Shown in pieces: positions 1-64,000 of a stretch of 64,000 nucleotides of DNA. The stretch's first letter is position 1. Each line of letters starts with the position of its first letter. The notes under the pieces were generated by a model. The model was not told the DNA's origin, did not search any database, and worked only from the letters and a program-made list of their open reading frames with translations. This stretch comes from the human T2T-CHM13v2.0 reference genome, Homo sapiens: NCBI RefSeq assembly GCF_009914755.1, contig NC_060935.1, one strand, 5' to 3'. A program made the position numbers and the translations under genes.

Positions 1-229
1 ACCCACGCACTAGCAGCTGGGCAGGATTAGGGTAGGCCTTCTAGAACAGTACTGCTGCTGAGAGGCTAAGGCAGTCACAGATTACCTCCAGAATAACGGA
101 AACTCCTGCACCATAAATGACATAATAGCTCTAAGATGTTTTGCATAGTGCCTGACACCTGGTGAGAACACAATGTTAGACATTTTTGCTCTCCTTATTC
201 CAGCTTGCTCTTACTTAAGGAGCACAAAG

Positions 230-445
230 ACAGTGTAAAGAACACAGGTTTTAGAATCAGAGATTGGATTTGAATTCCAGCTATGCTACTTCCTAGCTAA
301 GTGACTAAAGGAAGCAATCTTTCTGAGCCTGTTTCTCACCTATAAAATAGGGTATAGTACATCACCCCTCATGTGGCTTTGTGAGAATTAAGGATATATT
401 ACATACAAAGAAGTGTCTGGCCCATAGTAAGTGCCCACTAAACAG
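230..445. mobile_element. MIR SINE remnant
   Basis: ggatttgaattccagctatgctacttcctagc...tctgagcctgtttctcacctataaaatagggta resembles the MIR core; boundaries approximate. Confidence 0.6.
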
Positions 446-1619
446 CAGTCAACATTGCCCTGCTGCCGTCCCCACACCTCTTCTCCTTCCTAGCTGCTCT
501 TGATGGGTTCTGCAATCTGATTTCACCTGGATACCACACTAAGGGTGAGAAGGGGCAGAACTTCAGGGGTGGAGGAAAGTGAGGGAAGGGAAATGCTGGA
601 GACCTTCCATAGAAATCCAGCCAAGTCCTCAGCTCCTTTCAATCATCCTACTCTATCTGGCTGCTCCATCCAGCAGACAGCAGGGGTCACCATCCTGGTG
701 GGGAATGGCTGCCAACAAGGGGACGGGAAGCTGGATGGCAGTTTGCATCCACCCCACCTTCCAGGGTCTATCTGTCTGAAGCCCCACCGGGCTTCCTCTG
801 CACATCCCTGCCGGGCTGTGTGGCTCAGGGGGCTGACAGGGTGATTCATAGCCTGTTCTTATCTAGGCTTCTATCTCAACCCTGCGCCCAAAGCCCTGGA
901 GGCTGCTGGTCACAAACCAGCACTAAATGAAAAGAAGAACTTTTCATTAAGGCAGGAAGTGGAGCCCCTCAAGGTCAAAGGGGATTTATAAAGAGAGGAG
1001 GAAAGAAAGGGAAGACGCGGCAGGATGGGTGCAGAGAAAGAGAGACCCACTTCCTATATGCTGGTGGAGCCCTGTGTCTTAGACGCTAAAAACAGTCGCT
1101 TTTCCACTTCAAAGGATGATAAAGCCCACTCGTGTAGTTTATAGCTCGCCGTGGGACGAGGTGTGGGTATGGAAGAGAATTCCAAAACACGTCTTATTTT
1201 CAAAGGAGAAATCATCATCCCCTGGCCGGCCCTTCCCAACACCCCACCTGTAAACAGGTGCTGACGCTCCTACCTTTCTGCACCTGAGCAATCTGGGGGC
1301 AGTTACTCTGCAGCCAGGTCTCCCCAGCACCCAGCCCCAAGCCCAGGTCAGTCCCTGAAAGCCCTAGAAAACGCGATAGCTCAGCAGAACCCTCGCCTAC
1401 CCGGGCATCCCAGCTTCCTGGCCGCCTGGGCAGCGGAGGTGGCTCTGGAGTAGGTGGGAAACTGAGGAAAGGAGCTTTCCCCGTGCCAAAACGCAGTTCC
1501 CATTTTAGAACTGGTTAGACTAAGGAACAACATTCTACACCACCTCCCTCACTTAACAGAGGAGGAAGCAGAGACCAAGAGAGGGAAACAAAGTTGCCCG
1601 AGGTAACACAGCGAGTGGG

Positions 1620-2300
1620 CCAAGTAGAGACTGGAACCCGAGTGCGCACCTCCGAGTCGCTGCCGGGCAGGGAGCGCGCCTCGCCGTCTCTCTTGTCTTC
1701 TGGCCCCCAGCCCTCGGCCTGGCGGTGCAAACCGCGCAGCCCCGGGCGCGGCGCGTTACCTTCCCCCGGGCAAGGCGTTGCGAGCCTTCACTCTCCCGAC
1801 GGACGCTGGCGGCACGGCCCGGGTGTCGCCCGGCACTGTCAACGCAGAGCGGCGTGCGCGAGTCCCTCCCCGCTACCCCCGCCCCCGGCGGGCGGTGCGG
1901 TGGGGCCGGTCCCGGGTGCTCGGGCCAATGGCGCTTCGCCCGCTCCCCGCCCCGGCCCGCCCCGGCCTCCTCGCCCGGCACACAGCGCCTGCCAGCCCCT
2001 GCCCTCTCCCCTTCCCTCCCTTCGCCCTCCGCCCCCGCCTGCTGCTTCTCTCCGGTTCCTAGCCTCCTTCTCAAGTGTACCTTGCCCCGAAACAACCTGT
2101 TTTCTGTGCAAATAAAGCAGCACTGTTGTTATTGTTATTATTATTTTTATCACGGCGCGTTAGGGGGCCTTGGAGCCCGAGAGTGTGGAGCACTAGGAGC
2201 CTCTGCACTCCGAGAAGGGACAGCCACCGCGCAGGGAAAGGGGCGCGGAGGGTATGGAGCCCGGTCATGGGGTAACTTGCTTTAACCCTCGGGACGTCAA
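1620..2300 (-). promoter_or_regulatory. SYTL2: CpG-island promoter of a minus-strand gene (probably SYTL2)
   Basis: Dense CpG/GC; CCAAT at 1925-1929; several CCGCCC GC boxes at about 1878-2038. Gene name inferred from recalled head-to-head adjacency with CCDC83; no coding sequence of it is in the window. Confidence 0.65.
1760..1900 (-). other. SYTL2: Putative non-coding first exon of the minus-strand gene (TSS approximate)
   Basis: Minus-strand donor AAG|GTAACG (plus strand cgttac|ctt; intron starts at 1759) just downstream of the CCAAT/GC boxes. Confidence 0.5.
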
Positions 2301-2514
2301 TTTCCTCACATGTGAAATAGAAGAAGGGGGGAAAAAAGTTGTTGAGAGGACTAAATGAAGTGATGCTTTAAAATACAATAATACCTAGAGAAAGGTGAGG
2401 GCGTCATGCACTGCCTGAGCTACTTACTGGGGTATGCACAGAGGACTGGTAAGCTCCTGGAAGACGCTGTGTGGCAGGGAGGCAGACAATGCAATACAGT
2501 AAATACAATATTGT

Positions 2515-2841
<327 letters not shown>

Positions 2842-4280
2842 CTATTTTTTACAAGTTACCCATGATGGGGCCAGCCCAGGCAAACCTCTGAAGGAGATGA
2901 ACCTTAAAGCCTTTTTCCTTATCATTTCCTGGACTAGTGTTGTCCATTTAACTGAGGGTGGCCCAGGTCTGCCTTTGGTTCTTCCAAAGGTCTTCCTTCT
3001 CCCAAACTTACAAATACTTATCCCCAAGGGCTTCAGTTAGTGCCCAGTGCAGGCTGCTAGCCTGGCCCAAGAGTCCTGGCACTGTGCAGAGATGTGTATT
3101 CTGGCTTCCTTCAGCCTTTGAGAGCCTGGTGTGTCCCTGTGCTGGGTGAGCATGCCACATGCAAAAGAGGAATAAGCCACTGGTCTTGCCTTTGAAGAAA
3201 CAAATTTGTAAATAATTTCATTTTAGGGTAAGTGTTATAATAGGTTGACAAAGTGTTGTAGAGTCACTACGCTGAAGGAGGGGGACAATAAAAAATACAA
3301 ATGTGACCAAGGTAGGTCTTGAAGGAGGGCTACAAATTAGGTCAGATTGAAGGGGTGACAGAAGACTGGGCACAGAGAGGCAGGCAGAGACATGGAGATG
3401 CCTGTCATATGTCACGGCTATTGCACAGGATTTGGGACAATGAGGCAGAGATGAAGCTAAGGAGGTAGGTGGGCAGATGTTGGAGGAGTGGCTGTACCTG
3501 CCTTGCTGAGGGAAGCAGGCTGTGTCCTGTTGGTGATGGCTGTTGGCGAATGATTTTAGGCAGGGGAGTAGCGTGACCTCAGATGCTTTTGGTACTTCAC
3601 TTTTATTGTTGATTGCACCTGCCTTGGTTATCCCCTTCCTGCCCCTCTCTAGCTCTGGAGGGCAGGCACTGGGTCTTGCTCACCTCTGGGTGCCTTGTAT
3701 CATCTGGCATAGGACTTTGAAGGAACTAAATACATGCTGTTCCCAGTATCACTCGTCCCCTGGAAACAAATAGCAATGCCTAAATGCTAGAGAGGGTCAC
3801 AGGATCCTTGCTTCAGGTTGTGGGGCAGGCAAGTGGGGGAGAAATTTTAAGGCAGGGTCTTGTTATGGCTCCCAATTCATCTAAATCTTGTATGGCTCAG
3901 AGACTAAATCTTAGAGCTCTTGGCCAAGATCCAAATGCTGTTAGAAATGTCAATTTCTAATAAGACCTTAGACCAATTACTCAACCTCCCTGTGCTTCAG
4001 TTTGCTCATTTGTTAGAGAGAAAATAATTGCACTGCTCTCTCAGGCCTACTGTGAAGATTAAAAGAAGATGCACATGTTTAGCATGATGCCTTGCACATA
4101 CAGTGCACTGAAAAAGCCTTGGTTAACACGATCATATCAAGTCAGCAATGGCCTGTTCCACTTATCCCATAGGAACCCTTCAAAATGGTTTACATATAAG
4201 TGACACTTAAACTTTAGAGAATTCTAGGTTGACATTGAAGGGGAAGGCAAGAGGGTAGGGATAGCATGGTGTAAGGTTAA

Positions 4281-4703
<423 letters not shown>

Positions 4704-6523
4704 TAAGTCACTTAACTTCTGTTAGCGATTGTTCTTCTATAAAATAGAAGTAGTCATATTACCTGCCCCATGCCAAGGAGATAACACATAACACATATAG
4801 CATATTGCCTGGCCCAAGGTAAGATCTCAATTCCTGTTAGCTAATGGTGTGATAATGGTTGGAAGAGAGTTATTATAGTTTTTGGAAAGAATAATCTCCA
4901 TGCCTCTGCCTGCCTCTCTGCACCCCAGTTTTCTGTCACCCCTTCCAGATGACCTAACTTGTAGCCCTCCTTCAACATCTACCTTGGTCACATTTGAATG
5001 TAAGCTTTTATTGTCCCCCTCCTTCAGTGTATGTGACTGTAACTAATATATTGGAAAGGGGAAATGTAATCCTGGAAAAAACTAAACCTACATGTAAAGG
5101 TTGGTGCTGGATCTGTGAAAACTAACTGGGACAGGAGTAGAAGTGAGCTTAGAAAACTGCAGGTAGGGCATGGGCCTGAAAGAGTTTTGTAGGTAGACTT
5201 ATTTAAGTTGAGAACCCCTGTCTGAACAAGGATAAGATTCTTGTAGCTCTATGGAACTGAACAAAATGGAATATTGTTTGCAGAATTGAGTATGACCACT
5301 CTCTGAGCTGCCTTCTTGGAATGGTGGAAGGCTGGTGCTTTTAAATGATAATCTGAAATTTAACCCCTAACACCACCCAACACCACCTGTGACTTTGTAG
5401 AGTCACAGGCACATTGCTAAATCGTTTAGTTTTATCAGCTAGTAAGTAAATATTTATTGGTAGCATAAGCTAGGTGTGGTTCCTTCAAGCTTGAAATATC
5501 CTTCCCTCTGTTTCTGACCCAAGGAATCCTTCTTATGCATCAAGGCCTAGGACAAGTGTCACCAGATTCACCCTCCTAGACTGAAAAAATTAATCCTTGC
5601 AACCTCTCCAATTCCCATGGTGTATTCCTCAAGCATTTTCTTGGCATCGATTTCATCCTGTCTTTATAGTTACTTGTCACAGGATCTGCCACCCCCTACT
5701 AGTTTTAAAGCTCACCCACTTCTGGGACCCCTTCTTTCTCTTGTATTTCTTCTTACCACCTCCATCCTTCTCCCCACCTCATTGATACCCAAAATGACTT
5801 ATACACAATAGGCACTAAATAAATGCTTGATAAGTTGCATTGACAAACAGGTCTCTCATAGTATGCATGTTACAAAGAGCAGCACTTTTGCCACAATGAA
5901 AAAGTAAAAGAACCTTTCTCTTAAAGACATGACTTTGTCTTTAAGCTATGTGAATTTATAACTTCTTAACCACCAGAAATTGTAGATATTGCTAAAATGC
6001 TATATAATTATATCTGGCATGGTAATGTGGTTAGATGACTTATACCAGTTACGTATCAAATGTACAGCATTTAAAACACAATTTAGTCATGGTACTGAGT
6101 CACCAAAGCAAGAATTTGGTTTTTTAAATAATTTGTAAATACTGAATATTCTTTTAACTTTCAAAAGTATAAAACTTTGGCCTTGAATCAAATTGTGTTA
6201 GCAATCTCTCCACAGTCTTTAATAATGCCTTGAACTTCTACAGCTCTTTGTATTTTTCAAAGCCCTTTCACTTTGATTATCTTGTTTGATCTTCATTCAA
6301 CCCTATGATGTAGGAAGCGCAGCTATTAGTGTCTGCATTTTACAGATGAAGATAGGAGGCACATGAGAGGATCAGGCCCTTAAACCAAGGCCAAATTGCA
6401 AATGACAAAGTCAAGGTTAGGACCCACGGATCTACTACACCAGAGGTATTTCATATATTCATGAAAACTGTGGCATCATTATGTATCATCTTTATGAGCA
6501 ACAATCTCATATATTATAATTTA

Positions 6524-6985
<462 letters not shown>

Positions 6986-7097
6986 TCAACATTACACTTT
7001 TTTAAAAACCTCTAGGTTTCCTCTATAACTGTTTTAGAACAGATTTTGTTATTTTGTTTAATGAAAAAAACAAATATTACTTCAAAAAATAGAGGAC

Positions 7098-7322
7098 CTC
7101 CACTTATATGAGGTACCTAGAATAGTCAAAAGCAAAGAGACAGAAAGTAGAATAGTTGTTACCAGGGGCTAGGGAGGAGAAGGTAATAGGGAGTTACTGT
7201 TTAATGGATACAGAGTCTCAGTGTGGGACAATGAGAAAGTTCTGGAGATGTTCTGCATACACGTGCAAAACAATGTGACTGTACTTCATACCATAGAACT
7301 GTACATTTATAAATGGTTAGAA
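7098..7322 (+). mobile_element. Old L1M 3' UTR fragment
   Basis: ccacttatatgaggtacctagaatagtcaaa...gagacagaaagtagaat...gttaccaggggctagggagg is typical of L1MB/MC 3' ends. Confidence 0.8.
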
Positions 7323-7323
7323 T

Positions 7324-7630
7324 GGCTGGGTACAGTGGCTCACGCCTGTAATACCAACACTTTGGGACGCTGAAGCAGTAAGAACGCTTGAGCACAGGAG
7401 TTTGAGACCAGCCTGGGCAGCATAGTGAGACTTGTTCTCTACAAAAAATAAAAATAAAAAATAGCTGGACGTGGTGGCACATGCCTGTGGTCCCAGCTAC
7501 TCAGGAGACTGAGGTGGGAGGATCACTGGAGCCCAGGAGGTCAAGGCTACAGTGAGCCATGATCATGCCACTAAACTTTCCAGCCTGGGTGACAGAGCAA
7601 AACCCTGTCTCAAAAAAAAAAAAAAAAAAA
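7324..7630 (+). mobile_element. AluJ
   Basis: gaggtgggaggatcactggagcccaggaggtcaaggctacagtgagc, poly(A) tail. Confidence 0.95.
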
Positions 7631-8018
7631 AGACCATCTTATAAGAGAGTCTTTCTGGTAGAAGAAGTCTAGTTATAATGTCATAACCCATGACCTTTTT
7701 AGTTTTATTTATTTAATCTTTGAAATTCATCTTACCTAAGAGCCCCTCTGCACCTACTGCAGAAGAGAAAACAGTAATCTGTGTAGTGACTCTTACTAAC
7801 TTTTTAAAATAATCCAGAATGGGGTTGAGCACTTGTGTGACAAAGTGAGATCCTGGTAGATTATTACAGCTACTACTATTTGAGTACGTCCTACCTGCCA
7901 GGAACTAGACTAAATTCGTGTATACCCATTATTTCATGTAATCATCTAAGCAGCTCTCAGTGGTTACAGATGAGAAGCTGAGTTATATGAGGGTAGTTAC
8001 TTACCCAAGGATACACAG

Positions 8019-8277
8019 CCTGTGCTGTTTAAAATGGTAGCCACCAGCCCCCTGGGGCTAGTGACTAGTCTAGATTGAGACGTACTGTAAGTGTAAAATA
8101 TATACACACACACACCCCTCATCAGTAATTTTGTATTGATTACATGTTGAAATGATATTTTGAATATATTAAATGAAATATGTTATGAAAATTAATTTCA
8201 TCTGTTTATTTTTACTTTTTAGTGTGGCTACTGGAATATTTTAAATTAAATATGTGGCTTATATTATATTTCTTTTG
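8019..8277. mobile_element. hAT-Charlie MITE (MER33-like)
   Basis: ctgtgctgttt..atggtagccacc...tattgattacatgttgaaatgata...gtggctactggaatattttaaatt. Confidence 0.65.
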
Positions 8278-8593
8278 TAAAGGCCTGCTTGAAGCTGACT
8301 GGGTACATTCCCTACCTCAGTTTTCCCACTTGGGAGAAGAGGCAGTCAGCTCTATTTCTCATTGTTTCAGTGGCAAGTTCTCCCATCACCTCCTTCCTAC
8401 CACGGTGCCACATCCAGAGAGGGACTTGTGAGTTATTGTATACAGGATAAGAGAGTCATGTTGAAAGATCTTACATCTGTGTTAGTTACTCTGCTTTAGA
8501 ATTCAAAGCACAATAATTACAAAATGTTATCATTGCTACTGACTGGGGTTTTTATCCCCTGTTTATTTTCAAGTACAGAAGGACCTTTGTGTC

Positions 8594-8898
8594 TTTTCTT
8601 TTTTTTTTTTTTTTTTTGAGACAGAGTCTCACTCTGTGGTCCAGGATGCAGTGCAGTGGTGTGATCTTGGCTCACTGCAACCTCTACCTCCCGGATTCAG
8701 CGATTTTCTTGGCTCAGCCTCCCAAGTAGTTAGAATCACAGGCATGGACCACCATGCCCAGCTAATTTTTGTAGTTTTAGTAGAGACAGGGTTTCACCAT
8801 GTTGGTCAGACTAGTCTTGAACTCGTGACCTCAAGTGATCCACCTGCCCCAGCCTCCCAAAGTGCTGGTATTACAGGCGTGAGCCACCGTGCCTGGCC
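8594..8898 (-). mobile_element. AluS
   Basis: Poly(T), then gagacagagtctcactctg...gagccaccgtgcctggcc. Confidence 0.95.
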
Positions 8899-9352
8899 AG
8901 AGGAACCTTGATTAACCATACACTTCAAGGATGAAGTGCGTGGTGCACATGAGACATACACATGAAACATAATTTTGTTACATCCCTTGTTTATTAAATT
9001 ACTCATTCATGTACTTATTTCATATTATAAATACTTATTGAATGACCATTATATATGGTATATTGCTATGAAGAATTCAAAGATGAATCAGATTAGGGTT
9101 TGCTGTTGATTCTCTTTCAAAAATAGTTTATTTCCTTGCTTTTTATATTGAATATCACAGACAACGTAAGTAAAAAGCCCTGGACCGGGGGTCATATGGC
9201 CAAGAATCTAGTTCTGGTTTTATGTAAAAATCAGCAGGTCTCTTCAACTCTGAATCTCAGATTTTCCATCAATAAAAATTGGAAAGGATGGAAAAAAATA
9301 TCCACTTGCCTATAGTAAAAATGTAAATAAGATCATGGTAATGTATAAATTA

Positions 9353-9395
<43 letters not shown>

Positions 9396-9404
9396 CCTAT
9401 CTAT
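9353..9404. repeat. (TATC)n tetranucleotide microsatellite
   Basis: About 12 tandem ctat/tatc units at an Alu tail. Confidence 0.95.
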
Positions 9405-9572
9405 TTATTTATTTAAGACGGTCTCGCTCTATCACCCAGACTGCAGGGAAGTGGTGTGATCATAGTTCACTGCAGCCTTGACCTCCCGAACTCAAGCATT
9501 CCTCCCACCTCAGCCTCCAGAGTAGCTGGGACTATAAGCATGCACCACCATACCCAGCTAATATTTTGTATT
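9405..9572 (-). mobile_element. Alu right-arm fragment (AluJ/FRAM)
   Basis: agacggtctcgctctatcacccagactgcag...cccagctaat. Confidence 0.85.
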
Positions 9573-9996
9573 TATTAAAAGATACTGAATTTGAAGTCAG
9601 AGATTTGTCTTTTCTTCTGGACCCTACTAACAACATACTGTGTGGCCTTGAATAGGTCATTTAACCTCTCCTGCCTCGGTGTCCTTATCTCTAAAAATAA
9701 GAAGTCAGGCTGCATAGATTCCAAGATCTCTTCAGCTCAAAATCCCAGGTTTTAAGAGTTTATGATTTTTAAGACAGTCACTCTCTGAAGATCAGCATTT
9801 AAATTTACCTGTCATAATTTTCATATCAATTCTCTAGTCATAGATCTTATAGGGTTTAAACATATAAAATACTAGTAGCTTTTCTGAAAATTGTGCTTAC
9901 TTGTTTGCAAAAAAATCTCTGCTTCAGATTATGTTACCCTCTGCATCTTTAAAAGACAAATGGAAAAGGAAAAATATTAAAGAAATTTAAAACAAC

Positions 9997-10428
9997 TGTT
10001 TCAGTTATCTATTGGTATGCTTGCTGCAAACCACTCCAAAATGCAGTGGTCAAATGATGATTTATAATTTCTCACGATTCTGTGGGTTGGATGGTTCTGT
10101 TGCCGCACTCACTACTTGGGATTCCTTATGCGGCTGCACTCAGCTGAGAGCTCAGCTGAGGGTGGAAGCCCCAAGATGGTCTCTCCTTCTCCTAGGCCTC
10201 TGCCCACATGGCCTCTCATTCAGTAATTTAGCCTAAGCTTTTCACATGGCTGCTGGATCCCAAGCATTGCAAGAGTCAAGCCTCAATGTGCAAGTGTTTA
10301 TGTCATGCTTGCTAATGTTCATTTGGCCAAAGCAGGTTTTGTAGCCAAGTTCAGTATCAATGTGGGAGGGCCTGAATATCTGGAAGCATGTTTCATCAGG
10401 GACCACCAATGTAACAGTCTGCTGCCAC
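9997..10428 (-). mobile_element. MLT1-family MaLR solo LTR
   Basis: tcagttatctattg...aaaccactccaaaa...tctcacgattctgtgggttgg...ttggccaaagca...ctgccaca. Confidence 0.75.
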
Positions 10429-10749
10429 AACTTCCATTCAACTGGATTCTAGTTAACTGAGATCTCATCCCTCTCTCTCATGCTCTAACATAAATCATTC
10501 CATCTTCTACTTACATGCTTTGTGCATTCTTGTATTTCTGCATATGTAACACTCCACTTTAATTATTGTTTATATTTTGGTGTTCACTCTCCAAAATGGA
10601 AGTTTCATGAATAAGGGAAGAGACAGTATCTTATTCCTCTCTCTCAATGTCCAGCATCACTGTCTCTGCATGAGGGACACTGCACTGAATTGAATTTTTG
10701 AGAACTTCACCAAATACAAAGCGCAGATCATTTCATTTTAGATTGCAGC

Positions 10750-11116
10750 ATGGCAAGGATTCCTAACCTAGGTTCTTTATTTTCATCAATGCCTATTTGA
10801 AATTTAGCATTTCCTTCCATTATAAATGTAAGCAACAACCCACAGTAGTATTATCAGTAGATGCAACTTTATCACCAATAGAAATCTCACATTTTTATTT
10901 AACACTACAGTTGACTTGTTGCAGATATTGTAAATACTAAATTTTTAAAAATAACTTTAAAATAATTTGAACAACGATTTAAATATAATTGATTTTCTAT
11001 GTAATCCTGGGTATTTTATTTTATTTCATTTAGAAACATTATTCTGAGAAGGAGCACATGGGTTTTACCAAACTTCCCAGACTGCCCATGGCAAAATAAA
11101 GATAAAGAACCCCTGC
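10750..11116. mobile_element. hAT-Charlie DNA transposon remnant
   Basis: aaacattattctgagaagg...ccagactgcccatggcaaaataaagataaagaacccctg terminal motif. Confidence 0.55.
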
Positions 11117-11182
11117 CTAGAGTGAGCACCTGATTTGGAAGACATTTAATACCCAGAAAAAGAATCTATTTTCCACCCCATA

Positions 11183-11335
11183 GAAGCAGCATCAGCATCA
11201 CCTGGGAACATGTTAGAAAAGCAGATTATCAGGCTCTACCACAGACATTCTAACTCTGGGGGTGAGGCCAAGCAGTCTGCACTTCTGTAAGCCTTCCAGG
11301 TGATTCTGGCATGTACGAGAGTTTAAGAGCCATTA
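11183..11335. mobile_element. MER5A
   Basis: gcagcatcagcatcacctgggaacatgttagaaaagcaga...ccaggtgattct. Confidence 0.8.
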
Positions 11336-11649
11336 AACTAGGAAAAATAGTTGCATCTGAGGTATACAGGGGTTGCTAAAGCCTATTTAATCAATCAGTA
11401 AGTATTGATAAATACTGATGTGTATCTCCTATTCCTCAGCACTGGGAAACATACCACAAGAAAACGTTCTACATCTTCATTTGAGAGATGTATACATACG
11501 TAAAAAGACTTTAGGCTGCACACTTAAGATTTGGGCACTTTACTAAATGCATGTTATATCTCAATTTTTAAAGTAAGTATACTGTAGGAGACATATAAGA
11601 GTTCAGTGCATAATCCCTGCCTTCAAGGAACTTTTCAATCACTTTAGAA

Positions 11650-12350
11650 ATCCATTTATCCAATCATTTATTGAGTGCCAGGCAGGGTGCTGCATGCTGG
11701 GGGATACAACAGTGAATGAGCCAGGCATGAAGTCTGTCCTCATGAAGTGTACTTTCTAGTGGGTGAGTCAGTGAAATAAACAGGCAACTCTGAAACAGTG
11801 ATAACACCTATTAATTATGAATAATATCCATACTAGTTACCATATTTCATTGATTCTAAGATGCACATCTTTTTTTATAGCTTAACATTTCTGAAATAAG
11901 GATGTGTTCTGCATTCTACAATTGCCAGTTTAATTAGAAGTGTTTTTCTAATGGTACATAAAGTAATGGTTTATCTTCAGTTTAGAGCATCTTATAGATT
12001 CTAAAATATTAAGTATCACAGGAGTTCAGAGACATGTAGACCAATAAGGACTCCAGGAGTCAAAAAAGGGAAAGGTGAGACTTGAGCCACGTTAAAGAAA
12101 GAGTAGGATTTTTAAAAGAGGAATAACAGGGACAACTGGAGGTGAAGGCACCAGAGCTGGGAGAAGCAAGCCGTGATTGAGAGACACAGGTTCCAGTGGG
12201 ACAAAGAAGGCGAGTGTTAGGAAGCAAAGGGAGCAGAATGGCCAGACATGTTAAAATCAGATTATAAAAGGCCTGGAAAGTCCAGCAATGGTACAGTTAA
12301 ACATAACAAGCAACTGAAGATTTCTGAGCAGAAGAATGAAAGAAGCTTAA
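11650..12350. mobile_element. L2 fragments (interrupted by MER104)
   Basis: catttatccaatcattttattgagtgccaggc...ctgtcctcatgaagtgtactttctagt. Confidence 0.55.
11840..12010. mobile_element. MER104 (Tc2-type MITE)
   Basis: ccatatttcattgattctaagatgcaca...tggtacataaagtaatgg...gcatcttatagattc with inverted ends. Confidence 0.7.
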
Positions 12351-15300
12351 GTATGTGGAACGGACTCAGGGACAGGAGCTATATATATGTCCATTTTCAG
12401 TTTTTGGTCAATGTTTTTTGAGATTAAAGGAAGTAGATTCAGTACCCAGAGAGGTAATGTGCTCACAGCAGAGCCAAGACAAACATAAGATGACTATATA
12501 CACATGAGCATGTGGCAGAGATGAATGAGCCAACATCCAACCACTCCCCAGAATCCAGTGGGAGAGCACAACCACTGGGTGTTGTTGCTCTTGAATAGCT
12601 CTACCTGAATGACTGTGCTAGACCCTGCCAGTGGCAGCAGAGCCAGCCACACCAGCACTGGGGCCCTGGCCATTTCCACCCTTAGTTGGGCCTCATAGAG
12701 AGCCCTAGGTGCTCAAAGACTCATTTATCTGCTTTCCATTTCAAAGAGATCTAATAGTTATACCAAATTCATTGAATCCTTACCACATCCCTGTAAGGCA
12801 GGTGTTACCACTCCCATTTTACAAGTGAGGATACTAAGGATCAGAGAGGTGAAGGGATTCGCACCCTAGTCTGTCTCCTCTCAAAGTCTGTTCTTGCAGC
12901 CAGTTTTCTCTGTGAGTCTCAGGTGTAAGCAGACTACCAGATCAATGATCTCGGACTCCTAGTCATGGGGTCTGGAATGGCTACTGCTAACAAAAAATGA
13001 GCTTGGAGCCCACCCCTTGCAGCAAGGTACAGCCTTGCCCCAACCTTGGCCATGCTCAAGCATCTATAAGACTGGATCTTACTATTTGCTCTACACTTTA
13101 CTTATTCTGCCAGGGCAGAGAACCTGTCTTGAATCCCTGAGCCATTGACCTTCTCCTGTCAAACTCCTCCTCCTAGTTGTGGTCCTATTCCAAATTAGAT
13201 GAACCCCTGCAAACTCAGCCTTGCTGCCTGCCTGGATCTGAGAGCCATCACTGTCTGGAAACTGCTGCTGCTAAGTTCCACTCCCTGACATCTCATTTCC
13301 CATTAGGTCAGGGAGTATCTAAGGCTTCAAATCAGAAACTATAGCTGTGCTCAGATTGGGATAGATCTGGCCATTAGCTAGGGGAAGTAGTAGATAAAGA
13401 CAAGAAGGAATCCCAAGGAAAGTATTTAGGGACAAAGGCAAGAAGAGGAATCCACAGTCAGGCCAAAGAAGTATCAATCCAAAGAGCCTGGCAGAGAGGA
13501 CGGACAAGCTGACAGGGAGTAGGACCGTAACTAACGCCAACATTAAGGAACAAGTGCATGCAAAAGGGAGGATGGAGGTGCAAAAAGCAATGACTTCCCA
13601 AGCAAGCACTTGAATATGGAGACAGGGCCTCCTTGTAGGCCTCTGAGTGTGAAGAGAATGGTAAGGTCGCCATGCTGGCTTAAACACTTGGACCTAACCT
13701 TGTGGCTGTGACTAAGCCCTCAGGCATTATCATGGAACATTGGTTGCTTTCACCACAATCCAGCCTAGTCCCAGCCTCCTCCCTCTTGCCACCCTCCTTC
13801 ATTTATTCACTTACTCAACTAACAAACATTTGAGCCTCCACTAGAATATAAGTTCCATGCAGGCAGAAACATTGTCTTTTTCATCATTTTAAGGCTTAAA
13901 ATCCAAAGCAGTTTCTGACACATAGTAGGCACTGGATATATTTGTAGAATGAATAAATAATTGATGAGTGTTTGGGAAATGTGCTGAGTCCTAGATTATC
14001 TTCTAGTGTGCCAATAGCCTTAAATAGAATATCAAGTACATGTTGCCGGCTGACATTCACCAACAGTAAAATTCAAGATTTTAGTAGTCTAGCAGCTGCC
14101 AGCTTGCACAGTCTTCAGTCAGATACTTTCTACATTAAGATCATTTACAAATTTCTAAGGCAAGAAATAGCATGTGGACTTGAAAGAAGGTAAAGATATA
14201 GTTTACCCATTATGCTTTATATTAGTACTTTAATCCACTTTTAAAACATCTAAAATGTACTAATTTATTTCCCTTTTTGTTTCTTTAAGTTTCCTATTTT
14301 TAAAACACTTGTGGTCAATTCTATCAATACTACTAAGTATCCGTTACTGGGTTGAAAGGAATTTTCCATAGAAAAATGCCTGGAAATTGCCAAAATTATA
14401 CAGTCAAAAATTATAGAGTTGGACCACAAGACCTTTTATACTTGAGTGGAATACCAAAAAGAAAATATTGATGCAAAGCTTTAAGATTTTACTCCGGGTT
14501 ACTTCTTAAGGCACTAGCTCAAATAACACTCAAAAGTTTTCAAGATGCATGTAAACTCTACGTAAGCTCCAATCATCTATGTGCTGACTACAGGATGCTG
14601 TGGTTAGTCAGGTTGAACTTCCATCAGCCACCTTCATGTTCAGAGTAAACAAGTAACAATTCTGGGACTTGCAAAGAAACCATGGGAAACCCTGAATGGG
14701 ACTTTAACTTTGAATTAAAGGAAACCACAGGCCACCACACTGCCACCCATGAACATGTTTACATTTTGTCTGAGTGCGGGTGAGTGCAAATGGAGTCTCA
14801 GTGACTTACAGAGCACTGTTTTAACTATGATGTGGTTAAAACAGTCTAATAATATAACTCCTCCAGCAGGCTGCTGAGTAGTATATGCTGGGGCCTCAGC
14901 AATACAGACAGAGGTGGGGAAGAAGATTGGAGAGGTTAGGATCAGAGCATCCAGCTGACATTAAACTACAGGGTCTGAAGGTCCACGGCAAACTTGGGTT
15001 TGTGCAGGATGGGTATTACTGACTGTTGGGTGTGTGTGAGGAGGGAAGGAACATTTATACAAGCAGGAGGCATCATTCAAAATGACATACCATCCACAGA
15101 AGATTTACCTAAGATCAGCTTTATGATCATCTTCCTTGAGGATTAGAATGTGAAAGAAAGGATCAGCCTGGGTATGGTTTATAGAATTTCACTGAAGATT
15201 TCCCACTAAAAGTCACACTGAGTGTCTTGGGGTAGAATGGTTTGTATTGAGTAACAGAAAATATTGCAATGGTCAGTGAGAACTGGCAATTATACATTTC

Positions 15301-15848
15301 TCAATTCCTATTTCTAAATTCTGCCATTCTAAAATAAAATAGTTGAGGCCATAGCAAAGATTTCTCCTTTTCCCTGTCCTCCAGGAAAACTAAATGAGTA
15401 AGGGAGCCAATAGAAAGTAAGCTCCTTGCTTGCTTGAGAAGCAGGTCCTGCTTAGCAGGGCAGGGGAAAAGAAAGTGCGGGCACTAGGAGAAGTCAAAGC
15501 CATGACCACAGAGGAGAGCTGCTATGGCCTGTGTAACATTTATCCTGCGAAGACGACTCCTCCAGAATCTATCCCACCCTTTCTGCTCTCCCTAGAGCGC
15601 TGGCAGAGAGACTAGCACAGCTGAGATAGGGTTTGGGACAAGCCACTTCAGGAGCTCCACTAGCTGCTACGTCCATCCCTAGGAAAAGGATGTCTGGATC
15701 ATTAGTGCATTGCCCTGGGTTAAGAGGCTGGAGAATGAATGCTGCATAAATCAGTGTCACTTCCTTCTTTGTTCACTACGCCTAATACATAGCTTACTTA
15801 TGTTTTGAAGTGCCTGATGCTGAGTGTGCAGCTCTAAAGGACCATGAG

Positions 15849-16160
<312 letters not shown>

Positions 16161-16779
16161 CTAGAAGCTATTTTGCAACATGGAGCAACGGTTTGTGTTT
16201 CCAAGCAACTGGACTATCTATAGGAAGACCCCACAGGGGATGGGTAGGTGAGGAAAGACTGGAAAGAGCTGGGTCCCTGATCTCTAGCAAGATTTGGGGA
16301 AGAGGGTTGGAGCATAGCTCAGCCTAATCCACAACTAAAGTGTTAGGCAAGGAAACTGAGGCAGAAACACAACTGTATGGATTTGGGCAGCACAAAAATA
16401 TCAAGAAAAAGGTGCATGAGATATCCTAGAAAGCATGAAGGCCCAGAGCCAGAGCAATGTTTTAACTGGAATCCAGGCTGTCATTTCCCGTTAGTGTAAT
16501 CTTTCACAAATCTCTTAACTTCTCTAAGACTGTTTCCTTATGTATAAAATGGCACTAATCATGATTTCATAGGGATCTTGTGAGAATTAAGCAACGGAAA
16601 TATTATTTTGTTAGATTGTAAGCTCCTTGGAAAGCAAAGAATGGGTCTTAGCAGCATAGCAACTGCCACGGAGAGAAAGAGTGTTTAATAAATGTGTACT
16701 AATAAGTGAAAAACTCTTAAGAAACTAATTCCAGATCCCATTCTCAGGTGAGGCTGAGGCTGCTAGTCTATTCACATTC

Positions 16780-16928
16780 TCTTTCTTATTACTCAAAGTG
16801 GAGTTCATGAACATTGATATTCCCTGGGAACGTCTTAGAAATGCAGGCTGTCTGGCCCCACCCCAGACCTATAATTTTGGCCAGATCCCCAGGTGATTCT
16901 TTTGACATTAAACATTGAAAAGCACTGC
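16780..16928. mobile_element. MER5-family hAT MITE
   Basis: ctcaaagtg...ctgggaacgtcttagaaatgcagg...ccccaggtgattc...tgaaaagcactg. Confidence 0.7.
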
Positions 16929-19759
16929 TTATGTCAGGATGCACAGGAGGACTGAGGAGGCCTGTCTCCTGCTGGAAGACATCTAGTGGCTGCAGCTGGG
17001 AGTGGCTGGGGAAGGCAGAGCTGTCAAGTAGTGTCCAAACTGATTCCCTAAATTAGGACCACTGTCTGTGAGGGTTTGGGCAGATGGCCAGGCTGCTCTG
17101 CATCAGAGGAGCCAGGCCCTCAATCCATCTGTGCAGAGACAGTCTGCAGATTCCATGTGTATGTGAGCAAAGGTTGAATTTCAGACCAGGAGCCTGGTCT
17201 TGAGGCAATGTCCAGAGGTCAAGGAGGCAAGAAATCAAGTCCAGGGGAGTCAGGTGAGAGAGAAGCTAAAACAGGCTGTGCTGGTCTAGGGAGCCAGCGT
17301 CTGGAGGACAAGGGGCTGGGGAGAAACAGAAAGCAAACAATTCTGCTGATACTTGCTGAGCCTCTAACGGTATGTCAGAGAGAGAGCTCTCACTTTAGGA
17401 GAAGTTGCTACCCATGCTCGTTTAACTCCCTTCAGCCTGGAGGTGGATGTGCTATAAAGCTCTAGTTCACAGTCGGCAGGGACTCAGCATCACAACATAT
17501 TCACTCCTCGTGAAGGCAGGTATGAATCCTGCCGAAAGGTCTTCTCTCCTGCTGACATGAAGAGATGAACAGTGAAAGTGGGAAAGTGAAATTTCAGGGA
17601 CCATTTCTGAAAGTTCTGTGAAAAACAGGCTAGCAAGTCCCAGGACCTTTGCTCACACCATAACCCTGAGTGTTTTCAGTCAGGAATGGGCTCCTCCTTA
17701 GGAGATAATAAGCCGAAGGACCCAGTAACCCAGAAAGCATAGTCTCAGGGAGATCAGCATGGAATACTATTATCCAAGGATGTCAGAGTCAGAGGGGACC
17801 TGGTGGCTTTCAATCATTTTTTTAATCCATGGAGCCCTGTCTTCCAATGTGATCTTACTCAGATCCCCAACATTTGAAATGGATATTAGCAATGCTGTTG
17901 TTACTGAGGCAGAAGTTGGATCCCAGAGCCATTCCCTTCCCACCTCTATTCCCCAAGGCCCTCTGAGGCCCCTAGGTGGACCCCACTGGATTCCATGGAG
18001 CAGTTGGGAAGCACTGCTCTGCACCGGTCCTAGCTTTAAAGAAATGAGGAAAAGGGATCCCATGATGACAAGGTCCTCCAGCATCTGGCACCAGCTCACC
18101 TCACTACCCCTATGGCTCCCTGTACTTTATCTATTGTGGTCTCTCTTCAGTCTTCACAATATGCCATTCATTCTTTTCTGGGCCTTTCCAGGGGCTGTTC
18201 TCTCTGCTGGAAGCACTCTCTGCTCCCCTCCATGCTTCTTTGTCTCCCCACCCCTAATTCCTGCCTGCCAACTCCTCCATATTCTATGGATCCTAGCAAA
18301 GGCCTGTTTTGTCCACTGTGGCCAGCACAGTGCCTTATAAATAGTAAGTTCTGGGTATCTGTCTCTTTTTTGAATGAGTGAATGAGCACACTTACAGGAA
18401 GCTTGTTCCATGTCTCCTAGCTAGCTCCAAGGTTCAGAAATGTTGACAGCCCCTCCACCCAGATATGGGGTAGTCATAAGAAAATCCTTGTCAAGTCTGT
18501 GTTGATTCCCACTCAGAGAGTTTTGACTGGAGTACAACAGTGTTAGGTTGAAGATCTAGGTAGTGATAAGAATGTGTTTAGCAAATGCAAAGTGAAACAC
18601 ACTCACAAAAAGTTGCTAGGCAACCTCAATGTGGCCATTGAGAGTTACTGGCAAATATCTGTTTCTTAGGATGACAGTTTTCAGACTTTATCTTAACCCT
18701 CTGCCATCCTGAGGGTTTGGAAATAAATAGGTCTTCAACCTCACTACTAGCTAACTGTAGTGACTACGTTTGGCATTCCTACTAGATTGTCTTCTAAAAG
18801 TTCCACAAGGAATTATTTATAACTTCCCTGATGGCAAAATACAGCCATAAAACATGCTGTTTGGTATTTCTCAGGCATCTCTGTGGTGGATGAATGAGTC
18901 ACTCCCAGAAGACTTATCTGGCAGAAAAATGAACTAAATAAATATGAATTAATGTTATACTAAATTTTTTCTGCATATGCAAGCAGCTGCAAACACTAAG
19001 GTCAACATATTCCAAAATATGTTTGAATTATTAGTATGTAGGCAGTAAATGGTTAAGAAAAATGATCTCTTTAGATAGTATTACTCAAACATTACTTTTA
19101 CAAGCTTTGTAGAATGATTCAACCGGTTAACTCAAGTCTCTGCTTAAGTGACTCATCATAGTAAACAGGTTTTTAATTAAAAAGGAAAATTATATTTGCA
19201 TCCCTCTAAGATAAGGCAGAAACTACAGACCATTTAACTATTTACATTCTCTGTCTATCTCTACCTATCTTTGGCACCAGTTACAAAGGAAAACTACCTG
19301 GAAGGATAATTTCTCCCACAATAATCCCTTTCAACTAAACAAGACTTAGCAATTTATAAACTATAATCACATGCATGATTTCATTTGATCCTCTCAACAG
19401 CCCTCTAAGACAGGTTTGACAAGAATCAGAGTCAATGCCATTTAATAAATGAGGATGCTAAGGCCACGGAGACTACATGATTTGTCCATGGTTGTCCTGC
19501 TAGTAGGGGTACAGCCAAGGCCTTGAACCCAAGGTTTATGATCCCAGGTCTATGTTAATGTCATCATCAAGTAAATAGTGGTTAAGTCTGCCTGCTGTCT
19601 CAGATCATATTGCAGTAGGACCCTGGTCTTCTGTGCAGTAGCTCTCAAACTATACTTCTTGAAACCCTGAAGATCCACAGTGGTGCTTGGGAAGCCACCT
19701 TAGGGAAGGTAAGAAGACAGGATACTGGGCCACCATACCCAAAAAAGAGCTCTGTTTTT

Positions 19760-20508
19760 TTTTTTTTGTTTGTTTGTTTGTTTTATAGTTTCAACTTTTA
19801 TTATAGATTAAGGGGTAAATGTGCAGGTTTGTTATGGGGGTATATTATGTGATGCTGAAGTTTGAGGTACAAATGATTGGGTCACCAGTTAGTAAGCATA
19901 GTACCAAATAGGTGGTTTTTAAGCCCATGCCCTGCTCCCTCCCTCATCTGGTAGTCCTGAGTGTCTATTGTTCCCATCTTTATGTTTATGTGTATTCAAT
20001 ATTTAGCTCCCACTTATAAGTGATAGCATGCAGTTCTTAGGATAATGGTCTCCAGGTCCATCCATGTTGCTGCAAAGGACATGATTTTGTTCTTTTTTAT
20101 GGCTGTGTAGTATTCCATGGTGTATATGTACCACATTTGCTTTATCCAATCCACTGTCGATGGGCACGTAGGTTGATTCCATGTCTTTGCTATTGTGAGT
20201 ACTGTTGAAATGAGCATACAAGTTCACATGTCTTTTTGATAGAATGAATCACTTTTCTTTGGGTATACACCCAGTAGTGGGATTGCTGGGTCAAATGGTA
20301 GTTCTGTTTTAAGTTCTTTGAGAAACCTCTCAACTGCTTTCCACAGTGGCTGAACTGGTTTGCATTCCCACTAACAGTGTATAAGTGTTTCCTTTTCTCC
20401 ACAGCCTCCCCAGCATCTGTTATTTTTTAATAATTGCCATTCTGACTGGTGTACTATGGTATCTCATTGTAGTTTTGATTTGCATTTCTCTGATGATTAA
20501 TGATGCTG
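19760..20508 (-). mobile_element. 5'-truncated older L1PA 3' end
   Basis: Minus ORF2 C-terminal remnant (TWNQP..WIK.MWYIYTMEYY), T-rich tail, 13-bp TSD gagctctgttttt at 19747-19759 and 20509-20521. Confidence 0.9.
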
Positions 20509-20807
20509 GAGCTCTGTTTTTATATGTCTTGTATACCGACATTTTAGTATATAAGGGTTGATGTTTCAAGTAAAATTTCTTTGGAAGAAGGTAGGTATTC
20601 CACTTCTTTAAAAAACTTTGAAACAGCAGTACACTAATCCAAACTTCTCATTTTACAGATTGGAAACAATTTCTAAATGTCAACTAATTGGTCCATATTC
20701 ACATCCAACTAAGACCAGAAACCAAACAGTTCTCTTTATACACAGTTAACTACCCTGTGGTTGGGATAAAGTTACGTCTCACAGTACAGTGTTTTGTCTA
20801 ATATCAA

Positions 20808-20986
20808 TCATTCTCAAACTTCAGTGTGTATCAAGATTTCTTGGAGGGCTTGGCACAGATTTTTGAGTACCACTCCGGAGTTTCTGAGTCAATAGGGCTG
20901 TGGTGGGCCCCTATTCATTTCATTCCTAACTAATTTTAAGTGATGTTGATGTTGCAGGACTGGAGACCATGCTTTGAAAACCAATG
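20808..20986. mobile_element. MER5A
   Basis: ttctcaaacttcagtgtgtatca...gagaccatgctttgaaaacca. Confidence 0.7.
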
Positions 20987-21179
20987 GTCTACTGGATACC
21001 AAACAACTGAGTTGACTAGCCAATTGTGCACTTCATCAATTTTCATTCTGAGAAAAAAATGGTGAAGGACTCCTTCAGAGTTTATAAACCCATTGCTTTA
21101 ACCATGCCACTACACATTCATTGACACCTTGCATTGAAAATCTGTCACATCAAAGATCCTAAACCTTCCATGCAGCATG

Positions 21180-21650
21180 TGGTGTTTATGCTCCAGACAT
21201 ATCCCCTTGTCCAACCTCTGAGTTTACCTGCAGCTCTATCTCAATGGCTGATGTCTCTTTGTGTCTTTGTCTAGGACTTTCTTCAGCTCACAAGAGTTTG
21301 CTCAGCCCACAAAGGGGTGGGAGAAAGGGACAGATGCCCCTAATTCTCAGGGACATATTTCAAACAATGAAGATAGGAATATGTGGATAAATACTCTAGC
21401 TTCTCTATCCTGTGGTGGGACAATTTTGGAGCTTCTTCCTTCAGCGTCCTTACAGCATTCCTAGTGAGATGGACCCCAGTTTCCTGCAGCAGAAACTTAC
21501 TCATTAACACATTTTTAAATTAACATTTCTCCCTTCCCTCTCCACTTCCCCCACTTCCTGATTTATGCTTCCTAGGATCACTTCCTTAAAAAACTACCTA
21601 CATCCCAAGTTCTTGCATTAGGGTCAGCTTTGGGGCAACAAAAACTAGGC
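21180..21650 (+). mobile_element. LTR16-like ERVL solo LTR
   Basis: gtggataaatactctagcttc...aacttactcattaacac...ggatcacttccttaaaaaactacct...gggtcagctttgggg. Confidence 0.65.
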
Positions 21651-22859
21651 CACTATATCTCAAAATTCTTCGCCAGATTCATGGAAGCAGCACCTGCTCT
21701 TGATCAACTTTCAGTTCTACGCCCTGGGGTTTTATTCATGGGTCTTTGGGCTGGCTAACCCAAGTTGAGTGTATTCAGTGGGTGTTAATAAATAAATAAT
21801 AAAGATTGTTGCTGCCTTAACAATAGCAGAAATACAGACTATTGAGTCATGTGTGGATACTCATAATTCATCAATTGTGTGCTTAAGTAGTCACTCTTCA
21901 GAAAAAGGCTCAAGTTCACCAGTATCAGATCTATGAAGGATACTAGCTTTAAAAGAAACTGGCATTATGCAGATTTTTCAGGGCACCACTGTGAAAAGCA
22001 CCTGCCAACTTTGAAATGTAGAAAGTTTGCTTTTGTACTATCAAAGCAAGATTAACCTTCAGCAAATATTTACATTTGAGGAGTGGAGTTTCAGCAGTGA
22101 TGGTCAAACTGCAGAGCAAATCTCAAAGAGAAAAACCCATCTGAAAAACAATTAAACTGTCCTCAAGTTGAAGCCAAATAATGGAAATAGATCCTTTTGG
22201 TTAAAAAAAAATTAAATGATCAAACTTGCTCCTAAATAGCAGAACTAATTCACATAGTTCATTATACATGATGATGGCTTAATATTTTTCTATTTTAAAA
22301 AACAGATTTCTAAAAACACAAGAAAAATTCTGGAGGTGATGGATACGTTTAGTACTTTGGTTGTGGTGATAGTATTGTAGGGTATGCATATATCCAAACT
22401 CATAAAGATATATACATTAAATGTGTACAATTGTTTGCATATCAAGACACTAACTGCAAAAGCCATAAAGGAAAATGATGGACAGATTTGACCACAACAA
22501 AAAACTCAGGAGTGATAAGAAATAAGCTAAACATAAGGAACAAACTTGGAAGCTACACATAATAAGCTGCACATACTTAAAATGTACAACTTAATAAATT
22601 TTGACATAGGTATACATCCATGAAACCATCATGCTGGCTTATTTTTAAAAAGTAAATTTTACCTAGTTTTAAGTCTGTATCACTTTTAAATGACAATTTC
22701 TGGAATAATTCATTAATTATTATCTTTATATAGTGACTCATCAAGGGCTGAAAGTTCTTTACATTATTCTGTATTTGAAATGCTACAGGAGTATGCTGAA
22801 ATTGCATATGTGCAAAAAACTGGTTGGCACAACTCTGCAGAACTTAGGAGGCATATCTG

Positions 22860-23075
22860 GCAAACAATAATAAAAGCTACCACTTATTGGGCATCTATCA
22901 TTGCCAGGCTCCATTATGTCAGTCTTTGGGTACATCATTTGTTACCCTCATAACAACCATATGAGGTGGGTATTACTAATTCTATTTTATAAATGAACAA
23001 GACTTTGAGACATTAAATAATTTAGACATGTTTACATAGCAAGAACATTGCAGAGCTAGGAACTAAGTTTGTTCC
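22860..23075. mobile_element. MIR
   Basis: aataataaaagctaccacttattgggc...cctcataacaaccatatgaggtgggtattact. Confidence 0.7.
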
Positions 23076-23412
23076 ATGGTAATATTTCCCAAACTATTAA
23101 TTCATTTTTGTATTCATTCAACAAATATGCACCAGGCCCTACGTTAGATGTTAGACATATAGCAGTGAAAGTTGTTGACAAAGTTCCCAAAAACAGTAAC
23201 TTTACAGCCAGTGATGAAGAGAGTCACTGAAATATAACTACACAAATAATTGAATTCAAGTGTCATGAATGCTATGAGAAGAAGTACAAGGAGGTATAAG
23301 AACATGCATTGGAAATCTGACTTAGTTTCACGATAGGCAGTTAGTGGAGGTATTTATGAGGAAATAATGTTCAAGCTGAGACCAGACAAATGAGTTGGTC
23401 TATAGGTTTTTA

Positions 23413-23915
<503 letters not shown>

Positions 23916-23978
23916 TCATATAACATATTGGGCATCTATCATTGCCAGACTCCATTATGTAGGTATTTGGGTACATCA

Positions 23979-24146
23979 TTATATCATATATATCATATAT
24001 ATACACAATATATATCATATATATCATATATATACACGATATATATATGAGATATATGATATATCTCATATATATATCATACATACCTATATATCATATA
24101 TATGTATATCACATATATATGATTATATATATGATATGTATATATG
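23979..24146. repeat. Degenerate (TA)n/(TATCA)n low-complexity tract
   Basis: atatcatatatatcatatatatac...gatatatatg. Confidence 0.9.
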
Positions 24147-24410
24147 TTTTTAAGTAGAGGAAAGTGACATGATCAGATTTGCAAGACTAATAACGGGAAA
24201 GCCATTTGGACACTGGGGAGAAGTGAAGGGGGAAAATTGCTAACTACAAGTTCAGCCCTCAGGCAGGTTTGGAACCAGAATCCACAAATCTGTGTAGCAT
24301 AAGAAAACCTCACACATAAATATCCTTCAAAGTGGTTCTGGGTTGGTAATGCTCTGAGGCAATTAGTTAGTAAAAGCAAACTTTCAGGAAAAGGACCTTT
24401 GAGTCGAAGA

Positions 24411-24723
<313 letters not shown>

Positions 24724-25168
24724 AAAGTTTTAAAGAGTTCTCACATATAAGGTTTCAATGAACATGAACTTGCAATTAAAACACAAGGAAACAAGCTACC
24801 ATGCACAAGAGTTCACAGAAAAAATAAAATATAGAATCAGAACTACAAATACTGCAGATATTATCACATTCAGAATATAAAATAAGACAGATTGAAAAAG
24901 AACAAAATGGGACTACTATTAATAAAAAGTATATATGTAGCTAGATAAATAATATTAATCCATTATTTCTTAAAATATGTTGCACATATTTTCTTCCAAG
25001 TTTGTTGCTTCTATTTACCTTGTTTCTTATTACTTCTAAGTTTTTCATTCTTTTGAAGTCAAATCTGTCCATCCTTTTTCTTTATGGTTTTGCAGCTTGT
25101 TTCTTGCTTAGGAAGGCTGTTTCTATTCCAAGGTTATTTTTAAAGCCCTTATCTTAAAATGTTTATTA

Positions 25169-25832
25169 CAGACAGTCCTCACCTCATGATGTTCAAATTA
25201 ATAATATCTATCTTATAATTTTATGACTTTATGATGGTGTGAAAGCAATACACCTTCGGTAGAAACTGTACTTCAGTACAGTATTTAATAGATTACATGA
25301 GATACTCAATACTTTATTATAAAATGGGCTTTATATTCTGTGATTTTGCCCAACTGCAAGCTAATGTAAGTGTTCTGAGGACATTTAAGGCAGGATAGAT
25401 TAAGCTATGATGTTCAGAAAAGCATATTAAATGCTTTTCTTTTTCTTTTTTTTTTTTCTTTTTTGAGACAGGGTCTTTCTCTGTCACCCAGGTTGGAATG
25501 TAGTGGCACAATCAGCTCACCATAACCTCAAACTCCTGGGCTCAAGTGATCCTCTCACCTCAGCACCCCAAGTAGCTAGGACTACAGGTACACACCACCA
25601 TGCCTGGCTACTTTTTAAAATTTTTGTAGAGACTGGATGTCAGTATGCTGACCAGGCTGGTCTTCAACTCCTGGCTGCAAGCAATCCTCCCACTTCGGCC
25701 TTACAAAGTGCTGGGATTACAGGACTGAGCCACCATACCCAGCCCTTAAATGCATTTTTGGCTTATAACATTTTCAACTTATGATGGGTTTATTAAGACA
25801 TAACACCATCATAAGTTGAGGAATATCTGTAC
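25169..25832. mobile_element. Tigger3/MER7-type DNA transposon split by an AluJ
   Basis: cagacagtcctcacct...ttttgcccaactgcaagctaatgtaagtgttctgag...cataagttgaggaatatctgta. Confidence 0.75.
25436..25744 (-). mobile_element. AluJ
   Basis: Reverse Alu; TSD-like ttaaatgc.tttt on both sides. Confidence 0.9.
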
Positions 25833-27854
25833 TTTAATTATTTAAATATGGGTTTTATATTAAGATAAGGGTCTAATTTTTATTTTTAATAGATTCCATT
25901 TGGAAATTCCAGCACTGCTTATTAAATATACCATTCCTTCTCACTAATTTGAAATATCACTTTTAACAAAAACTAAATTAATTTCTCGTTATGGTAGATG
26001 AGAATTAAGTTATCCAACAACTTCTAACTTCACTTACTCCATCCTCTAGCCTCCCAATTTTTGGTTAAATAATTAGTCACTATTTATATAACAAAAATGC
26101 ATACAAATATTATGCAGTGTTGAGCCAGGTAGTATACTATGATTATTTTTCCTTTCTTGAACAACTTTTTATTTTTCCAAGTGTTAATACTTGCCTTGTT
26201 ATTTTCAGTTGCACAGTTTTCTGTGAATCTATACAAATGCTTATTTGGGCCTGTCAAGGTCCTATTATTATTGTCCAAATACTCAGATATATCCAATAAT
26301 CTTTCTACTCCATTGTTTTCCTGGCAATATCCCTCTCAGAACCCTCCAACTCTCCTGCTCCAGTTGGGGTGATTACTGTCTAGATCTACTGCACAACTAT
26401 CATAATGGGATTTCCTTCACTGCTTTCTTGTATTGGAGGCTTCAAATGTCAGTATGTAGACGTGTTTTCTCTTGAGAAAAAGCCTCCAATCTCCTGCCTG
26501 CAGGGGAGGGCAGCATATGTCTAGTTGCTATTTGGTAGTAGGGTCTTTCTGGGACAAGGTTTGAGAAAGAAGGCTGAGGATCTCACTGTTCATTACTCGA
26601 ATTTTCCCATAATCAGCATGTTTCAGCCTCTTGCTATAAATTCAATTCCACCTCACCCCTACATGTGTGGCATCCCTGAGTCTGTCTGGGCTCTCTCTGG
26701 TTCATTGTCTCCAGAGAACTTGTCTTCTGTCACCTGCGGAGGGTAGCTGCATAGCATCAAGAGATGGGGAAGAGGTCCTTTGGTGCTAATAGCTCCAAAC
26801 AAACATATAACTAATCCCTGCACCTCACTTATCTTCCATGGTATTGGTACCACTTTAAGTCCTGTGTTCTCTATGCGTTCTCACATAGTAACCTCTTCTG
26901 CTCAAAATCATTGTTTCTCTCCTCTACTAATTTTCTACCTTCCAAATTTTTTTTTCTGAAATTTCCCATTTGCTGATGTCTCCTTTCCAATTCTCTGTCT
27001 TTTTGGATTTACACCACACCCCACACCTACCCAACCCCACCATACACGTATACATTTAGTGAGGTTTCAGTAGGAAGAGGAGATAAACTTTGCCATGTTT
27101 AACTGGAAATCTCTAATCTTATAGTCTCATACATGTATATACGTATGGCACTATGAGGTATGTAAAATTATCATGATAATAATAATAATATATTAAGAAT
27201 AATGGTAATCAACCCTAAATGCCCCCTTCTACCATTTCTCCCAAAGCCCCAGGGCCCTCTGACAAACAGGCCTCTAACATCCCAGAGTTTCTCAGGGTAG
27301 ATATGCATGATGGCTCTTGACACATATGATATAACAAAGAGATATGTTGAGAAGTAAAAAATAATTACTTAGTAATTGAAAGAAAACATATTTCTAGCTA
27401 ATAAATATGAAATATATTACATATTATATTTTATTACAAACTTTGTTATACTTAGTATACTTTATGCCTCCAAAGTCATAATGTGACCTTAGATCTGTTT
27501 GGAAATGTGTATACACACACACACACAGATACATAGATAGATGATTAATAGATAGACAAGGTAATTTAGAATTTAGATACATAGACATATATTCCTTCTG
27601 GCATTTTTAACCCTCAGAAATGACTATTTCTCCACCCCATTCCATGGCTTCACTGTTACAAAAGTTGTTTACTATGTTTTGGTTTCAACCCTTTGCTCCT
27701 TTCTGTAATTAACCCAAAAAGTAGTGAGGAGAGAAAATTCCAAATGTTCTCCTCAAGCAATCAATATGCATCCTTTTTCTAACATTCCATTTACAGAATC
27801 AGGCTCCAAATTCAGTCATCATTATATCCCACACTTATTTGTAATGCTCCTCTT

Positions 27855-28226
27855 AGAGACAGAATTGTATCCTCCCAAATTCATATGTTGAAGCCCTAAC
27901 CCACAATGTGATTGTATTTTGAGGCAGGGCCTTCACGGAGGCAATTAAGGTAATGAAGGGTATAAGAGTGTGGCCCAATTCAGTAGAACTGCTATCTTCA
28001 TAAGAAGAGGAAGACCTAGCAGCGATCTCTCTCTTTCTCCACGTGAACAGAAGAAAGGCAATGTGAGGACACAGTAAGGAGGCAGCCATCTGTAAGTCAG
28101 GAAGAAAGCCCTCCCCAAGTCAGGAAGAAAACCCAACCCTGATGGCACCTTAATCTGGACCACTTTCTACTGTTTATATCCAGTCTGTGGTATTTTGTTA
28201 TGGCTGCCCTATCAGAAGAATATACT
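27855..28226 (+). mobile_element. MLT1A/B MaLR solo LTR
   Basis: cccaaattcatatgttgaagccctaacccacaatgtg...ggtattttgttatggctgccct. Confidence 0.85.
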
Positions 28227-28548
28227 TCCCCCTATTTTTCCGAATACATCCTTTTTAAGTCAAAATGATGAGGCTGGGAAGCCATATGATGGAGCTACTC
28301 TCCTGATGATTGCTGACAACAGAATTAAGCCCTAGTGACAGCAGAACCAGGGTCTCTGGCTACTGCTATGACTCCAAATCTGATTTCTACCCTGGAGGAA
28401 CACACATTATAATGACTAGTCCTCCCTCAGAATGGAGCCTCTTGATTATTTATAAGAGCATATGAAGAATAGGTGAATAATGATGGAGCACTTTACTTTC
28501 TGCAATCCCACAATGATATTAACCCTTCTGTAACTGGTCTTTTCCAAA

Positions 28549-28802
28549 CCACGCTTTCTCAATCTCAGTACTGTTGAAATTCAGGCCAATTGTTGGGGGC
28601 ATCCTGTACACTGCAGGATGGTTAGCAGCATCCCTGGCCTCTACCCACTAATTATACTCACAAATGTTATAGAACGTTTAAAAGCAAGTTTTTATTTATT
28701 TATGCCGGTAGCACCCCTTCCCCAGTCATGACAATTTAAAATGTCTTCAGGCATAGCCAGATGTCTCCGGGGGAACAAAATCACTCTGTTTAAGAACCAC
28801 TG
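28549..28802. mobile_element. MER20 with an about 50-bp internal insertion
   Basis: ttagcagcatccctggcctctacccacta [insert 28651-28701] tgccggtagcacccc...aagaaccactg. Confidence 0.8.
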
Positions 28803-29072
28803 TTAAGCCTTTAGTGGTTCTGGGTTACTGTTATTAAAACCTGTCAACCTCTGACAAACCTGTGTCAAAAATAAGTGATAATGAAAAGTAATACTGTATT
28901 TCCCCCTCAAATATAAGCATTGGGACAAGAATTTGTGAAGAGAAAAAAATTCTTGTGATACCAGCAGGAAATATATTATTTCTTGGGAGATAGTATGTAT
29001 CCATATTTTGCGTTACACAAAGGTATTTTCTCTGGAGATATAGATATGGATGTAGATATAGACATAGGTGTA

Positions 29073-29482
29073 TGTATTAGGACGTTCTTGCTTTGCTATA
29101 AAGAAATGCCTGAGACTGGGTAATTTATAAAGAAAAGAGGTTGAATTGGCTTACAATGCTGCAGGCCTTACAGGAATCATGGTGCCAGCATCTGCTTGGC
29201 CTCTAGGGAAGCCTCAGGAAGCTTCCAAACCCAGCAGAAGGCAAATGGGAAGCAGGTATCTCACACGGTGAAAGCAGGAACAAGTGCGAGAGAGTGCCAG
29301 GGGAGGTGCCATGCACTTTTAAATAACCAGATCTCAAGAGAACTCACTATGGCAAAGACAGCACCAAGCCATGAGGGATTCACCCCCGTGACCCAAACAC
29401 CTCCCACCAGGGCTCATCTCCAGCACTGGGGATTACAATTAAACATGAGATTTGGATGGGGATAAATATCCAAATTATATCA
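29073..29482 (-). mobile_element. MST-family MaLR solo LTR
   Basis: tgtattag...gctataaagaaatgcctgagactgggtaatttataaagaaaagagg...atccaaattatatca. Confidence 0.9.
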
Positions 29483-29584
29483 GCAAAGATATCTCCACAT
29501 ATATAATAGTCATATGAGTTTTCACATATCTATACACTCATGAAACCAACAGCACAATCAAGATGTAAAACATTTAAAAGCAAG

Positions 29585-29724
29585 TTTTTATTTGTTTATT
29601 TACTTATTTTTAGAGACAGGATCTCACTATGTTGCCAAGGCTGGCCTCAAATTCCTGGGCTCAAAGGATCCTCCTCATCCTCTAGAATACTAAGACTATA
29701 GATGCCCACCACTGTGTTGGGCCT
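29585..29724 (-). mobile_element. Alu monomer (FLAM-like)
   Basis: tagagacaggatctcactatgttgccaaggctggcctcaaattcctgggctcaa. Confidence 0.8.
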
Positions 29725-29894
29725 TTTTAAATTTAAAAATTTAAGGGAAGCACAAAGTTTATTAGTTTCAGAGAAAGTCATATGATGTACATGGGGGATA
29801 TTCATGAGTTATCCCATGAACATACAAAAATAAATGCCACTTTACCTCCTTTTTAAACTTAAACAGCTATAGGAACTTGCATTCTTGATTTTTT

Positions 29895-31108
29895 TCAAAT
29901 GTACAATTAAGTTATTATTGACTGTAGTCACTCTGTTTTGCTATCAAATAGCAAGTCTTATTCACTCTTTCTAACTATGATGGAACACTTTACTGTCTGC
30001 TATCCCACAGTGATATTCACCCTTTCGTAACAGATCTTTTCCAAACCAGGCTTTCTCAATTTCACCATCCCCACCTCCCAGCAGCACATCTGAAGCCCAT
30101 CTGAAGGATAGTTACCAGAGGATGGGAAGGGTATGGGGGATTGAGGGGAGGTGGGGATGGTTGAACTCTCATGAGTTCAATTGTTTTCATTTCTAGACCC
30201 CACAAATAAGTGAGAACATGGAATGTTTGTCTTTCTGTTCCTGGCTTATTTCACTTAACATAATGATATTCAGTTTCATCCATGTTGCTGCAAATGACTG
30301 AATCTCATTCGTGATTAAATAGTACTCCATTGTGTATATATGTTACATTCTCTTTATCCATTCATCTGCTGGTGGACACTTAGGTTGCTTCCAAATCTTA
30401 GCTATTGTAAACAGTGCTGCAGTAAACATAAGAGTGTACATATCTCGTCAATATACTGATTTCCTTTCTTTTGAGTATATACCCAGCAGTGGAATTGCTA
30501 GATCATATGGTAGCTCTATTTTTAGCTTTTTGAGGAACCTCCAAACTGTTCTCCATAGTGGTTGTACTAATTTACATTCCCACCAACAGTGTACAAGGAT
30601 TCCCATTTCTCCACATCCTCGCCACTATTTGTTGTTGCCTGTCTTTTGGATATAAACCATTTTAACAGGGTGAGATGATGATATCTCATTATAGTTTTGA
30701 TTTGCATTTCTCTGATGATCAATGATGTTGAGCACCTTTTTATATGCCTGTTTGCCATTTGTATGTCTTCTTTCAAGAAATGTCTATTCAAATCTTTTGC
30801 CCATTTCTTATCAGATTATTAGATTTTTTTTCCTATAGAGTCACCTGAGGTCCTTACATATTCTGGTTATTAATCCCTTGTCAGATGGGTAGTTTGCAAA
30901 TATCTTCGCCCATATTGTAGATTATCTCTTCACTTTATTGATTGTATTCTTTGTTGCGCAAAAGCTTTTTAACTTGATGTGATCCCATTTGTCTGTCTTT
31001 GCTTTGCTTGCCTGTGCTTGTGGGGTATTACTCAAGAAAGCATTGCCCAGTCCAATGTTCTGGAGATTTTCCCCAATGTTTTCTTGTAGTAGTTTCATAG
31101 TTTGAGGG
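29895..31108 (-). mobile_element. L1MA 3' portion with internal rearrangement
   Basis: ttattgactgtagtcactctg 3' end; minus ORF2 remnants ([13 protein letters not shown]..., KWDHIKLKSFC). Confidence 0.85.
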
Positions 31109-31149
31109 CTTGCACTCAACTGGGTATTGTCAAAAAATATCAGAGATCT

Positions 31150-32527
<1,378 letters not shown>

Positions 32528-32874
32528 TCAAGTGATTTATGTGAATTCAGATGTCACAATAACATAGAGGTTTTATTACACAGGTGTAACTTATTTGTCA
32601 GGTACTACTTTCTGGCATTCTCACAGTATGGCATGCCTGGTTTACTTTCTGGAAAGAATAATCATTTATTCATTTATCCAAACATTCGCTAAATATCTCT
32701 GACCACCTTTTACATGTCAGGCCCTGTGCTAGGCAATGGTGGTATAATGGTGAAGCAGAGAGACATGGTCTACACCCTTACAGAGTTAAGAGATTAGCTT
32801 GAAAGACTGACACTGAATGAGTTCATTTCAAGGGTAAGGAGAGCTACAAAGGGGAGGTCAAGTGCATTCTGAAA

Positions 32875-33332
32875 GCTGTGGTCACTCCAGTGGCTGCCCA
32901 TATCCCCTCAGCATTCACCAGGCAAACCCTTAGCTTCTTCCTGTAAGCACCTCAATACTCAGTCCTGAGTGAGGACTTCTCTGACCTGCAGTGGGTAGGG
33001 GCATGGTTAGCCCCTGTAGGCTATTGGGGCCGGGGAATCGATGCCCTCAGGACCATCCTCAACTGATGATAAATGAGAGTTAACCACCCAGCTTCCTCAC
33101 CCTTTGGGTAAGACAATTCTGAGCGTATTTTCTCCTGTCTCCCAGGGTTCTCAGTGAAACCAAGCCCCAGTTACCCATCTCCCAATAACTTGTTTGTTAG
33201 CGTATCCTGATTGGCTTTTCTTCCTCCCTCATCTCCCCATTTTCCTACCATAGCTTTCTAAGACTCCCTCCCTAATAAACTACTTGCACTAAAACCCCCA
33301 TATAAGGGTGTTTTTGGGGGAACCCAACTGGA
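32875..33332 (+). mobile_element. LTR16-like ERVL solo LTR
   Basis: ccagcttcctcacccttt...gacaattctgag...ctccctaataaactacttgcact...gggggaacccaact. Confidence 0.65.
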
Positions 33333-33682
33333 GCATATAACAAGGGGACCTGACCTAGACCTGGGTGGGCCTGGATCTTGGAGGGCCTTATCAGCCATGT
33401 CAGAAACTCTTTCCTAAGAGATCTGTGGAAAGTCATTTATGGTCTTAAACAAGGGAATGGGTCTGTGGAAGAATGCGAAGACAGGAATGAATTCAGGATA
33501 GCTGGGTAGGAAGCCATCTCATCAGTCAACTCAGGAAAGATTGGGACCTGTACTAGGGAGGAGGCAGTGAAGAGAGAGCCTACCATAGTGCCTAGCTCAT
33601 AGTAGCTGCTCAACAAATATCATCCAAAATACTTTTGGATGAAAATTAATGACTCGGTTAAATCTACTGTAGAATGTGTTCA

Positions 33683-34132
<450 letters not shown>

Positions 34133-35949
34133 TCATTTACTAAATACGGAACATAGCCTTGAGGAGGAGGGGCAAATTGGAGGGGGTGGAAGATAATGAG
34201 TTTGGGGCATGGTGCGACTGTGAGCCATCTAACTGATGCTGAGTGTGTGTGTGCAGGCTTGGAGCTGGGTCCAAGATGCATATTTGGGTCCCATCAAATT
34301 TAGACACTAACTAGGTGGAGAAAGCCCTCTCTGGTTACATGGGAAATGTGACACAGAAAAGTTTCACATTCTCCTACTTTCCAGCATTCTCACATAACAG
34401 TTAAAAGGCTACAAGGAAGAATTAACATTTATTGAGAACCTACTATGTGCCAGGAATTGTACCCAGTAATCTTCAGAACAGCCCTGAGAAGTATGCAATA
34501 TTATGTCCATTTTATAGATAAGGAAATTGAGACACAGAAAGGTAGAGTAACTCATCCAAGGTCACACAACTAGTAAGCAGCTTCAGAACCCTGAACTGAC
34601 CCCAAGTTCATGTTCTTAAACAAAATAAGCATCAACAAAGTGTGGTTACAGAAAGTATATCTCTCAGTCTCACCAGATGCCTCAGTGGGTAGTTCCCAAA
34701 GTCAGGGGCATTCGATAGAAGAAGGATTTTTCAATTTCAGGGTCAAAGAATATTCTTCTCTGCAATACCCCTTTCAACTGTTGATGGCTTCACTTGGACA
34801 GCCTCCTCTCCAAGCAGTCCCCCTGTTGGTGACTCTATCGTGTAAGCCCTAGCTGAAGCCTCTCAATTTCTGTCTCAGTAAATTTGCCTTTTGTAGACAT
34901 TTCATTTACATAGAATAAGAAAGTGGTCTTCTGGCAGTGGGTGTTCTTAGCTAGTGTGCTGTATAAAGGGTAAAATAGTATGTCCTCAAAACCATATGAA
35001 GCGTGTAGGGAGTAATTCACAACCTTATTATTCCCTTATTTAAAAATGGAGCACAGTACCTTGGGTTTGCTAATATTGGTACATATTCCTGAAAATGTCA
35101 TTTTATTTTCCTTTCCATAAACACAGTTCTTAAAATATGGAAGTTAGAATGTATACTGCCTCATTCTCCAGATGTGAGGTAGTGTTACTCCACATATTCT
35201 CTGGTGGTGTGGTAATAGTAGTTTCATAGACTACTTCCTGGTGTGGAGGTGGGCATCTCACCTGAGTCATAGAAGACTTCAGAGATTAGGCAAGCTGATA
35301 ACTTGAGCCAAAGAGATGAGGTCATTCTTTTTGCCAGTCACTGCAATCTTGCAAAGGGCAGAGCCTGAGACAAGCTCCTTGGACCAGAAACTGGAACCAA
35401 GTGAGTGACCCTTAGGCAAAAGAAAGATTGAAACTGTGGTCAGTGGAACTCATTCTGGAACCTGACCCTGTCCTGCCTGTTCCCAGCCTCCTCTACACTT
35501 GCCAGAGTGAACTTCTGTCATCATCACAGAGCCTGTAATCTTCTGTATGGCTCAGAGGACCCGCCATGATTTGTCCCTACTTGCTTCTCCAGCCTCCTGT
35601 CTCACTTCTCTCCTATCCCTGGGAGCCTATTATCCAACCATGGTAATCTCTTCTGCTCCATTAGAAACTCATCATTTTCGTTTTTACCTCTAGGGCTTTG
35701 TGTTTGCAATGCCCTCTGTCCCAGGCCCTCCCACTCAATGTTCCAGTCTTCCTGCACATTGTCAAGTTCCTGCTCATTGTCAAGTTTTAATTTAGATCTC
35801 AATTCCTCTGGAAAATTTTCCCTGACTCTCAAGACTGGATTAGGTTTTCCACAGCACCTTGCTTTTACCCCTTTTCTGGAAAGTATCCAACTGTTTTATA
35901 ATTGCAGAATAACTTGATTGCTCATCACTTCCCCTAAAATGAGAACTCC

Positions 35950-36131
35950 TTCAGGCAGAGATAGAATCTGTCCAACATCTGACCTCATGAGTTACAACAA
36001 GCTACAACTGCCCAATGAAGTTGCTCCCAAATTCCTGATCCACAGAAACTGGGAGATAATAAATGATTATTATTGTCTTGAATTGCTAAATTTTGGAGTA
36101 ATTTGTTGTGCAATAATAGACAACTAATACA
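35950..36131 (+). mobile_element. MLT1 LTR 3' fragment
   Basis: cccaaattcctgatccacagaaactgggagataataaatg...atagacaactaataca. Confidence 0.7.
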
Positions 36132-36152
36132 CTAACAAAACTAATTAGTTTA

Positions 36153-37080
<928 letters not shown>

Positions 37081-37085
37081 TATGA

Positions 37086-37719
<634 letters not shown>

Positions 37720-37729
37720 GAAACCATTT

Positions 37730-39345
<1,616 letters not shown>

Positions 39346-39821
39346 CCTTTTGTGTTCATATTTTAAAACTATAGCAAGCAGGCAGCAATTCATTGTTGCT
39401 AAATACTCTTGTGATGTCACATGCTAAAGCCCTCAGGCACAATTCAAATCATATAGTCCAGGTTCCTGGGATAAGAAACCCTGGCTCCAGCTTACTGTCC
39501 TGGGCTCCTCTTATATCTGAGAAAACAAAGAGATCATAAGAGTAATTTCAAACATTAATTAGGCAGACGAAGTAAGAAGGAAAAAAAAGACATGTGGTAT
39601 CTTTTTGCCAGAATTCTGGTTATTTAAGTTAAACTTGGTTTGGAGAGACAAAGAAAAAAAAGTGAACTGCAGGTATGTGCCTCTGGCTTAAAGTGAAAAA
39701 ATATGACCCTTATAAACAGTGAGACACCATCCCATTTTATAATACAATATTGCAACGTGACAATGGACGTTGGGTTAAAACAATCTCCTTCTTAAAGGTA
39801 GCATATACTTTCTTCCTCTTA

Positions 39822-41869
<2,048 letters not shown>

Positions 41870-43035
41870 AAGAGAATATTTTAGTTCATGATTATTTATT
41901 TTTGCAAAACATCTATTTAATTGTTTCAAGTTTGTGAGGAACAAAGTTATTGGACAGGAAGTTGTAGCAAAAATTTTCTATTTCTCAAAAGTAACTGCTG
42001 TAGGTAAAATGTCTGATTTACCAAAAGTTTGAACTGGTTCGCAAAGGCAGTAAGTTCATTCCTAGTTCGGGTCTTTACAAATTATTGTGAGATTTAATAA
42101 TAATAAGACCCTGCAGTTGTTTCTGTTTAGCAATTGCTCATCTCAAACAGGTTCTTTGTGGTTTTTCCAAAAACAGACAGCATATTTGGCTTCTTCTACT
42201 ATAGATACTTTCCTACGTCTATTTCTACATCATTCAACATGGCAAGGCTAACAGAAAATCAAGGTCAAATGAGGAAACTCAGCAAATGGTTTTTATCTGG
42301 CTTCACACTGACCACCAACTGGTAAACACTATAAGAAAAACTGTGCAGGATATAAATGATAGGTAAAAGTACATTTTTTCACTATGGGCCCAGGCTCTCA
42401 TAATAGAAGCAGGCCTAAGATTTAAAACAAATGATGTGGGAATCAATTCAAAGTGCTGAAGAATCACAAATTGCTTTTCTATTTAACTAAAAAATCTCCA
42501 TGCTTTAAAAATTTTCCGCTGGTAGCTTTTTCTCCTGAATTTGCACTCTTAATAATTTTATCCTATAATCCCATCTGATGATGTTATTTTAGGGAAAACC
42601 AGGTTAACAGAAGAACATTTATCAGATGTGTAGATCATAGCAAATTCCTGGCACTTAATAAACACAATACTGATAGACTAAAGGGAGGTTAAAATGAGGT
42701 GGAACACGTAAGTTATCTCTAACAATGATTAATTTTTGTATATTTTACTGATGAGAAAAACTCCTTTAACCAAAAGCTGCTTAATATTTTTATTAACTGC
42801 TTCAGTTCCCTTCAAGTTCTTAATACGTTATTAATATAACACAGCATGAATAAAAAATATGATAATCCATTTTTTAAAAAACAAATTCAAGAATGCCAAA
42901 CAGGTGACTTACGAAGGGAGCAGGGAAGCCTAAAGGGGCCTCATTTCTGTCTTCCTGGGACAAAAGGATAAGTAATTGACTGAAATGTAACTACCAGGAC
43001 ATAGACGCTCCTAGGATGTAAAAGAAAGTTGTCTG

Positions 43036-44373
43036 CCTCCCCCTCCCCCTCTCCCTCTCCCCACGGTCTCCCTCTCCCTCTCTATCCACAGTCTCCCTCT
43101 GATACCCAGCGGAAGCTGGACTGTACTGCTGCCATCTCGGCTCACTGCAACCTCCCTGCCTGATTCTCCCGCCTCAGCCTGCCGAGTGCCTGCGGTTGCA
43201 GGCGCGCACCGCCACACCTGACTGGTTTTCGTATTTTTTTTGGTGGAGACGGGGTTTCACGTGTTGGCTGGGCTGATCTCCAGCTCCTAACCGCGAGTGA
43301 TCTGCCAGCCTCGGCCTCCCGAGGTGCCGGGATTGCAGACGGAGTCTCGTTCACTCAGTGCTCAATGTTGCCCAGGCTGGAGTGCAGTGGCATGATCACG
43401 GCTAGCTATAACCTCCACCTCCCAGCCGCCTCCCTTGGCCTCCCAAAGTGCCAAGATTGCAGCCTCTGCCCGGCCGCCACCCCGTCTGGGAAGTGAGGAG
43501 TGTTTCTGCCTGGCCGCCCATCGTCTGGGATGTGAGGAGCCCCTCTGCCCGCCTGCCCAGTCTGGGAAGTCAGGAGCACCTCTGCCCGGCCGCGACCCCG
43601 TCTGGGAGGTGAGGAGCGTCTCTACCCGGCCGCCCCGTCTGAGAAGTGAGGAGCCCCTCCGCCCAGCAGCCGCCCCGTCTGAGAAGTGAGGAGCCCCTGC
43701 GCCCGGCAGCCACCCTGTCTGGGAAGTGAGGAGCGCCTCCGCCCGGCCGCCTCCCCGTCCGGGAGGTCGGGGGCGCCTCTGCCCGGCCGCCCCTTCTGGG
43801 AAGCGAGGAGCCCCTCTGCCCGGCCGCCACCCCGTCTGGGAGGCGTACCCAACAGCTCATTGAGAACAGGCCATGATGACAATGGCGGTTTTGTGGAATA
43901 GAAAAGGGGGAAATGTGGGGAAAAGATAGAGAAATCAGATTGTTGCCGTGTCTTGAGTAGAAAAAAGTAGACATAGGAGACTCCATTTTGTTCTGTACTA
44001 GGAAAGATTCTTCTGCCTTGGGATGCTGTTGATCTATGACCTTGCCCCCAACCCGGTGCTCTCTGAAACATGTGCTGTGTCCACTCAGGGTTAAATGGAT
44101 TAAGGGCGGTGCAAGATGGGCTTTGTTAAACAGATGCTTGAAGGCAGCATGCTCCTTAAGAGTCATCACCACTCCCTAATCTCAAGTACCCAGGGACACA
44201 AACACTGCGGAAGGCCACAGGGTCCTCTGCCTAGGAAAACCAGAGACCTTTGTTCACTTGTTTATCTGCTGACCTTCCCTCCACTATTGTCCTATGACCC
44301 TGCCAAATCCCCCTCTGCGAGAAACACCCAAGAATGATCAATAAAAAAAAAAAAAAAAAAGAAGAAAAGAAAA
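43036..44373 (+). mobile_element. SVA (B/C-like), short hexamer head and short VNTR
   Basis: CCCTCT-type head, antisense Alu-like domain, gtctgggaagtgaggagc VNTR units, SINE-R ending aaacacccaagaatgatcaataaa plus poly(A). Confidence 0.97.
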
Positions 44374-44987
44374 GGGCCCCAAAGTGACGTCAGCCCCATC
44401 TCAAATTCAAACCCCATAGTAAACGAACAAGATAGACCTTAACTACTGACTAATTCTCCAAAGCAAAAAGTCAGGAAAATAAAAAAATCTCGTTAAGCTG
44501 TAAAAAATAAAAATAAAAATAAAAATACATATCCAGGTACATACTCTTTCTTTCTTTGAGACAGAGGCTCGCTCTGTCACCCGTGCAGTGGCAGTCTCGG
44601 CTCACTGAGATCTCAGCCTTCCAGGCTCAAGCAATTCTTCGGCCTCCACCTCCGAAGTAGCTGGGACTACAGGCACTCACCACTATGCCTGGCTAATTTT
44701 TCGTAGAGATGGGGTTTCGCCATGTTGCCTACGCTGGTCTCAAACTCCTTACCGCAAGCAATCTGTCCACCTCGGCCTCCCAAACTGCTGAGATTACAGG
44801 CGTGAGGGATTGTAGGCGTGAGGGATTACAAGCATGAGCCACCGCGCCCTGCTATATTACTTATTTCTTAAACACCTGCAATTCATTAAAATACACCATG
44901 TATAAATTATAAATCATAATATTATCAAGAACTGTTATTTCTAAGTGCTGAATAAATGAATATTTCCACTCATTAAAAAAAAAAAAA
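44374..44987 (+). mobile_element. SVA 3'-transduced sequence
   Basis: No TSD after the SVA tail; AATAAA at 44951-44956, A13 at 44975-44987; aaagttgtc at 44985-44993 (overlapping the last three As) matches 43025-43033 at the SVA 5' end. Confidence 0.8.
44545..44852 (-). mobile_element. AluJ inside the transduced segment
   Basis: Reverse Alu with a triplicated ggattacaggcgtgag-like unit at about 44791-44838. Confidence 0.9.
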
Positions 44988-45319
44988 GTTGTCCGTTCAA
45001 AGCCAGTGTCAAGTACCAAAAAAAGAAAATTATCTTGCGGCAGATAATGAGAAATAATGCAGGAGAGGAAAGAGGAACTTTAAAGGCTGTACGTGTAGGA
45101 TTTTCTTTTTCTCTCTCGGAGGAAAGAACAGCAAAAAGCGAAGAGTGGGAAATGCTGGACTTAAATTCCTTTCTTTAGGTTTACGAACAAAAAAGGAAAG
45201 CGAGAAGAAAAACAGAATCAAGGACTTATACAGCAGGAAGTTGCCCTGTAAGCATTTAGTCCAGGGACCTGCCATTCTTATTAAGAGCTAAAACCAAAGA
45301 ATTAGTGCACGAAAGTAGA

Positions 45320-46220
45320 AAGAAGACAAGCCGCCATTGTGGAAGGAGCGCAGCGGGACAGAGGCGCGCAGAAGCCTCACCAGACAACCAGGCCCCGTCC
45401 CCGTCCCCCGAACTGTGCGGAAAGCGCCACCGAGTCCAGGCGTCTCATTTTACAGCGGAAGACACAAACTCTGAGATCCAAATGACCTGCTCACGGTCAC
45501 AGCACGAAGCCCGTGGGCCCTGTGTCTACAGTCACCAACTTCCAGGCTTGCGACTAAAGGGAGCCAACGAGCGCGTGAGCGTTTGAGACCAGCTGGCTGA
45601 GGGACGCCGAAAATCCCGCGCGGAGGAAGGCGGGAGAGCGCTACCGCTGCTACCAAGGCGGCGGCGCGGGCGCTCGGCCGGGACCCTTCCCTGCGTCGCC
45701 ACCAGATGGCGCGCTCGGCCCGCCGTTCGCGGCTAAGCTAGGGCGGGTGGGGAGGGAGTAGGGAGGAGGACGTCGGTTGCCTTGGAAATGCAGGGCGCAG
45801 CAGCCGCTGCAGTGGAGCCGGTAGGCCTGGCCGGCGGGCTGAAAGGAAGTGCGAGCTGTCCGCCCAGGGCCGGGTATCCGCCCCTGCAGGCTGTGGAGGG
45901 GATGTCAGGAGACTGGCTGGCCTCTTTTCTTGGCCCCCGACTCCTTCCAGTCTGACACTGAAGACTTTATAAGCTTCCCCCCGACCACCCTCCACGGGCT
46001 CCACTCTCCACGGGCCTGGGCTTGCGCCGCTTCGAGATCAGCCTGGGGGTCGCGCCCTCCTGGTCTTGTCCACGAAGCGCCGTTCTTGGGCCGTTAGGAG
46101 CTGCTGGGAAGGGCTCTGATAGGCCCACTCCTCTTCTCCACCCAGGAGATGAGAAGGAGGGCAGGCCTTTTTAATCTGATCAGAATGTTAACCCATCTCT
46201 CCGCCTTGCGGTAGAACCCC
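45320..46220 (+). promoter_or_regulatory. CCDC83: CpG-island promoter of CCDC83
   Basis: CpG-dense; CTCF-like CCACCAGATGGCGC at 45699-45712; GC box gggcgg at 45741-45746; X-box-like GTTGCCTTGGAAAT at 45776-45789. Confidence 0.8.
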
Positions 46221-46269
46221 TGGATACATTATTTGCCCTCTCGAAAGGCAGGCTCTGAATTTGATTCAG
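45780..46269 (+). other. CCDC83: CCDC83 non-coding exon 1 (start approximate)
   Basis: Donor CAG|GTTTGT at 46269/46270 at the 3' edge of the CpG island; upstream of the ATG-containing exon. Confidence 0.55.
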
Positions 46270-47683
46270 GTTTGTAACCTTCACGGTGCCCTCACACAGC
46301 CCCTAGCACACAGCAGACGCAGAGCAGACTAAGAATGCCTTCCATTCTTATGAGGCTTTATCACTTGACAGTTTTCCCAAAGCGTTTGGAGCCTCATAGC
46401 CCGGACAGCAACTAGGACAGATGGAGGAGGAAACAGGTCAGAGGTTCAGAGACTTGGCCTAGGTTATACAACTCTGTGCAGGAGCTGGGACTAAGCTCGG
46501 TCTTGCTTCTCTTAGTGCCTCTCTCACCAAATTCTGAGTCTAGTGAATGCTTTCTGAGGACCTCACATACTCTTGCATCCTTCTCAATACCAGCGCAATG
46601 CTCTTCCGCTGTAGGTACTTCATATGTGCTAAGTGTGTTATTGATGTCTTTTACCCTCATATCCCAATTCATAGATTGGTTTCAACTTCTTGCTCTGGAT
46701 ACTACAACATTCTTCTAAAGAAAACACTTGGTTTCTTTTATGAATTTGTCACATTTGTACAGTGCCATGTTGTTGCCTCACTCCCTTCCTTATCCCATAA
46801 TTTTCTGCTGGGCAAGAGAGAGAGTTGAGGAAGTGATTAAGAGATGGGAAAAAGTGCCCTATCTAAGCCAAAAAAAAAAAAAAAAAAAGGAAAAGAAAGA
46901 TTCCTGTGATGACAGAGGGGAAAAATAATGACTGGGTATTTATCAGTCTATGTGATAATTGCTCATGGATTGCCTTACAGCCACCTCCAGAAGATCCTCT
47001 TTAGACTCACTACTGCTATTTGAAGGTAGAAAGAAGCCTTTTTGTTCTCTACCATTATTATTGCATATTTTTCCCTTATCCTCATAATAATATTTTCATA
47101 GTTATTTTTCTTTTCTTTGTTGATAATTCTAAAACTGAAGGACAGTAAGAGTGGGAAAAAAATGTAGTTCTGGTTACTAGAGAAGTTAGTGTAATATACT
47201 GCAGTTCAAACTATTTGATATTAGCAACTCTGGATCAGAAGACGGACTAATTTTAAAGCTAAGACTCCAATATCTTTGGGTACTGCAGTAGAAAAATGTG
47301 CCATGACTAAAGGATTGGTGAAGAAAATACATGCTAATGTAATGTACATCATCAGTCGTCCAAGTGAAACTTGAAAATGTCACTCATCTAGATATTTTTA
47401 AATACCTTGATTTTAATATATGATTTTAACATATTTCCAAACCGGGCAAATTTTACATTTTAACACTAACAATTTTGGTCCCTATCATATATACATAATC
47501 AATATGAAAAGCGGTCTCAATTTTTAAAATTAATGTTTTAGGTGGTACTATTACCACTGAATGGCTTTAAATTAATTCAGGATTTTTAAAAACATTTACT
47601 GGAGACCATTTCTAATTAAGTTAAACATGTGTTCTGTGCAATCTCATTTGCAGTAGCCACAAAACGAATAAACTACCTGGGAA

Positions 47684-49865
47684 CCCCCTGCCCAGTGCCA
47701 TACCCCCAGTGCCTGTCCCCAGATCGAGGCTTGGGCCCCTTCAGCCATGTCTATCACAAGCACCACCAGCATGTCTGACAAACTGCCCTACAAAGTCACT
47801 GACATTGGCCTGGACTTCTGGGGATGCAAAGCCCTGGATATTGTGGAGAACCAGATGCCGGGCCTGACGTGCATGTGGGAGCTGTACTCAACCCTCCAAG
47901 CCCTCGAAGGGCACGCGCATCACCAGTTGCCTCCATAGGACCCATGGAGATGGCCATCCTCATTGAGACCCTCATTACCCTGGGTGCCAAGCTGCAGTGG
48001 TCCAGCTGCAACATCACCCAGGACCATGAGGCAGCTGCCATTGCCAAGGCTGGCATTCCAGTTGTACGCCTGGAAGGGCGAAACAGAGGAGGAGTACCTG
48101 TGGTGCACCAAGCAGACATTATACTTCAAAGACGGCCTCCTCAACGTGATTCTGGATGTCGCTTGGGCCCCCACCAACCTCATCCACACCAAGTACCCAC
48201 AGCTCTTGTCGGGGATGTGAGGCATCTTCAAGGAGACCATGATTGGGGTCCACAAGCTACACAAGATGATGGCCAATGGGATCCTGAAAGTGCCTGCCAT
48301 CAATGTCAACAACTCCGTCACCAAGAGCAAGTTTGACAACCTCTCCGGCTGCCAGGAGTCCCTCATAGATAGCATCAAGTGGGCCACAGACGTGATGATT
48401 GCCAGCAAGGTAGCAGTGGTAGCAGGCTGTGGCGACATGGGCAAAGGCTGTGCCCAGGCCCTGTGGGGTTTCAGGCCCATGTCATCATCATCAAGATCGA
48501 CCCCATCAACATACTGCAGGCTGCCATGAAGGGCTATGAGGTGGCCACCATAGACGAGGCCTGTCAGGAGGACAACATCTTTGTCACCACCACAGGCTGT
48601 GTTAACATCATCCTTGGCTGGCACTTTAAGCAGATGAAGGATGATGCCATCATTTGTAACACTGGACACTTTGACATGGAGATTGATGTCAAGTGGCTCA
48701 ACAAGAATACTGTGGAGAGAGTCAACATCAAGCCCCAGGTGGACTGGTATCAGCTGAAGAATGCACACCACATCATCCTGCTAGCTGAGGGTCAGCTGGT
48801 CAACCTGGGTTGTGCCATGGGCCACCTCAGCTTCTTGATAAGTAACTCCTTCACCAACCAAGTGATGGCGCAGACTGAGCTGCAGACCCACCCAGACAAG
48901 TACCAGGTTATGGTTCTCTTCCTGCCCAAGAAGCTGAATGAGGCAATGGCTGAAGCCCACCTGGGCAAGCTGAATGTGAAATTGACCAAGCTGACTGAGC
49001 TGCAAGCCCATTACCTGTACTTGTCCCGTGATGGCCCCTTCAAGCCAGATCACTACCACTACTGAAAGCCAGACCTGCCCTTCGCCTTCCAACTGCTGTC
49101 CTTGTCCAGGCCCTGCCTCTCCTCCCTAAGAGCAAATGGCACCCACTTTGTGATTGGTTTGTCAGTGTCCCCTATTGACTCCCTGGGGCTGGTCACTCAG
49201 TTTTTGGCCTCTGCTGCATCCCTCATACTGTTCCAAGTGTGGCAGGGGGAATTGAGAGGCCCCTCCTCAAGCCTTGGTCATGATAGGGGTACAAGGGAGA
49301 CAGCCACAGGGAACTATGAATTCAATGATCTTGGAACTTCTCACTAAGTCAGTCCTTCCTTAGCCTGGAAGTTGGTAATGGAGTCACAAAGCCCATATAC
49401 TTTACCATCTAGGCATTCACCCGGTCTGTGGACTTATACCTGTGTGCTTGGTTCACAGGTTCAGTGGTACCTCAGCCCATGACAGAAAAGCAGCAGCTAT
49501 ATTGAAGGGCAAAGAGGAACTGTTGTTTGAATTTTCCTGAGAGCCTGACTTAGTGCTGGGCCTTCTCTTCCACCTCATAACAATGAGGTTGGTACTTTTA
49601 GTCTCTGTTTTATAGGAGTTAGAATAGACTGTTAAGGGACAACTGAGAAAGGACAGAGAATTGATAGCCAGAGGTTGAGAGGGGCCATAAAAACATAAAA
49701 GCAAGCATAGATCTGCTACCACTTTGTAACAAGATAATTCCTATCACAACCCTGGGTCAAAAAGAGAATAATCTGGTCCATAATGTTTATGTTAAAAAAA
49801 AATAAAAAGCAGGAAGGTGGGTAAATAAAAATCTTGGTGCCTTAAAAAAAAAAAAAAAAAAAAAA
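47684..49865 (+). pseudogene. Processed pseudogene of AHCY (S-adenosylhomocysteine hydrolase)
   Basis: Intronless; 5' UTR, ATG 47771 (MSDKLPYKV), [49 protein letters not shown] 49063-49065; 3' UTR, AATAAA 49824-49829, poly(A) 49844-49865; several frameshifts and in-frame TGA 48218-48220. Confidence 0.97.
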
Positions 49866-51660
<1,795 letters not shown>

Positions 51661-52386
51661 TACAAGCCATAAATTGTGGGGAAAAAAAAAAGTACAAATT
51701 GTGGGGCCACAAGGCGAGGTTATTTATCACTAGTTAGGACAATAAGAAGAGGCTTCTCAAGATGAATTTAAATATTAAAGGATACAACATCTCTTTTTGA
51801 ATTCCCAAGATGAGGGTTTATAGAAGTAGTTAGGTGTCACTGGCATTAAAGGAATTGTATTTTGTTGAAGATGAGTACCATGAATGGTTTTGAATATGTA
51901 TTTCAGCTTTGCAATTAACATTATAGTGAGGTATGTGCCTTCTAAGTTAGATTGCTCTTTAATAAGGCTTTTGGAAGTACTGCATTACTACTACTACTAT
52001 TACTTTTATTAGCCTTACAGTTTATAGCTGAGAATCCAGTATAATTTGGGAACTGCAGTTCAAAACCATGCAGTTAATGGCTCAGTTTCTAGCTAGTTAA
52101 TGGCTGAGCCACAACTAGACTTCAAGACTCCTAGCACCCAAATAGAGATCTTTTATATCATGCACTCATGCCTTGATGGAATCTTATTCTGAACTTCTGT
52201 CATTGCTAATGCTGTTAAGTAAATATCTTTCATTTTAATCTACATTGTATGTAAAACATTAGCTATCAAACCTCAAACTCCATTTTATATGTCCAGAAAG
52301 GTATTAGGGCAGAACTGCCATCCCTCCCAGCCTCCACAGAATTAGGAAAGGAGTCATTGGGAGGCTTCTGGATATTCACGCCTTCA

Positions 52387-52706
<320 letters not shown>

Positions 52707-55700
52707 GAGAGTCATTTATTTTAAGCTTTCTAGATACTGAGCCAGGATGCTGAGATAGTGCAGGAAGGGATACACTGTGTGTTCTATAGGTAACTTTGCA
52801 GAGCCAAAGCAGTATGGGATAACTACATATGAAAAAAATGATTGTGATATGTCCATTTTTAGTAAATAAACTTCTGGCTTTTCACTGAGAGGCGTTTGGG
52901 AAATATTTATTGCAAGATTTTATGACAGAAAATGATGGAGTAGATTCTGGAAAGGTTGGCTGGAGTCCTGAGTCTTTCAAACCCAGGATGCTCACCTGTC
53001 CTTACATCACGGTGTATGTTTTAGAGACCTCAGACACAGTCGGGAGAGGAAAACACACATGGCCACAAAAGGGAGGTCACATGCTGGATGAAGATCTCCC
53101 TAGCATTATCTGCATGATTTTGCAATGAATTTTAAAGCTGCTCATTTTTTTAAAGTTCTGCTGCAGTGTGCTTCTGTCTTCCTATCTGTCTGAGAAGGGT
53201 CTTGCCTCATCTATACTTTATAATTGGGGGCCAGGTAAAGCACCATGCACAGAGCAGGCATTGAATAGATGTTTGTAGTTACTGACAGATTCGACGTCTA
53301 TTTGTCAGATATTCTAAGTGTAACCTTCCTGGAAGATAATTGCTTTTACTTTGTGAATATTTTTCTAGGATTCTCACCCTTTACTGAGAGAAATCTTCTG
53401 GGTGGTCAGGAACTGTGAATCCTTGTAAATGTTTATGAAAGTCCCCATGATTTATAGCACATTATCAAATGCAAAAATAGATGTTGAGGTACTATCATTA
53501 GCCCATTGGAAAAATGCAGCTATTAAGCAGACAGTCCAATTGGCTTACTAATTTTCTTAAAGTGTGTGAAACAATGAATCTTAATAGAGTTTATGTATAA
53601 AGCATTTGTGCTTTAATGGGTCCACATTTTCACTCATATTTTATTAAAATCCTTTGCCATAAGCTGCAGTTAGGTAAGTAATTATACATTAGTCAGAGAG
53701 TTAAAAACATAAAAGCCAGGTAACTAAGGTAATTGAGCAGGATGAGGTCATTTTTCCTCCAGCACCAGATGGGTACCACAGGTAAAAACCGTAACACTTG
53801 ATCTCTTCCATATGACTTAGAAAGAGATTAATGTTGGCATTGGTTTTAACTTTTAAATATTTTATAGTAAAAATTATTACTAAATGGTAAGTTATTGTTT
53901 TAAAATGAAACATTTGTTAGTATGCTTTTTGTGCAACAGCCAAGTTTAAAATTCTAATTCTAAAATGGAAAATAATATAAAAATTCAACTCTGCATCTGA
54001 AACAAAGAGTAATCTTCTCTTAGCTGATAATTTTCTGTGAACTGTGGTGGTATCATGATGACACCTTTTGGTGGGAGCCTATTAAATTATTCTCAATACT
54101 TTCATATTTGAGAAGACACTACTTAATGTACTAATGTATTAGATCTTTTTGTTGTGTCATCTGTGTGCTTTTCAGTTGGAAAGTATTGTGGTATATTTGC
54201 ATTCATGTATATGCTCAAATTAGTTAGCATACAGAGTAGTGCAAACTTGGTTAGAAAAGTCACAGACATAAAGACAGCCTGACTGGAAGTCTGAGTGTGC
54301 AGGCAGCATGTCTACAGAGAAAAAGCGTGTTTTCATATTAACAAGTTTCTCCACTTTGGAGCTGAATGGTCTACAAAGATCTATGTGGATTGCCAATTCA
54401 GTGATCCAAATCAATGAAGGTTGACAACAGCAAACCTTATGGATTAGTCTTTCCACGCATCATCGTACTTGCAGAAGGCAGCCATTCTATGCTTTAGTTA
54501 CCCAGAATTTGAAGAAGCTTGACCTGGAGCAACAACTGAAGGGAAAGAGGAAGGGGCACTATACAGAGATAGAGCTAGAGATATATGCCCTTTTTCTATA
54601 TCTCAGACACTATGCTAGGTGCTTTAAATATTAGCTTATTTAATCCTTACAATAGCTCTTAGAGTAGAATTGTTATCCTTCTCCCTTGACAGATGATGCA
54701 ACTGAAGTTCCTCAAAAAGATTAAGTAACCTATTCAGGGTCACAGAGATAACAGTGATGGATCTAGGATTAAAGCCCATGTCTGCCTGATTCGTTCATGC
54801 ATCCACTCATGTGTTTATCTGACAAGCATTTATTGTGTGTCTATTGTGCTTAGTGAGGAAATACAGTGGTGCACAAGAATTACATTATCCTCACCCTCAT
54901 GAGAGTTTCCAGCCACTTAAATAATTACAAAGGTTATATTTTATGCTTTCTACCACACTTAACTACTGATACATTTATTTAAGGCTAGGTACTTATTCTT
55001 TTAAGATTAGTGGAAATTAAAAGATAAAAATGTGTTAAGGAAGACTATAATCTGAAAAGTCTACTTTAGTACCCAAACCAAACCTATGAAAGTACTCCTG
55101 CTTACTATAAACATCTGTGAACAGTGGGTCTTGATTTTCCCTTTTAAAAGGTGTTTTTGATTTTTTTATTATTAGGTATGAAACCAGTTAATAGCTGATG
55201 AGCAGTTATTAGTACATTATTATTATTCGCATGTGTAAATCTCAACCATTTTAAAAGTACTTCAATGTGTGCTTTTATTTGCTGTTTGTAACAACCCTGC
55301 CCAAACCTAATTTTTTTGGATCCTGATTCTAATTCTTAAGTCTTTTGGATCCTAGCTTCTTCGTGCTCATAGAAAATTGTAGTTTTGTTTTCATTTTCTT
55401 TGAAAAATTAATAGACATTTAATTAATGTCTCTCTGCCAAACACTGTGGAGAAATAAAATTATTGAAAAGCTCAGTTCTTTGCTCTTAAAAGACCTAGAT
55501 ACGGGCAACAGATATAGATGAATAACATAAGAGAGGGAGTCTCTTAGAAAGTTTTGGGTGGAGGGAATGCTATACATGGGCTAAACATGGAATTCACCAG
55601 AATCAAGAATCCAATCATTTCATGATGTTCCACCATTGTGGTGAATGTTAGATCTGGGGACATGGAAGCAATCAGGATAGAAAGCCAGTATTAAGTCCCA

Positions 55701-55796
55701 GAGGTACCTTATCTAGAGTAAACAAAAGTAGGGAGGCAAAGATGGAATTTTTCACTTTCGTATGTCTCCTTTCTAAACAGGTATATTTCTTCATAG

Positions 55797-55904
<108 letters not shown>

Positions 55905-56265
55905 TAAGTTTTTATTCTGAAATCTGAAAGTTGCCATAGATAAAAGGCAGTCATTGTTAAGACTCATATAACTGCAAATGCAAACAATACATGCAGCAGC
56001 TGCCAAAAGAATAGAGGTGGGTTTGGAGGCCTAATTGCACTCTTGTGCTATGCACATATTTTTAAAGGTTTTTGAAACTTTGAATATAACATAGTCCAAG
56101 TAGTAGCTATGACTACTTAGACTATTTTATGAAATGAAATGAGAGCTGCTATGAAACAGCTTTCATTGATGTACTATTGGCTCCTTCAGTTGTTTATTGG
56201 TTACTCTCACCTATGTATACAACAGCTTGCTAGCTTACCTCTTAAAATACAACACAGAATGGTTA

Positions 56266-56644
<379 letters not shown>

Positions 56645-57088
56645 TTAGACATTCCAACTTACATTATTCCTAAATGGCTACATATCAAATCCAAATGATT
56701 TACAGAAAATTCTTTTTAATAATAATAAAATTTTATAATGTCTCACTCCTAGGAGCTGGAGACAAAACCATGGGTAACATTTATTCCATATTTATGTTTT
56801 ATTCCAACAAATAGCTCCTTGAGGGTCTGTGAACCTTAGCTTTTGGCACAAGGTAAGTGTTTTAACTTGTAATTCTTACAGAATTAATAGATAAGTGTTA
56901 GTCTTTTCTTGCATAAGGCTGAAATATACTTCATTCATGTACTTATTCAATAAATACTTGGGTGTTTACCAAGTGCAAGTCAAGTGCTGGGTACTGGAAT
57001 GTAGCAGCAAACAGGACCACATGGTCCCTGCCTTGATGAAGCATGGGAGACAGACAATAAACCACTAATTTGAGCTTTAAAAAAAATG

Positions 57089-57373
57089 ACAGGGTGGTAT
57101 GGTGGCTCATGCCTATAATCCCAGCCCTTTGAGAGGCCAAGGCAGGTGGATGAGCCCAGGAGTTTGAGATCAGCCTGAGTAACATGATGAAAACTCATCT
57201 TTACAAAATAAAAATTAGTCCCTGCTATTTAGGAGGTGGAGACGGGAGGATTGCCTGAGCCCAGGGAGGTCAAGGTTACAGTGAGCCATGATTGTGTCAC
57301 TGCACTCCAGCCTTGGTGACAGAGAGGGACCCTGTCTCAAAAAAACAAAACAAAAAAAAAAAACAGAAAAAAA
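57089..57373 (+). mobile_element. AluJ with internal deletion
   Basis: ggaggattgcctgagcccagggaggtcaaggttacagtgagccatg. Confidence 0.9.
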
Positions 57374-57744
57374 CATGGCTATAATAAAGGTACTATAAAA
57401 GAAAACTGTAGGGTGCTGTTTAACAGTGTAACTAAAGGACTTTAGTCAGAGGAGTTAGGAAAAACTTGTTTGAGAAAGCTTTGAGCTGATTTCTGGAAAA
57501 GGAACAGGCATTATGGAAACTCAGAGCAGTGAAGAGCATGACTTATGGAAGACAGGAGGGTAGGAAAGAGCTTATCACAGGCCAGAAACTGAGAAAAGGG
57601 AGGGTGAGGGAGGCAGGGCAAGAGCAGATGCTGGTGATTTAGGCAAGGGTCAGATCAAGAAGAACACTTGGGTTTTTATTAGAGGAGTATAAAGTTGAAG
57701 ATGGAGAGCCCATGATGCTAGTGACTAGGTCTTTGTTTAAGAGA

Positions 57745-58016
57745 GTTGTTGTTGTTTAAAGACAGAGTCTCACTCTGTCACCCAGGCTGGAGTGTAGTAG
57801 CCTGATTATAGCTCATTGCAGTATCAAACTCCTGGGCTCAAGTGTTCCTCCTGCCTCAGATTTCTGAGTAGCTGGGAAGACAGGCATACACCACCAGGCC
57901 CAGCTAATTTTTTAATTTTGGGTAGAGCTGGGTCTTAAACTCCTGGCCTCAAGCGATCCTCCTGCCTCAGCCTCCCAAAGTGCTGGGATTTCAGGCATGA
58001 GCCACCTCACCTGGCC
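57745..58016 (-). mobile_element. AluJ
   Basis: agacagagtctcactctgtcacccaggctgg...gagccacctcacctggcc. Confidence 0.9.
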
Positions 58017-59038
58017 AAGAAGGATTTTAGATTTTAAAATCTAAAAGAAGGATTTATTTTAAAAAATGTACCATAAAAGATGTATGTTGTCCTTAACAAC
58101 ATTCAGGGAAAATCTGTCTCCTTCTTTGGAGATCCCAATATATTCGTATGAACTTTTTAGGATTGAGTGAAGGGATCAGAACACCAAGAGAGAAGAGGCT
58201 TTCACCTGTTTCCTTTTATTTTCTACTTGAAATAACATTAACTAATAACTAGATACTATTCATACTCATTTCTCAACATAACTGAAAACTTTGTTCATCT
58301 CATCTTAGGAGAGGTGGACAAAAAGCCAAGCTCTGTGAATGTAACCTGGTCTCTAATTTGCTCCCATGGTGTAACTGGTGACATCCAGTTAACAGCTGTT
58401 TTTCTCTCTTTTGGGTGGACCAGAAACCAGTCTTTCTCCTCTTTAACAAAGGTTTACAAAAAGGCAAACGTTTAAAAATTCTCATGATCTAGTGCAAGTT
58501 ATAAACTGAACATCTCATACCCTTGTTCTTTTGTATTTGGTAAAACTAAATAAATAATCTCATGGACTGGAACAGCCAAGGCCTTGCTGTACCATGCTCT
58601 ACTGATGACAGTTTATGCATTCCATGTGTTCCTCGGTGACAGAACTGTTGTCACATGACACATAGCCAAGACATTTCCTCTCACCATCTGAGGAAGGATT
58701 GTCCAGGAGTTCCCTGGCGCCTCTTATATCTCTCTCAGCTCCTAACAAAGCAGTGAGCACATAGTAGATAGTTAATTCATGGTTTTTGAGCAACTGAACT
58801 TTTTTCAAATTTATCCCAAGAAAAGAAAGTCATGAACTTCTATGGTTGTTTGTGAAGAGCTGATACTACCAATGTTCAGTCTATAAAATTATCGTCTCTG
58901 AATAATGATGGTTTTTATTTTCTCCTTTATACTTGTCTTGCCCCCCGTTTTCTACAATAAGTATGGATATAGATATAGAAACGGGTGAGAATATGGTCGT
59001 GAGTGAAAAAATGGAGATTATGATATAGATTTTTTTGA

Positions 59039-59496
<458 letters not shown>

Positions 59497-60787
59497 CAGA
59501 TTTGTGTTTTTATATGAATAAGGCAGTTAGAATATTTGAGGTGAAGGAAAAAATATGGCAGGTCATGTGTGCTTCATTCTCCCTCAACAAACTGTGAGCT
59601 CCTTGAAGACTATTCTTTACTCATCTCTGTACCTCTAGTATCTAGCACAGCCTTATAGTATGAGCTCAGAGTTTCTTTGTTGAGTAAATGTTGTCGGATC
59701 TTGTCTGAAAGCAAAATCACACTCATGAAAACAAATACAATGTTATTTTTGCCTGTTGATACAGGAAACAAATTTTTTAACGTACTAACACTCAGTGATG
59801 AAATGCCCACCAATAAACAAGCTCTTTCTTACCCACTGGTGAGTATAAATTGTTCAAATATTCTGAAAACATTTGTAACAAAGCAATCCTGCCCTTTTAT
59901 CAGGTAATTTCATGGATATAGGAACTCTTTCCCGGAACATAAGGTCATGAACTTCTATGGTTGTTTGTGAAGAACTGATACTAAATCTATAAACCAATAC
60001 TAAATCTATAAAGTGATCATCTCTAAGTAACGGTAGTTTTTATTTTCTCCTTTATACTTGTTGTCTCCCAGTTTTCTACAATGAATATGGATAGAGATAT
60101 AAAAACATGTGGGTATGGTTATAGGTTTAAAGAAAAAAACACAAAAATATAGTTTTTTTGGAATTCAAATTTATTTGTTTTCCTTCCCAGAATTTTCAAT
60201 GAAATTGCATGGGTGGGGGGAACATTGACACATTACTAACATTTTAACAATATAGAGAGTGGGGGAAAGGTGACATATTGTCTTACTAACAATTTAATAT
60301 CACTGTGCTTTAGAATAGTGCCATAACCTTTTCAAACTGCTTTAATGTATATTGCTTTATTATCACCCCACTTGCTTCAGCACCTAGTGTGACATGTCAG
60401 ATTCTAGGGCACTGAGTAGATGGGGGAGATATTAAAAAGGAAAAAAGTGTATAAGGAACAATGATGCTTGAAGTCCCCATAATAGTGTTGAGTTCTGAAG
60501 TTAAGCTTCATCTGCTTCCTGGTAAAACACACCTTTTCATGAAGCCAGAGAAGGCTGAAGTGGCTTTCAAAGACAGGCTCAGCTAAATTAGACCCACAGC
60601 TACCATAAGCTCCACAAGCGGGCCAGTGAAGCTGCCAAAGCATTTAGGGCATCTCAGAATTCCCCACTGAGGCCTGCTGCTGCCACTCACATCATCCTGA
60701 ACTGCTCACTCCACAAATGGACAAGAGACAAAGCCTGAGGCCATTTGCTCCTAAATGCTCTGAGGGAGGGGTGGTGGGCTTAAGTGT

Positions 60788-60890
60788 GGGGATGCCAGTT
60801 GTAGCAAATAGAAATAAACGATGCCCAATTAAATATGAGTTTCAGATAAACAGCAAATAATTTGCTTAGTATAAATATGACCCATGCAAT
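60788..60890. mobile_element. MER53 fragment
   Basis: gggatgccagttgtagcaaatagaaata..gatgcccaattaaat.tgagtttcagataaaca. Confidence 0.7.
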
Positions 60891-61244
60891 GGGGCTGGGG
60901 CTGCACATGGTCTCCAGCCCAATCGTTGCATGCTCAGTCATCACCAAGGAAAGCTCTCAGCTGCAGCCAGGGAATTGGTCTATTAACGAGCCCATCTGTA
61001 GACTCAGTTTAACCAATGAAGACCACATCTTGAGATTCATTTGCCTGCTCTACCCATGTAAAGAAGTAGTATTAATAGATTTATAACTGCAGAAATTATG
61101 TCAGTAATTTGCACATTTGCATAGGTTCTTTTCAGATAATTTTCATTTATAATACTTTTTTTTTAATCTCCTGAAAAACGGGAGGTAGAAAAGGCACTCC
61201 TTCAAAATTTTTGCACAAATGTAAGCTTTAGGTAAGAAGTCAAA

Positions 61245-61348
61245 GATGAGCCAAGTGTCGTGGTGCACATCTGTAACCCCAGCTACTTGGGAGGCTGAGG
61301 CTGGAGGATTCCTTGAGCCCAGGAGTTCAAGCCCAGCCTGGGCAGCAC
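61245..61348 (+). mobile_element. Alu monomer (FLAM/FAM)
   Basis: ggtgcacatctgtaaccccagctacttgggaggctgagg...cccagcctgggcagca. Confidence 0.8.
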
Positions 61349-61496
61349 AGAGCCTTATTTTCTTATTATTTTGTGGAGGCTGCCCTATCTACTATAGTAG
61401 TCCCCTCCATTTATGGTCCTTCTTATATCCTGTTATTTTCCCCATGGTATTTATCATAATGTGTAAACAATATGTTTCAATATGTTTATGTGTTTA

Positions 61497-61877
<381 letters not shown>

Positions 61878-62607
61878 TCTCTATAATGCCTAAAACAATG
61901 CTGGGCACCTTTCAGCTCTTTAAATCTACATTGTATGTATGACTGTTTGAAAGGGAATATTGGTCCATTTAAATTGCAGAATTTTGTAACTGAAAAGGAA
62001 GCATAGAGTTCATCTCCATCAATCCTCTTATTTCTGGAGGTTAAATATCCTTAGAGAACTGGAAAACCAGCTCTAAAATTCAAGTTTCATAGTATCCAAA
62101 CGAGCTTTTTTTTGACCAGTAAAGGATTTTTTTTTAATGTTGCATTTTCTCATTATTGGGAAAGAAAGAGCCTAGTTTTTCTCTCTAATGAGTATACAAT
62201 GTCACAAATATAATTGATGTTTGGGGGAAAGGGCTAAGGATATAAGGTTTAATTCAACTGAAATTTACTAAGCATTTATTTTATGCTAGAAACATTCACA
62301 TATGATTTCTTATTTTAATCCTTACGATAATATGCAGAGCTAGGTATTTTTATCCCATTTGACTGCTTGGACATTTAGGCCCAGGGAATTGACTTGCCTG
62401 AGATCATGTAGACAAGAAGTGATAAGGGCAAGACTTAAAACCAGAGTTTCTCATTCTTTAACTACTCTTCACTCTACTACAGAGGTACTATATTTCTGTT
62501 TTTGTTTTATTTTGTTTTTAATTGAGCCAAAGGGTTTAGGTAACACACTTCTGTTGCCTTATTTTGGTCTCAGATTTAAAGTTATAAGATTTATTAGGTT
62601 ATAGTGA

Positions 62608-63306
<699 letters not shown>

Positions 63307-63869
63307 CTATCAAATAGCCTATAAGAAAGTCTTTCTGCACTTTTCTATCTCTCTTTCATACCTTACAGACACTCAACAAATACTTGTTGAGTGTTAAAGA
63401 AATGTATTTGTGCCAGGAAAGAAGTTTTTATTATTTGTAGAAGAGATGGCACACTAATGAACTTGAACCAATAGGCATGCCTAGTTTACCTTAGTATTTC
63501 AAGAAGGTGTGCTTGCCCTTATAAAGTCTTAGATTTGTTCGTCGTTTTTGTCTAAATGTTTTTAGAATTCTAGAAAGCATGTTTTCTGTATGCCCACTCC
63601 TAGTTTTCCTTTAGGCTAAATTATTTATAAACAATTAGAAAGTATAAAATTATGACTATAAAACATGAACAGGGATTTTTTTTTCAAAAAAAAACAAACA
63701 ACTTTGAAGTTTTCTCTCCAATATATATTTTAGTGAGTAAAATAGATTCAGAAACACAAAACCGTTTAGGAAAGGTTTTTATCCCTAAATGTGTTTTCAT
63801 AATACATTTAATAATTCACTTCAAATACCTTTTAAATTTTTTCTCATTTCCTAAGATAAATGATTCTAA

Positions 63870-63998
<129 letters not shown>

Positions 63999-64000
63999 AC

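What the first reader, a model, noticed from the sequence alone, without database searches (positions are those of the whole stretch)
43020..44995. SVA with an about 600-bp 3' transduction directly upstream of the CCDC83 promoter
Seen: the sequence 5' of the SVA (aaaagaaagttgtctg, 43020-43035) does not recur after the SVA poly(A). It recurs at 44980-44995 (aaaaaaaagttgtccg; 9-bp exact core; differences are one base in the A-run and one CpG/TpG). That copy comes right after AATAAA (44951-44956) and overlaps an A13 tail. So the insertion is about 1.95 kb and includes non-SVA DNA containing an AluJ much older than any SVA. Known: SVAs read through weak poly(A) signals and transduce 3' flanks. Inference: hominid-specific foreign DNA was placed about 330 bp from a CpG island, displacing the ancestral upstream region by about 2 kb.
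Basis: partly seen in the sequence, partly recalled or inferred. Interest (0 to 1): 0.8.

Follow-up and report, generated by a model that had tools for sequence, protein, structure and literature searches.

The report
SVA carrying two stacked 3' transductions
A full-length SVA retrotransposon just upstream of the CCDC83/SYTL2 CpG-island promoter dragged along two pieces of foreign DNA, one copied from chromosome 16 and one from chromosome 12; this is a well-known behaviour of SVAs, so the locus is a tidy example rather than a surprise.

Summary
A 16-base target-site duplication (43020-43035 and 44980-44995, 14 of 16 identical) brackets one 1.96-kb insertion. That insertion is a full-length SVA (43036-44345 plus tail) followed by about 610 bases of non-SVA DNA, ending in AATAAA (44951-44956) and an A13 run.

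The new result is that the extra DNA is two pieces, not one:
- 44361-44504 copies chr16:2.920 Mb of the same genome (4 substitutions in about 142 nt).
- 44520-44969 copies chr12:10.283 Mb (4 substitutions and 1 indel in 450 nt).

Each piece stops 13-20 nt after an AATAAA present in its source. A perfect (AAAAAT)4 tail remnant separates them. The chr12 piece begins at a TTTT/AAAAA site.

The best reading is two successive read-through (3') transductions, chr16 to chr12 to chr11. Neither source site holds an SVA in this assembly, and no sibling copy carries either tag, so both intermediates were probably lost.

A RefSeq alternative SYTL2 exon (44545-44875, minus strand) lies wholly inside the chr12 piece and has AG/GT splice sites.

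Stacked ("concatenated") SVA transductions are already described. The orthologous empty site in other primates could not be tested here. Interest is low to moderate.

The parts
43020..43035 (+). 5' copy of the target-site duplication, AAAAGAAAGTTGTCTG. It is preceded by GT, which gives a GT/AAAA L1-endonuclease-like site.
43036..43100 (+). CT-rich hexamer-type repeat at the SVA 5' end. Homology to other SVA copies begins here.
43101..43462 (+). SVA Alu-like region (antisense Alu fragments).
   Evidence: inverted Alu matches; 93-95% identity to the 39 other full-length matches (40 of 5591 candidates scored).
43463..43843 (+). SVA VNTR, about 10 units of 37-40 bp, 74% G+C.
43844..44345 (+). SINE-R region ending in the SVA's own AATAAA (44340-44345).
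   Evidence: 2675 candidates, 40 scored, of which the 39 non-self copies are 96-97% identical; in the 3 of 5 relatives where the motif was found, the A-tail starts directly at this AATAAA.
44346..44360 (+). A15 run. This is the SVA tail merged with the A-run of the chr16 source, where it is the A22 tail of a young Alu.
44361..44504 (+). First transduced piece, a copy of G000:C16:~2920127-2920270 (minus strand). It starts with the end of an Alu A-tail (GAAGAAAAG) and that Alu's TSD (AAAAGGGCCCCAAAG). It ends 20 nt after AATAAA (44478-44483).
   Evidence: 4 substitutions in about 142 nt.
44505..44519 (+). A-rich spacer, part of a perfect (AAAAAT)4.2 array at 44503-44527. Read as the remnant of the poly(A) tail of the intermediate element.
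44520..44969 (+). Second transduced piece, a copy of G000:C12:10282901-10283351 (minus strand). In the source it begins at TTTT/AAAAATACAT. It contains an old antisense Alu (about 44547-44852) with a 16-bp triplication also present at the source. AATAAA is at 44951-44956.
   Evidence: 4 substitutions plus 1 one-base indel in 450 nt.
44970..44974 (+). TCATT, five bases between the end of chr12 homology and the terminal A-run. Unexplained.
44975..44987 (+). Terminal A13 run: the poly(A) tail, whose last As overlap the 3' TSD.
44980..44995 (+). 3' copy of the target-site duplication, AAAAAAAAGTTGTCCG.
44545..44875 (-). Alternative SYTL2 exon from the hub's RefSeq table, lying wholly inside the chr12-derived piece. 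On the minus strand it has AG before it (CT at 44876-44877 on +) and GTATGT after it (AC at 44543-44544 on +).
   Evidence: Hub annotation. The same bases are present at the chr12 source.
45381..45555 (-). Alternative SYTL2 first exon in the CpG island shared with CCDC83 (alternative TSS 45751, +). A GT donor is present (AC at 45379-45380 on +). The intron to the exon above crosses the 3' TSD.
   Evidence: hub annotation

Best explanation
One L1-mediated retrotransposition event inserted a 1.96-kb RNA copy at a GT/AAAAGAAAGTTGTCYG site on chr11. The RNA was a full-length SVA carrying two stacked 3' transductions.

Inferred history:
1. An SVA sat in or against the A-tail of an Alu at chr16:2.920 Mb. 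Transcription ran past the SVA's own AATAAA and stopped at the next AATAAA, about 120 nt downstream.
2. That RNA was inserted at a TTTT/AAAAA site at chr12:10.283 Mb.
3. Transcription of this second copy again ran past both earlier signals and stopped at an AATAAA 430 nt into chr12 DNA.
4. That RNA was inserted on chr11, 200-330 bases from the CpG island shared by CCDC83 and an alternative SYTL2 promoter.

Both intermediate elements are absent from this genome. Presumably they never reached fixation.

Shown: the TSD, the SVA boundaries, the two source loci, and the positions of the signals and tails. Inferred: the order of events, and the former presence of SVAs at the two sources.
For: - TSD: 14 of 16 bases identical, against 0.16 chance matches per window. 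It lies flush with the SVA 5' end and with the end of the A13 run.
- Origin of the tags: the 173-base query spanning the first tag (44374-44546) and the 251-base query covering the 3' part of the second tag plus flank (44850-45100) each hit only themselves and one other place in the 3.1-Gb genome. The first hit chr16 at 96% and the second hit chr12 at 98-99%.
- Ends of homology: at chr16 it ends at GCTGTAA, 20 nt after AATAAA, and the source goes on without an A-run. At chr12 it ends at CCAC, 13-14 nt after AATAAA(A), and the source again has no A-run. So both are sources, not copies.
- A perfect (AAAAAT)4 array lies between the pieces where a tail is expected.
- The chr12 piece starts at TTTT/AAAAA, the preferred L1 endonuclease site. 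That preference is established knowledge, not tested here.
- The first piece is nominally more diverged than the second (2.8% versus about 1%), as expected if it was copied earlier.
- Stacked SVA transductions with lost sources are documented. 27 concatenated cases were found among 217 transduction-bearing non-reference SVAs (PMC12593883, passages read).
Against: - No SVA lies within the 8 kb (chr16) or 10 kb (chr12) fetched around the sources. No sibling SVA carries either tag. The two intermediate elements are therefore inferred, not seen.
- The divergence difference between the pieces is not significant (Fisher p = 0.23-0.26).
- The spacer is (AAAAAT)n rather than pure A.
- Five bases (TCATT, 44970-44974) before the final tail match neither source nor target.
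- Junctions at A-runs would also be expected from microhomology-guided template switching.
- The orthologous site in SVA-lacking primates was not examined.
Confidence: 0.8

Rival explanations
1. A single retrotransposition event with two template switches. L1 reverse transcriptase began on a polyadenylated chr12 transcript. At an A5 tract it jumped to the poly(A) tail of a chr16 transcript. At that transcript's Alu A-tract it jumped to the poly(A) tail of an SVA RNA. This gives a three-part chimaera without any SVA ever having sat at chr16 or chr12.
For: - Both source sites are empty in this genome and there are no siblings.
- Both internal junctions lie at A-runs, where a T-ended cDNA could re-anneal to a poly(A) tail.
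- The divergence of the two pieces does not differ significantly.
- One SVA/processed-pseudogene template switch has been proposed in print (PMC12593883, passage read).
Against: - It needs two rare switches in one event.
- It needs the chr12 RNA to be left at exactly a TTTT/AAAAA site, although several other A-runs inside the piece were copied through.
- A tail-like spacer is present between the pieces. The cited paper used the absence of such a tail as its argument for template switching.
- Sequential transductions are far commoner in that data set: 27 concatenated cases against 1 proposed switch.
Confidence: 0.12
2. An ordinary SVA insertion with its own short A-rich TSD right after its tail (AAAAGAAA at 43020-43027 and again within 44365-44373). 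The 600 bases beyond it would be ancestral chr11 DNA, and the 44980-44995 match would be chance.
For: An 8-base A-rich word recurs right after the SVA tail. Low-complexity matches next to poly(A) are easy to find.
Against: - The A-rich word and everything up to 44504 is shared with chr16, where it is an Alu tail plus that Alu's TSD.
- 44520-44969 is a 99% copy of chr12.
- Both pieces end at poly(A) sites.
- The word does not abut the SVA 5' end, because GTTGTCTG intervenes.
- The 16-mer match at 44980 is expected 0.16 times per window by chance.
Confidence: 0.02
3. Two or three independent insertions that happen to be nested end to end, for example a chr12-derived retrocopy first and an SVA + chr16 tag later landing exactly at its 5' junction.
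For: Each piece ends in its own A-rich stretch.
Against: Only one TSD pair is found, and it brackets the whole 1.96 kb. No TSD brackets the chr12 piece or the SVA + chr16 piece alone. An insertion landing exactly on an earlier 5' junction is improbable.
Confidence: 0.04

Closest known systems
SVA 3' transduction (read-through of the SVA poly(A) signal; Xing et al. 2006 recalled, not held; described in PMC9311842 and PMC12593883)
   Same: A full-length SVA, non-SVA DNA after its own AATAAA and tail, a downstream AATAAA, a terminal A-run, a TSD enclosing everything, and a traceable source locus without a poly(A) at the end of homology.
   Different: Nothing in kind. This copy has no sibling sharing its tags, and its source sites hold no SVA in this assembly.
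Concatenated (sequential) SVA transductions, PMC12593883 (27 cases among 217 transduction-bearing non-reference SVAs)
   Same: One SVA carries tags from two different chromosomes in the order of acquisition, with a tail remnant between them. This implies that an offspring element itself acted as a source. The paper also discusses lost, unrecovered sources.
   Different: That set consists of young polymorphic insertions. This one lies in the T2T reference assembly and, from about 1% and 2.8% divergence of the tags from their sources, looks millions of years old. That dating is an inference from few differences.
L1 3' transduction and serial L1 transductions (Moran 1999; Pickeral 2000; Goodier 2000; reference lists only)
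   Same: The same machinery and logic: a weak element poly(A) signal, use of a downstream signal, target-primed reverse transcription, and a TSD.
   Different: The carrier is the non-autonomous SVA, mobilised in trans by L1 (PMC3287187, search listing only).
Template-switch chimaeric retrocopies (the SVA-CKS1B pseudogene case in PMC12593883; U6-L1-type chimaeras, recalled)
   Same: Several unrelated RNAs are joined inside one TSD pair.
   Different: Here a tail-like spacer separates the pieces and the second piece starts at an L1 endonuclease-type site. Both features fit successive insertions better.

Membership tests
SVA retrotransposon (full-length) | Composite order: CT-rich hexamer repeat, antisense Alu-like region, GC-rich VNTR of 35-50-bp units, SINE-R, AATAAA, A-tail | tested here: met
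   One search gives the sequence. One search shows a VNTR of period 37-40 with 9.7 copies. One search shows inverted Alu matches at 43090-43340. One search gives AATAAA at 44340-44345 and an A18 run. That this order defines SVA is established knowledge, not a library match. No repeat library was available.
SVA retrotransposon (full-length) | High-copy interspersed family whose copies share the same 5' and 3' ends | tested here: met
   5591 candidates. Of the 40 scored, the 39 other full-length copies are 93-95% identical, and most begin at query base 1-3; 2675 candidates for SINE-R, 96-97% identical; tails begin at the same AATAAA in the 3 of 5 relatives where the motif was found.
SVA retrotransposon (full-length) | Subfamily (A-F) assignment by diagnostic positions | not tested
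   No consensus library was on hand. Diagnostic positions were not taken from memory.
L1-mediated insertion (target-primed reverse transcription) | Target-site duplication of about 7-20 bp flanking the whole insert, starting at a TT/AAAA-like site, with a 3' A-tail | tested here: met
   16-bp TSD, 14 of 16 identical, against a chance expectation of 0.16 per window. The site is GT/AAAA. An A13 run is present.
3' transduction | The extra DNA lies between the element's own tail and the terminal tail, inside the TSD | tested here: met
3' transduction | The extra DNA maps to a unique source locus. Homology ends at a poly(A) site there, and the source has no A-tail. | tested here: met
   chr16: AATAAA + 20 nt. 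chr12: AATAAA(A) + 13-14 nt. Each tag is unique in the genome.
3' transduction | A source element is present immediately upstream of the source DNA | tested here: not met
   No SVA lies in 8 kb around the chr16 site or 10 kb around the chr12 site of this assembly. This is common for older or unfixed sources, so it weakens but does not exclude membership. Other human and ape genomes were not available.
3' transduction | An empty orthologous site in species or haplotypes lacking the insertion | not testable with these tools
   No primate genome or second human assembly could be searched. The own genome 'has no relatives here'.
Concatenated / serial transduction | Two tags from different loci in series, each ending at its own poly(A) site, separated by a tail remnant | tested here: met
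   The spacer is (AAAAAT)4, a degenerate or expanded tail rather than pure A.

The most novel reading that the evidence does not exclude
The second transduction moved a ready-made, splice-competent cassette from chr12 to chr11. The cassette is a polypyrimidine-AG acceptor, 331 nt including a sense Alu, and a GAG|GTATGT donor. There the neighbouring bidirectional CpG-island promoter captured it as a new 5' exon of SYTL2 on the strand opposite to the SVA. If the same stretch is also an exon of a transcript at the chr12 source, this would be true inter-chromosomal exon shuffling by an SVA whose two source copies have since vanished.
Probability: 0.15. Interest if true: 0.45.

Novelty: new member of a known kind. 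Interest (0 to 1): 0.22.

Why it matters
The locus records in one place how an SVA lineage with a leaky poly(A) signal hopped chr16 to chr12 to chr11 and picked up DNA at each stop. It also shows that source elements can disappear while their offspring survive.

In practical terms, about 2 kb of GC-rich, VNTR-bearing foreign DNA lies 200-330 bases from a bidirectional CpG-island promoter. Part of the transported DNA is annotated as a SYTL2 exon. Primate comparisons of SYTL2/CCDC83 5' ends and regulation should therefore treat 43036-44979 as a lineage-specific insertion.

None of this changes what is known about SVAs.

Tried and rejected
- **Own TSD right after the SVA tail.** Rejected. The A-rich word there belongs to the chr16 source.
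- **Sibling SVAs with the same tags.** None found. Each tag hit only itself and its source. The first search with all 601 bases was swamped by the Alu (8673 candidates, 40 scored), so the non-Alu parts were searched separately.
- **A paralogous empty site for the chr11 flank.** None. The flank is single-copy.
- **A near-identical parent SVA.** None among the copies scored. The best were SINE-R 97% (40 of 2675 candidates scored) and 5' part 95% (40 of 5591 scored). Unscored candidates could hide a closer one.
- **Ordering the two transductions by divergence.** 4 of about 142 against 5-6 of 450 differences, Fisher p = 0.23-0.26. Not significant.
- **Literature for this locus.**
  - 'SVA' + 'CCDC83': 0 papers.
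  - 'SVA' + 'SYTL2' + 'retrotransposon': 2 papers. One was read at the passage and is irrelevant. The other was judged irrelevant from its title alone.
  - Supplements of PMC10681720, PMC6139936, PMC3667099 and PMC3024322 were searched for coordinates recalled from memory (hg18/hg19/hg38, approximate). Nothing for this locus turned up. Most of those supplements are held only in small part.
  - Xing et al. 2006 and Hancks and Kazazian 2010 are not held. Their lists of reference SVA transductions may already include this copy.
- **Earlier findings of this scan.** Closed to the session.
Full report
**1. Observation**

- AAAAGAAAGTTGTCTG lies at 43020-43035, directly against a CT-rich repeat that starts at 43036.
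- AATAAA lies at 44951-44956.
- A 13-base A-run lies at 44975-44987.
- AAAAAAAAGTTGTCCG lies at 44980-44995.

With up to two mismatches the 16-mer occurs only at these two places on both strands of the window. The shuffle expectation is 0.16. At three mismatches there are 6 places against 1.51 expected, so only the 2-mismatch copy carries weight. The two differences are a G/A inside the A-run and a CpG/TpG.

**2. The element**

Tandem Repeats Finder gives a 37-40-bp VNTR at 43463-43843 with 9.7 copies. Upstream of it are inverted Alu-like fragments and the CT-rich hexamer-type repeat. Downstream are about 500 bases that end in AATAAA (44340-44345) and an A-run. This is the SVA architecture. 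That assignment rests on established knowledge, because no repeat library was available.

Genome searches confirm a high-copy family with the same ends.
- The 5' 435 bases have 5591 candidates, of which 40 were scored. The 39 non-self copies are 93-95% identical, and most begin at query base 1-3.
- The SINE-R part has 2675 candidates, of which 40 were scored. The 39 non-self copies are 96-97% identical.
- In the 3 of 5 relatives where the end motif was found, the A-tail starts right at that AATAAA.

The 386 bases upstream of 43036 are single-copy. The SVA therefore begins exactly at the TSD.

**3. The DNA after the SVA tail is foreign and comes from two places**

Searching the window's own genome with 44374-44974 found two non-Alu matches.
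- chr12:10282901-10283351, minus strand, 99%, covering window 44520-44969.
- chr16:2920127-2920259, minus strand, 96%, covering window 44374-44506.

Searched without the Alu, each tag hits only itself and its one source.

*The chr16 source.* On the relevant strand it reads: young Alu, A22, GAAGAAAAG, AAAAGGGCCCCAAAG, and so on. AAAAGGGCCCCAAAG also precedes the Alu, so it is that Alu's TSD. The window shares everything from the A-run through GCTGTAA, with 4 substitutions in about 142 nt. Homology stops 20 nt after an AATAAA, and chr16 continues without an A-run.

*The chr12 source.* Homology begins at TTTT/AAAAATACAT and ends at CCAC, 13-14 nt after AATAAA(A). There are 4 substitutions and a one-base indel in 450 nt. 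It includes an old antisense Alu with a peculiar 16-bp triplication that is also present at the source. chr12 also continues without an A-run.

Between the two pieces lies a perfect (AAAAAT)4.2 array at 44503-44527. Its last unit is chr12 sequence.

Neither source has any SVA sequence in the 8 kb or 10 kb fetched. Only Alu-type matches were seen.

**4. Mechanism**

The simplest account is two successive 3' transductions.
1. An SVA lay in or next to the Alu A-tail on chr16. L1 endonuclease favours such sites (established knowledge).
2. Read-through to the next AATAAA added the chr16 tag.
3. That RNA was inserted at the TTTT/AAAAA site on chr12.
4. A second read-through added 450 nt of chr12.
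5. That RNA was inserted at GT/AAAAGAAAGTTGTCYG on chr11.

The tail-like spacer, the endonuclease-type start of the chr12 piece and the poly(A)-site ends of both pieces all fit. The first tag is nominally more diverged than the second (2.8% versus about 1%), which is the expected direction. With so few differences this is not significant (Fisher p = 0.23-0.26).

Taking roughly 1e-9 substitutions per site per year (general knowledge), 1% divergence puts the final insertion a few million years back, with a very wide error. No species comparison could be made.

The weak points are these.
- Both inferred intermediates are absent.
- There are no siblings.
- The spacer is not pure A.
- Five bases (TCATT, 44970-44974) are unexplained.

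The main rival is a single event with two template switches at A-runs. It needs no lost elements, but it does need two rare switches in one event. I put it at about 0.12.

An SVA-only insertion with an A-rich TSD is excluded, because that A-rich word is chr16 sequence. Independent nested insertions lack their own TSDs.

**5. Surroundings**

Island criteria (GC >= 0.5, observed/expected CpG >= 0.6) are met in 200-bp windows starting from 45200-45250 and continuing to about 45900.

By the hub's table the island carries an alternative SYTL2 first exon (45381-45555, minus) and an alternative CCDC83 start (45751, plus), 196 bases apart. That is a bidirectional promoter. The insert is upstream of CCDC83 and also inside the SYTL2 alternative transcript unit.

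The annotated SYTL2 exon 44545-44875 (minus) lies entirely in the chr12-derived piece.
- On the minus strand it is preceded by AG (CT at 44876-44877).
- It is followed by GTATGT (AC at 44543-44544).
- The same bases exist at the chr12 source.
- The first exon has a GT donor (AC at 45379-45380).

So transduced DNA has been taken up as an exon in gene models, on the strand opposite to the SVA. I could not check transcript support, or whether the chr12 stretch is an exon at home.

**6. Comparison with what is known**

SVA 3' transduction is textbook for this family (abstract and reference list of PMC9311842; passages of PMC12593883). Stacked transductions are also described. PMC12593883 reports 27 'concatenated' cases among 217 transduction-bearing non-reference SVAs. 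It infers lost, unrecovered source elements. It proposes template switching for one case that lacked a poly(A) between the pieces.

This locus meets all tested defining features of a transduction except one: there is no source element at the source in this assembly. The empty orthologous site could not be tested.

I found no paper naming this copy.
- 'SVA' + 'CCDC83' returned 0 papers.
- 'SVA' + 'SYTL2' + 'retrotransposon' returned 2 papers. One was read at the passage and is irrelevant. The other was judged irrelevant from its title alone.
- Supplement look-ups with recalled, approximate coordinates were empty for this locus.
- The catalogue papers most likely to list it (Xing 2006; Damert 2009; Hancks 2009/2010) were not readable.

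**7. Verdict**

This is a reference-genome SVA with a two-step 3' transduction, chr16 then chr12. It has vanished sources, and a piece of the cargo is annotated as a SYTL2 exon. It is an ordinary instance of a known process with some neat detail. Interest is 0.22.

Noticed in passing
window 44792-44839; L010 about 5030-5077: The old Alu in the chr12-derived piece has a 16-bp unit (GATTACAGGCGTGAGG-like) repeated three times near its 5' end. The same triplication is at the chr12 source, so it predates the transduction. It serves as a fingerprint of the source.
   Followed up: partly
window 44970-44974: TCATT lies between the end of chr12 homology (CCAC) and the terminal A-run. chr12 reads GATGAATTAA here. 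It could be a small rearrangement, a donor-allele difference or untemplated bases.
   Followed up: no
window 44503-44527: A perfect (AAAAAT)4.2 microsatellite lies at the junction of the two tags. Its last unit is chr12 sequence. The intermediate's poly(A) tail may have been reshaped by slippage seeded from the chr12 AAAAAT.
   Followed up: no
L009 about 4270-4575 (G000:C16, minus strand): There is a young-looking Alu with an A22 tail and an intact 15-bp TSD (AAAAGGGCCCCAAAG). The inferred first SVA source must have sat in or beside its tail. The Alu therefore predates the first transduction.
   Followed up: partly
window 45381-45820: An alternative SYTL2 start (45555, minus) and an alternative CCDC83 start (45751, plus) lie 196 bases apart in one CpG island. 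This is a bidirectional promoter arrangement.
   Followed up: partly
window 44545-44852: The roughly 306-bp Alu in the transduced piece does not appear in the hub's list of the longest masked stretches, although shorter stretches do. NCBI's mask may have split it or missed it.
   Followed up: no
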